A stretch of DNA of 64,000 nt from Alphaproteobacteria bacterium (GTDB taxonomy: Bacteria; Pseudomonadota; Alphaproteobacteria; SP197). The position numbers and the translations under genes were made by a program. The DNA lies in assembly GCA_964291265.2 (NCBI GenBank), contig OZ219747.1:1120001-1184000 (forward strand). Direction: 5' to 3'. Positions 1 to 64,000 of the stretch are shown here, piece after piece (positions within the stretch are counted from its first letter, which is position 1; each line of letters starts with the position of its first letter). The notes beneath the pieces are model-generated. The model did no database searches, was not told the origin of the DNA, and saw only the letters and a program-made list of their open reading frames with translations.

Positions 1-1
1 G

Positions 2-1531
2 AGTGCATGGACCAGCGAGTGGCACGACCGGTTCGCCGGGCTTGATGACGTCACGAGCGCCACCGGCCGGGCCCTGCTCACCGAAATCGACGAAGAGATT
101 TCGGGGTTCGATGATGAACGGCTGAGCGCTCTTGGTGCTGTCGTTGCCGCCATGCTGCGGATGCCCTTCGGGAACAGGGTGATCGATCATGTCAACGCCC
201 TGGTCGAACGCGAACTGCCACGTTTCCTCTACTTCGAGAACTACGGCGTACTCGACAGCGCCATCTGGCTGCCGGAGATGTTCAGGAACCTTGAACGCGA
301 AGAACCGGAGCCACGTTCCAGAACGGCGCTTGCCCTCTTCCGCCATGCGGGCCTGGACCCCCGGGAAATCGTGGCACTCGGCGTCACGGACAACAGGGTA
401 TCGGGCGAGGCGATGCAGCGCCAGATGGAGGAGCGGGCCATCCGGCTCAATGCCGCATCGGTCGACATCAGCCGCCGCTGTGCCGAACTGTGGTCGCAGC
501 GGCGCCATCGCATCCGCTATCACGTGGACGGAGACTATTTCCGCATCAAGGTCGCTGACGATTCACTGGAGGATGTGGAGATCGAACTGGAGTCCCGCGG
601 CAAGGGCTTCCAGTGGTTCCTCTCCTTCTTCCTCGTCTTTGCCGCGGAGTCCGGGGGCCGCATGGGTGATACCATCGTCCTCCTGGACGAGCCCGGTCTC
701 AGCCTTCACCCGACGGCACAGCGTGAACTGCTGGTGTTCTTCGAGCGTCTGTCCGCACAGAACCAGGTCATCTACACGACACATTCGCCGTTCCTTATCG
801 ACGGTGATCACCTTGAACGAGTGCGTCCGGTGTTCGAGGACGACACGGGACATGCCCGCATCCTCAGGGGTTCATGGCCCGCCCATCCGGAAACGGTCTT
901 CGCACTCAAGGCGGCCGCCGGGTATGCAATGTTCGATTCCCTGACGGAACAGGGCCGATCACTGCTTGTCGAACATGTCAGCGATGCCTGCTACCTGGAG
1001 GCGTTGCTGCAGCATTGCGCCCGGACCGGGAGGAGTGCGCTTGACGCATCCTTCGACGTGGTGCCCTGCGGCGGTGCGGCTGTGTGCGGCTACCTGGCAT
1101 CGCTTCTCATGGCCGAGAACCGTCGTCCCCTGATTCTCTTCGACGGCACCGACACCGCGCGTCTTCGCCGACATGGGCTGGTGCGGGAACTTCTTGACGA
1201 GGGAGACAGTTCGATCGTTCTTCTCGACGAGGCCCTTGGCTGGTCCGGGCATGACGTGTGTCTCGAGGACCTGTTCGGAGAGCGCATCATTCTCGAAGGC
1301 CTCGGAAGCGCGATCGGCATCCGCCTGTCGCTCGGTGAAGACGGACATCAGGCCAGCCTCGTCGGTCGCATCGAGAGCGCGGCGGCGGCAGCGAATGTCG
1401 CGCTGCCCCGTTCCTGGCGGCTGTCGACGGCCCTGGCGGTAACGTCTTCACAGGACTGCCTGCCGGACGACGTCCTCGATTCGGCCTCGCTTCTGTTCAC
1501 GAAGCTTGCCGGTGACGGCACGGGGCGGTGA
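2..1531 (+). CDS. OLD-family ATP-dependent nuclease (ABC/AAA ATPase + TOPRIM-like domain), 5' truncated by window edge
   Basis: Frame is open from base 2. Motifs SRGKGFQWFLSF (signature region), LLDEPGLSLHP (Walker B/D-loop) and YTTHSPF (H-loop), then TOPRIM-like LLVEHVSD...FDGTD. Walker A lies outside the window. Confidence 0.75.
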   Translation, partial: SAWTSEWHDRFAGLDDVTSATGRALLTEIDEEISGFDDERLSALGAVVAAMLRMPFGNRVIDHVNALVERELPRFLYFENYGVLDSAIWLPEMFRNLEREEPEPRSRTALALFRHAGLDPREIVALGVTDNRVSGEAMQRQMEERAIRLNAASVDISRRCAELWSQRRHRIRYHVDGDYFRIKVADDSLEDVEIELESRGKGFQWFLSFFLVFAAESGGRMGDTIVLLDEPGLSLHPTAQRELLVFFERLSAQNQVIYTTHSPFLIDGDHLERVRPVFEDDTGHARILRGSWPAHPETVFALKAAAGYAMFDSLTEQGRSLLVEHVSDACYLEALLQHCARTGRSALDASFDVVPCGGAAVCGYLASLLMAENRRPLILFDGTDTARLRRHGLVRELLDEGDSSIVLLDEALGWSGHDVCLEDLFGERIILEGLGSAIGIRLSLGEDGHQASLVGRIESAAAAANVALPRSWRLSTALAVTSSQDCLPDDVLDSASLLFTKLAGDGTGR

Positions 1532-1584
1532 ACGGCAGATTCGCCGTCACATAGGCACCTGCGGCCACTTCGGAACTGGCCCGA

Positions 1585-2059
1585 TTCGCCGCCAGCTGGC
1601 TGGGAGAGGAGGCCGCTTGTGTTCCCGGCCTCCCGCAGGCTCTCCACCGTGACATCGTCCGCATTCCCCGCGCTGATGGATTTCATGCCACGCTGAAGGC
1701 CTCGCTCATTCCCGCCCCGGGCACCACCGCAGATGCCCCGCCTCGGCGACGCTTCCCTGGCGGCGGACTTCACCGCATTCCGGGCACCGTCGCTGAACCT
1801 CGCCAGTGTCGGCGGGTTCCTCGTCCTGGTGCTGCGTGGGTCCTGCCTGGCCATGAGTGATCTGGCGAAGGCGTGCGTGCCGGAACTCGACCACTTCCGC
1901 GCGCCGCTGGCCGACAGCGAACGGAAACGCCGTCGACCGCAAGGCCTGACAGCGCGCCGGGTCTATCCCTTTGTCCTCGACGAACTCCGCTTTCACATGA
2001 CGCTGATCCGGCGTCTCGATGAGGACCTGCGCGCCCGCATCGCCGGCCTGCTGGGATAG
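1585..2059 (+). pseudogene. DUF1045 (phosphonate-metabolism associated) protein remnant
   Basis: Family motifs SWLG, GFHATLKA (from 1678) and YPFVLDELRFHMTL (ORF 1733-2059) lie in different frames, with intervening sequence missing. Confidence 0.6.
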
Positions 2060-2900
2060 CGGATGGCAGGCGTCGTCGGGCAGGATTGGTGTTGTCGACT
2101 GAGTCTCCTCTTCCACCAGGCATCGCGCGACGAGCCCTTCACCATGAAGGCACGCTTTCACCTTGGACAGCCCGGGAGGTGACGAGTCGCTCAGGTTGCA
2201 GCATCGTCGTCACGCTCAGTGTGTGGTCAGCCTTCAGTGCAGGGCAGCGGGAAGAACCCGAGCAACATCAGACAGCGTTGCGGGACTGTCTTGTTGCTCC
2301 GTCGATTCCTGATGACGGGAAGCCGGAATTGAATCCACTCCCGGTTGAAAATCGGCAGTTTGACGACTGCCTATCTGACAAGAGATCGGAGACGCTGTCC
2401 CATGCAAGGCCTCCCCATGCGCAACATGAGGCACGCCGAAACCCTTCCGGAGTCCGCGCCGTCATCAGGCAGGTCGACGGAAGGCTCCACTCCTCGTGGC
2501 GGTGAACGCGGCGCATGTCAGCCAGGCGTTATGCGGAGTGCAACAACGGCGGATGCCGCCCCGCGTCCGTCGCAGACGACTTTCACATGCGTGGCCTCTT
2601 GGCCATGCGGCCCGCAACATCAGGTGTCGGGGAGAGGCGCCTGCACGGGACAAGGAGCGTTGCGGTCAGGCACCCCGATGATCCGCGAAACGGATCGGAT
2701 CCTGGCGGCATGAGCCTTTCAGTCAAGGACAAGTCCCATAACCCGGGTCTCATCCGCCGATACCGCGAGCATTTCGACCCGGTCGGTCTCGGAGCGGACC
2801 TTGTCGATCAGGTGATCCGGCGAGGCCGTTTGCATTGACTCCGTGAAACGGCTATAAGCATCAACGGCAGGAAACTTCGTTTCATCAGAGGAAACAAGCC

Positions 2901-3812
2901 ATGTGTGGAATTGCCGGTATCCTGTTGAAGAATGAGGCCAGTGGAATCGATGCCGGCACGGCGCTGATCGACATGCTCGACGGCTGTCAGCACCGGGGCC
3001 CGGACTCCACGGGTTTCGCCCTCTACGAGAGCGGCGAGCAGGGCCAGCTGAAACTGCGGTTTCATGTCGGTTCCGACAACGAGGCGGGAGACGCCATCGC
3101 CGCCCTGAAGGAGGTCTTCGACGAACACGGCGCCAGGGTGATCGAGGAAGGGCGCATCGCCGGCAGCTATCGCGTCGTGGTGCGTTTCAGCGGTGATCTG
3201 CAGAAGTTCTCATACGCCGTGGAACACGCTGCCAAGGTGGTGTCGATCGGAGAGAGCCTGGAGATCGTCAAGGATGTCGGCGGCGCCCATGACGTCGATG
3301 ACACCTATGACGTCCACCAGTTCAGGGGCTCGCACGGTCTCGGACATGTGCGCCTTGCCACCGAATCGGATGTCAAGCCGGAGGCCTCGCACCCGTTCTG
3401 GGCCACCGGGTTTGCCGATGTCGCGATTGTCCACAACGGGCAGATCACGAACTACTGGAAGATGCGCCGGCGCCTCGAGCGCCGCGGCTTCGCTTTCGCG
3501 ACGGACAACGACAGTGAACTCATCGCCGTCTATCTCGCCGACAAGCTGAACCAGGGGGTTCCCCTGAAGGACTCGCTCGCCTCGACCATCGACGACATGG
3601 ACGGGACGTTCTCGTTCCTCGTGTCGACCCGTGACGAGATTGGCTATGCGAAGGACCGGCTTGCCGCAAAGCCGATGATCATGTTCGAGAACGACGATCT
3701 CATTGCCATTGCCTCGGAAGAGGTCTCGCTCAACCGCCTGTTCCCGGGCCGCGCGCTTGATACCCGTGAACCGCCTCCGGGAAGCTACAGCACATGGTCA
3801 CGATCGATCTGA
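2901..3812 (+). CDS. Class II glutamine amidotransferase (GlxB/MgsA-like, N-methylglutamate synthase subunit A family)
   Basis: N-terminal MCGIAG (catalytic Cys), HRGPDS, GHVRLATES, HNGQITN, DSE; upstream of GlxC/GlxD-like gene. Confidence 0.88.
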   Translation: MCGIAGILLKNEASGIDAGTALIDMLDGCQHRGPDSTGFALYESGEQGQLKLRFHVGSDNEAGDAIAALKEVFDEHGARVIEEGRIAGSYRVVVRFSGDLQKFSYAVEHAAKVVSIGESLEIVKDVGGAHDVDDTYDVHQFRGSHGLGHVRLATESDVKPEASHPFWATGFADVAIVHNGQITNYWKMRRRLERRGFAFATDNDSELIAVYLADKLNQGVPLKDSLASTIDDMDGTFSFLVSTRDEIGYAKDRLAAKPMIMFENDDLIAIASEEVSLNRLFPGRALDTREPPPGSYSTWSRSI

Positions 3813-5767
3813 AGGACCTGTCGACCCGCGAAGCCAACGAGGGCATTCGCGAGGCGGCGGCCAGGGGCTCCGCCATCGAGGTTCTCAACCCCGATGCACG
3901 CCATCATATCGGTGTCGGTGTCATCCATGCGGTTGACATTCATGTCCGTGGCTCGGCCGGATACTTCTGCGCCGGACTGACAGACACCCCCCGCTTTCAC
4001 ATCGAACGAAACGCCGGCTGGGGACTGGCCGACAACATGTACCGGGGATCTGTCGTCGTCGGCGGCAACGCCGGCGCCATAGCCGGAGTGGCGATTCGCG
4101 GCGCCGAGGTTGTGATCAAGGGCAACATGGGATCACGGGCCGGGCAGGTCATGAAGAAGGGAACGTTGCTGTGCTGCGGCAACGCCAGTTTCATGGCCGG
4201 TTACATGATGTATGGCGGGCGCATGATCATTCTCGGTAAATCGGGCGAGCGCCTCGGTGAGGACATGACGGGAGGAGAGATCTTCCTTGGCGGTGACCTG
4301 GTGTCACTGGGATCCGATGCCATGGTCACCGATATCGCGGAAGACGAGATCGACGACATCAGGGCCTTCCTCGACCGCCATGAAGTTCCCTTCCGGGGCC
4401 GTTTCCGCAAGATCGTGAATGCCGGAAAGAAGTTGCGCTACGGTACGCCGGAACAACAGGTGCGTTCGATTCCCTACTTTCATTTTTCCGGCGACAGCGA
4501 CTACTGGAATCACAAGGTCCAGGAAGACGTCTACATCAAGTCCCAGATCGGCCGCTACCGGGTGAGGGGATACGGTGGCGCCCGCGAACTGCCGCACCTG
4601 GCGGATCTCGCCTTCGCCAGGGACATCGTTCCTGGTGCCGTCGGCGACGATCCGGTCTCCAGGGTCAGGATGCACACGCTGGTCGGCGGCAAGAACGGCG
4701 CCAGACCCCTTGATCTGACGATGCCCGTTCTCATCGCTCCCATGAGCTACGGTGCCCTCTCCCGGTCCGCCAAGCAAGCGGTCGCCATCGCCTCGGGCAT
4801 GGCGGGAATCGCGGAGAACACCGGGGAAGGCGGCATGAGCGATGCCCAGCGCGATGCGGCAGGCCAGCTCATCTTCCAGATGCTCGGTGGCCGTCTTGGC
4901 TGGAACATCCACGACATGAACCGGGCGGATGGCCTGGAGATCTATATTTCCCAGGGCGCCAAGCCGGGGTTCGGCGGTCAGCTCATGGCCAAGAAGGTGA
5001 CGAAGGAGCTGGCCGAGATCCGCGGCATTCCGGCTGGCATCGACCTTCGCTCACCGTCTCGCCATCCCGACATCCTGGGTGCCGACGATCTTGTCATCAA
5101 GGTCGAGGAATTGCGCGAGGCGACGGGCTACCGCCTGCCGGTCAGCGTCAAGCTGGGGGCAGGGCGGATTCACGACGACATCAAGATTGCCGTCAAGGAC
5201 GGCTTCGATTTTGTCGAGCTCGACGGCATGCAGGGCTCCACCGGAGCCGGGGGTGCCGAGGTGATGGAGTATGTCGGCATCCCGACCATTTCTGCCATCT
5301 GCGAGGCGGAACGCGCCCTTGCGTCCATAGGGCGCCGCCAGGACATCGAGATCGTCCTCATGGGTGGGCTGAGAGACGGGGTCGACGCCGTCAAGGCGAT
5401 GTGTCTGGGGGCCGACGCCGTGGCGCTGGGGACTGCCGCCATCATCGCCGGTGGCTGCATCGCCTGCATGCAGTGTCATGTCGGCCAGTGTGTCACCGGT
5501 ATCGCCACCCAGGATCCGGACCACGAGAAGCGCTACAAGCCCGAGGTCGAGGCGCAGCACATCTACACCTTCCTGGAAAGCGTGCGCTGGCAGATTGCGG
5601 CCGTCACCCATGGTCTGGGATATGATGATGTACGCGGTCCCTGCCGCGATGATCTCGTGGCTCTCACGCCCGAGGCGGCCGAGATCACCGGCCTTCCTCT
5701 GCGTCCCGAACGCCGGAATGCGGGGTTCCCCGAAATCGATGCCGCGATGGAACGGGCTCTTCGATGA
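3794..5767 (+). CDS. Fused GXGXG beta-helix (GlxC/MgsB-like) + FMN-binding glutamate synthase domain (GlxD/MgsC-like)
   Basis: N-terminal glycine repeats (GSAGYFCAG, GNAGAIAG, GNMGSRAG); C-terminal MSYGALS, NTGEGG, SQGAKPGFGG and CIACMQCHVGQC [3Fe-4S] motif. Confidence 0.88.
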   Translation: MVTIDLKDLSTREANEGIREAAARGSAIEVLNPDARHHIGVGVIHAVDIHVRGSAGYFCAGLTDTPRFHIERNAGWGLADNMYRGSVVVGGNAGAIAGVAIRGAEVVIKGNMGSRAGQVMKKGTLLCCGNASFMAGYMMYGGRMIILGKSGERLGEDMTGGEIFLGGDLVSLGSDAMVTDIAEDEIDDIRAFLDRHEVPFRGRFRKIVNAGKKLRYGTPEQQVRSIPYFHFSGDSDYWNHKVQEDVYIKSQIGRYRVRGYGGARELPHLADLAFARDIVPGAVGDDPVSRVRMHTLVGGKNGARPLDLTMPVLIAPMSYGALSRSAKQAVAIASGMAGIAENTGEGGMSDAQRDAAGQLIFQMLGGRLGWNIHDMNRADGLEIYISQGAKPGFGGQLMAKKVTKELAEIRGIPAGIDLRSPSRHPDILGADDLVIKVEELREATGYRLPVSVKLGAGRIHDDIKIAVKDGFDFVELDGMQGSTGAGGAEVMEYVGIPTISAICEAERALASIGRRQDIEIVLMGGLRDGVDAVKAMCLGADAVALGTAAIIAGGCIACMQCHVGQCVTGIATQDPDHEKRYKPEVEAQHIYTFLESVRWQIAAVTHGLGYDDVRGPCRDDLVALTPEAAEITGLPLRPERRNAGFPEIDAAMERALR

Positions 5768-8280
5768 TCGACGCCAGTCCTGTGCCGGAACAGCTCGCGG
5801 ACGATACTGCCGACCGGCATTTCGTACCCGCTCCCTGCCAGATCGCCTGCCCGGTCGGCACGGATGCACCATCCTACATCGCCCACATCTGGGAGGGCAG
5901 GTTTGCCGAGGCCTTCGAGGCCATCACGGCGACCAACCCCTTCAGTTCGATCTGCGGGCGCGTCTGCGATGCACCCTGTGAACCGGCGTGCCGGCGTGCC
6001 GCAAGCGACGGTCCCTTGCAGATCCGCAATCTCAAGCGCTTCGTCATGGAAAAGCTCGGCGCCGAGTGGGTGCCGGCGGCGGCGGAGGTCACCCGTGAAG
6101 AGAGTATCGGCATCGTTGGAGCCGGACCCGCCGGACTGGTGGCGGCCCACGATCTTGCCGTCGCCGGGTTCAGGGTTGATGTCTACGAGATGACCGACCG
6201 TCCCGGCGGCATGATGATCTGGGGCATTCCCGCGTTTCGCCTGCCTGCCGGCACCCTGCGCGAGGACATGGAGAGGCTGAAGGCCCGCTGTCCTGGTCTC
6301 ACCATCCACACGAACGTTGCCCTGGGCCGGGACATCACGCTGTCCGGGCTCAAGGACCGCCACGATGCAGTGGGGCTGACCATCGGTTCCTGGTGGGGCA
6401 AGACCATGGGGATCCCGGGCGAGGATGACGACCGCGTGATTGATGGCGTCGAGTTCCTGCGCCGGGTCAACGCGGGAGAACGCCCCGAAATGCCCGCAAC
6501 GGTCGTCGTCATTGGCGGCGGTGATGTCGCCATGGACGCCTGTCGTGCCGCCCTGCGCCTGCCGGGATGCGAGGAGGTCAAGGTCATCTACCGCCGTGGT
6601 CCGGAAGACATCCCGGCACGAAAGATCGAACTCGAGGGCGCCATCGAGGAAGGCATCGAGTTCATCTACAACACGCAGCAGGTCAGGGTTCTCTCCGACA
6701 ACGAGGATCACCTGAGATTGCGCTGTGTCCGCACCAGAGCCGGTGAACCGGATGCAGATGGCCGCCGGCGACCGGTGACGATCGAGGGGGCCGAGCATGA
6801 CGTCATCTGCGGCATGGTCATCGCTGCGGTCGGGCAGTACGGCGCCTGCGAAGATCCCGCCACGCGGGACCTCATGTCCGGCGATCGCGTGCGGACCGAC
6901 TGGGAGACCATGCGGACCGATGATCCGCAGGTCTTTGCCGCCGGTGACGGCGCCTTCGGGGGCTCGACCATCGTCATGGCCATGAGCCATGGCCAGCGGC
7001 TTGCCTACTACATCAAGGCATGGCTCGAAGGCATCGATGATCCTGTTCCCTATCGTACGCCATGGAGGACGCGGCGCGTGCCGGTGGCCCAGGACCTCAA
7101 GTGGGAACTCCTGGGCCTGCACCATCCGCCGTTCCACGGTGTGGGTGACAATCCGGTTGCGTTCCCGGAAATCGAGTCGACCTACACCTGGGAGGAGGCG
7201 CGCAACGAGGCGGCGAGATGCTATCGCTGTGACGCCGAGACAGGCTCGGCCGACTACTCCGTCGCCAACCGCGAAGACATCTTCCTGATGGCGCGGACGA
7301 AGCGCGAAGACACAGAGCGTCAAGTTGGCATGCTGGCCAAGCGCCTGCGGTCGCGTGACAATCCGTTTCCCGGGGATCGTCCGGCCACGGTCGACGACCT
7401 CGTTTTCCTGCCGGCCAATCTGTCGAGGCTGGTGATCGACCCCTATCGCGAGGCCTGCAGGGTGGCGACGAACCTCGGTGCCGGACGGATGGAGGTGGCG
7501 CAGCCCTTCTTCGTGTCAGGCTTTGACAACGCACCGGCGGATGTGAGGCGCGGGGTTGGCCTGGGAATCTCGCAGGCGGCGGCAGGCTACATCGGCATGC
7601 GGCCGATCGCCGAGGACGTGCCGTGGTTCCAGCTGGTGGTGGAGGGACAGATTCCACCGCGGCACGAAGCCCGTGGCCTCATTCACGTCATCGGTCCACG
7701 CTTCGAGGCGCCAGCGCAGATCCGGCGGTTGCGCGAGAACCAGATCCTCGGGCTTGCGGTATCCCACAGGAGCGCTCTCGAGGATGCCATCCGTTTCGCA
7801 CTCGATCAGGGTCTCGATGTCCTGTTGGTCAACGGCAACACCGCCACCGGGTGCGACTGGCCGGAACTCACTGGCGCTCCCGACCTCTCGCTCATGCGCG
7901 ACACCATTGCCTGCCTGCGTCGGCTCGACATGGAAGAGGAAATCGACATCCTCTGGTTCGGCGGCCTGCGTTCCGGGACGGATGCCGCCAAGTTCATCGC
8001 CATGGGAGCGAAGTCGCTGGTCTTCGGCATGACGGTGGCCCTGGCCGCCGGAGCCGAGTTCGACGAATCCCACCGGCTTCGGTTCGCCCCGGACATCACG
8101 GTCGACGAGTGCTCTCGGGCGGTCGCCAACATCCTCAAGTCGGCGGCGGGAGAGGCCTCGATGATGGCCCGCTGCACCGGCAAGACCAATCTCCACAACC
8201 TGGAGCCCGAGGACCTGCGCGCCCTCACGCTCGCCACCGCCGAGGCCACCGGACTGGTCCTTGCCGGACACACGCACTGA
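5764..8280 (+). CDS. GltD-like FAD/NAD(P)H Fe-S oxidoreductase fused to a degenerate glutamate synthase FMN-barrel domain
   Basis: PCQIACP, CGRVCDAPCE, GAGPAG, GGGDVAMD, FAAGD, EAARCYRC; the C-terminal ~300 aa resemble GlxD (GGLRSGTDAAKFIAMGA, ARCTGKTNLHNLEPEDL). Confidence 0.82.
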   Translation: MIDASPVPEQLADDTADRHFVPAPCQIACPVGTDAPSYIAHIWEGRFAEAFEAITATNPFSSICGRVCDAPCEPACRRAASDGPLQIRNLKRFVMEKLGAEWVPAAAEVTREESIGIVGAGPAGLVAAHDLAVAGFRVDVYEMTDRPGGMMIWGIPAFRLPAGTLREDMERLKARCPGLTIHTNVALGRDITLSGLKDRHDAVGLTIGSWWGKTMGIPGEDDDRVIDGVEFLRRVNAGERPEMPATVVVIGGGDVAMDACRAALRLPGCEEVKVIYRRGPEDIPARKIELEGAIEEGIEFIYNTQQVRVLSDNEDHLRLRCVRTRAGEPDADGRRRPVTIEGAEHDVICGMVIAAVGQYGACEDPATRDLMSGDRVRTDWETMRTDDPQVFAAGDGAFGGSTIVMAMSHGQRLAYYIKAWLEGIDDPVPYRTPWRTRRVPVAQDLKWELLGLHHPPFHGVGDNPVAFPEIESTYTWEEARNEAARCYRCDAETGSADYSVANREDIFLMARTKREDTERQVGMLAKRLRSRDNPFPGDRPATVDDLVFLPANLSRLVIDPYREACRVATNLGAGRMEVAQPFFVSGFDNAPADVRRGVGLGISQAAAGYIGMRPIAEDVPWFQLVVEGQIPPRHEARGLIHVIGPRFEAPAQIRRLRENQILGLAVSHRSALEDAIRFALDQGLDVLLVNGNTATGCDWPELTGAPDLSLMRDTIACLRRLDMEEEIDILWFGGLRSGTDAAKFIAMGAKSLVFGMTVALAAGAEFDESHRLRFAPDITVDECSRAVANILKSAAGEASMMARCTGKTNLHNLEPEDLRALTLATAEATGLVLAGHTH

Positions 8281-8339
8281 CGACCGCTATCAGGTTCTTC
8301 CTGCGCGACCCTCGAATGGTTCGGCGCTGAATGCCGTCT

Positions 8340-8909
8340 TCAGGATCGTGTGGCGGAGGCAAGATCGACGACCCTCGGGTCGTATCCGCAGGCCGCAAGA
8401 AAGCGCCGGAGATCGTGCGGAAGGAGAGCTGTCGTCCGATTGTTGACGAGCGGATGCAGGTTGACGAGGTCCGCTTCCATGATGGCGTGATCGATGACGA
8501 CACCGATCTGCTCGCCGGTGTCATTGATCAGGGCGAGGGGAGTCACGGCCCCGGGCTCGACGCCGAGTATGTCACGCACCCGTTCGGGGCGGGCGAAACT
8601 CAGGCGCGCCGAGCCGATCAGTCCGGCAAGGGCCTTGAGGTCGAGTTCGCGCGATTCCTCGACCACGGTGAGCCAAAGCCGTGCCTTCCTGTCCTTGAAG
8701 AACAGTGTCTTGCAGTGAATTCCCGGGAGGCTGCCAGCCGTGCCTTCCTGTCCTTGAAGAACAGTGTCGCAGTGAATTCCCGGGAGGCTGCCACGCAGCG
8801 CGCGGTTGTCGGCCACCGTGTGCACGGGTTGATGTTCATGGGTCGTGCACGGGATGCCGAGCTCGCCGAGTCTGGCCAGCAGGTCGCCGGGTGTTGCCTT
8901 GCCTGGCAT
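8340..8909 (-). CDS. proX: Prolyl-tRNA editing protein (YbaK/ProX family) with a 19-aa internal insertion
   Basis: HQPVHTV, CKTLFFKDRK, RLSFA, LGVEPGAVTPLALIND, HPLVN motifs; start could alternatively be 8930. Confidence 0.85.
   Translation of the reverse strand: MPGKATPGDLLARLGELGIPCTTHEHQPVHTVADNRALRGSLPGIHCDTVLQGQEGTAGSLPGIHCKTLFFKDRKARLWLTVVEESRELDLKALAGLIGSARLSFARPERVRDILGVEPGAVTPLALINDTGEQIGVVIDHAIMEADLVNLHPLVNNRTTALLPHDLRRFLAACGYDPRVVDLASATRS
8677..8792. repeat. Tandem duplication: 59-bp copy (8677-8735) + 57-bp copy (8736-8792)
   Basis: AGCCGTGCCTTCCTGTCCTTGAAGAACAGTGTC(TT)GCAGTGAATTCCCGGGAGGCTGCC occurs twice; the second copy lacks TT. Confidence 0.95.
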
Positions 8910-9062
8910 CGTCGTCGTCGGTCGGTTCATGGGACATGTCATCCACTCAGGGGGGCAATCAGGTGGCGGCTTTCCGGCCATCGACAAATGTCCTACACTT
9001 CCGGAGACCTGCCGCAAGGGTCCCTGAACACTCGTCGATCATACTTGGGAGGATCCAGGGAG

Positions 9063-10511
9063 ATGACTGATCAATTGAGTTCGCTGACGATCATCTTCAC
9101 GGAATTCTACTACTGGGTCACAGTCGTCATCATGTTCCTGATCCATGTAGGATTCTGTGTCTACGAGGTCGGCGCGTCGCGCCGCAAGAATCTGCAGCAC
9201 ACGTTGATGAAGAACACGATGCTGATCCCTCTGGTCACCATCACGTTCTTCTATTTTGGCTGGTGGATCTATTTCGCCTTCCCCCACTTCCCGATGATGG
9301 GCGGATTTCTCGATGCACCCTTCGCCGTGCCGTGGTCCGAGGTCATGGGCACCCACATGGGTGGTGCGGTCACCGTTCAGACCTCGAGTCTGACGGCGGA
9401 CGACACCATGTACTGGTCACGCATCAACGGGGTCTTCTGGGCAGCGTTCCTGCTGTTCTCGTGGACCACCGCGTCCATTGTCTCCGGCGCCGTCATCGAA
9501 CGCATCAAGACCCAGGCGTTCCTGCTGGCGGTGGTTCTTGTCGGTTCGGTGACATGGATCATCGATGCCGCCTGGGGCTGGAGCTGGAATGGCTGGATGG
9601 TGCAGCTGTGGGGCTATCACGATGCCTACGCATCCTCGGTGGTGCACGGCATTGCCGGTGGCTCGGCGCTGGGCATCCTGGTCGTACTGGGTCCCAGACT
9701 CGGCAAGTTCGCGGCCGATGGTACGCCTCGCGACATACCTCAGAACAACCCCTGGCTCGTCACGGTCGGGCTGTTCCTGATCTACACCGGGTTCTGGGGG
9801 TTCTATGCCGCATGCAACATTCCCATCCTCGACTACACCGCTGATGTCATGGGAGCCGAAGGCGACCCCTTCTTCACGGCGACCAACATCTATCTGACAC
9901 CGACATCGCTTTCCGCCATTACCTTCAACTTCCTGATGTCGCTCTCTGGCGGCCTCCTGGCGGGCTATCTGGTCTCGCGGGGCCAGCCGTTCTGGAGCTA
10001 TTCTGGCGGTCTTGCGGGCGTCATCTGTGCGTCCGCGGGCAACGACCTCTACCATCCGATCGAGTCGATGATCATCGCCATGATCGGTGTGTGGATCGCC
10101 TACAGGATGCACCACTGGGTGGAGCGGAAGTTCAAGATCGACGATGCGGTGGGGGCCGTTGCCGTGCACGGTTATGCCGGTTTCGCGGGAACAGTGATCG
10201 CCGGCTTCATGCTCTGGGGCTATCCCTCCAACGTCGCCTACGAAGCAGGGGGCTGGTTCGGCAACACCGACGGTGTGGCATCCATCAATCCGCTCGGCAA
10301 TTTCCTCGGCGCCATGTTGATGTTCTGGCTCCTTGGCTTCCTGCCCTGCTGGGCGCTGGCCAAGGTCCTCGATGGCCTGGGCTGGCTGCGTGTGCCGCGC
10401 GAAGTCGAGCTTGCCGGTCTCGACACCCATGACTACGGGGATGCCTTCCCGTATCACGCCTATCGGGACACGGCGATGGAAGACATTGACCGCGATCTCG
10501 CGAAGAACTGA
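9063..10511 (+). CDS. amt: Ammonium/methylammonium transporter (Amt family)
   Basis: Hydrophobic multi-TM protein with SIVSGAVIER, HDAYASSVVH, LGPRLGKF, IDDAVGAVAVHG; GGGAG RBS before ATG 9063. Confidence 0.9.
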   Translation: MTDQLSSLTIIFTEFYYWVTVVIMFLIHVGFCVYEVGASRRKNLQHTLMKNTMLIPLVTITFFYFGWWIYFAFPHFPMMGGFLDAPFAVPWSEVMGTHMGGAVTVQTSSLTADDTMYWSRINGVFWAAFLLFSWTTASIVSGAVIERIKTQAFLLAVVLVGSVTWIIDAAWGWSWNGWMVQLWGYHDAYASSVVHGIAGGSALGILVVLGPRLGKFAADGTPRDIPQNNPWLVTVGLFLIYTGFWGFYAACNIPILDYTADVMGAEGDPFFTATNIYLTPTSLSAITFNFLMSLSGGLLAGYLVSRGQPFWSYSGGLAGVICASAGNDLYHPIESMIIAMIGVWIAYRMHHWVERKFKIDDAVGAVAVHGYAGFAGTVIAGFMLWGYPSNVAYEAGGWFGNTDGVASINPLGNFLGAMLMFWLLGFLPCWALAKVLDGLGWLRVPREVELAGLDTHDYGDAFPYHAYRDTAMEDIDRDLAKN

Positions 10512-10538
10512 GCGGTCCCGGAAAGGAGACAGGAAACC

Positions 10539-10772
10539 ATGTCTACCAATGTTGAAAGCTGGTCCGATGTTGCGTCTCTGGGCGCCATCTATCCCTTCCC
10601 GGGAATTGAATGGCTCCTCGTCCTGGCTGGCGTCGCCATCTGGGTGATCTGGCACGTCTGGCAGATCCGTTCGGAGGATTCCGAATACGATGCCGCCGTC
10701 AGGCACTACAAGGACATCGGCCTCGACAAGGCCCTCGATCATCGAGGGCGCCACGACGCCATGCTCGACTGA
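10539..10772 (+). CDS. Small membrane protein downstream of amt
   Basis: 77 aa, AAGGAG RBS, one TM segment (IYPFPGIEWLLVLAGVAIWVIWHVWQ), coding-like codon usage. Confidence 0.7.
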   Translation: MSTNVESWSDVASLGAIYPFPGIEWLLVLAGVAIWVIWHVWQIRSEDSEYDAAVRHYKDIGLDKALDHRGRHDAMLD

Positions 10773-11254
10773 CGGGCAGTGACACGAGCCAGGGGGCGAT
10801 GACCCACTGCCCCCTGTGCCACGCGACCGGGGGATGGCATGCGCCATCCCCCGATTGCATTCCAGGGAATCCGGTCCAGGCGACGGCACCGGAATCCGGT
10901 TTCCCTGCGACGCCTGTGTCGAGATCCCCGATTGGCCACGGCCGATACCGCGTGACAGCGGGCTGTGCCGAGCGGAACTCTCAGGCAGGGCCAAGCGTCA
11001 GCGTGACGACACCTTCGTGCGGCGCCGCATCTCACCCTTGGCGATGCAGCAAGACTTCTTCTGCGGTCCGCTGACGTCGGGCGCGCGACACCCGGCAGCC
11101 TGCCGGGTGGCGGGGTGCCGATCCTGAACGCCACCGGTCACCGCAGGTCGTGCCGGGCCGTATCCCCGGAAGGGTGGCGGACTGTCATCATGCGTGCTGC
11201 AGAGCGGCCATCCGGGACTGGAGAAGCGGGGGCCCGGCGGGTATCGTTGCGGCC

Positions 11255-11476
11255 ATGAAGCAGGAACTCGACGTGCGGGGGCTCGCCTGTCCCCTGCCGG
11301 TTCTCAAGGCGCGCAAACGCCTCAAGGAGATGGCGAGCGGGGATGTTCTCGTCGTTCATGCCACGGATCCCGGTTCGCAGAAGGACTTCAGGGCCTTTGC
11401 CGAAACCACCGGCCATCTTCTGGTCGCCACGTCGACGGATGCCGGGGTCTACACGTTCGAGATCCGTCGCCGATGA
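11255..11476 (+). CDS. TusA/SirA-family sulfur carrier protein
   Basis: LDVRGLACPLP and ATDPGSQKDF motifs, 73 aa. Confidence 0.88.
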   Translation: MKQELDVRGLACPLPVLKARKRLKEMASGDVLVVHATDPGSQKDFRAFAETTGHLLVATSTDAGVYTFEIRRR

Positions 11477-11523
11477 TCCCTGTCTTGCTGATTGTCGCGT
11501 CATGGTCTAGGTTCATCCCGGTC

Positions 11524-11612
11524 ACTCACGGGGAGCTCCTTGGGAGCTGAGAGATGCCGGAAGGCATCGACCCGCTGAACCTGATCCGGATCATGCCGGC
11601 GTAGGGATTGAG
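11524..11612 (+). promoter_or_regulatory. TPP riboswitch
   Basis: GGGGAGC...GCTGAGA...ACCCG.TGAACCTGATCCGGATCATGCCGGCGTAGGGA consensus directly upstream of thiBPQ. Confidence 0.95.
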
Positions 11613-11673
11613 GCGACGGTCTTTTCTCAAGAGGACGATCCCCTCCCCCGGCGCCGGCGCCAAAGGAGGAACC

Positions 11674-12669
11674 ATGTCAAGGACAGCGTCCTTTCTGTCG
11701 GCTGCCCTGCTGACCATCCTGTCAGCGCGTGCCGACACGCTTGATGTCTACACCTACGAGTCCTTCGTCAGCGAGTGGGGCCCGGGACCGCAGGTCGAGG
11801 AGGCCTTCGAGGCCCGTTGCGACTGCACCATTCGCTGGACGGCGGTCGATGACGCCGCGATCCTGCTGTCGAGATTGCGTCTCGAGGGCTCAGGCGGAGA
11901 CGCGGACGTGGTGCTCGGGCTCGACACCAACCTCATGGCCGAAACCCTCGATCACGGACTTGTCCGCCGGCATGGCCTCGGCGACCTGGAGTTCGATCTC
12001 CCCGTTCCATGGGACGATCCCGTCTTCGTTCCCTTCGACTACGGGTACCTCGCCGTCATCTACGACAACCAGGCGCTGCCTCAGCCACCGGCATCACTCG
12101 GTGACCTGGTGGCGGGGGGCAACGGCGCCGATCTCATCATCCAGGATCCCCGCACCAGCACCCCGGGGCTGGGCCTCATGCTGTGGATGAAAGCCGTCTA
12201 CGGTGATGCCGCCGCTGATGCCTGGCGCTCACTGTCATCACGTGTCCTCACGGTCACTGCAGGCTGGAGTGAGGCCTACGGACTGTTCCTGGAGGGCGAG
12301 GCGCCGATGGTGCTGAGCTACACCACTTCTCCTGCCTATCATCAGCTCGTCGAGGACGAGACGCGTTACCGTGCCGCCATGTTCGAGGAGGGCCACTATA
12401 TGCAGATCGAGGTGGCGGCCATGGTCGAGGGTACGGACCAGGAGAACCTCGCCCGCGATTTTCTGCGCTTCATCGCCACGCCGGGGTTCCAGGGCGCCAT
12501 CCCCACCGGGAACTGGATGTACCCGGTCATCGATCTTGGTGACGATCTTCCGGACGTCTTCCGGGAACTGCCCCTGCCTGACGTGTCGCTGCTGTTGTCG
12601 CCGGAAGACGTTGGCGCCATGCGCAGACAATGGATCGACGAATGGCTGGAGGCAGCCATCGGAGAGTGA
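11674..12669 (+). CDS. thiB: Thiamine ABC transporter substrate-binding protein
   Basis: VYTYESFVSEWGPGP, QDPRTSTPGLG, GWSEAYGLF, SYTTSPAYH; AGGAGG RBS; behind TPP riboswitch. Confidence 0.93.
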   Translation: MSRTASFLSAALLTILSARADTLDVYTYESFVSEWGPGPQVEEAFEARCDCTIRWTAVDDAAILLSRLRLEGSGGDADVVLGLDTNLMAETLDHGLVRRHGLGDLEFDLPVPWDDPVFVPFDYGYLAVIYDNQALPQPPASLGDLVAGGNGADLIIQDPRTSTPGLGLMLWMKAVYGDAAADAWRSLSSRVLTVTAGWSEAYGLFLEGEAPMVLSYTTSPAYHQLVEDETRYRAAMFEEGHYMQIEVAAMVEGTDQENLARDFLRFIATPGFQGAIPTGNWMYPVIDLGDDLPDVFRELPLPDVSLLLSPEDVGAMRRQWIDEWLEAAIGE

Positions 12670-14267
12670 TGGTCGGTCTGCGGCGCCTGCTTTGGCCCGG
12701 AGTAGCGGCGCTCGTCGCTTCTCCGGGCCTGGCGGTGCTGGCGCTCTTGGCGCTTCTCGATGCCGCGCCCCCCGGAGAATCGGGACGCCTGCTTGACCGC
12801 TATGCGCTTCACGTACTTGCCTTCACGGTCCTCCAGGCAACGCTCTCGACGGTGCTTTCCCTCGTGTTCGCCATACCCCTTGCCCGAGCACTGGCGCGCC
12901 GTCCGGACTTTCCGGGGCGCGGCATCGTCATCCGTCTCTTCGGCATCCCATTGGTTCTGCCGGCCATCGTCGCCGTGTTCGGGGTGGTGGCCGTGTGGGG
13001 ACGGAACGGCGCCGTCAATACCGCGCTGGGAACGGCCGGAATGCCGGGCCTTGGTCCGATCTACGGCCTCGAGGGCATTCTCATTGCCCACACCTTCTTC
13101 AACATACCGCTTGCCGTGCGCCTCATGCTGCCGGCCTGGGAGTCCATTCCCGGGGAGACGTGGAGGCTGGCAGCGCAGCTGGGCATGACCTCCTGGCCGA
13201 TCTTCCAGCTGATCGAGTGGCCCCGCCTCGCGGAGGTTCTGCCCGGCATTGCCATGCTGGCCTTTCTTCTCACGTTCTCGAGCTTCACCGTCGTTCTGGC
13301 ACTGGGCGGCGGCCCGGGCGCAGCAACCCTCGAGGTGGCGATCTACCAGGCGCTGAGACTGGACTTCGACATCGTCCGTGCCGTGTTCCTCGCCCTGCTC
13401 CAGGTGGTGATCTGCGCCACCGTCGCCACTGTTCTCTTCCGCCTTGCCCACTTTTCCTGGAGCGAGGCAGGCGTGGGCCGGATCACCAGGCGCCCTGATT
13501 CCCTTGGCCGGCCTGGCCGCATCGGCGATGCCCTCTTGATCGCCGCCGGCATCTTCTGGGTGGGCGCGCCTCTGGCCGGAGTGGCGATTGCCGGTCTGAC
13601 CGGCCCACTGGCTGACGTTCTCGCCCGCCAGGATGTCTGGCTTGCCGCGTTGCGCAGTGTCCTGGTGGGTCTTGGCGCCGGTGTCTTTGCCGTCACCGTC
13701 GGTCTCCTGCTCGCCGCTACCTCCTGCGACCTGGCGATGCGCCGACACCGCCGCCGTCTGGCGGATGTTCTCGAGATTGCCGGCAGCCAGACCCTCATCG
13801 TGTCACCGGTGGTGCTGGGTGCCGGCCTCTTCGTTCTTCTTCTGGGGCATGTCCGGGTGTTCGACTGGGCCCTGCCGCTTGCTGCCCTGGTCAATGGCCT
13901 GGTCTCCGTCCCCTACGTGCTGCGGCTCGTTTCTCCGGTCCTGCGTCGCACCGCGGCCCACCATGACCGGCTGTGCGCCAGCCTCGGTCTTGCGGGCATG
14001 CGCCGGATCGTCTGGCTCGAGGGGCCTCTCGTGCTTCGCCCGCTGGCGACGGCGCTGGCCCTGGCAACGGCACTGGCCGCAGGGGACCTCACGGCCATCG
14101 CGCTGTTCGGGACCGCGCGCGAGGCGACCCTTGCCCTGCTTCTCTACCGGGCGCTGGGCAGCTATCGCATGGATGAGGCTGCCGTGATCGCACTGCTCCT
14201 GGTCGTGGTGTGCCTTGCCATATTCGTTGCCATCGAGGGTCTTGGCCGTGTCGCCGCCCGGGCTTGA
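12669..14267 (+). CDS. thiP: Thiamine ABC transporter permease
   Basis: FTVLQATLST, AHTFFNIPLA, LGGGPGAATLEVAIYQA, GSYRMDEAA. Confidence 0.92.
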   Translation: MVGLRRLLWPGVAALVASPGLAVLALLALLDAAPPGESGRLLDRYALHVLAFTVLQATLSTVLSLVFAIPLARALARRPDFPGRGIVIRLFGIPLVLPAIVAVFGVVAVWGRNGAVNTALGTAGMPGLGPIYGLEGILIAHTFFNIPLAVRLMLPAWESIPGETWRLAAQLGMTSWPIFQLIEWPRLAEVLPGIAMLAFLLTFSSFTVVLALGGGPGAATLEVAIYQALRLDFDIVRAVFLALLQVVICATVATVLFRLAHFSWSEAGVGRITRRPDSLGRPGRIGDALLIAAGIFWVGAPLAGVAIAGLTGPLADVLARQDVWLAALRSVLVGLGAGVFAVTVGLLLAATSCDLAMRRHRRRLADVLEIAGSQTLIVSPVVLGAGLFVLLLGHVRVFDWALPLAALVNGLVSVPYVLRLVSPVLRRTAAHHDRLCASLGLAGMRRIVWLEGPLVLRPLATALALATALAAGDLTAIALFGTAREATLALLLYRALGSYRMDEAAVIALLLVVVCLAIFVAIEGLGRVAARA

Positions 14268-14979
14268 ACTCGACGGCATAGCCTTTCGCCGGGGCGGCTG
14301 GACGCTTGCCGCCGACCTTGCGGTACGCCGCGGCGAGTTGCTGGCGCTCATCGGTGCCAGCGGTGCAGGCAAGAGTACGCTGTTGTCGCTGGCCGCCGGG
14401 TTCGAAAGGCCGCTCTCGGGGCGTGTTCTCGTTCATGGGAGGGTGGTGACGGATCGTCCCCCGGCATCGCGACTGATCACGACGCTCTTTCAGGAGCACA
14501 ACCTCTTTGCCCATCTCCCGGCTCTCGACAACGTCGCCCTTGGTCTTGACCCCGGTCTGAGACTGACGGCAGCCGATCGGCGAACGGCCCACGAGGCCCT
14601 CTCCCGCGTGGAACTCGAGACCATGGCGCATCGGAGGCCCGGCGAGTTGTCCGGTGGCGAGCGCCAGCGGGTCGCCATTGCAAGGGCGCTGGTCATGAAA
14701 CGTCCCGTGTTGCTTCTCGACGAACCGTTCGCGGCGCTCGGACCGGCGTTGCGGCGCACCATGCTCGATCTCGTGTCGGGGCTGGCAAGCGAGTCCGGCC
14801 TGACTGTCGTGATGGTCTCCCATGATCCCGCGGACGCCCGGCGCATTGCCGACTCGGTGGCGTTCATGGACAGTGGACGCATTCTCCTCACCGGACCCGT
14901 GGACTCCGTTCTTGAAACCCCGGTGCTGCCGGAACTGGTGCGCTATCTCGATCCCGACTGCGATCCGGGATCGTCATGA
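14248..14979 (+). CDS. thiQ: Thiamine ABC transporter ATP-binding protein
   Basis: GASGAGKST, FQEHNLFAHL, LSGGERQR, LLDEPFAALGP; GTG start inferred. Confidence 0.9.
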   Translation: MSPPGLELDGIAFRRGGWTLAADLAVRRGELLALIGASGAGKSTLLSLAAGFERPLSGRVLVHGRVVTDRPPASRLITTLFQEHNLFAHLPALDNVALGLDPGLRLTAADRRTAHEALSRVELETMAHRRPGELSGGERQRVAIARALVMKRPVLLLDEPFAALGPALRRTMLDLVSGLASESGLTVVMVSHDPADARRIADSVAFMDSGRILLTGPVDSVLETPVLPELVRYLDPDCDPGSS

Positions 14980-15377
14980 ATCGCCAGGGCGGCGGCAAGG
15001 GCTGACCTTTCAGGTCCGGCGACGAGGGTACTGGCGAACACTTCGCCAGGTTCCATGAACCGCATGTCGATCTCCTCGCCCGCGGGCACACACGGAGAAT
15101 CGTCCGACTCGACGAGGTAGTAGACCGGCGTGTAGGGCGCCAGCGTCCACGGGCTGATCAGGGTTCCCGGGTCGTGGAGTTCCCGCACGATCCGGATTTC
15201 CATTCCGGCCTCTTCCCGGAACTCCCTCCTCAGTGCCTCTCTCGCCGTTTCGGCATCGCCCACTCCTCCGCCCGGATACTTCCACACGAAGAGTTCCTCG
15301 ACGTACTCGGCGGCAATGAGGACATGGCGGTTGCGCAGGAGGACGCCGTAGACACGATAGTTCTGGGGATGGGTCAT
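14943..15377 (-). CDS. NUDIX hydrolase
   Basis: Nudix box GGGVGDAETAREALRREFREEAG. Confidence 0.85.
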   Translation of the reverse strand: MTHPQNYRVYGVLLRNRHVLIAAEYVEELFVWKYPGGGVGDAETAREALRREFREEAGMEIRIVRELHDPGTLISPWTLAPYTPVYYLVESDDSPCVPAGEEIDMRFMEPGEVFASTLVAGPERSALAAALAIHDDPGSQSGSR

Positions 15378-15460
15378 GAGGCGGGCACCGAGCACTTTCG
15401 TGTCATGAGGGATTGTCTGTTGTAGAAACAGTGATCGTCGTCTCTACTGGAAGACCTGCC

Positions 15461-16843
15461 ATGGCAGCCAGCACGAACATTCTCGAGACCATCGGCAACA
15501 CGCCGATGGTCGAGGTGAGATCCTTCGATACCGGTCCCTGCCGCCTGTTCCTGAAGCTGGAAAACCAGAATCCCGGGGGGTCGATCAAGGATCGTCCGGC
15601 GCTTTCCATGGTAGAGACCGCGGAGCGGTCGGGGGCCATCGGGCCCGGCGGTGTGTTGATCGAAGCGACGGCCGGGAACACAGGCATCGGCCTTGCCCTC
15701 GTGGCGCGCCAGAAGGGCTACCGCCTGCTTCTCGTGATACCCGACAAGATGAGCCAGGAAAAGATCTTCAACCTGCAGGCGATGGGAGCGGAAATCCGCC
15801 TGACGCGGTCGGATGTCACGCGGGGGCACCCTGAGTACTATCAGGATCTCGCCAGCCGTTTGGCCGACGAGACTCCCAACAGCTTTTTCGTCAACCAGTT
15901 CGGCAATCCGGCGAATCCGCTGGCTCACGAACAGGGGACGGGGCCGGAGATCTGGGAGCAGATGGAGCACAGGGTGGATGCCGTTGTCTGCGGCGTGGGT
16001 TCGGGCGGCACCATAACGGGGGTTGGCCGCTTCTTTGGCCGACAGGCGCCGCATGTCGAGATGATACTGGCCGATCCCGTCGGATCGGTGCTGGCCGACC
16101 AGGTCAACACGGGCACCCCGGGCCCGTTGGGATCCTGGCTTGTCGAGGGCATCGGCGAGGATTTCATTCCCGAGGTGAGCGATCTTTCCCTTGTCTCGAA
16201 GGCCTACAAGGTGGCGGATGCCGAGGCCTTTGCCGCGGCGCGCAAGCTCCTCGTGGACGAAGGCATCCTGGCAGGTTCGTCGTCCGGCACCCTGCTTGCG
16301 GGCGCGCTGGCCTTCTGCCGTGAACAGGATGAGGAGAAGAATGTGGTGACGCTGGTCTGTGACAGCGGCAACAAGTACCTCTCCAAGATGTACAACGACT
16401 ACTGGATGCTGGATCAGGGATTCCTCGAGCGCGAGAATCACGGCGACCTGCGCGATCTCATCGCCCGGCCCCATACCGACAGGGCCTCCGTCACGACGTC
16501 ACCGGACGACACGCTCGCCATCGCGCTGTCGCGCATGAAACTCTATGACATCAGCCAGTTGCCGGTCCTGGTGGACGACAACGTGGTCGGCATCATTGAT
16601 GAATCCGACATTCTGTGGGCCATTCACCGCCGTCATGGCGCCTTCACGGACAAGGTGGCATCGGCGATGTCGGTGAGTCCTGAAACCGTCGAGGCGTCCT
16701 CGGACATCGACACTCTGATGACCATCTTCCGCCGTGACCTGACGGCGATCGTCGTCGACGGTGACGCCTTCCTTGGAGTCATCACCCGTATCGACCTCCT
16801 CAACTGGTTGCGCAGGGAGCGCCGCCCCGGGGCTCCTGTGTGA
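15461..16843 (+). CDS. Cystathionine beta-synthase (PLP) with C-terminal CBS pair
   Basis: IGNTP, KLENQNPGGSIKDR, EATAGNTG, GVGSGGT, DSGNKYLSK; C-terminal ISQLPV...GIIDESD CBS domains. Confidence 0.9.
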   Translation: MAASTNILETIGNTPMVEVRSFDTGPCRLFLKLENQNPGGSIKDRPALSMVETAERSGAIGPGGVLIEATAGNTGIGLALVARQKGYRLLLVIPDKMSQEKIFNLQAMGAEIRLTRSDVTRGHPEYYQDLASRLADETPNSFFVNQFGNPANPLAHEQGTGPEIWEQMEHRVDAVVCGVGSGGTITGVGRFFGRQAPHVEMILADPVGSVLADQVNTGTPGPLGSWLVEGIGEDFIPEVSDLSLVSKAYKVADAEAFAAARKLLVDEGILAGSSSGTLLAGALAFCREQDEEKNVVTLVCDSGNKYLSKMYNDYWMLDQGFLERENHGDLRDLIARPHTDRASVTTSPDDTLAIALSRMKLYDISQLPVLVDDNVVGIIDESDILWAIHRRHGAFTDKVASAMSVSPETVEASSDIDTLMTIFRRDLTAIVVDGDAFLGVITRIDLLNWLRRERRPGAPV

Positions 16844-16847
16844 ACCA

Positions 16848-17342
16848 TCAGGCGGGTAAGGTCCGGTATATGTGATAGCGGCCCCGAGCGACGCCCGCGG
16901 GGAGATCGAGAGTGGTCCAGGCGGTGCTGGGAAGGGGTTGATCTCCCATGACGACGGCGCCGCCGGCGAGAAGGGGCGGCAAGGCTACGGCGAGCCGGCA
17001 GGCGAGTTCGAGACTCGCCTGGCGATCACCCGAACCGATATCGGCATGGGCAAGGATGGCCGACGGTCCGAGACGGTGCGCCGCAAGGGGCAGCGTGACT
17101 GCCAGGTCGCCCAGGAACATGTGGCCGTCATCGGGGATGCAGTCGGGATGGGCAGCGATCCTGCGGTCGAAGCAGTAGATGTTCCGTTCCGGAAAGAGAC
17201 AGCGCAGGTGGTCGTACGTGCGGCCGTTGCCGAGCCCGATTTCGAGGATGTGTCCGGGCCGGCCATCGACAAGGACGGCGGCCTCGTCGAGACACAGACG
17301 CTGGGCCTCGAGGCGGCGGATGGCGCTGTCGAGCCGGCTCAC
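16848..17342 (-). CDS. Small class I SAM-dependent methyltransferase (Methyltransf_17-like)
   Basis: Starts (M)SRLDSAIRRLEAQR; LEIGLGNGRTYDHLR motif I, FDR, AHADIGSG. Confidence 0.8.
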   Translation of the reverse strand: MSRLDSAIRRLEAQRLCLDEAAVLVDGRPGHILEIGLGNGRTYDHLRCLFPERNIYCFDRRIAAHPDCIPDDGHMFLGDLAVTLPLAAHRLGPSAILAHADIGSGDRQASLELACRLAVALPPLLAGGAVVMGDQPLPSTAWTTLDLPAGVARGRYHIYRTLPA

Positions 17343-17347
17343 GCGAT

Positions 17348-17806
17348 TCAGGTGCCGGCCCGGGTGGCCATGGCGTCGCGCAGCATCGTCGTCGTCTTCT
17401 CCACCCGGCGGGCAAGTTCGCGCATGATCTCGATCGAGATCGACGGGAACTGGTTGATCAACTGGAAGAAGAGCTCCTTGGAGATCATCAGGGTCTCCAC
17501 CTTCGTCACCGCCTTCACCGTCGCCGTGCGCGGCACGTCGCACAGGATCGCGTTCTCTCCCAAGAGGTCGTTGGGGCCGAGGGTCGCCACCTTCACGGCG
17601 CCGGACTCCGATTCGACAAGGACATCGGCATCGCCGGTGATGATGATGTAGGCGGCGTCACCCTCGTCACCCTGGCGGCACAGGAGGTCCCCCGGGGCGA
17701 AGGTCAGGCGTTGGGCCGTGAAGGCAAGGAGCTTGAGCCGGCTCGGCTCGATCCTCGAAAACAGCGGAATGGTGCGCAACAGGTCGACTTCTTCCTGCAG
17801 ACTCAT
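17348..17806 (-). CDS. Stand-alone cyclic-nucleotide-binding domain protein
   Basis: IPLFS, QGDEGDAAYII, GENAILCDVPRTATV phosphate-binding cassette; no HTH. Confidence 0.88.
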   Translation of the reverse strand: MSLQEEVDLLRTIPLFSRIEPSRLKLLAFTAQRLTFAPGDLLCRQGDEGDAAYIIITGDADVLVESESGAVKVATLGPNDLLGENAILCDVPRTATVKAVTKVETLMISKELFFQLINQFPSISIEIMRELARRVEKTTTMLRDAMATRAGT

Positions 17807-17824
17807 GATCCACGTTCTCCCATG

Positions 17825-20503
17825 TCACTCACGTTCCATCAGGCCGGCAAGAACCGAGCTGTCGCGGTCCATCAGTTCCGCGAAGGCGCCGCTCTCGACG
17901 AGCTTGCCGTCCTTCATCACGAGGACCTGGTCGAAGCGGGCCGCGTCGCTCGGCCTGTGCAGGACCCAGATCAGGGCCCTGTCTTGAAACTCCTCGCGAA
18001 GATTGTCCATGACAGCGGCCTGGGAAGCTCCGTCGAGCATGGCGGTCGCCTCGGAGAGCACCATGATGGCCGGGCGCTTGAGGACGGCCCGGGCGATGGC
18101 CGTTTTCTGGCGTTGTGCCGGCGTGAGCCGGGCGCCGCCGATGCCGACCCCGGTCTCGAGACCGAGTTCGATCACCAGCGGTCGAAGATCTAGGTCGCGG
18201 ATGACCTCGGCCATCAGCTGTCCCACCTTTTCCCGGGACCCGGCCATGCCCCAGGCAATCTTGCCGAAGAGGATGTTGTCCTGGAGTGACAGGGCGGGAT
18301 TGTACTCTGTCCGGTCGAAGAACGAGATGGCATCCCCGAGGTCATCGGGCAGACTCCCGGAAAAGGCATGACGCACCTCGACAAGCCGGGCCTGCATGGC
18401 GTCGTCGATCAGGCCGAGGCGGTGGCGCGCAGGGGCGAGTCGGAAGGGAAGTGCGAGGAATCGCTGGCGTTCCTCTTCTTCGAGACTCGTCTCCCCGCTG
18501 CGTTCCAGCCTTGTGAGCAGCCTGCGGTACTCGGGAAGATCGTCCGGTGAAATGAAGGAGAACTGGAGAAAGAACTCGTGATCCGCCGGCAGGTCGGCAA
18601 AGAGCTCGACCATGGTGCGGGCCACTTCGCATCCCATGGCCAGGAACTCGTCAATCAGCCCGGCCCCGGCGAGGAGAGACATGACGTGGTCGTTTTCCGG
18701 CAGGCGGTCAGGATCGAAGGTGTCACCGACAGGGGTGCCGAAAAGAAGGTTCTCGCCGACTGTCGCATTGGTGTTGTAGGTGTCGCGGTCAAAGGGTTCG
18801 ACCAGGCCTGTGAAGGTGTCGGACGCGAGGCGCCCCTCGAGAATGCGCCGCGCCTCAAGGAGCCTTTCCGCTTCCCGGGGCCGACTTGCCGGATCAAGCT
18901 GGCGCCTCAGTCCCATGCGGTAGACATCATCCTCGAAATCGGCGACGGCCAGGGCGCGACGCACCGCATCGATCAGCCCGGACCGACCGTCCACACCTGC
19001 GAGACCGAGGTTCACCCAGTCATCCTCGATGTCATCGGGACTGTTGGCGGTCAACTGACGTTCCCGTGCCTGACGGACCACAGCATTCTCCATCCCCTGC
19101 GGGACGCTCCGCGGCGCCTGCGGAGTCTGGCGCAGTCCGTAAAGAAGATTGTCGAGGAGCGTTGCGGAAAACAGCGACGTCGAGGCCCCGACATAGCCAA
19201 TTCTGCGTCCCAGGGTGGCTTCCGGGAGGTTGCCGGCGTCCTCGTTGCCGTAGACGAGACGGCCCTGGCCGGCGTCAACGAGACGGGCCAGCAGCGGTGC
19301 GACCCTGTCCCGTCCGCTTGCCGCATCGCCTGTGACAGCGACATGGCTGTCGAGGGGAATGTCGAGATTGAGACCATCGATGAGGGTGTCGTCGTCCTCG
19401 ATGTACTTCACGCCGGTTGCCGCCAGACTCCCCGTGAACGGCGCGATTTCGCGGTCGTCGAAGACAACCGCATCGCTTCTCATGCCGGCCGGCGCGAACT
19501 GGGTGACGACCTGATCGTACTTGATCCTGGCGTCCTCTCGAATCTGGTAGTGGTTGAGCAGCTCCTTCCAGGGAGGCGGCAGGTCCTTGTAGGCGGCGAG
19601 GACGGCAACGAGGCCACCGAGGGTGAGCGAGCCATCGATCACGAACCAGCCGCCGATGGCGTAGAAGAAGAAGGGCGTGATCTGCGCCAGGAAGTTGTTG
19701 AGGAACTTGATGAAGAACTTCTTGCGGTAGATCCGGTAGCGGATGTCGAAGATCCGTCCCATGCGTGCGGCAAACTCTGCCGCCTCCCGGCGCGCCATGC
19801 CGTTGGCGTGCAGCTCCTCGATTCCCTGAACGGTTTCCGCGATGCGCTCCGAGACCTTGCGCACTTCCCGCACCCGCTCCTTGGCAAGGAGATTCACCTG
19901 ACGCTGGAGTTTCGGGATGATCCAGCCTTGCATGGGGTAGAGCGCCACCGAGGCCAGGCCCATCAGGGGATCCTGCATGAAGATGAAGAGGAGAGCCGTG
20001 ATCAGGAGTCCGCCCTGGTACATGGGCAGGGCAAGGGCATCGCCGATGAAGCCGCCGAGGGGTTCGACTTCCTGTGTCACCATGGGGATCAGTTCACCGG
20101 AGCTGACATGCCGGAAGTGAGGCGAGGGAAAACGCAGGATCCGGCTGTAGAGCTGGTAGCGCAGCCGCCGCAGCATGCGCTCTCCCAGAAGGCCCTTGTA
20201 GACATTGATGACGTACTTGAAGCCGCCGTTGGCGAGCACGAGCGCAAGGAAGAGACCGCAGTAGAGGGCCAGCAGATCCAGGCGCTCCATCTCGCCCAGG
20301 GGAATGCCGAGGACGACGAGTGTGCGCAGGTCGACCGAACCGGGAGCAGGGGAGGCCGGGTCCGCCAGCACGTTGTTGACGATGAGCTTTGGAATGTCGA
20401 GGGAGGCGTAATAGAAGGGCAGGGACAGCAGCGTGAAGAGCAGGATGGACACCTGCTCCTTGCGCGAATACCGGAATATGAACTTGTAGACGGTGGATTC
20501 CAT
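17825..20503 (-). CDS. ABC exporter-like protein (TMD + degenerate NBD with large insertion)
   Basis: N-terminal ABC membrane domain; NBD motifs are altered (GDAASGRD, LTPAQRQ, LSEATAMLD). Confidence 0.85.
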   Translation of the reverse strand: MESTVYKFIFRYSRKEQVSILLFTLLSLPFYYASLDIPKLIVNNVLADPASPAPGSVDLRTLVVLGIPLGEMERLDLLALYCGLFLALVLANGGFKYVINVYKGLLGERMLRRLRYQLYSRILRFPSPHFRHVSSGELIPMVTQEVEPLGGFIGDALALPMYQGGLLITALLFIFMQDPLMGLASVALYPMQGWIIPKLQRQVNLLAKERVREVRKVSERIAETVQGIEELHANGMARREAAEFAARMGRIFDIRYRIYRKKFFIKFLNNFLAQITPFFFYAIGGWFVIDGSLTLGGLVAVLAAYKDLPPPWKELLNHYQIREDARIKYDQVVTQFAPAGMRSDAVVFDDREIAPFTGSLAATGVKYIEDDDTLIDGLNLDIPLDSHVAVTGDAASGRDRVAPLLARLVDAGQGRLVYGNEDAGNLPEATLGRRIGYVGASTSLFSATLLDNLLYGLRQTPQAPRSVPQGMENAVVRQARERQLTANSPDDIEDDWVNLGLAGVDGRSGLIDAVRRALAVADFEDDVYRMGLRRQLDPASRPREAERLLEARRILEGRLASDTFTGLVEPFDRDTYNTNATVGENLLFGTPVGDTFDPDRLPENDHVMSLLAGAGLIDEFLAMGCEVARTMVELFADLPADHEFFLQFSFISPDDLPEYRRLLTRLERSGETSLEEEERQRFLALPFRLAPARHRLGLIDDAMQARLVEVRHAFSGSLPDDLGDAISFFDRTEYNPALSLQDNILFGKIAWGMAGSREKVGQLMAEVIRDLDLRPLVIELGLETGVGIGGARLTPAQRQKTAIARAVLKRPAIMVLSEATAMLDGASQAAVMDNLREEFQDRALIWVLHRPSDAARFDQVLVMKDGKLVESGAFAELMDRDSSVLAGLMERE

Positions 20504-20652
20504 GGGTCCCGGTCGGCCATCCGTTCTCGAGGATACTAGGTTTGCATGGCCTCGGATCAAGGTTCTGCGAATGTGCTGGCGTTCATCCGGTGACGGCAGG
20601 ACGGCGAGTGTGTCAGGATGCGCGCCGTCCCTTGGACGGAGACGGGTGTGTC

Positions 20653-21882
20653 ATGAGCAAGGTGCCGGAGCGCCCTCGCGTCCTGATCTACAGTCATGAC
20701 AGTTTCGGACTGGGGCATCTGCGCCGATGCCGGGCCATTGCCCATGCCATGGTGGGGGCCGTCGACAACCTGACCGTCCTCATTCTCTCGGGCCTTCCCA
20801 TCATCGGCAGCTTCGATTTTCGTGCCCGGGTGGATTTCGTGCGTGTTCCCGGTGTCATCAAGCTGCGCAACGGGGAGTACTCGCCGCTCAATCCGATGCT
20901 CGACATCGAACAGACTATGGCGCTGCGCGCTTCCATCATGCGGCACACAGCCGAGATCTTCGATCCCGACATTCTCCTCGTCGACAAGGAGCCCCTCGGA
21001 CTGCGTGGCGAGGTTCGCGATACGATCGACATGCTCAAGGAGCGCGGCACCAGGATCATCCTCGGTCTGCGTGACGTCATGGATGATCCTGAGCTCCTCA
21101 AGCCGGAGTGGGAGCGCAAGAACGCCGTGCCGGCCCTCAGCGATCTCTACGACGAGATCTGGGTTTATGGCCTGCCCCAGATTCACGACCCGCTTGCCGA
21201 GATCGAGGTGCCCGATTCGGTGCGCCGCAAGGTGATCTACACCGGATATCTCAGGCGTACGGTGCCCTTGCTGGGCCCTGAAGCCGAACTCCCGGACGGC
21301 ATTGAGGAGCCCTTTGTTCTCGTCACCACGGGCGGTGGAGGCGATGGAGACCTCCTGGTCGATCGGGTCCTGATGGCCTACGAATGCACCATGGCGCCAG
21401 AACTGCCGGCTCTCGTCGTGTTCGGGCCGTTCATGCAGCCCGAGGTCAAGAGCGACTTCCAGGCCAGGATCGACCGCCTGGACCGGGTATCGGCCATCAC
21501 CTTCGAGACCCATCTCGAATCGCTGATGGCGCGGGCGGCGGGCGTGGTGGCCATGGGGGGTTACAACACGTTCTGCGAGATCCTGTCATTCGACAAGCCG
21601 GCGCTCATCGTTCCAAGGCAGGCGCCGCGCCGCGAGCAGGTCATCCGGGCCAGCCGCGCCCGCGAACTCGGTCTGGTCTCCATGCTGACCGAAGAGGCCT
21701 CTGCGCGGGCCGATGCGATGGCGACGGCCATTCACCAACTCCCGCAGCAGCGCCGTCCAGGCCAGGTTGTGGTTCCGGGACTTCTCGATGGTCTGGAGAA
21801 TGTCAACAGGCTGGTCGGGATGCACCTCGCCGAAAGCCGCACAAGCTCGTCCCGGCGCCACGCCCTGCGCCAGCAGGGTTGA
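20653..21882 (+). CDS. GT-B glycosyltransferase (GT28/MurG-like, YSHDxxGLGH type)
   Basis: IYSHDSFGLGHLRR, GGGGDG, MGGYNTFCEIL, PR..PRREQ. Confidence 0.85.
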   Translation: MSKVPERPRVLIYSHDSFGLGHLRRCRAIAHAMVGAVDNLTVLILSGLPIIGSFDFRARVDFVRVPGVIKLRNGEYSPLNPMLDIEQTMALRASIMRHTAEIFDPDILLVDKEPLGLRGEVRDTIDMLKERGTRIILGLRDVMDDPELLKPEWERKNAVPALSDLYDEIWVYGLPQIHDPLAEIEVPDSVRRKVIYTGYLRRTVPLLGPEAELPDGIEEPFVLVTTGGGGDGDLLVDRVLMAYECTMAPELPALVVFGPFMQPEVKSDFQARIDRLDRVSAITFETHLESLMARAAGVVAMGGYNTFCEILSFDKPALIVPRQAPRREQVIRASRARELGLVSMLTEEASARADAMATAIHQLPQQRRPGQVVVPGLLDGLENVNRLVGMHLAESRTSSSRRHALRQQG

Positions 21883-23029
21883 TCGTCAGGCAACGCGACG
21901 GTGAACGAGCACACTTCGCGCCAGCCACAGCGCCGGCAGGAGGAAGAGCGGTATCGAGGTGAGGATGAATGTCGACCAGCCCAGGGTCACGGTCAAGGCG
22001 CCTGAGCCAAAGGATGCAACGGCAGCCCCGAGTGCGATGAGAGTCTCGTTGAGCCCCTGCACCCGGGACTGATCCTCCGGCCGGACGTGTTCGGCAAGGA
22101 GGCTTGTCGATCCGATGAAACCGAAGTTCCAGCCGACTCCGAGCAGGACAAGGGCCAGATAGAAGTTCTCCAGGGCAACGCCGGACCAGGCGACGAGGGC
22201 CGCCGCCGCCAGCAGCGCAAGACCGATGGCCATGACGCACCGCGATCCCCAGCGCTCGATCAGCGATCCGGTGAAGAAGCTCGGGCCGAACATGGCGACG
22301 ACGTGCCAGCGCACCACATCGGCGGACTGATCGGTCGACAGCCCGCAGTCAGCCATCGCGAGGGCTGTGGGCGTCATCACGAACACCATCATGGCGTGGG
22401 CGGAGGCAGCGCAGATGATGGCGGTCACCACCGGCGGGCTGCCAAGGATCCGACCGAGCGGCTGAGCCGCTGTCCGTGACCGCGGTGGAGGCTTGGCAAG
22501 ATCGAGAAAGAGGACCGGCAGGCATCCGGCAAGGCAGATGAGCACGATGGCCGCATAGGCGCCGGCAAAGGGCACGGGGAAGAAGTAGTCCCGTGTGTGG
22601 ATCAGGATCTCCGGGCCGAGCAGCGCGGCAATCAGGCCCGAGCCGGTGATGATGGCGATCGCCTTGGGTTTCCAGGGCCCGTGGACGGCATCGGCGGCGG
22701 CGAAGCGGAAGTACCACAGGCTGCTCTGCATGGCGCCAAAGCACACGTGGGCGAGGCAGAGGTAGATGAAGTCCCTCTCGAAGAGCGCCACGGCGCCCAG
22801 CCAGCCTCCCACCATGGCGCATCCGGCGCCGCCGAGAAACCCGGCGCGGCGGCCAAATCGTCCCATGAGCAGGGAAACAGGAGTGGCCGTCACCATGGCG
22901 CTCAGCATCTGCAGGGAAATGGTGAAGGTGGCAAGACTCGGCACCGGCGCCGCATAGGCCCCGGCGAGGCCTCCGTAAGCGTTCGGCCACGCGGTGATTG
23001 TTGGTGATATTCACCGGTTGAGGATGCGT

Positions 23030-23318
23030 TTGGGAGGCGCACCACGTGGCGGTTCGCTGTTGGGTCCGAAGACGATGGGTCCGGGTCGGGTTGCTCGTCG
23101 TTGGGGTGGCGGCAGGGTGATGAGGCCGTCGCGGTGCATGGCCAGAAAGGCGACATTCGCCATCATGTTCTTGAGGCCCCGTCGGGCTTGTATCAGCCGG
23201 TCTCGCGGCAGAAGGCGCGGGCGATGGCCGCACGGGTGGGGTGCTGGGTGATCAGGGAGCGCAACAGCGCCATCTCGTGCGCGGTGAAGTCACGGCCGTC
23301 GTAACGGCACTCGATCAC
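23030..23318 (-). pseudogene. Passenger ORF remnant resembling the N-terminal part of DUF4338 (DruA-like) proteins
   Basis: GTG overlaps the tnpC stop; RYDGRDFTAHEMALLRSLI...FCRETG*YKPDG / frameshift / LKNMMANVAFLAMHRDGLITLPPP. Confidence 0.5.
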
Positions 23319-24143
23319 CCCGGTTCCATGAGGTCCCTTCGACGCTCCGGGGGCATCGACCATGGCAGCCACGGGTCGAGGTCATCCGGCGGCTTGCCGC
23401 CGTTCTGCGCGCAGGCCTCAAGCCACTCATGAAGCCAGCGCCGAACATTGATGTTGTTCATGGCAAGGGTGCCGATGACCGAGTACATGATGGCGGTGAA
23501 GGCGGCGCCTTCCTCGCTGTCGGAGCCGAAGCTCAGCTTTCTCGCGGTCACCGCACCCCGGAGGGCTCTCTCGGCAAAGTTGTTGTCCATGGGCACCTGG
23601 GGATGGTCGACAAAGACGCACAGTCCCTCGCGGTGACGGATCAGGGAACGCAAGGGCTTCGCTTCGCGTGCACCCTCGGGCAAGGCGTCGAGTTCCTCCT
23701 GAGCCTGCCTGAACAGCGCCTCGACAGCCGCACGAAGGTCCTTCTGCAGGGCATTGAACCTCGCTGACTGACGCTTGCGTGCGGGATCGTAGTGCTTCAG
23801 CCGTTGCCCATTCAGTGTGTAGATCAGCGCGATCCTGTCGAGCCACTTGTCGCACCACTCTTCCAGCCCCTCCTGGCCTGCCGCAGCCTCGATCACATCG
23901 CGCCTGGAGTGCGCCCAGCAAAGGCAGAGGATCACCTTGCCATCAAGCTCACGCTCCAGTTTCCTGTAGACCACGTAGCGGTCGCAAACAAGGAAGACGA
24001 CACCTTCGGTGGAGGCGAACAGCACCATGGCCACCCGGGCGCTGCGTGACGGGTCGATAAGGAAGAAGACGGAGTCGGCGCTGACCGCGGTCCACAGCCA
24101 GGCCTTCTGCGAGCGCCCCGAGGCCTTGAGGGAGGGGGATGCG

Positions 24144-26062
24144 GTGTGCCAGGCGAACTGGCGGAAGGTAGGGGGGGAAAGTCCCCTGAAACGAAGGAGT
24201 AACCAAACCACGTTTCTCCGCGAGCCGTGCGTCGGTTCCCGCGAGGGGGCAGGCGAAGCGTCGGTAGCGGTACGGATGGGCAGGGCTAATGAGCACCGAA
24301 AAGTCCGTTGTTCGGGGTGCCGAGGCTTTCGCATCGGTCGAAGGCAACATCGCAGGCATCGATTTGGTGAGATGTCGGCGAGCCCCGCGGTGTCGGAGAA
24401 CCCATGCACGTCCGCACGCCTTCTGTTGGGACCCTGGGAGGTCTTCGAACTATCCCGCCTGTCGTGGCGGGACCGTGTAGGGAAAGGAGAAAGCCGAAGC
24501 CTATGAGGAACGGTTTGAAGAAGTCGGATGGGGCCGTAAGACCGGTGAAGGCGGCGAACAAGGGAGCGTCAGCTTCTGCGGAGTCGCTGGAGGAAAGGGC
24601 CTCAACCAAGGGGAATCCGGGACGCCAAAGCACGCACCGAACGCAGTGTCGGGCAAGTGTGCCACAGGCGGCGGACCGGATACGGGAAGCTGCAGAGAGG
24701 AACCCGAAGGAGCGTCTCACTGCACTCTTCCATCACATTACGCCGGACGCGCTCCGGGCGGCCTACTTCGGTTTGAAGAAGGAAGCCTCGGCAGGTGTCG
24801 ACGGCGTGACGTGGGCGGCGTATGGCGAGGGTCTGGACGAGCGCTTGCTTGATCTGCACTCGCGCCTGCATCGTGGGGGAGCGTACCGGGCGCCGCCGGT
24901 TCGGCGGGTTGAGATACCCAAGCCGGACGGCGGGACACGACCGCTCGGGATTGCCGCACTGGAGGACAAGATCGTCCAGAAGGCGGTTGTGGATGTGATC
25001 CTGACACCGATTTATGAGGTGGAGTTCCTTGGCTTCAGCTACGGGTTCCGACCGGGCCGAGGGGCGCATGACGCTCTCGACGCCCTGGCGTTCGGGATCG
25101 AGCGGCGCAAGGTCAACTGGATAGTCGACGCGGACATTCAGGGGTACTTCGACACAATCCCGAGGGATTGGTTGATCAAGTTCCTGGAGCATCGCATTGG
25201 CGACAGGCGGGTGATCCGTCTGATCCGCAAGTGGCTGAACGCTGGCGTCATGACCGACGGATCATGGAGCGACACCGGTGCGGGCACGCCTCAGGGCGCC
25301 ATTGTCAGCCCCTGCCTGGCGAACGTGTTTCTGCACTACGTGCTCGATCTGTGGTTTCACAAGGCATGGCGTCCGAAGGTTCCGAACGGTAAAGCGATCA
25401 TTGTCCGCTACGCGGACGATATTGTGGTCGGGTTCCAGCATAAGCGGGATGCGGAGACATACCTTCGCGACGTTCGGGAGAGGCTGGACCGCTTTGGTCT
25501 CACCCTTCACCCGGACAAGACCCGTCTCGTTGAGTTTGGACGGTTTGCCAAGGCGAACCGGCGATCTCGCGGGGCGGGCAGGCCGGAGACGTTCGACTTC
25601 CTGGGCTTCACGCACTTCTGCACGGAGACCCGGAGAGGACGCTTCAGGCTTGGTCGCAAGCCGGTCGCAAAACGGGTCGCAAGGACCCTGGCGCGCATCG
25701 AGGAGGTGCTTCGCAATCGACGGCATCACGACATATGGGAGGTCGGCATGTGGCTTGGGCGAGTTGTCAATGGCTGGTCCAACTACTTCGCCGTTCCGGG
25801 GTCGACCCGATGGCTGCGCACGTTCCGCCAAAGGCTGCAACGCCTATGGCTGCGAGCGATCCGCCGCCGCTCCCAGCGCCACTGCTTTGACTGGAAGCGA
25901 TTGGAGCGCATGACCGAGCTTCTTTGGCCGCGCGTCTCCATCCGCCACCCATGGCCGGACCAGCGGTTTACCGTCAAGCACCCGAGGTAGGAGCCGGATG
26001 GATTAACGTCCATGTCCGGATCTGTGCGGGGGGTGCGCAGCAATGCGCATCCCTACCGCGAC
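24144..26062 (+). mobile_element. Group II intron with RT/maturase ORF
   Basis: 5' GTGTG at 24144; DV GAGCCGGATGGATTAACGTCCATGTCCGGATC and DVI ending CCCTACCGCGAC at 26062; candidate EBS1 CGCATC (24330-24335) complements IBS1 GATGCG (24138-24143). Confidence 0.92.
24503..25990 (+). CDS. ltrA: Group II intron reverse transcriptase/maturase (no endonuclease domain)
   Basis: AGVDG, IPKPDGGTRPLGI, SYGFRPGR, GTPQG, RYADD, FDFLGF, domain X; ends just before DV. Confidence 0.95.
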   Translation: MRNGLKKSDGAVRPVKAANKGASASAESLEERASTKGNPGRQSTHRTQCRASVPQAADRIREAAERNPKERLTALFHHITPDALRAAYFGLKKEASAGVDGVTWAAYGEGLDERLLDLHSRLHRGGAYRAPPVRRVEIPKPDGGTRPLGIAALEDKIVQKAVVDVILTPIYEVEFLGFSYGFRPGRGAHDALDALAFGIERRKVNWIVDADIQGYFDTIPRDWLIKFLEHRIGDRRVIRLIRKWLNAGVMTDGSWSDTGAGTPQGAIVSPCLANVFLHYVLDLWFHKAWRPKVPNGKAIIVRYADDIVVGFQHKRDAETYLRDVRERLDRFGLTLHPDKTRLVEFGRFAKANRRSRGAGRPETFDFLGFTHFCTETRRGRFRLGRKPVAKRVARTLARIEEVLRNRRHHDIWEVGMWLGRVVNGWSNYFAVPGSTRWLRTFRQRLQRLWLRAIRRRSQRHCFDWKRLERMTELLWPRVSIRHPWPDQRFTVKHPR

Positions 26063-27342
26063 CCAGCTGGTCTCGTCGCCGTGGCGCACCGTCAGCCGGT
26101 TCTGATGATCGAGGATGGCCTGAGCGAGAGGCGCGAACATCGGCGTCATCTTCTTCATGCCGCCAGCGATCGTTCCCGGCGCCATCGGCAGTCCCTGGTC
26201 TTCCAGCCATCGCGAGACCCGGCGCAGGGGACGCAAGCAGGCGAAGCGCTCATAGAGCACGCATTCCCAGACACTGATGCCGAAGGGGGTATTCGCAAGC
26301 AAGCGCAAAGGTGGCGGCGCGATGATCTCCGCAGGCGCCGACGAACACTGACAACCACGGCGCCAACGCCCACGTTCAATCCGCCGGATATGAGCCTTGA
26401 CATGGACCTCCATGATCGAGGTCTCGTGGCTGCCGTTGGCCACATAGGGCTCGCCGCAACACGGGCACGTGCGCTGCGATGCCGGTGGATCATGGCGTTC
26501 GTGCTTCTCCTTGAGCTTCGGACGCGGAGTGCGCCCGTGGCCGCTCTTGCCGGGTTGCTGACCCCGCTTGTTCCCTGTGCCTTCCTTCTTCTTCCGCTTC
26601 TCGCTCTTCGACCCGAAGCGCGCCGTCGCGTGCTTGGCACGCGTCCCGCGGAGATTCCTCAGCTCGCTCGCCTGTTCAGCGTTCTTGAGCTTCAGAGCGT
26701 CCCTTTCCTGCTCCAGCGCCTCCGCTCGGGCCTGTCCACGCTTCACCTCCCGGCGAGCCTCCTTGAGCTGATCACGAGTGCGGTCGAGATGAAACTTGAA
26801 TGTGCCCGCACGGGCACGGGCAGAATTCTTCGCACGGCGCAGGTCACGCATACGCGCTTCCGCCGCATCCGCACGAACCCGCTCCGCCTCATAGAGCGCA
26901 CGCCAGTCAGGCGCCTCGCATGACAAGGCCACTGACGCCCGACATAGGCCGTCACCACCTCCCGTCAGCTGCTGTGTCGCTCCGCGCGTCTCGGCAAAAG
27001 TCTTCATGGCCTCGACCATAATCGAGACCAAACGAGTTTACCAGCTCTTTCTCAGACGATAGTCAGCAAGACCCAAACCAACCAAAATCAGCCATCACCG
27101 AACGGCCGAACGCTTACAGGCCTCCCATGATGATGAGCATGGGCATCTGGGCGCCAAGCAAGGCGTTGCCCGCGAACAGCGCCACGAGATTGCGTATGAT
27201 GGTGCGCCGTCCGGGGGCGTTCCCGGGTGACGAAGGGGAATCTCTGTTCATGACGGAACTGTCCAGATATCCGGTGTCCGGGACAGACTATCTCGCCGTC
27301 GCCGCGCCCGATACCGGCGCTCCGGCCCGGTGCTGCTGACGC

Positions 27343-28581
27343 GTGCCCGGTCACGTCGCCTTCGTGTTGAAGGGCTGGCCCCGCCTCTCCGAGACCTTCA
27401 TCGCTCAGGAGATCCTGGCCCTGGAGCAGCGCGGGCTCAAGATCCGCATCGTCTCCCTGCGCCGTCCGACGACGGGGGACCGCCATGCGATCCACGATGC
27501 CGTGCGGGCGCCGGTCACCTGGCTTCCGGAGTACCTTCGCGAGGAGCCCGGGCGAACCTGGCGGGCCTGGCGGAGAGCCCGGAAACTGCCCGGCTACGCC
27601 TCGGCGAGGTGGCACTGGCTTGCCGATCTCCGGCGGGACCCGACCCGCAACCGGGTGCGGCGCTTCGGTCAGGCCTGTGTGGTCGCCACGGAGGTCGTGC
27701 CTGTCGTGGACCATCTTCATGCCCATTTTCTCCACACTCCGGCATCCGTCACCCGCTACGCGGCCATGATGACCGGGCTCGCCTGGTCTGCGTCGGCCCA
27801 CGCGAAGGACATCTACACCACACCTCGCCGCGATCTCGCGGACAAGATCTCCGACTGCCGCTGGCTTGTGACCTGTACGGCAACGAACCGTGACTGGCTC
27901 GAGTCGCTGGTTCCGGGGCGACGTGTCTCGCTCGCCTATCATGGGATCGATCAGACGCGGTGGCCGTCACCGGATCGCCTCCCGTCGCACCGTGACGGCA
28001 GAAACCCGGATGATCCCGTGCGCCTTGTCACGGTGGGACGGGCCGTCGAGAAGAAGGGCCATGCCACGCTCCTTGCCGCACTGGCCCTGCTGCCTGACGA
28101 TCTCCACTGGCACCTCACCCATGCCGGTGAAGGACCGCTGCTCCCGTCCCTCGTCGAAACGGCCGCCCGGTCAGGTCTGGACAGGCGAGTCACATGGCTT
28201 GGCGCCAGGCGCCAGGACGAGATCCTGGACGTTCTCCAGGACAGCGATCTTTTTGTCCTGGTGCCTGTCATCGCCCGTGACGGGGATCGTGACGGACTTC
28301 CCAACGTCCTCCTTGAAGCGCAGAGTCAGGCCCTGGCTGTGGTCACAACGGACGTCTCGGCGGTCGGTGAACTGGTGAGCGACGGTGTCAACGGCTGCCT
28401 GGTTCCCCCGGGCGATGCTTCGGCACTGGCCTCAAGGCTGTGCCATCTTGTCCGCAATCCGCAACTGCGCGATCGCATGGGACGCGCCGGGGAGAGTCGC
28501 GTGAGAACGGATTTTTCCATGGACCGTGGCATTGACAGGCTTGTCGATCTCTTCGCGTCGAGCGGGGTCGCATGCGAGTAG
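27343..28581 (+). CDS. GT4 glycosyltransferase
   Basis: KGWPRLSETFIAQE, HAHFLHTP, AHAKDIY, GRAVEKKG, DRDGLPNVLLEA. Confidence 0.9.
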   Translation: MPGHVAFVLKGWPRLSETFIAQEILALEQRGLKIRIVSLRRPTTGDRHAIHDAVRAPVTWLPEYLREEPGRTWRAWRRARKLPGYASARWHWLADLRRDPTRNRVRRFGQACVVATEVVPVVDHLHAHFLHTPASVTRYAAMMTGLAWSASAHAKDIYTTPRRDLADKISDCRWLVTCTATNRDWLESLVPGRRVSLAYHGIDQTRWPSPDRLPSHRDGRNPDDPVRLVTVGRAVEKKGHATLLAALALLPDDLHWHLTHAGEGPLLPSLVETAARSGLDRRVTWLGARRQDEILDVLQDSDLFVLVPVIARDGDRDGLPNVLLEAQSQALAVVTTDVSAVGELVSDGVNGCLVPPGDASALASRLCHLVRNPQLRDRMGRAGESRVRTDFSMDRGIDRLVDLFASSGVACE

Positions 28582-29675
28582 CCTTCTACGCGCCCATGAA
28601 GGCGCCGGACCACGTGCGGCCCTCAGGCGATCGAACGATGGCGCGCCAGTTCCTGCGCCTTCTCGATGAACTTGGACACGACGTGGAGATCGCCTCGGCG
28701 CTGCGCACGTGGGAGGCCGGCGACGAGGAACGCCAGGCGGCGATCCTGGAGGCATCGATCCGGGAAAGGGAGTGCCTTCTCATCCGCTGGCAGGAGCATC
28801 CGCCTCAGGCCTGGTTTACCTATCATCTCTACCACAAGGCGCCTGATCATCTCGGACCGGCCATCGCCGATGTCCTCGACATTCCCTATGTCGTAGCCGA
28901 ACCGTCGATATCCCCTGCCCAGGCCAACGGCCGCTGGCGGCGCCCCTGGGCTCATGCCCGGGCGGCCATCGAGCGCGCCGATGCCCTGCTCGCCATGACG
29001 CTCAAGGACGAAAGGGGCCTCCTTGCCGCCGGTCTGCCGCGCCGGAAGATCGTGCGTCTGCCCCCCTTCATCGACGCCACGTTGGTGTCCACCGGGAGGG
29101 AGGAAGCACGCCTCGCCCTTGTCCGGGACCTCGGTCTCGACGGGGACCGCGTCATCGCCGTCACCGTGGCCATGATGCGCCCCGGCGACAAGCTCGAATC
29201 CTACCGGATGCTGGCCCGGACCCTCTCCAAGCTGGATCGCGAGGACATGCAGCTGCTCGTCATCGGCGACGGCCCGTCCCGGAGCGAGGTCGAACACCTC
29301 CTGGCCGGACGCGCCGTCCTCGCCGGGGTCCTCGACGAGAAGTCGATCCGCGGGATCATGGCCGGATGCGACCTCTTCGTGTGGCCCGCCATCAACGAGG
29401 CCTACGGCATGGCGATCCTGCTGGCCCAGGCCTGCGGATGCCCGGTGGCTGCCGGTGACGCGCCGGGGGTGGGCGAGATCGTCGACCATGGCTGCACCGG
29501 TCTCCTGGCGCCGTCAGGTGATGCGGCATTGCTGGCGCTTGCTGTTTCCCGCCTGCTCGACGATCCCGTTCTGCGCCGCTCCATGGGTGATGCCGGGCGC
29601 CGCCATGTCTTTCGGCACCATTCCTGCGATGCCGCCCGGCGGGTTCTCGCCGGGGCGCTGGAGATGCTGTGGTGA
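28572..29675 (+). CDS. GT4 glycosyltransferase
   Basis: FYAPMK, PSGDR, TYHLYHKAPD, MMRPGDK, EAYGMAILLAQACG. Confidence 0.88.
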   Translation: MRVAFYAPMKAPDHVRPSGDRTMARQFLRLLDELGHDVEIASALRTWEAGDEERQAAILEASIRERECLLIRWQEHPPQAWFTYHLYHKAPDHLGPAIADVLDIPYVVAEPSISPAQANGRWRRPWAHARAAIERADALLAMTLKDERGLLAAGLPRRKIVRLPPFIDATLVSTGREEARLALVRDLGLDGDRVIAVTVAMMRPGDKLESYRMLARTLSKLDREDMQLLVIGDGPSRSEVEHLLAGRAVLAGVLDEKSIRGIMAGCDLFVWPAINEAYGMAILLAQACGCPVAAGDAPGVGEIVDHGCTGLLAPSGDAALLALAVSRLLDDPVLRRSMGDAGRRHVFRHHSCDAARRVLAGALEMLW

Positions 29676-30262
29676 GGCTCGCTCTCCTGAGACACGCGCC
29701 GACAGCGTGGAACGAGGCGGGCCGGATCCAGGGGTTGAGCGACATTCACCTCTCGAGGACCGGCAGGGCCGCGGCCAGAGCCTGGCGCCTGCCGGACCGT
29801 CTCTATGGCTGGCGGCGGCTTTCGAGTCCCATGCCGAGAGCGCTGGAAACCGCCGCGCTGGCGGGTTTTCGAGACCCGGACATCGACCCGCGACTGCGCG
29901 AAATGGACTGGGGGAACTGGGAAGGCGAGACACTCGACAGTCTGCGCCATGCCGATCCATCGGCCATGGCCACAAACGAGGCAGCGGGTCTCGACTTCCG
30001 TCCGCCTGGCGGCGAAAGCCCTCGGGAGGTCCGCGACCGACTCCTCGACCTTGTCCGGGATCTGGCGGCTGATGGCCGCAACACCGTCGCCGTGACGCAC
30101 CGTGGTGTCATGCGCGCTGCTCTCTCGGCGGCCACGAGCTGGGACTTCTCCGGCGCGCCGCCCGTCAGGATGCCGCGCTATGGACTGCTGATGCTCATCG
30201 TGGACGTTCATGCGGCGCTGTCTCTCGCCGATCCTCCTGTCATCGCGACAGGAGGCGCATGA
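29669..30262 (+). CDS. Histidine phosphatase (phosphoglycerate mutase family)
   Basis: LLRHAPTAWN, SSPMPRA, EMDWGNWEG, GGES, VTHRGV. Confidence 0.9.
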   Translation: MVRLALLRHAPTAWNEAGRIQGLSDIHLSRTGRAAARAWRLPDRLYGWRRLSSPMPRALETAALAGFRDPDIDPRLREMDWGNWEGETLDSLRHADPSAMATNEAAGLDFRPPGGESPREVRDRLLDLVRDLAADGRNTVAVTHRGVMRAALSAATSWDFSGAPPVRMPRYGLLMLIVDVHAALSLADPPVIATGGA

Positions 30263-31392
30263 TGAAGGGGCCGGTGCTCTTCTGGGTTCAGCATCTTCTT
30301 GGAAGCGGTCATCTCAAGCGTGTGGCGCGCATCGCGTCGGTCCTGGCCGAGAGCGGAACGGTCTCGGTGATCGCGTCGGGAGGCATGCCTGTGGCGGCTC
30401 TCGATACAGGAAGGGCCTGTCTTGTCCAGTTGCCTGCGATCCGTGCAGGTGATGAGGGGTTCTCGACGCTGGTTGACGGCGCCGGGCGGCGGGTGGATGC
30501 GGCCTGTCTCGATGAGCGCCGCCGCTGTCTCGAAGACCTGGCCCGCCGTCTGGAAGCGCGTCTTGTCGTGACCGAGACCTGGCCGTTTGGCCGTCGCGCG
30601 TTCACACGGGAAGTGCTGGCCCTCATTGATGCCGCCCGTCGGGTTCGCCCCGACACGGTGGTGGTGAGTTCGGTGCGGGACATTCTTCAGCGCCCGTCAA
30701 GTCCCGATCGCCACGACACCATGCGTGACCTGGCGCTGCGGCACTGCCATCACGTGATGGTTCACGGAGTCGAGAGCTTCGTGCCGTTCGGGGAGACATT
30801 CCTCCGCGCCGGTGCGCTGAGCCACCGGCTTGTCTACACGGGATACGTTGCCGACGTGCCGCCGATCGTCAACGAACGCGGTCCCGGTGAGGGGGAAATC
30901 GTGGTGTCTGCCGGCGGCGGGGCGGTCGGAAGAAAGCTCTTCGATGCAGCCATGGCGGCGCCACCCCATTCGAGGCGGGCGTGCGGGAAACGATGGCGTC
31001 TGCTCGTCGGCGACAGCGGCGTTGCTCCATGCGAGCGCCATGACATGGTCACCGAAGCCAACCGTCCCGACTTTCCCGAACTTCTCCGCCGCTGTGCCGT
31101 TTCGGTGTCGCAGGGTGGCTACAACACGGTGGCGGAACTCCTTGGCGCCCGCGCCCGGGCCGTCGTGGCGCCATGGGCCGGAGCCGGTGAAACCGAACAG
31201 CGGGATCGCGCGAAGCACCTGCAGCGCCGCCGTCTGGCCGTGGTTCTCGATGTCGCGGGGCTCACACCCCAAGGCATTGCCAGGGCCGTCGATGAGGCCT
31301 TCGACCTCCCGCCCGGCGACATCGACGACATCAGCCTCGACGGCGCTTGCGAGAGTGCCAGGCTCATCGACGAGTGGCTGCGTCATGGCTGA
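30259..31392 (+). CDS. GT-B glycosyltransferase (GT28-like)
   Basis: VQHLLGSGHLKR, ETWPFGRR, SAGGGAVG, SQGGYNT, ETEQ. Confidence 0.85.
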   Translation: MMKGPVLFWVQHLLGSGHLKRVARIASVLAESGTVSVIASGGMPVAALDTGRACLVQLPAIRAGDEGFSTLVDGAGRRVDAACLDERRRCLEDLARRLEARLVVTETWPFGRRAFTREVLALIDAARRVRPDTVVVSSVRDILQRPSSPDRHDTMRDLALRHCHHVMVHGVESFVPFGETFLRAGALSHRLVYTGYVADVPPIVNERGPGEGEIVVSAGGGAVGRKLFDAAMAAPPHSRRACGKRWRLLVGDSGVAPCERHDMVTEANRPDFPELLRRCAVSVSQGGYNTVAELLGARARAVVAPWAGAGETEQRDRAKHLQRRRLAVVLDVAGLTPQGIARAVDEAFDLPPGDIDDISLDGACESARLIDEWLRHG

Positions 31393-32161
31393 CTGGAGGG
31401 CGCTGACACGGGAACTCGACACGTGGGCGCGATCGGGACAAGCGGCGACTTTCTGGTGGCGTGATGACGATGCCGGCGCCGATGCCGCGAGACTGGAAGG
31501 GCTTCTTCGTCTGCGGCAGGGTCTGGGAGTCCCTCTCGCCCTGGCTGTGGTGCCGGACTGGCTGATGCCGGACGTCACGGCGCTCATCGCCGGGGCGGAC
31601 GACATCCATGTGTTGCAGCACGGCGTTGCCCATGCCGACCACAGCGCCGGCAGGGGGCGCAGAATGGAACTCGGCGCCGGGGCCCTGGCTTCCGGTCTCG
31701 AGCAAGCCCTGATACGGTCGTGCGGCGTGCTGCGCACGACCTTCCCGTCGTCTGTGATCGAGGTCATGGTGCCCCCGTGGAACAGGATCGATGAGGTTGT
31801 TCTCTCCGTCCTTGCCGGGAGCGGTTTCCTTGGACTGTCGACACTCGGTCCACGGTGCGCGGCGCGTCGGCACGGTCTCGTCGTCAACAACGTTCACATC
31901 GATATCATCGACTGGAAAGCCGGAAGGAACTTTGCCGGTGTCGAGTGCTGCCTGGAGGCGTCTCTGCGACATCTCGAGAACCGCCGTCACGGTGTCGTTG
32001 ACCCTTCGGAGGTCACCGGACTGATGACCCACCACCTCGTTCATGACGCGGCATGCCACGCCTTCATCGCCCGATTCGTCCATACCGTTGCGCGGCACCC
32101 GGCAGGGCGCTGGCTTTCTGCAGCCACGGTGTTTGGCGCTACGAGGCGAGCGGACGCATGA
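31385..32161 (+). CDS. Polysaccharide deacetylase family protein
   Basis: FWWRDDD, LALAVVP, QHGVAHADH, VPPWNRI, VHIDIIDW, THHLVH. Confidence 0.85.
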   Translation: MADWRALTRELDTWARSGQAATFWWRDDDAGADAARLEGLLRLRQGLGVPLALAVVPDWLMPDVTALIAGADDIHVLQHGVAHADHSAGRGRRMELGAGALASGLEQALIRSCGVLRTTFPSSVIEVMVPPWNRIDEVVLSVLAGSGFLGLSTLGPRCAARRHGLVVNNVHIDIIDWKAGRNFAGVECCLEASLRHLENRRHGVVDPSEVTGLMTHHLVHDAACHAFIARFVHTVARHPAGRWLSAATVFGATRRADA

Positions 32162-32691
32162 AGGCACCAGGCGCCCTGCGCTATGGCATCCGGAGCATCG
32201 CTGCCGACTACGTGCGCGCGGCGTTCGGAGCGTTGGTGTGCCTCGTTCCGCCGGTGTTCATGAACGTGGCGGCCGTGCTGGCGTGGGTTCTCGTGGCGGC
32301 GGGTGCGCTGTTCGTGGCCTTTGGCCTGAGAACCCTGCTGCGCCACCTGACCACCTATGAACTCTCCCCGGAAGGGGTGAGAGCCATGGGTCCGCTCGGC
32401 GCCACGGTCTCCTGGACGGGTCTGACAGCCATCAGTCTCGCCTACTTCCAGACGCGCCCGAGGCGCAGGATCATCGCAAGGTCTCCGGGCGGCTGGATGG
32501 AGCTCACCCTTCGCGAAGGGCGGCAGGCCATCAGGATCGATTCCTCCCTCGAAGGATTCGATGACATCGTCGGCGAGGCCGCGCGGGTCGCCCGCAAGCG
32601 CGGACTGACGCTCAATCCGGTCACTCTCGCCAACCTGGCGGCCATGGGATTCGTCGAGGCTTCAGAAGACAAGGAGGAGGTCCCGTCGTGA
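32158..32691 (+). CDS. Hypothetical membrane protein
   Basis: Two TM segments; translationally coupled (ATGA/GTGA overlaps) on both sides. Confidence 0.75.
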   Translation: MKAPGALRYGIRSIAADYVRAAFGALVCLVPPVFMNVAAVLAWVLVAAGALFVAFGLRTLLRHLTTYELSPEGVRAMGPLGATVSWTGLTAISLAYFQTRPRRRIIARSPGGWMELTLREGRQAIRIDSSLEGFDDIVGEAARVARKRGLTLNPVTLANLAAMGFVEASEDKEEVPS

Positions 32692-34556
32692 TCCCCCTCA
32701 TCGAGGTCAGGGATCTCCACATCCGCTTCCGGGTGGGAGACGGCGCCGTCGAAGCTGTCAAGGGAGCGTCACTGACCATGTGGCCGGCGCGCACCCTGGC
32801 GCTGGTCGGTGAATCGGGCTCCGGCAAGACCGTGATTTCCCAGGCGATCATGCGCATTCTGCCGCGGGCAGCCGAGATTACGTCGGGCCGCATCCTGCTT
32901 CACGATCCCCGGCAGCGTGGCGAAGCGCCGGTCGACATCATCTCTCTCGACGAGAATGGCCGGGCGATGAGAGCCATCCGCGGCGGGCGCATATCGGTGA
33001 TCTTCCAGGAGCCCATGACGTCCCTGTCGCCATTGCACACGGTAGGTGACCAGGTCAGCGAAGCGCTCCATCTCCATCGCCGCTGCACGAGGGCAGAAGG
33101 CCGTGAACTCACCATCGACATGCTGCGCCTCGCCGGTTTTCCGGATGCACGCGCCGCCTTCGACAGCTATCCCTTCGAGCTTTCCGGCGGCTTGCGCCAG
33201 CGCGCCATGATCGCCATGGCGCTGGTTTGCCGTCCGGCATTGCTGATTGCCGATGAACCCACCACCGCGCTCGATGTCACCATCCAGGCGCAGATCCTCA
33301 AACTGGTGAACGACCTCAAGGACGAGCTCTCGATGGCGGTGCTGATGATCACCCATGACCTGGGTGTTGTCGCCAACGTCGCCGAGGACATCGTCGTCAT
33401 GTACCACGGCAGGATCATGGAACAGGGTTCCCTCGACGACATCTTCCGCCGGGCCCGCCATCCCTATCTCAAGGGCCTGCTGGCGGCCGTGCCGCGCCTT
33501 GGGCTGGGTCCCGGGGAGCGTCTGGTCCCGCTGCGCGAGATACCGATGGCGAACATCGCTGCCAAGGACCGCACGGAGGCTCGCGGGAGCGCGGGTGAAA
33601 CACTGCTTTCGGTCAAGGGACTGACGAAGACCTTCACCATGCGCAAGTCCGGCTTCATATCCCGCGCCAGGGCCCGGCGATGTGCGGTCAACGATGTCAG
33701 CTTCGAGGTGCGGCGTGGCGAGTGCCTCGGTTTGGTTGGCGAATCGGGGTGTGGCAAGACCACGACCAGCAAGCTCATACTCAAGGCCCTGGAACCCGAT
33801 GCGGGAACCATCACCTTCGTTGACGACGGCCAGCCACGGGATGTCGTGGCGCTGAGGGACACGGATCTCTTCGCTTACCGCAGGAAGGTGCAGTTCATCT
33901 TCCAGGACCCCTTCGGATCGCTCAATCCGCGCATGACGGTGTTCGACATCATCGTCGAACCATTGCTGATTCACGGTGTGGAGAGCGCCGAAGGGCGCGC
34001 TGACAGGGTCAAGGACCTCATCAGTGTCGTCGGCCTGGATGTCCGCCACCTGCGTCGCTATCCGCACAGTTTTTCCGGCGGACAACGCCAGCGGATCGGC
34101 ATCGCCCGGGCCCTTGCCCTCGAACCGGAACTGTTGATCTGCGATGAACCGGTCTCGGCTCTCGACGTCTCGATCCAGGCGCAGGTCCTCAACCTGCTGA
34201 AGGACCTGCAGCGGGAACTGGGACTCACCTACATCTTCATTTCGCACAATCTTGCCGTGGTCGACTACATGGCGGACCGCATAGCCGTCATGTGCGCCGG
34301 GCGACTCGTCGAACAGGCAAGCCGCGAGGAACTTTTCGGCAATCCGGTGCATCCCTACACGAGGGCCCTGCTGGACGCCGTTCCGGTGCCCGACCCGCAA
34401 CGCCGCCTTGACCTGTCACTGCTCATGGAAGGCCGCGCCTCCGTTCCGGCCGAGTGGCCCGAGCCCTTCCGGGAGACCGGGGGTCTCGGCAGGGTGCTCG
34501 TCGGTGACGGTCACTGGGTGCGGGCCACGGCCGCTCCGGGGAGTGTCCTGTCTTGA
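32688..34556 (+). CDS. Peptide/nickel-type ABC transporter ATP-binding protein (two NBDs)
   Basis: GESGSGKT and [41 protein letters not shown]. Confidence 0.93.
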
Positions 34557-36439
34557 GCGTGCGGGTTACCGCGGCGCTCCTCGTGGTGCTTCTTGCCATG
34601 CCGGCCCTCGCCGAGGAAGCGCCGTGGCTCGCCTCTCGTGTCAGGGCCGGAGACCTGCCGCCCCTTCACGAGCGCCTGCCGGATGAACCTCTCGTCGTCG
34701 TCGACGGCCGGGCAACGGGCGACTACGGTGGTGACTGGAACATGCTGATCAGCCGCGCCAAGGACACGAGGATCCTCGCTGTCTTCGGATACGCCCGGCT
34801 GGTCGGATATGACGGGTCCTTCTCCCTGGTGCCCGACATCCTCGACTCCTTCACCGTCGAGGACGGGCGCATCTTCACCTTCCGGTTGCGCCGCGGCCAT
34901 CGATGGTCGGATGGCCGTCCCTTGACCTCGGAGGACTTTCGCTACTGGTGGGAGGACGTTGCGGGACACCCGGAGCTCTCTCCGTCGGGCCCTCCCGCGG
35001 CGATGCGCGCCGGAGGCGCCCTGCCGCTCTTCGAAGTCATCAGCGACGAGATCGTGCGCTATACCTGGCCCACTCCCAACCCTGATTTCCTGCCGGCGCT
35101 GGCCGGCGCCGCTCCCCTCTTCATCTACCGTCCGGCCCACTACATGAAGCAGTTCCATGTGGATCATGGCGACGCCGGGACGATCGCGCGTCGGGCCGCC
35201 GAAGCCGGCAAACCGGGCTGGGCGTCGCTCCACAACGCTCTCGACAACCTCTATCGCTTCGACAATCCCGACCTTCCCACCCTGCAGCCATGGACCATTA
35301 CCAACGAGGCGCCGGCCCAGCGGTTCATCGGTGAGAGGAATCCCTTCTATCACAAGGTGGACGCCCGGGGCCGGCAGCTCCCTTACGTTGACCGTGTTGT
35401 CATGACCGTCGTTGACAGCAAGCTCATCCCTCTCAAGACGTGGGCGGGGGAAGCCGACCTTCAGGTGCGGGGACTGGCCTTCAACGACTACACCTTTCTC
35501 AAGGAAGGAGAGGAACACAACGACTATGAGGTGCGGCTGTGGCAGACGGCAAGAGGGAGCCAGCTTGCTCTCTATCCCAATCTCAACGTGGCTGATCCGG
35601 TGTGGCGCACGGTGCTGCGGGACCTCCGCTTCCGGCGTGCCCTTTCGCTGGCCATCAACCGCCGGGAGATCAACCAGGTCATCTACTTCGGTCTCGGCCT
35701 TGAAGGGCAGAACACCGTTCTTCCCGCATCGTCCCTCTACCGCGCCGAGTTTCGCGACGCCTGGGCCCGATTCGATCCCGAGGAGGCCAACCGTCTGCTC
35801 GACGACATGGGGCTTGCCGTCGACGACGGCATGCGCCTGCTTCCCGACGGCAGACCCCTCGAGATCATCGTCGAGACTGCCGGCGAGAACCCCGAAGAGA
35901 CCGACATACTCGAACTGATCCACGATTCCTGGGCAGTGGTCGGGATCAAGCTCTACCCCAGGCCCCTGCAGCGCGAGGTCCTGCGCAACCGCGTCTTCGC
36001 CGGCAAGACGGTGATGGCCATGTGGTTCGGCCATGAGAACGGCGTGCCGGTGGCGGACATGAGCCCCGGCGAGTTCGCGCCCACCACCCAGCAGCTGCTG
36101 ATGTGGCCGCGGTGGGGCCAGTACCACGAAACCGGCGGCGCCGCCGGGGAGCCCATCGACATGGAAGCGCCCCGACGTCTCATGGATCTCTATCTTGCAT
36201 GGCGCGACAGCCGGACCGTCGATGAGCGCCGGACCATCTGGGAAGAGATGCTGGAACTCTACTGCGACGGCGTCTATTCCATCGGCCTGGTTGCCGGAAT
36301 CCCCCAGCCCCTTGTCGTCTCGAACCGGATGAGGAACGTGCCGCAGGAAGCCGTCTACAACTGGGATCCCGGCGCCCAGCTCGGTGTATGGCAGCCCGAC
36401 ACGTTCTTCTTCGTCGATGGCGACGACGGCCGGCCATGA
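34553..36439 (+). CDS. ABC transporter substrate-binding protein (family 5)
   Basis: Signal peptide, LPPLHERLP, YGG, WSDG.P.TSED, RNPFYHKVD..GRQLPY. Confidence 0.9.
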   Translation: MSVRVTAALLVVLLAMPALAEEAPWLASRVRAGDLPPLHERLPDEPLVVVDGRATGDYGGDWNMLISRAKDTRILAVFGYARLVGYDGSFSLVPDILDSFTVEDGRIFTFRLRRGHRWSDGRPLTSEDFRYWWEDVAGHPELSPSGPPAAMRAGGALPLFEVISDEIVRYTWPTPNPDFLPALAGAAPLFIYRPAHYMKQFHVDHGDAGTIARRAAEAGKPGWASLHNALDNLYRFDNPDLPTLQPWTITNEAPAQRFIGERNPFYHKVDARGRQLPYVDRVVMTVVDSKLIPLKTWAGEADLQVRGLAFNDYTFLKEGEEHNDYEVRLWQTARGSQLALYPNLNVADPVWRTVLRDLRFRRALSLAINRREINQVIYFGLGLEGQNTVLPASSLYRAEFRDAWARFDPEEANRLLDDMGLAVDDGMRLLPDGRPLEIIVETAGENPEETDILELIHDSWAVVGIKLYPRPLQREVLRNRVFAGKTVMAMWFGHENGVPVADMSPGEFAPTTQQLLMWPRWGQYHETGGAAGEPIDMEAPRRLMDLYLAWRDSRTVDERRTIWEEMLELYCDGVYSIGLVAGIPQPLVVSNRMRNVPQEAVYNWDPGAQLGVWQPDTFFFVDGDDGRP

Positions 36440-37434
36440 TCACCTTCACCGTCCACCGGCTCATCGTCATGGTGCCGACGCTGATCGGCATCAGCCTCAT
36501 CACGTTCATCATCATCCAGCTGCCGCCCGGGGATTTCCTGTCGACCATGATCGCCGAATGCGAGGCCCGGGGTGAGTCGGGCTGCATGGAACAGGTCGGC
36601 ATTTACCGCCAGGAGTTCGGCCTCGACCGGCCCATGTGGCAGCAGTACGTGATCTGGGTCGCCGACCTTGTCCGGGGCGACATGGGAATCAGCTTCGAAT
36701 ACAACAAGCCGGTGGCCGAGGTCATGGGCGAGAGTCTCTGGCTCACCATCATCGTGTCCGGCGCGACCATCGTCTTCACCTGGGTCGTCGCCTTTCCCAT
36801 CGGGGTCTACTCGGCGACTCACCAGTACTCCTGGGGAGACCACGGGCTCACCTTCCTCGGTTTTCTTGGCCTGGCCACGCCCAATTTCCTGCTGGCCCTT
36901 GTGCTGCTGTTCCTCGCAAACGTGTGGTTCGGGACGTCGATTGGCGGGCTCATGGATCCCGTCTACATCGATCAGCCCTGGACCCGGGGGAAGGTCCTCT
37001 CGATCCTGGAACACCTGTGGATTCCGGTGGTGGTGATCGGTACGTCCGGTACGGCGGGCATGATCCGCCGCCTGCGCGCCAATCTGCTTGACGAACTTCA
37101 CAGGCAGTACGTCGTCACGGCGAAGGCGAAGGGGCTGCATCCGGTGAGAGTGCTCGTGCGCTATCCGCTGCGCATGGCGCTCAACCCCTTCATCTCGGAT
37201 ATCGGCAATCTGCTTCCCCAGGTCATCTCCGGAGCGGTGATCGTGTCGGTGGTGCTGTCGCTCCCCACCACCGGACCGATCCTGCTGCGCGCCCTGCAGA
37301 CCCAGGACATGTATCTCGCTGGCTCTTTCCTGATGTGCCTGGCGCTGCTCACCGTCCTCGGGGTGCTGGTCTCGGATCTGTTGCTGGCGCTGCTCGATCC
37401 ACGCATCCGCCTGGGCAGCAGTGGGAGCCGGTGA
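36436..37434 (+). CDS. ABC transporter permease (DppB-like)
   Basis: IIQLPPGD, GLDRP, YVVTAKAKGL EAA loop. Confidence 0.92.
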   Translation: MITFTVHRLIVMVPTLIGISLITFIIIQLPPGDFLSTMIAECEARGESGCMEQVGIYRQEFGLDRPMWQQYVIWVADLVRGDMGISFEYNKPVAEVMGESLWLTIIVSGATIVFTWVVAFPIGVYSATHQYSWGDHGLTFLGFLGLATPNFLLALVLLFLANVWFGTSIGGLMDPVYIDQPWTRGKVLSILEHLWIPVVVIGTSGTAGMIRRLRANLLDELHRQYVVTAKAKGLHPVRVLVRYPLRMALNPFISDIGNLLPQVISGAVIVSVVLSLPTTGPILLRALQTQDMYLAGSFLMCLALLTVLGVLVSDLLLALLDPRIRLGSSGSR

Positions 37435-38597
37435 TGCGCGACGCATCCGGCCATCTCGACCACTGGACCGATACCGGGCCCTGGGACCCTCATGATGTCG
37501 ACACACTGACGCCGGAACTCGAGCGCTTCTATCTCGCCAACCAGTGGACGCTGATGTGGTGGAAATTCCGCCGCCACCGCCTTGCCGTCATCTCCGGCAT
37601 CATCCTTGTGGCCACGTTCGTTTCCATCGCCATTTCGGAGATTCTCGCCCCCTACAATCTCCACACGCGCCACACCGACCACATCTATGCGCCACCGCAG
37701 ATGGTGCGGCTGTTTCACGAAGGCCGGTTCGTCGGGCCCTTCGTCTACGGCTACGACCACCGCCTTGACATGTCCAACCTGCAGCGTGTCTACACCCCGG
37801 ACCGGACCAGGGTCGAACGTCTGCGGTTCTTCTGCCTGGGCGATGCGTACACTTTCTGGGGCATGGTCGAGATGCGGTTCCACGTCGTCTGCCCTGCCGA
37901 GGGCGGCACGCTCTTCCTGCTGGGGAGCGACAGGCTGGGACGCGATCTCCTGTCCAGAATCCTCATGGGCGCGCGGATATCGCTCACGGTGGGCCTCATC
38001 GGCATCGCCATCAGCTTCTTCCTGGGAGTCGTCCTGGGTGGCCTCTCGGGCTACTGCGGCGGCTGGGTCGACGGTCTCGTGCAGCGCATGATCGAGATCA
38101 TGCGCAGTTTCCCGGAATTGCCCCTGTGGATGGCGTTGTCGGCGGCCCTGCCGATCACCTGGAGTCCGGTCCTGGTCTACTTCGGCATCACCATCATTCT
38201 CGGCCTCTTCGACTGGACCGGACTGGCGCGGGCCGTACGCTCCAAGCTGCTGGCCCTGAGGGAGGAGGACTTCGCCACCGCTGCCGTGCTCATGGGTGCG
38301 AAGCCGTCACGGGTCATCTTCCGTCACCTGCTTCCCGGCTTCACCAGCCATCTCATTGCCTCGGCGACCCTTTCCATTCCCGGCATGATCCTCGGCGAGA
38401 CGGCGCTCTCCTTCCTGGGCCTGGGTCTGAGGCCACCGATCACGAGCTGGGGCGTTCTCCTGAACGAGGCCCAGAACATCAACATCGTGGCGCTCTACCC
38501 CTGGCTCATGCTCCCCGTCGTTCCCGTCATCATTGTCGTTCTCGCCTTCAATTTCCTCGGCGACGGATTGCGCGACGCCGCCGATCCCTACCGCTGA
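37434..38597 (+). CDS. ABC transporter permease (DppC-like)
   Basis: LGSDRLGRDLLSR, ETALSFLGLG, FNFLGDGLRDAADP. Confidence 0.92.
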   Translation: MRDASGHLDHWTDTGPWDPHDVDTLTPELERFYLANQWTLMWWKFRRHRLAVISGIILVATFVSIAISEILAPYNLHTRHTDHIYAPPQMVRLFHEGRFVGPFVYGYDHRLDMSNLQRVYTPDRTRVERLRFFCLGDAYTFWGMVEMRFHVVCPAEGGTLFLLGSDRLGRDLLSRILMGARISLTVGLIGIAISFFLGVVLGGLSGYCGGWVDGLVQRMIEIMRSFPELPLWMALSAALPITWSPVLVYFGITIILGLFDWTGLARAVRSKLLALREEDFATAAVLMGAKPSRVIFRHLLPGFTSHLIASATLSIPGMILGETALSFLGLGLRPPITSWGVLLNEAQNINIVALYPWLMLPVVPVIIVVLAFNFLGDGLRDAADPYR

Positions 38598-39663
38598 CGG
38601 GGAGCCCTTCCTTGGCCCGGCGGTCAATCCATCGGATGGCCATGACAGCCAGGCACGCCCCACGATCGTTCGGAGGCCCCGCGTCCTCATCGATTCGCCC
38701 GGTGAACGCGGCTGAGCGCTCTTCGGGTCAAGGACGTGACGGTGCAGGCTCATGGCCGGATGGCCGGCGGTTTCCTGTCGGCTCACCCGACGGGCACATC
38801 GAGGCGATACGCGCAGAACCTGATGTTGCTCGCAGCCAGGTACACCGACGCCACCCGTGAACCTCCGGCCGAAGAAGCGCACCGAGGACGGAGTCGTCTC
38901 GGCACAGCAGAAGCCAAGCGGCGGACGTCGCCGCGAAGAACAGGTGTTGGGCGCGTGCGGCTTGCGCGGATACCGCGCACTGTGAAGGCGACCGCCGCCA
39001 TGCCGGCATCCCTCCAGGTGGCAGCGCTCCGCCTCGGCCGCATCAATCCTTATCAAGGAGAGGCCAGACATGGGCGCAGGAAAGCATGGAACCCGGGAAG
39101 GAAACGTGCGACATTGACTGGCCTCCGCTGATCTCATCGTCACGGAGACAAGCCCCTCGGCCGACTTCTTGCAGGTCGGTCGAAGGGCAACCACCCCAGA
39201 CCAGCAGACAATTCAAGCAGAACCGACGGAATCCACGTCAGAAATCACGCAAACGCTTTCTGGCGCACCTGGAATCCGTCATGTCCGTGGTGTTGCTGTC
39301 GCGGGATTCACCCCGCCTTCAGCGTGATTTCGCCAACTCCAGGAACTGGCGTTTCCGTCTCGCTTCTCACGGCGGTGGTTCCTGCATCCGCGAGCAGTCC
39401 GTGATGGAAGGTGGGGACAACACGCCGGGGGCGGTGCTCTGCGAACGTTCAGGACCAGGTGCTGCGCAGAAACGGCGTCACTTTCGGCCCCGGCGACCCG
39501 TAGTGTTCCCTGTGGAACCTGCTGGCACTCGCCGGCATCGACGAAGACGACTGGACGCCTGAGGTTTCGATACTGGACCCCGCCGGGAACGCTGGATGAT
39601 GGGCGAGAAGAGCGGCCGGGCTTGCGGGTTCTTGGCGCCCTCCCGGAAGGCGCCCTTGCGGAT

Positions 39664-40743
39664 TCAGATGCCGATGTCGCGCCGGATGTCGAAGGCGCGT
39701 TCGGCACCGGGATAGCGCCCCAGGAGTTCACGGACATGCGGTCGGTCAAGGAATGCCAGCCTGCCGCACCTCCAGTAGTCCTCTCCGTCAAGGGAAACCG
39801 TCGTGTCGAAGAGAGAGATCGCGACATCGCCAGGTGCGGTTCCGCAGGCATGGAAATGCGTGTAGCGCGGGCTGCCGAAAACCATGTCGGCCCACTTCTC
39901 GATATCGTCCTCGGCACACCCGTTGAAGAAGACCGTTGGATTGATGCCGGCATGCCAGGAGTGGATCCTGAAGGCCTCGCCCCCCGTGCGGGCGGCGACA
40001 CTCTCGAAATGCCGGCGGACACGATCGACGTCTTCCGTCTCGCCGCAGATGGCAACGATCCTGCCCTCCTCAAGCCGCAGGACGAGAGGAACGGGCAAGG
40101 GCAGGAGGCTGTCGTCGTAGAGATGGGTGGAGGTTGACAACAGCCACCTGGAAAGGACGATGCGCCCGGACAGTCCGCGGGCCTCGATCGGTGGAACGAT
40201 CATCACCGGGAACTGCCTGACGCTGAAGTCCTCCAGCTCCGCGGCATCGCCGGACACCGGGCCGGCGAGCTCGGTGCCCTCGGGACAGGTGATGCGGCAG
40301 TGCTGGCCCCGGGCGATCTCCCGTCGAAGAAGTCTGCAGACCTCGCTCAAGGCGCCGTACGGCGCGCGAGCAAAGGGATGGCGCAGATACTCGATGTCGT
40401 GGAGGTAGCACATCGTCCTGGTGCCCGGACCCTCCATGTCGCTGAACCGCACCTGATCACCGAGCCGGGAAACGAAGATCGTGTGGTCCACCTGGGCCAT
40501 GACCCGAGCGACCTCATCCGGAACGTCCTCGGGCCCATTCGTTTTCCGTGCGATCACGGTTTGTGGTCGGCCTCCCAGTTCGCGTGCCGCCGTGGCGAGA
40601 ACCCGGCAGACGCTGGTATCGAAGAACGCGCGCCGGTGGTCTTCTCCCACGAAAAGCACATCGTCGCCCCTGCGCATGCCGACACAGTCAAGAAGCAGGT
40701 TGCGCGCACCGTCGCGCAGGTCGTCATCGAGGAGGGCGTTCAT
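39664..40743 (-). CDS. Hypothetical protein, possibly M29 aminopeptidase/NicX-like metalloenzyme fold
   Basis: GARNLL..C, ITCPEGTEL, LRLEEGRI, HAGINP, HFHACG; last gene of a coupled operon; function uncertain. Confidence 0.6.
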   Translation of the reverse strand: MNALLDDDLRDGARNLLLDCVGMRRGDDVLFVGEDHRRAFFDTSVCRVLATAARELGGRPQTVIARKTNGPEDVPDEVARVMAQVDHTIFVSRLGDQVRFSDMEGPGTRTMCYLHDIEYLRHPFARAPYGALSEVCRLLRREIARGQHCRITCPEGTELAGPVSGDAAELEDFSVRQFPVMIVPPIEARGLSGRIVLSRWLLSTSTHLYDDSLLPLPVPLVLRLEEGRIVAICGETEDVDRVRRHFESVAARTGGEAFRIHSWHAGINPTVFFNGCAEDDIEKWADMVFGSPRYTHFHACGTAPGDVAISLFDTTVSLDGEDYWRCGRLAFLDRPHVRELLGRYPGAERAFDIRRDIGI

Positions 40744-41705
40744 GTGGTTCCATCGTCATAGGAGAATGCTCTGGCGAACCGCGATACCAGATAGTCGCCG
40801 CAGGCAATCGGAGCGTGACCGGGAACCTCGCCCTTCGCGCACGACACCGAAGGATCGATCAGGGTGTCGAAATCAGGGTCGAATGCCAGAACGATCGACA
40901 GTCTCTCGCGTCCCGACCGGTTGATCACCCGGTGCGGTGTCGAACGCAGCTTGCCGTTGCTCCACCTGGCCAGCAGGTCCCCCACATTGACGACAAGCGT
41001 GCCCGGAACGGGAGGCGCCGCGATCCAGTCGCCTGCGTAGTCCTCGACCTGGAGGCCTCCGACCTCGTCCTGGCAAAGCACGGTCAGAACTCCGAAATCC
41101 GTGTGCGGGGACACGCCGAAGACCTCGGGGCCCAGTGTCGCCGGTTGAGGTGGATAGTAGGCCAGTGAAGCCCGACTGAGCGGCCTGGAGGTCCGTTGAA
41201 GAAAGGTGTCGGCTGCGAGGCCAAGCCCCAGGGCGCAACCGCGCAGGACATGTCGGGCAACGTCGCTGCCGGCAACGAGATAACGTTCCAGAACCGGACG
41301 CAGGTCCGGTACCGACATGGGCCACTGGTTGACACCTTCCAGGGGCCTCATCCTCCGTGATGGGGGGAAATCATGGCCCCACACGAAGCTCTCCTTGAGA
41401 TCCGGAATGGCGTCATCATCCATCCTGGAGGCGCCGGGTCTGAGGTAGCCCCGGTGATCCCTGTTGATGGAGACTTCCCGCTTGACCTCGCCGTTCTGCC
41501 GAAAGAACGTCAGTCCCGTGCGATGCGCTTCGGCGATCAGCTGCGGATCGATCCCGTGATTGCGGATGTAGAGGAATCCGACCTCCCGGCTTGCCTCGTG
41601 GATCTCTCTCGCCACACCGAACTCCGTGGAACCGTCGCGCAACGGACCGATATCGATGATCGGTATGGCAGAGGTGTCGATCTCCCTGTGTGCGGCGTAA
41701 CCCAT
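40740..41705 (-). CDS. 2-oxoglutarate/Fe(II) oxygenase (isopenicillin N synthase family)
   Basis: IPIIDI, GFLYIRNHGI, HTDFG, NVGDLLARWSNG, HRV, RLS. Confidence 0.92.
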   Translation of the reverse strand: MGYAAHREIDTSAIPIIDIGPLRDGSTEFGVAREIHEASREVGFLYIRNHGIDPQLIAEAHRTGLTFFRQNGEVKREVSINRDHRGYLRPGASRMDDDAIPDLKESFVWGHDFPPSRRMRPLEGVNQWPMSVPDLRPVLERYLVAGSDVARHVLRGCALGLGLAADTFLQRTSRPLSRASLAYYPPQPATLGPEVFGVSPHTDFGVLTVLCQDEVGGLQVEDYAGDWIAAPPVPGTLVVNVGDLLARWSNGKLRSTPHRVINRSGRERLSIVLAFDPDFDTLIDPSVSCAKGEVPGHAPIACGDYLVSRFARAFSYDDGTT

Positions 41706-41706
41706 G

Positions 41707-42306
41707 TCAGGTCGCTCCAGTCGTCTCACCGGCCGGGGTATAGTATCCCACCACGTCACCCTCGAGGGTCACGCCGAGCCCGTTGAGCAGGCGGTTGACG
41801 TAGTTGAAGTAACCGCAGATCTGGTTGACTTCAAGAATCGCGCCGTCCTCAACGCCGCAGTCCCGCATGGCTGCAAGGTCCTTTTCGACCATCGTGCCGG
41901 GTTCAAGGGTCAGTTTCCGGGCATAGCGGAGCATGGCAAGTTGCGCCGCCTCGAAGGCCGCCTCCGGACGTCCGGCCCTGAGCGCGGCGAGGATGGTGTC
42001 GGCACGTTCGTCATCTGCGATGAGATGACGCGCGTTGGCGAAGTGGTTGGTGAGGGAATAGTCACAGAGGTTGAGAATGCTGACCCAGGAGGCGATCACT
42101 TCCTGAAACCACATCGGGAGCCGGTTGCCGTCGTTGTGAAGGACGCTCGTGTAGAGTTCCCAATGGCCCGTCATGGTGTGTGGCCGAAGCGAATGGACAC
42201 GCATGACGTTGTCCACCCGACCGGATGGGCTGCGGGTCTTGTCGAGAATGGCCCTGAGCTCGGGCGAGGCCTTCGAATCTTCGATCATGGTGATCCAGGC
42301 CGTCAT
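41707..42306 (-). CDS. AhpD/carboxymuconolactone decarboxylase family (peroxidase-related) protein
   Basis: VDNVMRVHSLRP, NLCDYSLTNH, YARKLT, YFNYVNRLLNGLG. Confidence 0.85.
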   Translation of the reverse strand: MTAWITMIEDSKASPELRAILDKTRSPSGRVDNVMRVHSLRPHTMTGHWELYTSVLHNDGNRLPMWFQEVIASWVSILNLCDYSLTNHFANARHLIADDERADTILAALRAGRPEAAFEAAQLAMLRYARKLTLEPGTMVEKDLAAMRDCGVEDGAILEVNQICGYFNYVNRLLNGLGVTLEGDVVGYYTPAGETTGAT

Positions 42307-42630
42307 GGATTGTCTCCTCTGCGTGCGTCGCCATCAGGCGGCAAACCGCCAGACTGTCGGGATTGTCCGTACGAGTCCACGCCGAATTCAGAAACGATCA
42401 GGACATGGGTCCCGTCAACCTCCATATGACCGGCGCCATTCCGGTCATCTGCCTTTCGGGTGTGGCATCGCTGGAAGGGGCTCCTGCCTCCTGCAGACGC
42501 GGGCGTGACGATCAGGTACCGGTCGGATGTAAGTCGACTGCCGCGGTCAACGGGACCTGGAGACGGGGGCGCTGAAACGCCAGCTTCGTGGCTTTCGTCC
42601 GGCGTCGTCGATGGGACCTGCCCACTGTTC

Positions 42631-44097
42631 TCATTCTCGTGCTCCATCATGCGTCAGGCGGTCGCCTGTATCGGCAAGCAAGGTGACGGTACGGCGTATG
42701 TCGTGTTCGCTGGTGCGGGGGTTGATGACGCACATGCGCAGGACCATGCGACCGCCCAGAACGGTTGATGTGACGACGGCCTCGCCGGTCGCCATGATCT
42801 CCTGCGGTATCGCGGCGTTGATCTCGTCTAGCCTCGCGCGCCCCTCGGATCCGTTGCCGACATAGCGAAAGGTGACGATGCCGAGGCAGGCCGGCGACGT
42901 CACCTCGAACCGGTCATCGTGCCGAACTTCACGCTCGGCCATCTCCGCCAGGACAATTCCCCTGTCGATCGCCTCCCTGATGGCATCCAGCCCCAGGCAC
43001 TGGAGGGTCACCCAGAGCTTGAGGGCCCGGAATCCGCGGCTCAACTGGATGCCGTAGTTGCAGAAGTTGACTTCCTGCCCGGTCGTCTTCGCATCCTGCA
43101 TATAGTCGGCCGAGGTGCGGAAGGTCCCGGCCAGCAGGGTCTTGTCACGAACCAGGACGGCACCGATTTCGAACGGCTGGAACAACCACTTGTGAGGATC
43201 GAGAACCAGGGAGTCGGCACGCCCGAGATCCGCCACCAGGTTCCCGGACCGCCGGGAGAGCGCCACGCTCGCACCGTAGGCACCGTCAACGTGAAACCAC
43301 ATCCCCTCCTCGATGCAGATGTCAGCCAGAGGAGCCAGTGGATCGACGGCGCCGGTGTTGGTCGAACCCGCATTGGCAACGACACAGAACGGCCTCCTGC
43401 CCCGGGCACGGTCCCTGGCAATGTTCTGGCGAAGACTGTCCGGATCGAGCCTGAAATCGCTGTCGGTTCCGATCCGGCGAAGTTGATGCGATGAGAAGCC
43501 GAGCAGGTAGAGCGCCTTGTCGACGGACGCATGCACCTGATCGGAGCCATAGATGACGGCGTCGGTCGTTCGGTCATCGAGCCTGTCATGGCGCGCAACC
43601 GCCAGACCGGTCAGATTCGCCACTGACCCGCCACTGACAAACAGCCCCCCCGATCGTCGCGGCAGGCCGACCGACCGGCACAACCAGTCAATCATGGAAA
43701 GCTCGAGTGCAGAAGGCCCGGAGCTTTCGAGCCAGGTGCCGGTAAAGACGTTGAAGCCGGATGCCAGTACATCACCCAGTACGCCGTAGAAATTGCTGGG
43801 ACCGGGCACGAAGGCGAAATAGCGCGGATGGTTGCAAAGCAGGCTGTTGTCGAAGATGTCCTTCCGGACATGTGACAGGACATCCGAGAACGGGCGTCCC
43901 TTGTCGGGTGGATCAGCGGAAAAGAGCCCGGTCAACTCGTCTGCGGAACCGACATGACCGACCGACCGATCCGCGAGCGTGGCGAGGTGGTCCACCAGCA
44001 CGTCGATGGCGGCATGGCCGTCACGTCGCATTTGCTCGAGGTCGGGCTCAAACCGCCCGTCCCCGGGCAGGCGGCCTTGCTCTGTCCGACGGTTCAT
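42631..44097 (-). CDS. PLP-dependent aromatic L-amino acid decarboxylase (group II)
   Basis: HPRYFAFVP, SGGSVANL, AGSTNTGAVDPL, HVDGAYG, DPHKW (PLP Lys), SRGFRALK. Confidence 0.9.
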   Translation of the reverse strand: MNRRTEQGRLPGDGRFEPDLEQMRRDGHAAIDVLVDHLATLADRSVGHVGSADELTGLFSADPPDKGRPFSDVLSHVRKDIFDNSLLCNHPRYFAFVPGPSNFYGVLGDVLASGFNVFTGTWLESSGPSALELSMIDWLCRSVGLPRRSGGLFVSGGSVANLTGLAVARHDRLDDRTTDAVIYGSDQVHASVDKALYLLGFSSHQLRRIGTDSDFRLDPDSLRQNIARDRARGRRPFCVVANAGSTNTGAVDPLAPLADICIEEGMWFHVDGAYGASVALSRRSGNLVADLGRADSLVLDPHKWLFQPFEIGAVLVRDKTLLAGTFRTSADYMQDAKTTGQEVNFCNYGIQLSRGFRALKLWVTLQCLGLDAIREAIDRGIVLAEMAEREVRHDDRFEVTSPACLGIVTFRYVGNGSEGRARLDEINAAIPQEIMATGEAVVTSTVLGGRMVLRMCVINPRTSEHDIRRTVTLLADTGDRLTHDGARE

Positions 44098-45545
44098 GGC
44101 GCCGCTCCCAGGACATCGTCAAGGCGTGCCTTCAGGCGGTCCCTGAGAGCGACGCTTCCCGATTCACGCCACATGTCGACGTCGGACCGGTCAAGCAGCC
44201 CGGGAAACCACATCTCGCTCAAGTAGCGTTCATGGGTATGTTCGTCGCTCAGGAAACTGTTGTCCCCGGCGGCGCGTGCCACGACATCGACCGCCAGGCT
44301 CGAATCGTCGACGGAGATCCCCGAGGCGAAGCGGCTTGCCATGCCAGCCAGTTCGTCCGCCAGGACAAGCATTTCGAGCGAGCCTGTCCTGCCGGCCGAA
44401 AGATAACCCAGATTGTGAACGAAGGACGTACCGGACAGAACCGCTGTCGTCATGTTGGCCGCGGCCTCGGCCGCAGCCTGCTGGTCGACCACGTGGGAGT
44501 CACTGCAGCCAGCGGCAACCCAGCTGGGAAGGTCCAGATGGCCGAAGAACTCGGCAGCCCCGAGACCGGCCTGGCTGTACTCCGGCGAGCCATAGGTCAG
44601 GTCGGCCTGGCGCAAGTCCATGGGAAGAATGGCGGTGCCGGACATGAGTGGCGCGCCTCGCCGTTCGTTCTGGTGGACGACGAGCCCAGCCAGTGTTTCG
44701 GCACTCGACTGGGCAATCGACCCGGCCAGCGTGATGGGACCCGACATGCCGGGGAAGAGTGCGGGATAACAGACGATCGGCAGGGACAGTCGGGCAGCAT
44801 CGCGCAGGCGCCGGCAGGTTTCGACGCCGAGTTTCAGCGGCGATACGGGTCCGACCAGATCGATGCCCGTGGGTTTCTCCGCAAGTGCATCGCCTCCGCC
44901 GGCGACCTCGCTCAGATGGCGCCAGATGCGCCGGGTCGCCGTTTCGTCATGACCGGTAAAGGCGACCGGTTTCACGGTGTTCTCGACCAGTGTGCGCACC
45001 GTGGCGACCGCCTCGTCTTGCGGCGGCACATCGCTTGGATATCCCAGGGACGCCGCGACATCGAGATTGGCGAGGGATTCGCAGACCCGGCCCGTGGCGG
45101 CGATGTCGGCAAGAACGCAGGCCCGGTGCTCACCGGTACGGTGGTCGAGTGTCCTGATGCAGTTGACGCCAGGACAGAAACGCGGCAACGCGTCCGAGGT
45201 GTCCATGGCGAGCGCACCGTTGCGATCATAGAGCACGACCTTCGAAGGTGCGGTCTCCAACGCCTGTTCCACCAGTTCCGGCATCATCGCCAGGCGACCG
45301 CCCTCGATTTCGCGGCAGCCGGGCCGGGCCAGCAACGCGGCGCGTGTCTCATCGTCCTCGATGACAACGCCGACCCTCGCCAGGATTGCCAGGGTCGCTG
45401 AGCGCAGGAGATCCAGATCGGACTCGCTGAAGATCCGCAGGCGCAGCGTCCGGGCGAACCGGCTCGGAGGTGGCGGCGTACTCTTCCTGCGGCGGCGCCT
45501 GCCGGAGGCCCCCTTGCACTCCTTGACAAACTGGTCAGCAGTCAT
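44094..45545 (-). CDS. MttB-family (trimethylamine methyltransferase superfamily) protein, non-pyrrolysine
   Basis: VSPLK, GMSGPITLAG, AETLAG, MDLRQ...YGSPE, SDSHVVDQQA, HNLGYL; no in-frame amber codon. Confidence 0.88.
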   Translation of the reverse strand: MTADQFVKECKGASGRRRRRKSTPPPPSRFARTLRLRIFSESDLDLLRSATLAILARVGVVIEDDETRAALLARPGCREIEGGRLAMMPELVEQALETAPSKVVLYDRNGALAMDTSDALPRFCPGVNCIRTLDHRTGEHRACVLADIAATGRVCESLANLDVAASLGYPSDVPPQDEAVATVRTLVENTVKPVAFTGHDETATRRIWRHLSEVAGGGDALAEKPTGIDLVGPVSPLKLGVETCRRLRDAARLSLPIVCYPALFPGMSGPITLAGSIAQSSAETLAGLVVHQNERRGAPLMSGTAILPMDLRQADLTYGSPEYSQAGLGAAEFFGHLDLPSWVAAGCSDSHVVDQQAAAEAAANMTTAVLSGTSFVHNLGYLSAGRTGSLEMLVLADELAGMASRFASGISVDDSSLAVDVVARAAGDNSFLSDEHTHERYLSEMWFPGLLDRSDVDMWRESGSVALRDRLKARLDDVLGAAP

Positions 45546-46141
45546 GACGCCGGCGGTTCGTCACGCTTGCGACCAATGGCCTCGTTGCCGATCCGAATGC
45601 CCAGACCGTTGATGATGCGAACCCAATAGGAAAAGCACGCCGCGACCTGGGCGGCCTCGAGAACCTCCACATCGTCGGCGCCGGCGTCGCGGACCCTGGA
45701 GATGTCGTCCTGCGTCATGGCGTCCGGTTCATGGGCGAGCTTGCGGGCGTAGGCGGCCAGCGCCGCGAGCTTGCCGTCCAGAGCATCCGTTTCCCTGCCA
45801 TCCGCCGTCGCGTCCACCATGGCGTCGGCCCTGGCGGAATCGCCGACGAGATGGCGAAGATTGGCGCCGTGGTGGGCCTGGGCGTAGGCGCAGCTGGCGA
45901 GCCGCGCGACCATGGTCGCGATGAGTTCCAGAAACCACTCGGGCAGGATGTTTTCGCTGTTGTGCAGAACAGCGCGATAGTGGCCGTCGGCCCAGCGGAT
46001 CGGTTCCGGGCGCAAGGACATGGCCTTGTAGAGATTGTGTACCGATCCGTCGGTACGCCGGACCAGATCGTAGGTTTCGGCGAGCAGGCCGTCGGCATCC
46101 TCCGGTTCAACAATGCCAAGCCAGCAGATCGGATCGGTCAT
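45542..46141 (-). CDS. AhpD-family peroxidase-related protein
   Basis: VHNLYKAMSLRP, CAYAQAHHG, YARKLA, RIINGLG; paralogue of 41707-42306. Confidence 0.85.
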   Translation of the reverse strand: MTDPICWLGIVEPEDADGLLAETYDLVRRTDGSVHNLYKAMSLRPEPIRWADGHYRAVLHNSENILPEWFLELIATMVARLASCAYAQAHHGANLRHLVGDSARADAMVDATADGRETDALDGKLAALAAYARKLAHEPDAMTQDDISRVRDAGADDVEVLEAAQVAACFSYWVRIINGLGIRIGNEAIGRKRDEPPAS

Positions 46142-46294
46142 CTTGATTCTTCCCCCCGGAGGTCCGTCGTGACGCATGCGCACGGCACCGCTCCTCCTTG
46201 ATCGCCAGCCTAGTCAGCCGGTCCGACGCGCGTCAAGACTGTGATCACAGATTGACAGGAAAGGGCAGGACCGAGCAGATTGCCGGGACGTACC

Positions 46295-46627
46295 GTGGCC
46301 CCCTGTTCCTTCCTACACCTGATGGCGACAGCTCTCGGTCTCGGTCCCCGCCCGGGTCCCGTGTTCGGCCGGGCCGTTCTCCGCAGGCGATACGACGTCG
46401 CGATCATGGGCGGCGCAGGTCACGGTCTTGCGGCCGCATACTACCTGGCCGATGAGCATGGTGTCAGCGATGTCGTGGTCATGGAGAAGGGCTGGTTGGG
46501 CGGTGGCAATACGGGGCGCAACACGACCATGGTGCGCGCCGACTACCTGCTGCCGGACAACCAGGAGTTCTTCGGCCATGCGCGCTCCATGTGGCCGCCC
46601 CTGTCACGCGAGCTCAACTTCAATGTC
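46295..46627 (+). pseudogene. soxB: Sarcosine oxidase beta subunit, 5' fragment
   Basis: YDVAIMGGAGHGLAAAYYLADEHG...EKGWLGGGNTGRNTT...ELNFNV, then an abrupt switch to soxA-like sequence. Confidence 0.8.
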
Positions 46628-47152
46628 ATCGATGTCCCGCCCGAGGCGCTGTCGTTTCCGGGATACCCGGTTCGACGGCGTTCGTGCGCGTGTCTTCCGC
46701 ATCAGCTACTCCGGCCAACTGGCCTACGAAATCCATGTCGGCGCGAAGCACGGCGAACGGTTGTGGGATGCGGTGGCGGCGGCCGGCACGCCCTTCGGCA
46801 TCGCGCCCTATGGCGTCGAAGCCCTTGATGTCATGCGGATCGAAAAGGGCCATTGCGCCGGCAGCGAGTTCGACGGCCGCACGGCACCCGCTGAACTGGG
46901 CCTCGACCGCATGACAGGGCGTGTAAGCGCCAGCATTCCCTTCATCAGCTGTTGGTCGGGTTTCGTCGGACCGGCGCACACCCATTCCTCGCGGCGCGAT
47001 TCTCGTGGCCGGGACGGCACGATCCGAAGCTCTGGGCCACGTGACCGCATCCGTCATCGGTCCGACGCTCGGTCAGCCCATCGCGTTGGCCATGCTCCGG
47101 GGATCGATCGGCGACGATGAACTCCGTGCCGTCTCGTCCGTCGCCGGCCCTC
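46628..47152 (+). pseudogene. soxA: Sarcosine oxidase alpha subunit, 3' fragment (frameshifted, IS21-interrupted; tail at 52484-52550)
   Basis: RVFRISYSGQLAYEI, PYGVEALDVMRIEKGH, GHVTAS..PTLGQPIALAML; tail VETTGLPFYDANGGRMRA* after the transposon. Confidence 0.8.
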
Positions 47153-47220
47153 TGTTGATGGCTGCATAGAACGGCGGGATTTCGGCGATTTGCCGCGCTT
47201 TGTCAGGGTCGTGTTTCTTC

Positions 47221-47311
47221 CCTGTTGTCAGGTCCTATTGTCACGTCCTGTTGTCGTGGGTTCAGTGTTCGGCTGATTGTCTCCCCGAGCGCCGCCCGTT
47301 TTCCTATTGTC
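47221..47311 (+). repeat. Iteron-like CCT(A/G)TTGTC repeats
   Basis: Copies at 47221, 47234 and 47247 (13-bp period) and 47303; near-copy in inverted orientation at 52339-52347. Confidence 0.7.
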
Positions 47312-47636
47312 GTTTTGGTCCGGTTCGGATTGTTCCGTCGGCCTCTGCTTCGGTCTTGGTGACGGTTGCCGGGAGGGTTTCGGTTCCGAGGCACTCGCGG
47401 GATCGTCTGTTTTCCCTGTGGTCTGGGTCGTGTTGTCCGGTCCCGGGGCGGCGTTTTTGCCGCCGCCCCGGGTGGATGCTAGATCGGCATCGAAAGAAAG
47501 AGCGATGCGATGCCGGGCAGAGTTGTGATGACGCCCCCCGGCGCAGCACCCGGACGAGCCGGTCACGGGGGACCGAACTCCCGTGTATTGTCGAGCCATT
47601 TTGCGTCCGGGTCCACCCCCGCTCTCGAGACGGATC

Positions 47637-48113
47637 GTGTGCACGACGGGACGACTGTTCAACTGCAAGCGGTGTCAGCGGCAGGTTGTTCTCTGCCGGT
47701 CGTGTGACCGGGGGCATGTGTATTGCTCCGATGAGTGCAGGGAGCGGTCCCGGATCGAGCGGCGCCGCGCGTCGCGTCGTCGCTACCAGAGCACGCTGAG
47801 GGGCCGTGAGACGGGCCGTCACCGCCAGCGGCGTTACCGGCTCCGCAAGGCGGAGGAGGCGCGTGCGTTGAAGGCCAGGGCGGCGATGCTTGCCGAGATC
47901 ATGGGCACGCAGACGTCTGCTGTGGTGCTGCTTGGCGACGTTCCGGCGGTGTCTGGAGACGCCGGTTCCGAAGAAATCGTTACGGACCACCCTTCCCGAC
48001 TGCTGCCGACCTCCCTACCTGCGGTTGTGAAGGCGCGAGAGCGACGCGAATCGCCGCTTCGGTGCGCCCGGTGCGGACGGGTCGTGACGCATGTGGTGCT
48101 GAGGGACCTGTGA
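47637..48113 (+). CDS. Cys-rich Zn-finger-like protein upstream of istA
   Basis: CKRC..VVLCRSCDRGHVYCSDEC, basic helix RRASRRRYQ, C-terminal CARCG; start uncertain (ORF opens at 47583). Confidence 0.65.
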   Translation: MCTTGRLFNCKRCQRQVVLCRSCDRGHVYCSDECRERSRIERRRASRRRYQSTLRGRETGRHRQRRYRLRKAEEARALKARAAMLAEIMGTQTSAVVLLGDVPAVSGDAGSEEIVTDHPSRLLPTSLPAVVKARERRESPLRCARCGRVVTHVVLRDL

Positions 48114-48145
48114 TGCGGCGTTGAGGAACCAAAGGGAGGGAGTTC

Positions 48146-49639
48146 ATGGCGATCGACGAGGACACGCGGGCGACGATCGTGCGGCTGTCGCGGGCCGAGG
48201 GCTGGGCTGTGGGGACGATTGCCCGGCATCTCGGCGTGCACCACGGCACGGTGACGCGGGCGCTCAAGGCGTCGGGGCAGGAGCGGCGGCCGCGGGCCAA
48301 GCTCATCGACCCCTTCGTTGCCTTCCTCGGGGAGCGTCTTGAGGCGTCGCCGGACCTTCCGGCCAGCACGCTCTGGCGACAGGTCGTGGCCCTGGGCTAC
48401 CGCGGCGGCGAGGATCACTTCCGTCACGACCTGCGCCGCCTCGGGCTGAGGCCGGTGAAGAGGCCCGAGCCGTCGCTGCGGCTGAGCTTCCTTCCGGGCG
48501 AGCAGGCGCAGGTTGACTGGGCCGAGTTCGGGAAGGTCCGCATTGGCCGGGCGGAGCGCAGGCTCATGGGGCTTCTCGTCACCCTCAGCTACTCGCGCCA
48601 GACTGTCCTGAGCCTGTTCCACGACGCGCGGATGGCCAGCTTCCTGCAAGGCCATGTCGAGGCTTTCGCGGCATTCGGGGGTGTGCCGCGGAGGCTTCTG
48701 TACGACAACCTGAAGAGTGCCGTGGTGACGCGCCGCGGCAAGGCGGTCACCTATCATCCGATGCTGCTCGGCCTCGCGGCCCACTATGCCTTCGAACCGA
48801 GCGCCGCCTGGCCCAGGAGCCCGCAGGAGAAGGGCCGCGTGGAACGCCGTGTGCGCTTCGCGCGCACCGGGTTCTTCGCCGGGCGCGACATCACGGTCCC
48901 GCTCGGCGAGCTCAACGCCGCGGTTCGGGAGTGGTGCTTCGGCGCCGCCGCGGAGCGGCCCTGGCCGGACGACGACAGTCTCCTGGTGCGGGACGCCTTC
49001 GCCCGGGAGAGGGAGCACCTGATCGTCCTTCCCGTCGACCCCTTCCCGCATCACGAGGTCCGCCCGGTGCGCATCGACAAGACCTGCCACGCCCGCTTCG
49101 ACACCAACGACTACAGCGTTCCGGGTAGCTTCTCCAAGGCCCTGCTGACGCTGGTCGCCGACCGCGACGAGGTCCGCATCCTCGACGGCGCCGACGAGGT
49201 CGCGCGCCACCGACGCTCCTACGACAGGAAGCAGGCCGTCACCGATCCGGAGCATGCCAGGGCGATCGCCGCGGGCAAGCGGCGGGCCCGCTCCATGAGC
49301 GTCCGCGACCGGGTCCTGCGCACCGTGCCGCGGGCCGAGGAGATGCTGGCGCGCGCCGGGACCAACGGGCGCAACGTGGCCTCCTGCGCCCGGATGCTGG
49401 AGACGCTTCTCAACGCGCACGGCGCCGACGCTCTCGACCGGGCTGTCGCCACGGCGCTGGAGCGCGGCTCGTGCCACCCCGAAACCGTGCGCGTCATCAT
49501 CGAGGAGCGCCGCCGGGAGCAGGGCCTGCCGCCCCTCAGCATCGCCGACGACGGCCGCGGCGGCCGTGGCACGACGCCGCGGGGGACCGCTCTCGACGCC
49601 TACGACAGGCCCGAAGCCAGCGCCAGGAACAAGACATGA
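48146..49639 (+). CDS. istA: IS21 transposase
   Basis: N-terminal HTH, PGEQAQVDW, LSYSR, FGGVP..LYDNLKSAV, EKGRVER; GGGAGG RBS. Confidence 0.93.
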   Translation: MAIDEDTRATIVRLSRAEGWAVGTIARHLGVHHGTVTRALKASGQERRPRAKLIDPFVAFLGERLEASPDLPASTLWRQVVALGYRGGEDHFRHDLRRLGLRPVKRPEPSLRLSFLPGEQAQVDWAEFGKVRIGRAERRLMGLLVTLSYSRQTVLSLFHDARMASFLQGHVEAFAAFGGVPRRLLYDNLKSAVVTRRGKAVTYHPMLLGLAAHYAFEPSAAWPRSPQEKGRVERRVRFARTGFFAGRDITVPLGELNAAVREWCFGAAAERPWPDDDSLLVRDAFAREREHLIVLPVDPFPHHEVRPVRIDKTCHARFDTNDYSVPGSFSKALLTLVADRDEVRILDGADEVARHRRSYDRKQAVTDPEHARAIAAGKRRARSMSVRDRVLRTVPRAEEMLARAGTNGRNVASCARMLETLLNAHGADALDRAVATALERGSCHPETVRVIIEERRREQGLPPLSIADDGRGGRGTTPRGTALDAYDRPEASARNKT

Positions 49640-50337
49640 GCGAGCTCAGGGAGCGTGCCCGGGCGCTCGGCCTCCACGGGCTCGTCGAACGCTGGGACGA
49701 GGTCGCCGGGACCGCATGGATCGAGGAGGTGGTCAGCGGCGAGGAACAGGCCCGCAGGGCCCGCAGCCACGAGCGCCGCCGCGCCGCGGCGCGGCTGCCC
49801 GCCTTCAAGCCCCTGGCGGACTTCGACTGGACATGGCCGCGCGACATCAGCCGGGCTCATGTCGAAGCGCTCCTCGGCCTCGGCTTCGTCGACCGTGCGG
49901 ACAACGCCGTGCTCGTCGGCGGGCAGGGCACCGGAAAGACCATGATCGCCGCCAACGTGGCGCACCAGGCCCTGCTGCACGGCCACACCGTCCGCTTCGA
50001 GAAGGCGCCGGAACTGCTCGAGGCACTCGCCGAGACCGTCTCGCGCAGCGAGCTGCGCCGCCGCCTCGCGATCCTCGCCAGGCCCCGCCTGCTCGTCCTC
50101 GACGAAATCGGCTACGTGACCCTCGAAAGCCACCATGCCGACATCCTCTACGCCATCGTCTCGCGGCGCTATCAGCGCCGCTCGACCATGGTCACGACAA
50201 GCCTCGCCTTCGCCCAGTGGGACCGCGTCTTCCCCAGCGCCTCCGGCATCGCCGGCACCGTCGACCGGCTCATGCACGACGCAACCCTCATCTCCATCGA
50301 CAGCGACTCCTGGCGGCTCAGGCGTGAAACCCGATAA
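49636..50337 (+). CDS. istB: IS21 AAA+ ATPase
   Basis: KPLADFDW, GGQGTGKT, LVLDEIGY, RRYQ, DRLMH, SWR. Confidence 0.92.
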   Translation: MSELRERARALGLHGLVERWDEVAGTAWIEEVVSGEEQARRARSHERRRAAARLPAFKPLADFDWTWPRDISRAHVEALLGLGFVDRADNAVLVGGQGTGKTMIAANVAHQALLHGHTVRFEKAPELLEALAETVSRSELRRRLAILARPRLLVLDEIGYVTLESHHADILYAIVSRRYQRRSTMVTTSLAFAQWDRVFPSASGIAGTVDRLMHDATLISIDSDSWRLRRETR

Positions 50338-51217
50338 ACCCCGCCGCGTCGACTTCGACGCCGTCAAGCGCATGCCGTTCGAACGCATCGCCGCCGACTG
50401 GGGATACGTCCGCGACGAACAGGCCTCGACACGCGCCAACCCCGTCCTGTGCGCACCCGGCCTGCCGAAGCTCGTCACGAAGTGCCTCAACAACGGACAC
50501 TGGGTCTACTTCAACACCCAGAACGATGAAGACAACGGAACCGTCATCGACTTCATGCTCAACCGCGGACTGGCCTTCGCCGACATCTGCACCCGCTTCA
50601 CAGCACCCGACACCGCGCCACGCGACTTCCGCAGCCTCTGGGCCGCGGCAACGCCCGATGCGGCCCCGGACTGGCTCACCGGGCGCGGCATCCTCCCGGA
50701 GACCCTCGACACCTGCCGCCCCCTGGTCCGCCGCGACCACAACGGACGCGTCCTCTTCGCCCATCGCAACAGGAAGCGAAAGCTCACCGGCTTCGAGATC
50801 GGTCCCCCCGACGGACCGAAACGCTTCGCCACCGGTGGAACCCGAAGCCTGTTCGCCGTCCGCGCCGGAACCGCCGCGGACCTCGAGGCCCTCGTCATCA
50901 CCGAAAGCGCCGTCGACGCCCTCAGCCTGGCCCAGATCGACCAATGTCCCCCCAGCCACGCCTTCCTCTCCACCGCCGGGGCACCCTCGCGAAGACAGCA
51001 CGAACAGATCAGCCTCGCCGCAAGCAGCCTGCCCAACGTCAGGACCATCGTCCTCGCCCAGGACCACGACGAGGCCGGAGAGCGACAGGCCGAAACCCTG
51101 CGCAAAAAGATGAAGCTCCCCTCCCACGTCTCGTTCCACAGACGCAGACCGCCGGAAAACGCCGACTGGAACGACGTCGTCAACGCCAGGACCAAAGAAC
51201 CACAAGCGAGATCATGA
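50324..51217 (+). CDS. TOPRIM/primase-like protein (DUF3991 + Toprim type)
   Basis: DNGTVIDF, WLTGRGI, TGFE, F..GG, ITESAVDALS, STAG, AQDHDEAG, DWND; GTG overlaps istB end. Confidence 0.75.
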   Translation: MKPDKPRRVDFDAVKRMPFERIAADWGYVRDEQASTRANPVLCAPGLPKLVTKCLNNGHWVYFNTQNDEDNGTVIDFMLNRGLAFADICTRFTAPDTAPRDFRSLWAAATPDAAPDWLTGRGILPETLDTCRPLVRRDHNGRVLFAHRNRKRKLTGFEIGPPDGPKRFATGGTRSLFAVRAGTAADLEALVITESAVDALSLAQIDQCPPSHAFLSTAGAPSRRQHEQISLAASSLPNVRTIVLAQDHDEAGERQAETLRKKMKLPSHVSFHRRRPPENADWNDVVNARTKEPQARS

Positions 51218-51534
51218 CCACGTCCGTCACAAGGAGACCACTCATGCCCCTCACGCCCGCCGAAAAGCAGCGGCGATACCGGGAACGGCGCAAGGCCGGC
51301 ATCCCTCCCGTCCACACCCCAAAGCATCGTGACCGGCGCTCGCGACCGCAACGCTGGAACGACGCCGTGGCCGAACTGCGCGCCCTGCAGGACGAATGGC
51401 GTGACCGCCTCGACAGCATCCCCGAAACCCTCCGTGACACGCCTTACGGAGAACGCCTGCAGATCGTCGCCGATGCCGACATCGAGGCCCTCGAGGACAT
51501 CGAACCGCCACGCGGCTACGGAAGGGATACGTGA
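51214..51534 (+). CDS. Small hypothetical protein (basic N-terminus, helical C-terminus)
   Basis: LTPAEKQRRYRERRK...RSRPQRWNDAV.EL..LQ.EW...PPRGYGRD; ATGA-coupled to the TOPRIM gene. Confidence 0.65.
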   Translation: MTTSVTRRPLMPLTPAEKQRRYRERRKAGIPPVHTPKHRDRRSRPQRWNDAVAELRALQDEWRDRLDSIPETLRDTPYGERLQIVADADIEALEDIEPPRGYGRDT

Positions 51535-52098
51535 TCCCGCAAGACCCTTGAACGCGGTCACGCGTTACCATCCAGGAATGAGAACGTCTCACCCCGACGC
51601 GCCGCTCAGCCTCCCCGGGAAACTCCCGGGCCGTCCAAACGACACCGCATCACGAGACTGCCGCAGCCGCTGGCCGGACTGGCTTACAGGTCGCAGCATC
51701 CGCCCGAAAACACTCAACGCCTGCCGCACCCTGCAGGACGAATGGCGTGACCGCCTCGACAGCATCCCCGAAACCCTCCGTGACACGCCTTACGGAGAAC
51801 GCCTGCAGATCGTCGCCGATGCCGACATCGAGGCTCTCGAGGACATCGAACCGCCACGCGGCTACGGAAGGGACACGTAATCTCGCAAGACCCTTGAACG
51901 CGGTCACGCGTTACCATCCAGGAATGAGAACGTCTCACCCCGACGCGCCTCTCAGCCTCCCCGGGAAACCCCCGGGCCGTCCAAACGACACCACATCACG
52001 AGACTGCCGCAGCCGCTGAGCCGCAGCAACGCCCGATCCGCCGCCGGACTGGCTCACAGGTCGCAGCATCCGCCCGAAAACACTCGACGCCTGCCGCA
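51383..52098. repeat. Near-identical tandem duplication (~346 bp + ~370 bp)
   Basis: 51383-51672 matches 51729-52018 at offset 346; the second copy has 24 extra bases at 52019-52042. Confidence 0.93.
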
Positions 52099-52320
52099 CC
52101 CTGCGCCGCCGCAACCGCAACGCACGCAGCCTCTTCGCCCAGCGCAACAGAAACCGTCAGCTCTCCAGCCTCGAGATCGTCCCGCCCGACGAACCACGAC
52201 GAGGACGGAGAACGCCAGAACGAAACCACGCGCAAAAGCCTGAAGCTCCCCTCCCACATCACGTTCCACAAACGCCGAACGCCAGAAAACGCCGACCGGA
52301 ACGACATCGTCAACGTCAAT
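51987..52320 (+). pseudogene. Diverged, internally deleted second copy of the TOPRIM gene
   Basis: Aligns by eye to ~50609-50810 and ~51061-51188, with an in-frame TGA replacing TGG and the middle segment missing. Confidence 0.8.
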
Positions 52321-52546
52321 GCAAGACCAATGGGATCCAACAATAGGCAGAAAACAAAGACCGGGCGGACCTTCGTCCAATGCCGCACGTTCTCCTGTCG
52401 TGGTCACCCACTCACACGATCAGCGCCCAAAAGAGCGGTTCTCCGCCAATATCCCGCCGTTCTAAATCGCCGCCGACACCCTCGATTGTCGCGGTGGAGA
52501 CCACCGGTCTGCCCTTCTACGATGCCAACGGCGGCAGGATGCGTGC

Positions 52547-52930
52547 ATGACCGCGTTGTCGGATATCGCAGCGCAGCCATCAACACATGGACCGGATCAG
52601 GCACGAGCTGTTGACACGGATCAGCGAAGCCGCGCACGAGAGATCAAGGACGGTGATGATGCTCGGCGGACAGCGGAATGGCTCATCCTGGACGGGGAGT
52701 CAGATGGTGTGGCGACTGCTCAGCCGTTCATCGTGTTTGAGGAAAGCGACGCGTGGGAGAAACCGTCGCACGGTTCTGCCCGATCGATGCCGGCGCTGAC
52801 ACGGGATTCGAAGGAACTGCCTGGGCCGCCGGTTTCGCCAGACAGCCATCGTGATGCCACGATCAGCCGGCGAGATCGCGATCCTCGTACCGCGCAGCTC
52901 CGCGGCGTCCCTCGTCGTCCTGGTCCGTGA
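52547..52930 (+). pseudogene. soxG: Sarcosine oxidase gamma subunit remnant
   Basis: ATG overlaps the soxA stop; EWLIL, EESDAW and (shifted frame) VARFCPID motifs. Confidence 0.55.
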
Positions 52931-52935
52931 CGCGA

Positions 52936-53649
52936 TCACGCGCTCCGATTCGTCGATGCGCTCCGGCTGACCGATACGTCGCTGTCGGCCAGTTGATCGT
53001 AGACCTTCATGCCCCAGCCAATGTCCTGTTCGACCAGATCGCGTGCCAGCCTGGCGTTGCGGGCCCGAATGGCATCGGCAATGTGCGCGTGGAGCAGGCG
53101 CCAGTCCTCGGTCGTCTCCAGGGCCCGTACCACATCGGCAAGGTAGGGTCCCGACTGCGCCCACAATCCCTCGATGATCGACGTCATCTCCGGATTGCCG
53201 GCGCCGGCATAGATGGTGAAGTGAAAGGCGTAGTTGTTGGCGAGATAATCCCCCCTGACGCCACTCTCGATGTCCCTGTTCGTCTGGTGCGCAAGCGTCT
53301 CCAGCCGGTCGATCCCGGCCAGGGTCATGCGCGGCGTGGCGAGTTCCGTTGCCGCGCCTTCCAGGTTGGCGCGCAGGAAGAAGAGATCGGAAACGCGCGC
53401 AGGATCGAGCTTGGGAACGCGGAACGAGCGGTTCGCGGAGGCGATGAGGGCGCGTTCCGATGCCAGGCGCTTGAGCGCTTCGCGTACCGGCGTCATGCTG
53501 GTGCCCACCCTCTCGGCCACCGTGCGGATGGACAATGCAGCGTCAGGGCCGTGCTCGCCGACGATCAGCGACCACTTGAGCCGCTGGTAGATCTGATCGC
53601 TGAGCGACATGTCGCTCAGCGTGGATCGTGAGTTCCCGCCGCGCCCCAT
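52936..53649 (-). CDS. GntR family transcriptional regulator (FCD)
   Basis: SLSDQIYQRL, GTSMTPVREAL, RANLEG, NYAFH; start may be 53610. Confidence 0.9.
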   Translation of the reverse strand: MGRGGNSRSTLSDMSLSDQIYQRLKWSLIVGEHGPDAALSIRTVAERVGTSMTPVREALKRLASERALIASANRSFRVPKLDPARVSDLFFLRANLEGAATELATPRMTLAGIDRLETLAHQTNRDIESGVRGDYLANNYAFHFTIYAGAGNPEMTSIIEGLWAQSGPYLADVVRALETTEDWRLLHAHIADAIRARNARLARDLVEQDIGWGMKVYDQLADSDVSVSRSASTNRSA

Positions 53650-55304
53650 CAGTTTCCGGCGGCGTGCTGGCCGGTCCGGCGCCGGTGTTCCATGACGGTC
53701 TCGAGCCAGCCGACCCTGAGGTCGGGAACGGACCTCAACAGGAGATCGGTGTAGTCATGGTGGGGCGGCCGCAGCACCTCGGCCGTTGGACCCGTTTCCA
53801 CGATTTCGCCGTCACGCATGACCGCCACCCGGTCGGCGATGCGCGCGATTGTCGAGATGTCGTGGGAGATGAAGATGTAGGCCACGTTCAACCGGTCCTG
53901 CAGGGAAACAAGGAGATCCAGGATGGCTTCGGCCACCACCGTGTCGAGGGCCGAGGTGATTTCGTCGCAGATGATCAGCCGGGGATCGGCGGCAAGCGCC
54001 CGGGCCAGGTTGACCCTCTGCTTCTGACCGCCTGACAGCTCGCGCGGAAAGCGCCGTGCCATGGCGGGGTCGAGACCGACCAGCTCCAGGAGTTCGCCGA
54101 CCCGGCTCTCGATCGCCCGGCGATCCGCACCAAGATAGAACGCCAGCGGGCGACCCAGGATCTTCGAGACGGCGTGCCGCGGATTGAGCGCCACATCGGC
54201 CATCTGGAAGACGATCTGAACCTCGCGCAACTCGTCGCGTGTGCGTTGCTTCAGCGAGGCGGCGAGCGGCCGTCCCCTGAGGAGAACCCCGCCTTTCCAG
54301 GGCGCCATGAGGCCGCTGATGACACGGCCAAGTGTCGATTTTCCCGAACCGGATTCACCGATGACGCCGACGGTCTCCGCGGCACGCACGTCAAGGGAGA
54401 CATCGCGCAAGGCCGGCACCTCCCGCTGGCGACCATACCCGGCCGAGACACCCTTGACCGAAAGCAGGTGCGCCCCGTCGCCCCGCGATGTTCTCTGCGT
54501 CACCTCCGCCGGCATGACATGGGCGGCGGCGATCAACTGCCTTGTGTAGTCCTGTCGCGGAACGGTGATGATCGTTTGCGTGGGGCCGTACTCGACCATG
54601 CGGCCGTCCCTGAGCACCAGAATCTCGTCGGCGATCTGGGCAACGACGGCGAGGTCATGACTGACATAGATGGCCGAGGTCCGGTTTTCGCGAACCAGGT
54701 TCTTGAACGCCTGCAACACGTCGATCTGGGTCGTGACGTCGAGTGCGGTGGTCGGCTCGTCGAGGATCAGGAGCTTCGGGCTGCACATCATCGCCATGGC
54801 TGCCATCAGGCGCTGCAACTGGCCGCCGCTGACCTGGTGGGGGTAGCGTCGGCCGATGGTTTCCGGCGACGGCAAATCCAGTTCGCCATAGAGCGCGGCT
54901 GCCTTGCGGGTAGCGTCATCCTGGCTCATCAGGTTCCGGATCTGCGGGACCTCGGTGACCTGGCGGTTGATCGAGAGCGCGCTGTTGAACGACGCGGCGG
55001 CACTCTGGGCGACGTAGGAGATGTCGACGCCACGAACCTGTCGACGACCGGCGAGGTCCAATTGCAGCACGTCGGTGCCGTCAAGCAGGATCTCGCCTCC
55101 CTTGAAGGCACAGCCTGGACGGGTATAGCCCAGACAGGCAAGCGAGATGGTCGTCTTTCCCGATCCGGACTCACCGATCAGCGCGACCACCCTGCCGGGA
55201 GCGACCGAAAACGAGACATTCTGGACGATCGGTGTGCGTTCGCCGCGTTTGGCAATGGCGTCGATCGACAGGTTCTTTACATCGATGACGTTGCCGGTCA
55301 TCAC
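53649..55304 (-). CDS. Peptide-type ABC transporter ATP-binding protein (two NBDs)
   Basis: GESGSGKTT and [40 protein letters not shown]. Confidence 0.93.
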   Translation of the reverse strand: MMTGNVIDVKNLSIDAIAKRGERTPIVQNVSFSVAPGRVVALIGESGSGKTTISLACLGYTRPGCAFKGGEILLDGTDVLQLDLAGRRQVRGVDISYVAQSAAASFNSALSINRQVTEVPQIRNLMSQDDATRKAAALYGELDLPSPETIGRRYPHQVSGGQLQRLMAAMAMMCSPKLLILDEPTTALDVTTQIDVLQAFKNLVRENRTSAIYVSHDLAVVAQIADEILVLRDGRMVEYGPTQTIITVPRQDYTRQLIAAAHVMPAEVTQRTSRGDGAHLLSVKGVSAGYGRQREVPALRDVSLDVRAAETVGVIGESGSGKSTLGRVISGLMAPWKGGVLLRGRPLAASLKQRTRDELREVQIVFQMADVALNPRHAVSKILGRPLAFYLGADRRAIESRVGELLELVGLDPAMARRFPRELSGGQKQRVNLARALAADPRLIICDEITSALDTVVAEAILDLLVSLQDRLNVAYIFISHDISTIARIADRVAVMRDGEIVETGPTAEVLRPPHHDYTDLLLRSVPDLRVGWLETVMEHRRRTGQHAAGN

Positions 55305-56158
55305 CGGAGATCCTCCGGTGAGCTGGCGTCGTTGCGGCGCAGGTACCAGTCGACCAGGAGGTTGATGCTGATGGTGGTCGCGGCGATGCAGAGCGCCGGA
55401 TAGAGCGGCGTGAATGTACCGTAGAGGAGACCTTGCATGTTCTCCCGGATTAGGACTCCCAGGTCCGCCTGCGGCGGCTGGACGCCAAGGCCGAGGAAGC
55501 TCAGCGCCGAGATGAACAGGATGGCATAGGTGAAGCGGATGCCGAATTCCGCCGCCAGCGGGACCAGGGTGTTGGGCAGGATTTCATGCCACATGAGCCA
55601 GCCAAACCGCTCGCCTCGTACGGTTGCGGCCTCGACATAGTCCTGGACCACGATATCGACGCCAAGCGCCCGGGCAACCCGGAAGACCCGGGTCGCATCG
55701 ATGAAGGCGATGGTGACGACAAGAACCGGGATCGACGGCCCGAGCGCCGTGATGACGATCAGCGCCAGCATGATCGCCGGGAAGGCGATGAGGGCGTCGA
55801 CCAGACGGCTGATCAGCATGTCGAACCGGCCACCGATGACAGCGGCCAGAAAGCCGAGACTACAGCCGACGAGGAAGGCCAGCAACGCGATCGTGAGAGA
55901 GACGGCGACGGTGAGTCTCAGACCGTAGAACAGCCGGGAAAAGAGGTCCCGTCCCAGATAGTCGCTGCCAAGCAACAAGCCCTCGCCCGGTGACACGAAA
56001 CTGCCGGTCGTCAGGATCTCGCCTTCCCTGTGGGGTGCCAGGAATGGCGCCAGGATCGCGGCAAGCAGGATCAGACAGATGATCGACAGGCACAGCGTGG
56101 CCGTCGGCGTCAGATCGCGCCTGGCCTCGCGAAGCGCCATGACAACGCGCTCGACCAT
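55301..56158 (-). CDS. ABC transporter permease (DppC-like)
   Basis: LGSDYLGRDLFSR, YVEAA, LSFLGLG. Confidence 0.9.
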   Translation of the reverse strand: MVERVVMALREARRDLTPTATLCLSIICLILLAAILAPFLAPHREGEILTTGSFVSPGEGLLLGSDYLGRDLFSRLFYGLRLTVAVSLTIALLAFLVGCSLGFLAAVIGGRFDMLISRLVDALIAFPAIMLALIVITALGPSIPVLVVTIAFIDATRVFRVARALGVDIVVQDYVEAATVRGERFGWLMWHEILPNTLVPLAAEFGIRFTYAILFISALSFLGLGVQPPQADLGVLIRENMQGLLYGTFTPLYPALCIAATTISINLLVDWYLRRNDASSPEDLR

Positions 56159-57112
56159 CTACTTCGGGTGCCTGACGCGTGGATTGGCGATGAGCGAGAT
56201 GATGTCGGCAGCCAGATTCAGCACGACATAGGTTGAGCAGAAGATCATCGCCGCAGCCTGCACCAGGGGGATGTCACGCGTCGTCACTCCTTCGACCATC
56301 AGTCTGCCAATGCCCGGAAAATTGAACATGGACTCGATCACGACTATGCCGGTGATGAGGTAGGCAAGGTTGAGCGCGATGACGTTGATGATCGGTGCAA
56401 TGGCGTTGGGCAGCGCATGAACCAGAATGATCCGCCATTTCGGCACACCCTTGAGGACAGCCATTTCTATCGGCGACGAGGTCAGCACGTTCAGGACAGC
56501 GCTGCGCGTCATCCGCGCCATGTGCGCCATGACGGTGAAGGAGAGCGCAGTCACCGGCAGGGCGAGAACGCGCGCGTACTCGAGAAATCCGTCGACGCGG
56601 TTCAGGTTGGCAATGGCCGGCAGCCAGCCGAGCTGAACGGCAAACAGCGATACGAGAAGGACCGCAATCAGGAAATCGGGCACGGAAATGAGCGCCAGGG
56701 TCGAGGTCGAGATCAGGCGGTCAATCGCGCTGTCGGGCCGGGTCGAGGCCATGAGTCCGAGCGCGATCGAGAGCGGCACGGCAATCGCCGCCGTGACGGC
56801 TGCCAGCAGAACCGTATTGCCGATGCGCTCGCCGATGACATCGTTCAGGATCGCGCCGTTGGCCAGAGAGGTGCCGAGGTCGCCACGCAACAGTTCTCCC
56901 AGCCAAGCAAGGTAGCGCAGGTGGGCCGGCTCATCGAGGCCCAGCCGTTCGCGGATGTTGGCGACCAGTTCCGGTGTCGCTCCCTGCCCCAGGATGGCGT
57001 AGGCGACATCACCGGGCAGTATCTCGGTGCCGACAAAGACCAGGATCGAAACGATCAGCACGGTGAGGATGCCCAGCCCCAAACGCTGCACGATGACGCT
57101 GAGGATGTTCAT
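56159..57112 (-). CDS. ABC transporter permease (DppB-like)
   Basis: LPGDVA, GDLGTSL, EMAVLKG, HALPNA, RDIPLVQ. Confidence 0.9.
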   Translation of the reverse strand: MNILSVIVQRLGLGILTVLIVSILVFVGTEILPGDVAYAILGQGATPELVANIRERLGLDEPAHLRYLAWLGELLRGDLGTSLANGAILNDVIGERIGNTVLLAAVTAAIAVPLSIALGLMASTRPDSAIDRLISTSTLALISVPDFLIAVLLVSLFAVQLGWLPAIANLNRVDGFLEYARVLALPVTALSFTVMAHMARMTRSAVLNVLTSSPIEMAVLKGVPKWRIILVHALPNAIAPIINVIALNLAYLITGIVVIESMFNFPGIGRLMVEGVTTRDIPLVQAAAMIFCSTYVVLNLAADIISLIANPRVRHPK

Positions 57113-57225
57113 GGATTGCGCTTCGCGCTCCTCCCGCTCCCAGCCGCTTCCAGACTACCATGGAACGGCCACCGCGGAAGCGACGCCCCCGTGGCGGCCG
57201 TCGCAGGTCACACCGACGGTCAGAT

Positions 57226-58824
57226 TCAACTCTCGGTGCGTTCAAGCCACGCAGTACGGGCCATCTGGTAGAAACCGAGCGGCCCGGACGGGTGCGGCAC
57301 GATACCCTGTACTTCGGTTCGGGAGGCGTCCATGTAGTCGCTGAACGCCATGGTGATATGGCCGCCGTCGTCCTGGAGCATGCGCTGCAGTTCGCAGTAC
57401 ATTTCCTTGCGCAAGTTGAAATCGGTGACGCCGCGCGCTTCGACCATGATCTTGTCGAAGTTCTCGTTGTTCCACGCCGTTTCGTTGTACGAGGCGCCGC
57501 CCGCGAAGGCGATCGACAGGATGAGATCGGGCACGGGCCGTCCGTCCCAACCGGAAACGCACATGGGTTTCACCAGCCATGCAGTCTGCCAATAGGTATC
57601 GGCCGGTGGCTGGATGAGGTTGATGTCGATACCCGCGGCCCGCGCCGATTCCTGGAAAACCTGGCCGGCGGCAAGGCCACCCTGGCCCGGCACGTCGGAG
57701 GCGTAGAAGTCGATGGGCGTGCCTTCGAGTCCGGTCTTCCGAAAATGGAACCTGGCCTTGTCTGGATCATGGACGCGCTGTTCGATGTCACTGCAGTAGT
57801 AGGGATCGATCGGCGAGATCGGGTGATCGTTGCCGACATGAGCGAACCCCTTCATCACGTTTTCGATGATCGCCTCTCGGTCAATGGCATGCTTCATCGC
57901 GAGGCGGAAATCGGGATCGCTCGTCGGCTCGCGGTCGAGCATCATGGCGATATTGAGGAACGAGGCGCTCTTCGAGTTCAGCACCCTGACGTCGTCGCGC
58001 TGCTCGATCAGGCCGACGGCCTTGGGATCGAGATAGAGCAACACGTTGATGTCGTCGGACAACAGCGCGTTGGTCCGCGCCGTCGGATCGCCGACCGCCA
58101 CCGTCTCGAACTCGTCGACCCAGGGTCCGTCATCACCCCAGTAGTTGCCGTTGCGCTCGAAGACATAGCTCAGGCCGGCCTGGAAGTCCTTGACCTTGAA
58201 CGGTCCCGTGCCGGATGTGTTGTTGCTGAAGTCGGTCCAGCCTTCCTGGGAGACGTGGACGCGCGTATCGCTGAGGACGATGGGAAAGTCCGCGTTGGGT
58301 GAGGACAGCCTGAACTTGACGACGTGATCTCCGTCCTTCGCCATCTCGGCGATCTGCCCCAGATAGGCCTTGGCAGGCGATTCCGAACCCTCTGCAAGGT
58401 GGCGACTGAAGGAGAAGATGACATCGTCGGCATTGAACGTCTTGCCGCTGTGAAAGGTGACGCCCTTGCGCAGCTCGAAGGTCCACTCGGTGGCGTCGTC
58501 GCTGACGTCCCAACCCGTGGCGAGCCAGGGAATCGGACGCAGGTCGGGGCCGCGGTTGACCATGAGGTCATAGACCGAAAATCCGCGCAGGAGATCGGAG
58601 GTCGAGTAGAACGCTGTCGGATCGAGTGAATCGACGTTTTGCGCGGCCTCGACACCAACCGTGAGACGACCGCCCTTGACCGGCGACTGCGCCCTGGCGG
58701 CGCTCGTGATCAGGCCCGGAAGGACCGAGGCGCCGACTCCGGCAGCGGCCATGCGGCCAGCAAACTCGCGTCGCGAAATGCGCCGCTTGACGAACAGGTC
58801 AGTCAGATAGTCGATCTTTGACAT
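57226..58824 (-). CDS. ABC transporter substrate-binding protein (family 5, Tat signal)
   Basis: SRREF twin-arginine, [16 protein letters not shown]; GAGG RBS before ATG 58824. Confidence 0.9.
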
Positions 58825-58982
58825 GGGTGCTTCCTCTTCAGTCTCATGGCTGCCCGTGCAGGACAATGGTGCGATCAACTCGAATCTGTGATCACACATC
58901 ATAGGGGCTCGTTGACGTGGTTCAAGAACAATGCGGACAGCAGCGATCGGACGATTTTCACCAGGGATCGGTTCGCGCAACA

Positions 58983-58996
58983 CCCCCCCCCCCCCC
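58983..58996. repeat. C14/G14 homopolymer upstream of the SBP gene
   Basis: 14 consecutive C on the + strand, ~160 bp upstream of the 58824 start. Confidence 0.9.
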
Positions 58997-59281
58997 GTTC
59001 TGCGGACCACGGTGGCGCACGATTCCTCGGCGAGGACTGACGGCGGGGACGCGGGCTCCGGGAATGGTCGGGAACCCGATCGCACGGCTCCAGGAGAGGT
59101 CGGCACCGGAAGGACTTCGATTCCTTCGTTGCCGTCCAGGCGACGCGCGAGTGTTCCAGAGGACGTTTCCGGGTTGCCCTCGTGTACACCGAACACGTCG
59201 AAGAAGGCGTTGCAGAAGCTTTCAGTGCTCGGTGAAGGCGGCGCCGCGGGCGCGAACCTCGTTCCATGACAGGCGCACGGC

Positions 59282-60211
59282 TTACGGCGCGTCCTGATCG
59301 AAATAGTCTTCGTCGATCCGCTTGACCTCGTAACGAAGCTGTGTCCGCACACCGATTCCGTGCCGAACCATGAGCCGCGCCAGTTCTTCGCCGTCGATCA
59401 GGACGATCCGCTTCGGACTCCGCGCCACATAGTCCCTGGCGGCGCGCGTGAAGCCGGAAGTGGTGACGAAAACGCCCTTCGTCGTGCCTGCGGCGTCGAT
59501 CGCGCCCGCAAAGTTGCGCAGCTCGCCTTCGCCCACGGTGCTGCCTTCCGCATATCTCTTCGCCTGCACGTAAACCTCGTCCAGACCGAGCGCATCCTCC
59601 CGGATCGTGCCGTCGATTCCGCCATCGCCAGAACGTCCCGTCACGCGGCCTCTCTCGGCATCGCCGCCGCCATAGCCCATCGCGATCAGCAAATCGACAA
59701 CCGCCCGTTCGAGAAACTCCGGCGCCGCATCACGAACCCGATGCAGCACTTCGGCTTCCAGAGCGCTGCTCAGCTGTCGCTAGGCCTGGCCCAGAGCTTC
59801 CTCCGGGGTGTCGGCAAGTTCTTCGTTCTGCCCGGATGTCGCATCCTTGCCGGGAGGCGGAGCTTTCGCGCGTTGCCACCATTCGGCGAAATCGGGGTAC
59901 TCTGTGAGCAGGTTCAGGTCGATGCGCGAAGGCGCACGAGACAACAAGTGTTGACCTTTGTCCGTGAGCCGATAGACACCGCGACGGACCCGTTCCAGAA
60001 GCCCGGCTCGTTCCATGTGGCTCATGGCCCAACTCACACGGTTCGCGAACACCGCCTGCCGACCGCTCGGGAGCATTTCCCGGACATCTTCCGCCGAGAG
60101 TCCCTCGGCGGCGGCGATACGCTCGCGGGCTTCGGAAAGTGACAGCTCCCCATCGCCGGCGAACGCCTTGAGAGCGGGGAGCATCAGCGACTGGAAATCA
60201 GGGACGGGCAT
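59282..60211 (-). pseudogene. mrr: Mrr type IV restriction endonuclease with an in-frame amber stop at 59780-59782
   Basis: MPVPDFQSLMLP, LPSGRQAVFANRVSWA; after TAG the same frame continues with MGYGG, GDGGIDG, DALGLD, VQAKRY, LIDG. Confidence 0.88.
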
Positions 60212-60434
60212 CGCATGCCGCCCTTGTTGTCGCCACCTGCCGCGGCGTCACGCAGTTCGCGATCTCGCGGCCCGCCGCGATCTCCGCCTGGCGAAGCTCC
60301 CAGGTCTTCTGCAAGTTCATCCAGAATTCGCCCTGCGCTTTCGACAGCGCATTGGCCGACAGGTCAAGCGCTTCGATTTCGTCGCGTAGCACTTCGCCGG
60401 GATGTAGCGACCTCATGCTATTCCTCGTGTTCAT
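60198..60434 (-). pseudogene. higA: HigA antitoxin with internal HTH deletion
   Basis: HPGEVLRDE, LSANALSKA joined almost directly to EFWMNLQ; the usual ALRL..FGT segment is missing. Confidence 0.75.
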
Positions 60435-60444
60435 GTTCGGCCCC

Positions 60445-60723
60445 TCAGTGACAGTCCACGATCTCGACCTCGCATGGCCCGTCGTCGGTTCGGCGGAAGC
60501 AGGTGCGCCATTTCGTGTTGATCCGGATGCTGCACTGCCCGGCACGGTCGCCCCGCAGCGCCTCCAGCTGGTGCGCGGCAATGCGGCAAGGTCCCCGAGC
60601 GTCTCTGCGCCGTCCAGCAGGATCAGTCGACGCACCGCCTGATCGGCGAAACCTTGAAACACTGCAACTCATCGTTTCTCGAAGAAGCGCCGCGTCTCCC
60701 GATCCTTGTAGACCTCGAATCAA
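60445..60723 (-). pseudogene. higB: HigB (RelE/ParE family) toxin, frameshifted
   Basis: YKDRETRRFF, FQGFADQAVRRL..LD.A and LEALRGDRAGQCSIRINTKWR.CF...VEIVDCH lie in different frames. Confidence 0.78.
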
Positions 60724-60942
60724 GCGCGCCGATCGTAACTCATGCCTGCGCTTTCCGTAAAGAACGCTGCGGGGCTTGTTCAGCAAAGCGAATCCCAGAC
60801 ACGGCTTCCTCTGACATCGGTCGGTGCGTGACGATCAAGACCCGACAGGCACGAATCGCCAGACCGCCGACGGAGCCTGATCTGTGCCTGTCATCGGGGG
60901 TTCGGCTCAAGCTCTCGGCATATGTGCCCGCGGGAGCGGTCC

Positions 60943-62007
60943 TCACAGGCGCTGACCAGTTGCCGAGTCGAAGATGTGCAGCTTTCCCGGCACCACGCGC
61001 AGTCGAACCGTGGCGCCGGACGTAACCATGGAATCGCGCGGCACCGTGGCAACAAAATCTGCGCCGCCAATGACAAGATGCAAGTTGAGATCGGCTCCGG
61101 TCTTTTCGGCAAGAACGAGTTTGCCCTCGATGTCTCCGGCGTCGTCAAGCGTCAGGTCAGTCGGCCGCATGCCGCAAACCAGCTTCTGCCCCGGCTTCGC
61201 GCCACTCGGTGAAGGAAGTGGCAGCTCGAGACCACCACCGACGAAGCTCAGGGTCGTGCCACTGGCGGCGGCTGCACCGTCGATGAAGTTCATGGTCGGT
61301 GAACCGATGAAATCCGCGGCAAAACGGCTGCCAGGACGATCATAGAGTTCGTCAGGGGTGCCGACCTGCTCGATGTCACCGCCCTTCATCAGCACGATGC
61401 GGTCCGCCATGGTCATCGCCTCGATCTGATCATGCGTGACATAGATCGTGGTGGCACCGAGGCGGTCATGGAGCCTGCGGATTTCGAAGCGCATCTGTGC
61501 CCGCAGTTTGGCATCAAGGTTCGACAACGGCTCGTCGAACAGGAAGACCTCGGCGCTTCTCACCATCGCCCGGCCCATGGCGACACGCTGGCGCTGCCCA
61601 CCGGACAGTTCCCTGGGATATCGATCCAGGTGGTCGGAGAGATTGAGAAGGGCCGCAGCCTCTTCGACCCGGCGCCGCACGTCATCCTTCGGCAGCTTCT
61701 TGATCTGGAGGCTGAAAGCGATGTTGTCGAACACCTTCATCGTCGGATAAAGCGCATAGTTCTGGAACACCATCGCGATGTTGCGGTCACGCGGATGCAC
61801 CTCGTTCATGGGGACGCCGCCGATGTGAACCTCACCGCCGGAGATCGTCTCAAGGCCGGCGGTCATGCGCAGCAACGTGGTCTTGCCGCATCCCGAGGCG
61901 CCAAGAAGAACGACGAATTCTCCGTGGTCGATCGTCAGCGACAGATCACGGATCACTTCTACCGGCCCGTAGCTCTTGGCAACGCCGCGGTACTCGACAC
62001 TCGCCAT
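60943..62007 (-). CDS. Carbohydrate-type ABC transporter ATP-binding protein (MalK/UgpC family)
   Basis: GASGCGKTT, VFQNYALYP, LSGGQRQR, DEPLSNLDAKLR. Confidence 0.93.
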   Translation of the reverse strand: MASVEYRGVAKSYGPVEVIRDLSLTIDHGEFVVLLGASGCGKTTLLRMTAGLETISGGEVHIGGVPMNEVHPRDRNIAMVFQNYALYPTMKVFDNIAFSLQIKKLPKDDVRRRVEEAAALLNLSDHLDRYPRELSGGQRQRVAMGRAMVRSAEVFLFDEPLSNLDAKLRAQMRFEIRRLHDRLGATTIYVTHDQIEAMTMADRIVLMKGGDIEQVGTPDELYDRPGSRFAADFIGSPTMNFIDGAAAASGTTLSFVGGGLELPLPSPSGAKPGQKLVCGMRPTDLTLDDAGDIEGKLVLAEKTGADLNLHLVIGGADFVATVPRDSMVTSGATVRLRVVPGKLHIFDSATGQRL

Positions 62008-62379
62008 CAGCAGTCCTCGTGTTCCGGCATCAGCAGCGCTGCCGCGGTGTCGTCGGCAAGAACTCCTGAATCTGCGCGGTCTCCAGCACAGCCAGCGGGG
62101 TCACGGGCAACGCTGTGCGCTACTCCCCTTGCTTCCTTATCGGCTGCGTCCGCCTTGCAGCTCGCCGGAGACCTTGTCTTCGAGGATACGGCATTCGCGG
62201 CTTTCCGGCGACAAGGATCATGACATGATTCGCACGGCAAACCGATGACGGCGCCGGTCGGATTCGTCATCTCGAACGCGATGACACATCCATTGCCGAC
62301 CATGGGTGGCGATCGACTCGACCGCCGGACGGGATCCGTGGGGCAGATGCGTGTCCGCCCCACGGATGGAACCTTGTGC

Positions 62380-63885
62380 TCAGCCGCCTCGAACGATCGT
62401 GTCCGCTGCCTGAGCGATGTCGTCCATGGCTTCTCGCGCCGAACCATAGTCGCCGGCGAAATACTTGCCGAGGCGGACCGGAATGGTGTCGTTCGACAGT
62501 TCCGCCCACGCCGGCAGATCCGGTTCGGACCCCATGTCGTTGGCAATGGTCTCGCGCACCACATCGAGGTGGCGTGTCGTTCCCGGACCGACGCGTCGAT
62601 TGGCAATGATGCGCGGATCGTCATAGACGCTGGCGCGTGTCGGGCCGGTGCCTCCACCGAGTGCCGTAATCAGAACCTGGGTATCGTAGGATGTCGCCCA
62701 CTGCATGAAGATCCATGCCGCGTCCGGGTTTTTCGAATTGCGCGATACCGCAAGCGACGAGCCGCCCTGGTGGCCGACACCCGGGATCTCGCCGAAGCCG
62801 GTCTGATCGACCGTGCGCAGTGGATGCTTGGGTTGCGGACAACGTACGGCCTCCATCAGCCCCGACACCTTGGTGGCGGAGGGGTCGTCGAAGTAGGGAA
62901 AGAACTCGCCCCAACTCATCATGGTGGCGGCAACCCCCTGGGCGATCGACTGCCCTTGACCATCCCAGGTCCAGCCGGTGACGCCCGGCGGCATGGTCTT
63001 CCACAGGCGCGTCCAGTATTCCATTGCCTCCAGGCCCCGGTCATCGTTGCCGGCGAAATGCTCATCGCTGTCGAAGATCGAGCCGCCATGGCCCCAGAGC
63101 CAGGCCGTCCAGTCACACTCCAGAGAATAGTGACCGGATTTCATCTGTCCGGTGGAGCCGTACATGTCCGGCCCCATCTCGTCGGTGATGGCCTTGGCCT
63201 GTTCGTAGTATCTCTCGAGCGTGGCCGGCGGTTCGAAGCCGAACTGATCGTAGATGTCCTTGCGGTACATGAAGATGAAGATCGGGATGTCGTACGGCAC
63301 GCCAACAAGACGATCCTCGAAACGCGCGATGCCGTCGACCAGCGCCGGCAGGAAATCGTCCATGTTGTAGTCGGGCATCGCAAGATCCGGCTTGTCCGCC
63401 ATCTGCTCTCGCGGGTCGAACACGTCTCGGGACGTGAACGCCGCCCAGGACTGGTCGATGTAGTAGAGATCGTAGGTGCCGAGCTGCGAGGCGATGTCGA
63501 GCGTGAGTTTCTGCAGCACCTGCTCGAGCGGCAGGACCTCGATCTCGACGGTCATCCCGGAGGCTTCCTCGAAGTAAGGCTTGAGCTGGCTGTTGATCGC
63601 GTTCGACGGCGGTGTCGACTCCGTCGCGAGCTTGAGCGTCGTGCCGCGAAACGGTGCGGAGACATCCCTGACCCAGGCGAGCACCTCATCCGACGGCTTC
63701 AGGTCGGCTGCCAACGCGTCGGGAAAGAACGAACCGCCGAAGGGGCGCCCCATCCCCAAGCCAAAGGCACCCAGAGCAAGACCGAGTTGCCCGGAACGAC
63801 GCATGAAGTCCCTTCTGCCGATCTCTCCTCTGACATAGGCATCGGTCAAACCTGCAACATACTGCTTGCGATCACTGTCGCGCAT
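62380..63885 (-). CDS. Carbohydrate-type ABC transporter substrate-binding protein (family 1, Tat signal)
   Basis: GRRDF twin-arginine, YRKDI, AWIFMQWAT; AGGAGG RBS. Confidence 0.88.
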   Translation of the reverse strand: MRDSDRKQYVAGLTDAYVRGEIGRRDFMRRSGQLGLALGAFGLGMGRPFGGSFFPDALAADLKPSDEVLAWVRDVSAPFRGTTLKLATESTPPSNAINSQLKPYFEEASGMTVEIEVLPLEQVLQKLTLDIASQLGTYDLYYIDQSWAAFTSRDVFDPREQMADKPDLAMPDYNMDDFLPALVDGIARFEDRLVGVPYDIPIFIFMYRKDIYDQFGFEPPATLERYYEQAKAITDEMGPDMYGSTGQMKSGHYSLECDWTAWLWGHGGSIFDSDEHFAGNDDRGLEAMEYWTRLWKTMPPGVTGWTWDGQGQSIAQGVAATMMSWGEFFPYFDDPSATKVSGLMEAVRCPQPKHPLRTVDQTGFGEIPGVGHQGGSSLAVSRNSKNPDAAWIFMQWATSYDTQVLITALGGGTGPTRASVYDDPRIIANRRVGPGTTRHLDVVRETIANDMGSEPDLPAWAELSNDTIPVRLGKYFAGDYGSAREAMDDIAQAADTIVRGG

Positions 63886-63927
63886 GTCATTTCCTCCTGA
63901 TGTTGACGATTGGCATTCCCGGCTGCC

Positions 63928-63999
63928 CTAATGCTTCAGCGAGCCGAGTGTCAGTCCGCGGACCAGCTGCTTCTGGACCAGCAGAATGAAGACAAAGGC
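63928..63999 (-). CDS. Carbohydrate ABC permease, C-terminal end (partial)
   Basis: ...FILLVQKQLVRGLTLGSLKH* is a typical MalG-type terminus. Confidence 0.75.
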   Translation of the reverse strand, partial: AFVFILLVQKQLVRGLTLGSLKH

Positions 64000-64000
64000 C

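Follow-up and report, generated by a model that had tools for sequence, protein, structure and literature searches.

An insertion sequence (IS) of the IS21 family in an alphaproteobacterial genome displays a mirror-image strand composition skew. Its plus strand is rich in G and T at the left end and rich in A and C at the right end, with a gradual change between them. The skew is confirmed as real. It is one strong case of a wider IS gradient, found in insertion sequences of several families, that depends on the host and not on a gene of the element. The element is at positions 47153–52478 of the window (i.e. the whole 64,000-nt stretch of DNA analysed), and all positions below refer to the window unless stated otherwise.

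The element and its genes

The IS21-family element is active and has 30 full copies in this genome; target duplications of 5–7 bp flank 26 of the 30. Its ends are exact, with TG at 47153 and CA at 52478, and a contig of one sequencing run displays the empty site, where 47147 is joined to 52479. Four features of the IS21 family are present: IstA, IstB directly after istA, CA-ending inverted repeats and a short target duplication. The features are:

47148–47152, plus strand: left copy of the target-site duplication, 5 bp (empty site seen in one sequencing run)
47153–47201, plus strand: left end, which begins with TG and has a terminal inverted repeat of 35 nt that is 77% complementary to 52430–52464; this start is common to the full copies
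47153–47582, plus strand: non-coding G/T-rich left arm, keto skew +0.33 then +0.10
47583–48113, plus strand: orf1, Cys-rich protein of 176 aa, no named family
48146–49639, plus strand: istA, IS21 DDE transposase (NF033546, 222 bits, cut-off 160; Mu-transpos_C_2)
49636–50337, plus strand: istB, AAA+ helper ATPase (PF01695, 171 bits, cut-off 24)
50324–51217, plus strand: DUF3991 and TOPRIM primase-like gene (PF13155, 50 bits, cut-off 22)
51244–51534, plus strand: passenger gene of 96 aa, no named family
51673–52318, plus strand: decayed duplicates, derived from the end of the passenger gene and from TOPRIM segments
52430–52478, minus strand: right terminal inverted repeat, ending in CA (inverted-repeat match and shared ends)
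52479–52483, plus strand: right copy of the target-site duplication, 5 bp

All called genes are on the plus strand, as the earlier note had stated. The istB product scores 191 bits against NF038214, just below the cut-off of 200. Most related IS21 elements also have an orf1 upstream of istA. The TOPRIM gene overlaps the end of istB and lies inside the IS termini. The passenger gene is 78% identical to a gene in an IS110 element of this genome; its skew is weaker (−0.10), as expected if it was acquired later. The four-gene layout is also found in alphaproteobacterial assemblies, many of them titled Paracoccaceae. The element is thus an IS21 variant with primase-like cargo.

The left arm has short direct repeats and a hairpin with a 12-bp stem (47442–47472). 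IS21-family target duplications are short, often 5 bp, and each end is described as having at least two repeated transposase-binding units, L1/L2 and R1/R2 (passages in PMC11208146). A search for one 17-nt repeat core in 260 nt at each end (at least 11 matches) yielded the terminal copy alone at either end. An end-to-end circle or tandem junction was not found in this genome or in the contigs of three sequencing runs, and contigs drop rare forms. Contig depth in one run is about 2000 inside the element and 62–63 outside; depth does not equal copy number, and the values are consistent with the chromosomal copy count. An Rfam scan of positions 46000–54000 gave no matches, a sigma-70 promoter scan gave no sites, and a terminator scan gave one (3.6 expected).

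Strand composition across the element

The base counts that had drawn attention to the skew are exact: positions 47221–47280 contain 5 A, 13 C, 18 G and 24 T, and positions 52201–52260 contain 20 A, 22 C, 14 G and 4 T. In 250-bp bins, (G+T−A−C)/n begins at +0.33 in the leftmost bin and lies near −0.3 throughout the final 1.5 kb. The AT skew of the right end is +0.30 to +0.42, i.e. the end is A-rich and T-poor. Bins that flank the element stay within ±0.06, and flank values of −0.007 and +0.002 rule out a skew inherited from the surroundings. The mirror statistic (first third minus last third) is 0.39. The same statistic in 388 non-repeat 5.3-kb windows of this genome has a mean of 0.004, a standard deviation of 0.045 and a maximum of 0.245, which excludes chance as the source of the skew.

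The shift from G-ending to C-ending synonymous codons, noted by eye, is also present. At four-fold sites, the G:C counts are 35:16 in the first sixth of istA and 8–10:32–46 in three parts of the TOPRIM gene. The G+T fraction at these sites drops by quarter through 0.67, 0.43 and 0.21 (rho = −0.33, p = 1.4e-17, 614 sites). The residuals after amino acid correction are +0.24 for orf1, +0.18, +0.04 and −0.03 for the thirds of istA, −0.16 for istB and −0.27 for TOPRIM. The gradient remains after this correction, and amino acid content is thus rejected as its source.

The earlier note had expected a switch from A/C to G/T where the two ends are joined. The sign of the change is as proposed, but it is not step-like. 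A linear ramp (AIC −1162) fits 731 sites better by 22 units than a step (−1140), and a flat line gives −1047; pooled relatives likewise display a ramp. The synonymous gradient meets the host baseline within istA, near 49210 (element position 2058), which would be close to the middle of the element with about 1 kb of late right-end additions set aside.

The fitted amplitude of the element, 0.98, is the largest in this genome. The swing at four-fold sites is about 0.46, versus 0.036 between leading and lagging genes of the chromosome. In coding DNA, gene orientation is inseparable from position; among elements with located ends, the sole reverse gene is a nested transposase-like gene in one locus. 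The non-coding arms are therefore the evidence that is free of orientation.

Occurrence in other insertion sequences

IS21 elements were collected from 167 loci, of which 84 were kept after selection for a near-full istA followed by a near-full istB and removal of near-identical sequences. Kin are not independent, and tallies of elements overstate significance. All eight TOPRIM-bearing elements slope (adjusted value 0.26), and 62 of the 76 scored without a full TOPRIM gene slope in the same direction, with the proviso that some metagenome contigs stop soon after istB and may have carried the gene, and that one of the loci has a TOPRIM stub. Among the TOPRIM-less elements, 49 of 53 with a GC content of at least 0.64 slope (0.19), as do 11 of 17 with a GC content below 0.6 (0.03). 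Over all hosts the eight TOPRIM elements slope above the 76 others (Mann-Whitney p = 0.008). Host matching removes the difference: nine of nine TOPRIM-less elements from related hosts slope, with 0.27 versus 0.26 for the eight. The skew had been taken to point to a replication or transposition mechanism specific to this element, a proposal that was to fall if ordinary IS21 elements lacking the TOPRIM gene had the same pattern. They do have it, and so do other IS families.

In this genome, 17 of 18 IS families whose ends can be delimited slope the same way, 11 of them at p < 0.01. These include IS66, ISKra4-like, ISAs1, IS1380 and IS630 elements. Amplitudes are 0.71 for one IS66 family (IS66c), 0.74 for the ISKra4-like family and 0.70 for a second primase-bearing element. 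The IS1634-like family slopes the opposite way (−0.21). The mean of the IS4 and IS1634-like families is 0.24, and that of the other families is 0.52 (p = 0.056). This hints at an influence of mechanism, but IS630 has a clear slope. Amplitude follows neither copy number (rho = 0.15) nor length (rho = 0.26).

In relatives, slopes are displayed by 14 of 14 distinct IS630 elements (from 30 loci; size 0.26), 10 of 11 distinct IS256 elements (from 14 loci; 0.17), three of three IS5 elements (from 11 loci) and three of three IS3 elements (from 4 loci); the class-wide searches for IS3 and IS5 yielded few loci. Host genes (n = 712) have a slope of 0.000 ± 0.069. A group II intron, which moves via RNA, also slopes (0.47, p = 0.003). 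Of 42 non-IS paralogue families, some of which resemble missed transposases, 27 slope weakly (mean 0.045, p = 0.006). By the same measure as used for IS630 and IS256, a 17-copy AAA/PD-(D/E)XK family gives 0.07 and a 13-copy Rpn family 0.08.

Fourteen named plasmid elements were scored, with two further loci left out for having no complete gene. Three slope at p < 0.05, i.e. a Sphingomonas IS21, a Streptomyces IS66 and a Bradyrhizobium IS66 element; ISKpn7 tilts the opposite way (p = 0.049). The slope was not seen in the low-GC, enterobacterial and firmicute elements tested. Since the slope is found without a TOPRIM gene and across IS families, and is absent from tested elements of some other hosts, the force behind it is host-dependent. 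The finding is therefore less special than first proposed, as it is not a property of the IS21 element alone. A search of the literature, judged by titles and the beginnings of abstracts in a collection with few subscription journals, found no description of the gradient pattern or of this element.

Direction of mutation

The dead TOPRIM duplicates at the right end were polarised with eight outgroups, and 20 differences were ambiguous. The branch of the dead duplicates displays 12 G>A versus 1 C>T (p = 7.5e-5) and 6 C>A versus 1 G>T (p = 0.26), as well as 3 G>C and 3 T>C changes. The excess of G>A in sequences that are dead points to mutation rather than selection as the source of the right-end substitution bias. 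It is also consistent with the suggestion, made from the sequence beforehand, that each end is repeatedly exposed. On the bottom strand, whose 5′ end is at the right edge, the changes read as C>T and G>T. Damage or miscopying typically produces such changes when a strand is exposed.

At four-fold sites, the rates on terminal branches are reversed between the first third of istA (C>T 0.029, G>A 0.008, G>T 0.031, C>A 0.010) and the TOPRIM gene (C>T 0.007, G>A 0.018, G>T 0.009, C>A 0.039), a reversal that is partly circular with composition. Isolated rare variants in 22 families of at least four copies are nearly symmetric, with per-site C>T/G>A ratios of 1.11 on the left and 0.94 on the right; the sole departure is A>G/T>C on the right (7 versus 15, p = 0.015). 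Variants of two TOPRIM families polarised by outgroups fit the gradient on the right (19 G>A versus 13 C>T, p = 0.047) but not on the left (11 C>T versus 17 G>A, p = 0.46). Near-symmetry of recent variants is expected if most of them arose while the copies sat in the chromosome. It nevertheless counts against reading the gradient as a scar of copying, and weakens that reading. We reason that each duplication would have to bring many mutations for the bias to outweigh symmetric mutation between moves.

The TOPRIM gene

The TOPRIM gene appears in eight distinct relatives inside an IS. Its acidic residues E193, D246, D248 and D280 are invariant in 36 aligned proteins, and the first three correspond to the conserved E and DxD of TOPRIM primases. 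The dN/dS ratio is 0.34–0.49 against three relatives. The protein has a profile match to 1nui, the primase domain of T7 gp4 (E = 5.6e-9), and a tblastn search with it matched 450 plasmid records, with Agrobacterium and Rhizobium leading. Its relatives on rhizobial plasmids and its likeness to the T7 gp4 primase domain make it likely that the gene was captured from a plasmid. The putative primase may prime the displaced strand during copy-out. T7-type primase sites number 11 (5.1 expected) in the left 300 nt of the element, 27 (16.9 expected) in eight other TOPRIM elements and 40 (34.5 expected) in 25 other elements, with no excess at right ends; the counts are post hoc and come from kin that are not independent. 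Apart from the gradient, the IS21 elements that carry this gene offer a testable lead on what primes second-strand synthesis during copy-out.

Origin of the gradient

The explanation that is tentatively favoured, at close to an even chance, is that mutation writes the gradient when repair-type synthesis, starting at a flanking 3′ end, runs into the element during duplication or during refilling of the donor site. Under copy-out, synthesis would begin at an edge and run inward, and replicative transposition and the repair of donor gaps left by cut-and-paste share this geometry. The strand with its 5′ end at that edge would be both the newly made and the displaced strand. Either end could lead and the meeting point could vary, and effects of chromosome replication would cancel because the copies are inserted in both orientations. 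If that strand acquired C>T, G>T and C>G changes, through damage when displaced, miscopying when newly made, or both, a linear ramp that mirrors itself would result. Copy-out is primed from a flanking 3′-OH, and IS21 is listed among the circle-forming families (part of the text of 10.1101/2023.06.07.543989); in the portion of PMC11208146 used here, copy-out is “proposed” for IS21.

Chromosome replication itself was considered as a cause and rejected: 14 of 29 chromosomal copies have istA on the leading strand, and the leading/lagging effect is weak (0.450 versus 0.414 for leading and lagging genes).

Recombination between dispersed copies, with no role for transposition, is an unlikely source, though one with several points in its favour. 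After a break inside a repeat, the 3′ single-stranded tails can invade other copies; the top strand would be exposed to the left of a break and the bottom strand to the right, which on average would also give a linear mirrored ramp. The 30 copies are heavily mosaic: of 4005 site pairs, 1916 are incompatible by the four-gamete test, and the incompatible share climbs from 0 for neighbouring sites to 0.56 for sites more than 3 kb apart. RecA and MutS are present in this genome and Ku was not found there. The slope of the group II intron and the weak slopes of the paralogues fit recombination better than synthesis from the edge. Synthesis from the edge is favoured nonetheless because the high-copy AAA/PD-(D/E)XK and Rpn families slope far less than IS630 and IS256; the missing relation between amplitude and copy number also argues against recombination. 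Selection is improbable. A C-poor start would spare weakly translated element RNA from Rho, which prefers C-rich, G-poor RNA, and C-rich ends on both strands would block outward transcription through the inverted repeats. The direction of the G/C skew, the near-symmetry of recent variants and the host dependence agree with this, but the right end is A-rich and T-poor, the dead duplicates gained A (12 G>A, 6 C>A) over C (3 G>C, 3 T>C), and the ramp extends over 4 kb of coding sequence.

Still less probable is mutation of the non-template strand (top at the left end, bottom at the right) by host transcription that runs inward. The polarity seen would follow for every IS family, and C>T and G>T are the changes expected on a non-template strand during transcription. 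Yet the keto fraction is 0.50–0.51 in spacers between same-direction host genes and 0.50 in the least GC-biased host genes, versus 0.67 here, and the rare variants of resident copies, which such transcription should bias, are unbiased. The interpretation first attached to the skew had two parts. Exposed or asymmetrically copied ends remain in keeping with the data; an element-specific or TOPRIM-dependent origin does not. According to the latter, IstB and the TOPRIM protein replicate a circle whose end-to-end junction acts as a bidirectional origin, and the skew is a leading/lagging signature. The sign matches, since forks from the junction also run inward; the TOPRIM gene is intact and conserved, TOPRIM elements slope above the others over all hosts, and this element has the largest amplitude in its genome. 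Against these points, the TOPRIM difference is gone beside the nine related-host elements, one-gene IS630 and ISKra4-like elements slope too, and a ramp replaces the constant skew that each arm should have. An origin is thus unneeded, and we regard it as very improbable.

A broader form of the favoured explanation, synthesis entering from the edge, is doubtful. It proposes that in GC-rich hosts (alphaproteobacteria, actinobacteria) each IS duplication proceeds by edge-primed, strongly error-prone synthesis, that the gradient records the frequency and the end of copying, and that a plasmid primase was captured by two IS lineages of this genome that are unrelated to each other, in one case together with a helicase, to fill the displaced strand. 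For the error-prone synthesis, the imuB-dnaE2 cassette of this genome is a candidate. ImuABC has been tied to G:C>C:G changes in Caulobacter and is also found in Pseudomonas and Ralstonia (in the part of PMC3901139 relied on here). Three IS21 elements of Pseudomonas and Ralstonia were tested and have no slope; ImuABC is set aside as the cause and kept as a lead only.

If the gradient is a scar of copying, the route by which IS multiply in uncultured bacteria could be read from sequence, including the step, hard to see otherwise, in which cut-and-paste elements gain copies. It would also reveal a mutational process about 10 times more strand-biased than chromosome replication and confined to some phyla. 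The gradient could help to locate IS ends and to date passenger genes.

Comparison with known systems

Bacterial chromosomes display a replication-linked skew, and vertebrate mitochondrial DNA has a gradient that follows the time spent single-stranded. The IS21 element resembles both in the excess of G over C and of T over A on one strand, in the excess of C>T on that strand and in the change of sign at a boundary. It differs from replication-linked skew in scale, which is 1–5 kb, and in being tied to the edges of an element and not to an origin. The relation of IS orientation bias to chromosomal GC skew likewise ties IS to strand asymmetry; that work, in the part consulted (PMC3971601), concerns how elements face the fork and not their inner composition, and the element described here has no orientation bias (14/29).

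The TOPRIM protein shares its domain pair and its acidic TOPRIM residues with plasmid DUF3991 and TOPRIM proteins and with T7 gp4, but the gene for this putative primase sits between IS termini. With the IS21 family (IS5376 structures, as covered in parts of PMC10122671 and PMC11208146) the element shares the istA-istB pair, the TG and CA ends and the terminal inverted repeats. Target duplications of mostly 5 bp and many dispersed copies are further points in common. Unlike a typical IS21-family member, it is 5.3 kb long and has orf1, a TOPRIM gene and a passenger gene. It displays a strong mirror gradient, which E. coli IS21, IS100, ISKpn7 and IS712 do not.

A second primase-bearing element

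The strand gradient that the earlier note described in the IS21 element (window 47153-52478), G/T-rich at the start and A/C-rich at the end, is also present in a second primase-bearing element of the source genome (G000; C2 is its chromosome, and L-numbers denote extracted loci).

G000:C2:460796-465955, second primase-bearing element, 5160 bp (loci L238, also L055)

The L238 copy encodes an rve transposase (IS481-like, with a score below the cut-off), an AAA_22 ATPase, an AAA_25 helicase-like protein and DUF3991+TOPRIM. Seven left and seven right end motifs of this element are found, and another genome, G005, holds a multi-copy relative (L216-L219).

Left arm, target region and self-insertion of the IS21 element

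Window 47442-47472, hairpin in the left arm, 12-bp stem, -20 kcal/mol
Window 47583-48113, orf1, a conserved Cys-rich protein

None of 200 shuffles was as stable as the hairpin, whose stretch was chosen by eye beforehand. orf1 lies upstream of istA in most of 80 metagenome relatives. Searches of Pfam and NCBIfam gave no family for it, and the Atlas clusters that it matched are all unnamed.

In the target region (window 46280-47150) an oxidoreductase/aminomethyltransferase gene pair lies broken into DAO and GCV_T pieces; within this region sequencing run X3 shows 8- and 15-base insertions relative to the window. Copies of the element are nested in other copies of the same element (G000:C2:4059791-4072207 and 4238189-4248078), at points that include istA and TOPRIM, among others. 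Strict target immunity is therefore absent.

Other mobile elements and repair genes of the source genome

In G000 a DruA (Druantia) domain is fused to, or lies ahead of, several IS4-like and ISAs1-like transposases; short D12 adenine-methyltransferase-like matches occur for IS66b and for an IS4-like transposase, in frames that lie at or inside them. A group II intron, present in 16 copies, adjoins or sits inside IS66 sequence in several loci.

L057:2043-4415; L068:3332-4990; L070:2136-4346, examples of DruA-associated transposases
L053:1984-2604; L066:2320-3564; L072:1378-2040, short D12-like matches
L054:2267-3604; L086; L087; L089, group II intron

An error-prone dnaE2 adjoins an imuB-like gene (G000:C2:1346908-1349921); Ku was not found in G000.

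The 96-aa passenger gene (window 51244-51534; also loci L072, L211 and L223) travels between IS families: it is also found in IS110 of G000 and in TOPRIM-less IS21 elements of relatives.

What the first reader, a model, noticed from the sequence alone, without database searches (positions are those of the whole stretch)
47153..52478. IS21 transposon carrying a TOPRIM/primase-like gene, a Zn-finger gene and a small coupled ORF: possible replication-competent IS21 subfamily
Seen: the IRs and CCCTC TSD bound a 5.3-kb unit with gene order ZnF-istA-istB-TOPRIM-small ORF, and istA through the small ORF overlap or are translationally coupled. Known: canonical IS21 elements are ~2-2.5 kb with only istA/istB, and IS21 family members can form IRR-IRL junction intermediates. 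Inference: the extra genes are core machinery rather than cargo; the primase-like protein could prime or replicate an excised circle, perhaps with the DnaC-related ATPase IstB.
Basis: partly seen in the sequence, partly recalled or inferred. Interest (0 to 1): 0.8.

Follow-up and report, generated by a model that had tools for sequence, protein, structure and literature searches.

The report
IS21 transposon clade with built-in primase
This is an active jumping gene, present in 30 full copies in one bacterial genome, whose lineage has long kept a primase-like gene beside its transposase; that gene likely starts DNA synthesis on the single-stranded copy predicted to form when the element jumps, and probably does not make it replicate as a free circle.

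Summary
The 5,326-bp element is real and active: 30 uninterrupted copies in this genome, TGT...ACA ends, a 5-7 bp target duplication in 26 of 30, and an empty site in a related run. It is an IS21-family element. The zinc-finger gene is core to a wide IS21 branch (74 of 74 metagenome loci). The DUF3991/TOPRIM gene is not: 0 of 64 loci of that branch carry it. It marks one subclade (support 100/100), where it follows istB in 62 of 67 loci, co-diverges with istAB and is under similar purifying selection. Its model matches the T7 primase domain with the main acidic residues kept, but it lacks zinc-binding cysteines. Plasmid homologues are fused to conjugative relaxases, and three other transposon backbones in these hosts carry the same family. 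The fifth ORF is a passenger and probably not coupled. No end-to-end junction or depth excess was seen, and there is no helicase or Rep, so a replicating circle is unsupported. Best reading (0.45): a captured mobilisation primase that likely primes the displaced strand during copy-out transposition. This scan noted similar four-gene elements on other DNA before; my literature searches found no description.

The parts
47148..47152 (.). Left copy of the 5-bp target duplication CCCTC, in a decayed GcvT/sarcosine-oxidase-like host gene
   Evidence: empty site in run X2; GCV_T hit on the upstream frame; frames on both flanks
47153..47202 (+). Left terminal inverted repeat (TGT...), about 50 bp, imperfect
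47203..47582 (+). G+T-rich left non-coding region; no sigma-70 promoter match and no Rfam match
47637..48113 (+). Cys-rich (zinc-finger-like) gene, CxxC-CxxC-CxxxC plus a C-terminal CxxC; an alternative start at 47583 is possible; no Pfam family; core gene of a wide IS21 branch
48146..49639 (+). istA, IS21 DDE transposase (D124, D187, E233)
   Evidence: NF033546 222 bits, cut-off 160; invariant residues
49636..50337 (+). istB, AAA+ helper ATPase, ATGA overlap with istA
   Evidence: PF01695 171 bits; NF038214 191 bits, just under its cut-off of 200
50324..51217 (+). DUF3991/TOPRIM primase-like gene, 297 aa, overlapping istB by 14 nt; E194, D198, D247, D249, D281 present; no zinc-binding cysteines
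51244..51534 (+). Small passenger ORF (96 aa; 106 aa if started at 51214), a widespread unnamed family
51535..52320 (+). Decayed duplicates: TOPRIM remnants (81-85% identical) and a second 3' part of the small ORF (346-bp repeat unit); two shorter copies in the genome lack one unit
52429..52478 (-). Right terminal inverted repeat (...ACA)
52479..52483 (.). Right copy of the target duplication CCCTC

Best explanation
This is an active IS21-family transposon whose subclade carries a primase-like gene, likely captured from a conjugative element, whose product likely primes second-strand synthesis on the single-stranded copy predicted to be displaced during copy-out/paste-in transposition. Shown: the whole unit moves and makes 5-7 bp duplications; TOPRIM has stayed with istAB since the subclade arose; sister lineages lack it. 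From the literature: IstA joins and inserts the ends, IstB captures the target, and a replicative copy-out route is proposed for IS21. Inferred: IstA joins one end to the other on one strand, host replication displaces that strand, and the element's own primase lays the primer that makes it a double-stranded circle fit for insertion. It would be an efficiency helper, not a requirement, and would give one round of copying, not maintenance as a plasmid.
For: Mobility: 30 full copies, 4.1% of the genome. TOPRIM is open in 31 of 32 copies examined. Linkage: 62 of 67 close TOPRIM loci, in 18 assemblies, have istB directly upstream; the 5 misses are 5'-truncated fragments. The 12 core TOPRIM-bearing IstA+IstB rows form one clade at 100/100 among 36 rows. 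The TOPRIM tree largely repeats the istA and istB trees, and median dN/dS over 45 pairs is 0.42 against 0.36 and 0.35. Fold: the model (pLDDT 89.6) best matches the T7 gp4 primase fragment (Z 15.7, rmsd 3.4 A, 180 residues; profile E 3.6e-11). E194, D247, D249, D281 and D284 are invariant in 43 of 43 sequences. Native context: homologues are C-terminal domains of MobV and MobA/VirD2-like relaxases or lie beside transfer genes; plasmid pAES1 has a separate RepL. Repeated association: the same primase family sits in a second IS21 lineage (3,423 bp, 8-bp duplications) and in two DDE + AAA_22 backbones, one adding an AAA_25 helicase-like gene. Copy-out with host replication is described or proposed for IS21. 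That IS911 circle formation needs host DnaG is recalled; the paper was not held.
Against: No activity was tested. The N-terminal domain has no zinc-binding cysteines. T7 K122 aligns to E158 (its importance is recalled). D198 is N in 13 of 25 clade proteins. The host has intact dnaG and priA, so no missing host function explains the capture. The wider branch exists without a primase. No junction contig was seen, so even the circle is not shown here. The strand-composition gradient that fits displaced-strand copying is also present in primase-less repeats of this genome, so it does not point to the primase. dN/dS is a simple NG86 estimate on GC-rich genes.
Confidence: 0.45

Rival explanations
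1. The primase acts after cell-to-cell transfer, not in jumping within a cell: it keeps its relaxase-linked role and converts incoming single-stranded DNA that carries the element into double-stranded DNA, helping the element establish in new hosts.
For: Homologues are fused to relaxases or lie beside TrbI and S26-peptidase genes. Clade members occur in distant hosts: records titled Paracoccaceae, other Alphaproteobacteria and one Acidimicrobiales. TrwC-like relaxase frames (label recalled) are repeated in these genomes.
Against: The element encodes no relaxase, and no origin of transfer was identified (not searched with a profile). The gene overlaps istB, so it is probably expressed with the transposition genes.
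Confidence: 0.2
2. The protein is a non-catalytic or weakly catalytic accessory: it binds or protects displaced single-stranded DNA, or shapes the transpososome, and the primase fold is kept for DNA binding.
For: No zinc cysteines, T7 K122 aligned to E158, D198 replaced by N in 13 of 25. Human Twinkle, recalled as primase-dead, is among the top fold matches. Earlier scan notes report other four-gene IS21 elements with degenerate active sites (unchecked AI notes).
Against: Five acidic residues are invariant in all 43 aligned sequences. The E/DxD/DWN motifs also recur in the second-family proteins. The cysteine-free N-terminus is shared with the non-transposon homologues.
Confidence: 0.15
3. Long-retained cargo: the gene benefits the host, or hitch-hikes because it is locked to istB by the overlap, with no role in movement.
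For: It replaces a small ORF found after istB in 49 of 64 sister loci. The position after istB is variable, and the fifth ORF is a true passenger.
Against: Purifying selection matches the transposase. Four transposon backbones hold the family, once in the opposite orientation with no overlap. The only PADLOC hit is a weak partial DnaG-like match.
Confidence: 0.13
4. One reading: the excised circle replicates autonomously, primed by the TOPRIM protein, with IstB acting as a DnaC-like loader.
For: Intact acidic motifs. A precedent exists in TnGBS, whose circle replicates like a plasmid (PMC3942029). A second element in this genome has both a primase-like and an AAA_25 gene.
Against: No helicase, polymerase or Rep in this element. 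No end-to-end junction in the assembly or in contigs of 3 of 3 runs. In X1 the core contigs are 31-33 times flank depth, against 36-38 integrated copies in the assembly. These are weak tests: contigs drop rare forms, depth is not copy number, and X1 need not be the assembled sample. IstB is described as a target-capture factor.
Confidence: 0.07

Closest known systems
IS21 family insertion sequences (IS21, IS5376; PMC10122671, PMC11208146)
   Same: IstA with D124/D187/E233, overlapping IstB, about 50-bp terminal inverted repeats ending in CA, short target duplications, no strong target sequence.
   Different: Described members have two ORFs. This one has a conserved upstream zinc-finger-like gene, a conserved primase-like gene overlapping istB, a passenger ORF, and is 5.3 kb (relatives 4.0-4.7 kb).
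ZnF-istA-istB-small ORF IS21 elements of 3.3-3.4 kb (e.g. on Aromatoleum aromaticum EbN1 plasmid 1, Alicycliphilus pALIDE02, Paraburkholderia PGU19 p3)
   Same: Same ZnF gene, IstA 42-46% identical, TGT...ACA ends with 5-6 bp duplications.
   Different: A 60-70 aa ORF follows istB in place of the primase-like gene.
Relaxase-linked DUF3991/TOPRIM proteins (MobV of Paracoccus pAES1; relaxase fusion on Citrobacter plasmid NZ_CP115725; Bacteroidales ICEs, PMC4073490)
   Same: Same domain pair and acidic motifs.
   Different: Here the gene stands alone inside a transposon with no relaxase. I found no biochemical test of the family.
Bacteriophage T7 gp4 primase domain and bacterial DnaG
   Same: Fold of the catalytic core and the E/D/DxD residues.
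   Different: No zinc-binding cysteines, altered basic residues, no helicase or helicase-binding domain.
TnGBS elements (PMC3942029) and IEE (bioRxiv 2023.06.07.543989)
   Same: TnGBS joins IS-type transposition with replication of the circle; IEE is a primase that acts on copy-out insertion sequences.
   Different: TnGBS uses a Mutator-like transposase, a plasmid-like replicase and conjugation genes. IEE is an AEP-type PrimPol-helicase that acts on other elements and promotes their excision.
Tn6049 of Cupriavidus metallidurans (PMC2864759)
   Same: A 3.5-kb, 12-copy transposon with a GspA-like ATPase; it may resemble the DDE + AAA_22 backbones that carry the primase family here (not aligned).
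   Different: No TOPRIM is mentioned in the main text (0 occurrences). It is not the IS21 element studied.

Membership tests
IS21 family | IstA DDE transposase | tested here: met
   NF033546 222.4 bits, cut-off 160; D124, D187, E233 invariant in 31 sequences, the same numbers as in PMC11208146
IS21 family | IstB AAA+ helper directly downstream | tested here: met
   PF01695 171 bits, cut-off 24.1; NF038214 191.4, just under its cut-off of 200
IS21 family | Terminal inverted repeats ending in CA | tested here: met
   TGT...ACA, 34 of 50 matches
IS21 family | Short target-site duplication | tested here: met
   5-7 bp in 26 of 30 copies
IS21 family | Repeated IstA sites inside each end (L1/L2, R1/R2) | tested here: inconclusive
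   Best internal direct repeat only 9-13 of 18 matches
IS21 family | Joined-end circle or tandem intermediate | tested here: inconclusive
   None in the assembly or in contigs of 3 runs; contigs drop rare forms
Canonical two-ORF IS21 | Only istA and istB between the ends | tested here: not met
   Five ORFs here; four genes in relatives
DUF3991/Toprim_2 protein family | Toprim_2 domain | tested here: met
   50.2 bits, cut-off 22.1
DUF3991/Toprim_2 protein family | DUF3991 domain | tested here: inconclusive
   20.7 bits, under the cut-off of 24.5; several close homologues carry the hit
DnaG/T7-type primases | TOPRIM glutamate, DxD and downstream aspartate | tested here: met
   E194, D247, D249, D281 in 43 of 43; D198 present here, N in 13 of 25 clade proteins
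DnaG/T7-type primases | Catalytic-core fold (N-terminal subdomain plus TOPRIM) | tested here: met
   1nui Z 15.7, rmsd 3.4 A, 180 aligned; Foldseek E 1.6e-7 to 7e-7 for the top primases
DnaG/T7-type primases | Zinc-binding domain with cysteine ligands | tested here: not met
   No conserved cysteine in residues 1-95
DnaG/T7-type primases | Basic residues of the active-site ridge | tested here: inconclusive
   R121 invariant and K/R at 166-167, but T7 K122 aligns to E158 in a 17%-identity alignment; residue roles recalled
DnaG/T7-type primases | Template-directed primer synthesis | not testable with these tools
   needs an assay
Self-replicating transposons (TnGBS-like) | Encoded replicase, helicase or polymerase | tested here: not met
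   None among the five ORFs
Self-replicating transposons (TnGBS-like) | Extrachromosomal copies in excess | tested here: inconclusive
   Depth ratio 31-33 against 36-38 integrated copies; contig depth is a rough measure

The most novel reading that the evidence does not exclude
Self-priming DDE transposons are an unrecognised class: several unrelated transposase-ATPase lineages (two IS21 lineages and two Mu/IS481-like backbones, one with a helicase-like gene too) have each taken a conjugative primase to run the replicative step of their own transposition, which makes them partly independent of the host primosome and, in the primase-plus-helicase form, perhaps briefly able to replicate.
Probability: 0.35. 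Interest if true: 0.82.

Novelty: new variant of a known kind. Interest (0 to 1): 0.58.

Why it matters
How the single-strand-bridged intermediate of copy-out insertion sequences becomes a double-stranded circle is left to 'host replication' in the papers I read, and the IS21 route itself is only proposed. A clade with a built-in primase-like gene, beside sister elements without it, is a natural experiment for that step. It would also give the untested DUF3991/TOPRIM family a function, and may help explain why these elements reach 30 or more copies per genome.

Tried and rejected
Joined ends: none in the assembly or contigs. Expression: no RNA holder listed. IstB-TOPRIM complex prediction: no verdict, score 0.00; not used as evidence. 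Replication-guided targeting, as in Tn7 TnsE: 22 of 45 left ends follow the leading-strand direction, so no bias; no clear target consensus; 11 of 48 left ends lie in other repeats (15% of the genome) and 4 of 48 in copies of itself. Missing host primosome: dnaG and priA are intact. T7-like GTC priming sites in the left end: GTC is not among the enriched trimers in the clade. Skew gradient as a primase signature: rejected, 11 of 22 other repeat families in the genome have slopes of -0.20 or steeper. A degenerate primase hidden after istB in sister elements: by eye, none in the 14 metagenome loci and L283 that lack the small ORF. Defence role: one weak partial PADLOC hit. Rfam: none. Viral contigs: 20 loci, only distant homologues of 22-39% identity, context not examined. 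Small ORF on plasmids: no match. Phylum-wide istA search: 1 of 300 other genomes. The rows L094 and L107 have wrong or interrupted boundaries and were dropped from the element counts. Literature: ten searches listed no paper on a primase-bearing IS21. ISfinder, most subscription papers and all supplements were not seen.
Full report
Observation. The element spans window 47153-52478 (5,326 bp), starts TGT, ends ACA and is flanked by CCCTC on both sides. The own-genome search gave 52 matches; 30 are uninterrupted full copies of 98-100% identity, with target duplications of 5 bp (21), 6 bp (4), 7 bp (1) or none (4). Copies and fragments make up 197 kb, 4.1% of the genome, with 48 left ends. A contig of run X2 carries the empty site. 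In 32 copies (the 30 plus 2 shorter variants) ZnF, istA and istB are open in 32, TOPRIM in 31 and the small ORF in 29. So the whole unit moves and has done so recently. This copy sits in a decayed GcvT/sarcosine-oxidase-like gene.

Anatomy. IstA passes the IS21 transposase model and IstB matches PF01695. The fourth gene has Toprim_2 above cut-off and DUF3991 below it. istA/istB overlap by ATGA and istB/TOPRIM by 14 nt. The fifth ORF most likely starts at 51244 behind its own ribosome-binding motif. The last 0.8 kb before the right end holds decayed duplicates of the TOPRIM gene and the fifth ORF.

Which extra genes are core. TOPRIM first: the genome scan kept 76 loci from 247 confirmed stretches. 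Of these, 67 hold a close TOPRIM (48% identity or more) and 62 of the 67, in 18 assemblies, have istB directly upstream; the 5 misses are 5'-truncated fragments. Many of the 62 are copies within one genome. IstA first: 5 of 32 family relatives match; three have TOPRIM downstream, one is truncated and one (L283, 47% identity) has istB but no TOPRIM in 3.2 kb. In 80 metagenome loci of the wider branch (41-50% identity; the best 80 of 592, from a scan that stopped early), ZnF is upstream in 74 of 74 loci with enough room. TOPRIM is downstream in 0 of 64 with 300 bp or more and 0 of 24 with 900 bp or more; a 60-70 aa ORF follows istB in 49 of 64. Five plasmid loci agree. So ZnF belongs to a broad IS21 branch and TOPRIM to one subclade. 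In an IstA+IstB tree of 36 rows the 12 core TOPRIM-bearing rows are one clade at 100/100; L101 (TOPRIM-bearing, partial istA) and L283 lie unresolved next to it. The gene trees largely agree, and median dN/dS is 0.36 for istA, 0.35 for istB, 0.42 for TOPRIM (45 pairs) and 0.53 for ZnF (36 pairs). The fifth ORF is in 2 of the 10 delimited clade elements and also in an IS110-like element (family label recalled) of this genome; it has 790 relatives at E 0.001 or better and no named family.

What the TOPRIM protein is. The model is confident (pLDDT 89.6). Its best matches are the T7 gp4 primase fragment, Aquifex and other DnaG cores, and Twinkle; by profile, T7 gp4 is first. E194, D247, D249, D281 and D284 are invariant in 43 sequences. 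D198 is present here but N in 13 of 25 clade proteins. There are no zinc-binding cysteines, and T7 K122 aligns to E158. It looks like a minimal T7-type primase, but it does not pass every membership test and activity is unproven. Distant homologues (about 35%) lie near TrbI and S26-peptidase genes, not near istAB. On plasmids the module is often the C-terminal part of MobV or MobA/VirD2-like relaxases, and pAES1 has a separate RepL. This points to a role on transferred single-stranded DNA and not to replication initiation (inference).

Repeated association. A second subfamily of this primase sits in other multi-copy transposons of the same group of hosts: a 4,006-bp DDE + AAA_22 element with 15 equal-scoring primase matches in G005; a 5,161-bp DDE + AAA_22 + AAA_25 element with 6 copies in this genome, two of them hit by the element studied; and a 3,423-bp IS21 of another lineage (IstA 31% identical) with the gene in the opposite orientation, 8-bp duplications and 5 copies in G360. 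The two subfamilies are separate clades, so at least two captures from outside are needed, plus exchange among backbones.

Mechanism. IS21 is described as two ORFs between terminal repeats (PMC10122671, Introduction and passages read). IstB captures and bends the target, and a copy-out/paste-in route 'has been proposed' (PMC11208146, passages). IS21 is listed among families with circular intermediates (bioRxiv 2023.06.07.543989, passages), and host replication converts the figure-of-eight into a circle (PMC3219604, passages). That DnaG is needed for IS911 is recalled only. In that route one strand is displaced and needs a primer. A relaxase-derived primase, expressed with istB, fits this step, and would also fit the replicative step of Mu-like backbones. 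I commit to this at 0.45. It is a helper, because sister elements lack it and the host has dnaG and priA.

Against a replicating circle. The element has no helicase, polymerase or Rep. No junction was found in the assembly or in contigs of three runs. In X1 the core contigs have depth 1,939-2,057 against 62-63 on the flanks, a ratio of 31-33, while the assembly holds 36-38 copies over the genes. These tests are weak, but none favours replication. TnGBS is the precedent for that reading and needs a plasmid-like replicase (PMC3942029, passages).

A signal that failed its control. G+T minus A+C skew falls steadily across the element (slope -0.50; at fourfold sites +0.37 in ZnF to -0.64 in TOPRIM) and in all delimited clade members, and less in sister elements from other hosts. 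It fits copying by strand displacement from either end. But 21 of 22 other repeat families in this genome slope the same way or are flat, 11 of them at -0.20 or steeper, so it is a host-wide trait of mobile DNA and says nothing specific about the primase.

Novelty. Ten literature searches found no description of a primase-bearing IS21. DUF3991 appeared in two papers, only in tables (passages read). Tn6049 is described without a TOPRIM gene (PMC2864759, passages), and PMC8649781 mentions TOPRIM only for OLD nucleases (passages). ISfinder, subscription papers and supplements were not seen and may hold named members. Earlier notes of this scan report similar four-gene elements on other DNA, mostly with a degenerate primase. 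A look-up with this IstA found none of them, so most are probably another lineage. Verdict: a new variant of a known kind, interest 0.58.

Noticed in passing
L120:562-5722 (own genome; a decayed left end lies at window 38810-39269): Second multi-copy transposon, 5,161 bp, 6 copies, 4-5 bp duplications: Cys-rich ORF, DDE transposase, AAA_22 ATPase, AAA_25 helicase-like gene and DUF3991/TOPRIM. It has both primase-like and helicase-like genes, so it is a better candidate for self-replication than the element studied.
   Followed up: partly
L192-L195 and L044:129-6494 (G360): A 3,423-bp IS21 of another lineage with a DUF3991/TOPRIM gene facing istB, 8-bp duplications, 5 copies; a relative in L289 also has the small ORF between istB and the primase gene.
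   Followed up: partly
L038:1647-5652 (G005): 4,006-bp TGT...ACA element: Cys-rich ORF, Mu/IS481-like transposase, AAA_22 ATPase, DUF3991/TOPRIM; 15 equal-scoring primase matches in that genome.
   Followed up: partly
whole genome G000: Most repeat families with terminal inverted repeats show a G+T-rich to A+C-rich gradient from end to end (21 of 22 slope down or are flat). It may record long single-strand exposure during transposition in this host.
   Followed up: partly
L125-L129, directly after istB: A conserved unnamed 60-70 aa ORF occupies the primase gene's place in 49 of 64 loci of the wider branch; function not examined.
   Followed up: partly
L121:2784-3074 and L121:5028-5318 (own genome): The small passenger ORF (78% identical) also rides in a four-copy IS110-like element, and lies next to primase genes in L288 and L289.
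   Followed up: partly
window 22972-27122: A 4.2-kb stretch made of sequence repeated up to 51 times in the genome; probably nested mobile elements.
   Followed up: no
window 46280-47152 and 52479-52550: Heavily decayed sarcosine-oxidase-like genes (DAO and GCV_T fragments); run X3 carries a longer, uninterrupted version of this site.
   Followed up: no
run X1, joints 47450-50984 and 48008-51055: Contigs that skip most of the element: possibly internally deleted, non-autonomous derivatives, or a related element.
   Followed up: no
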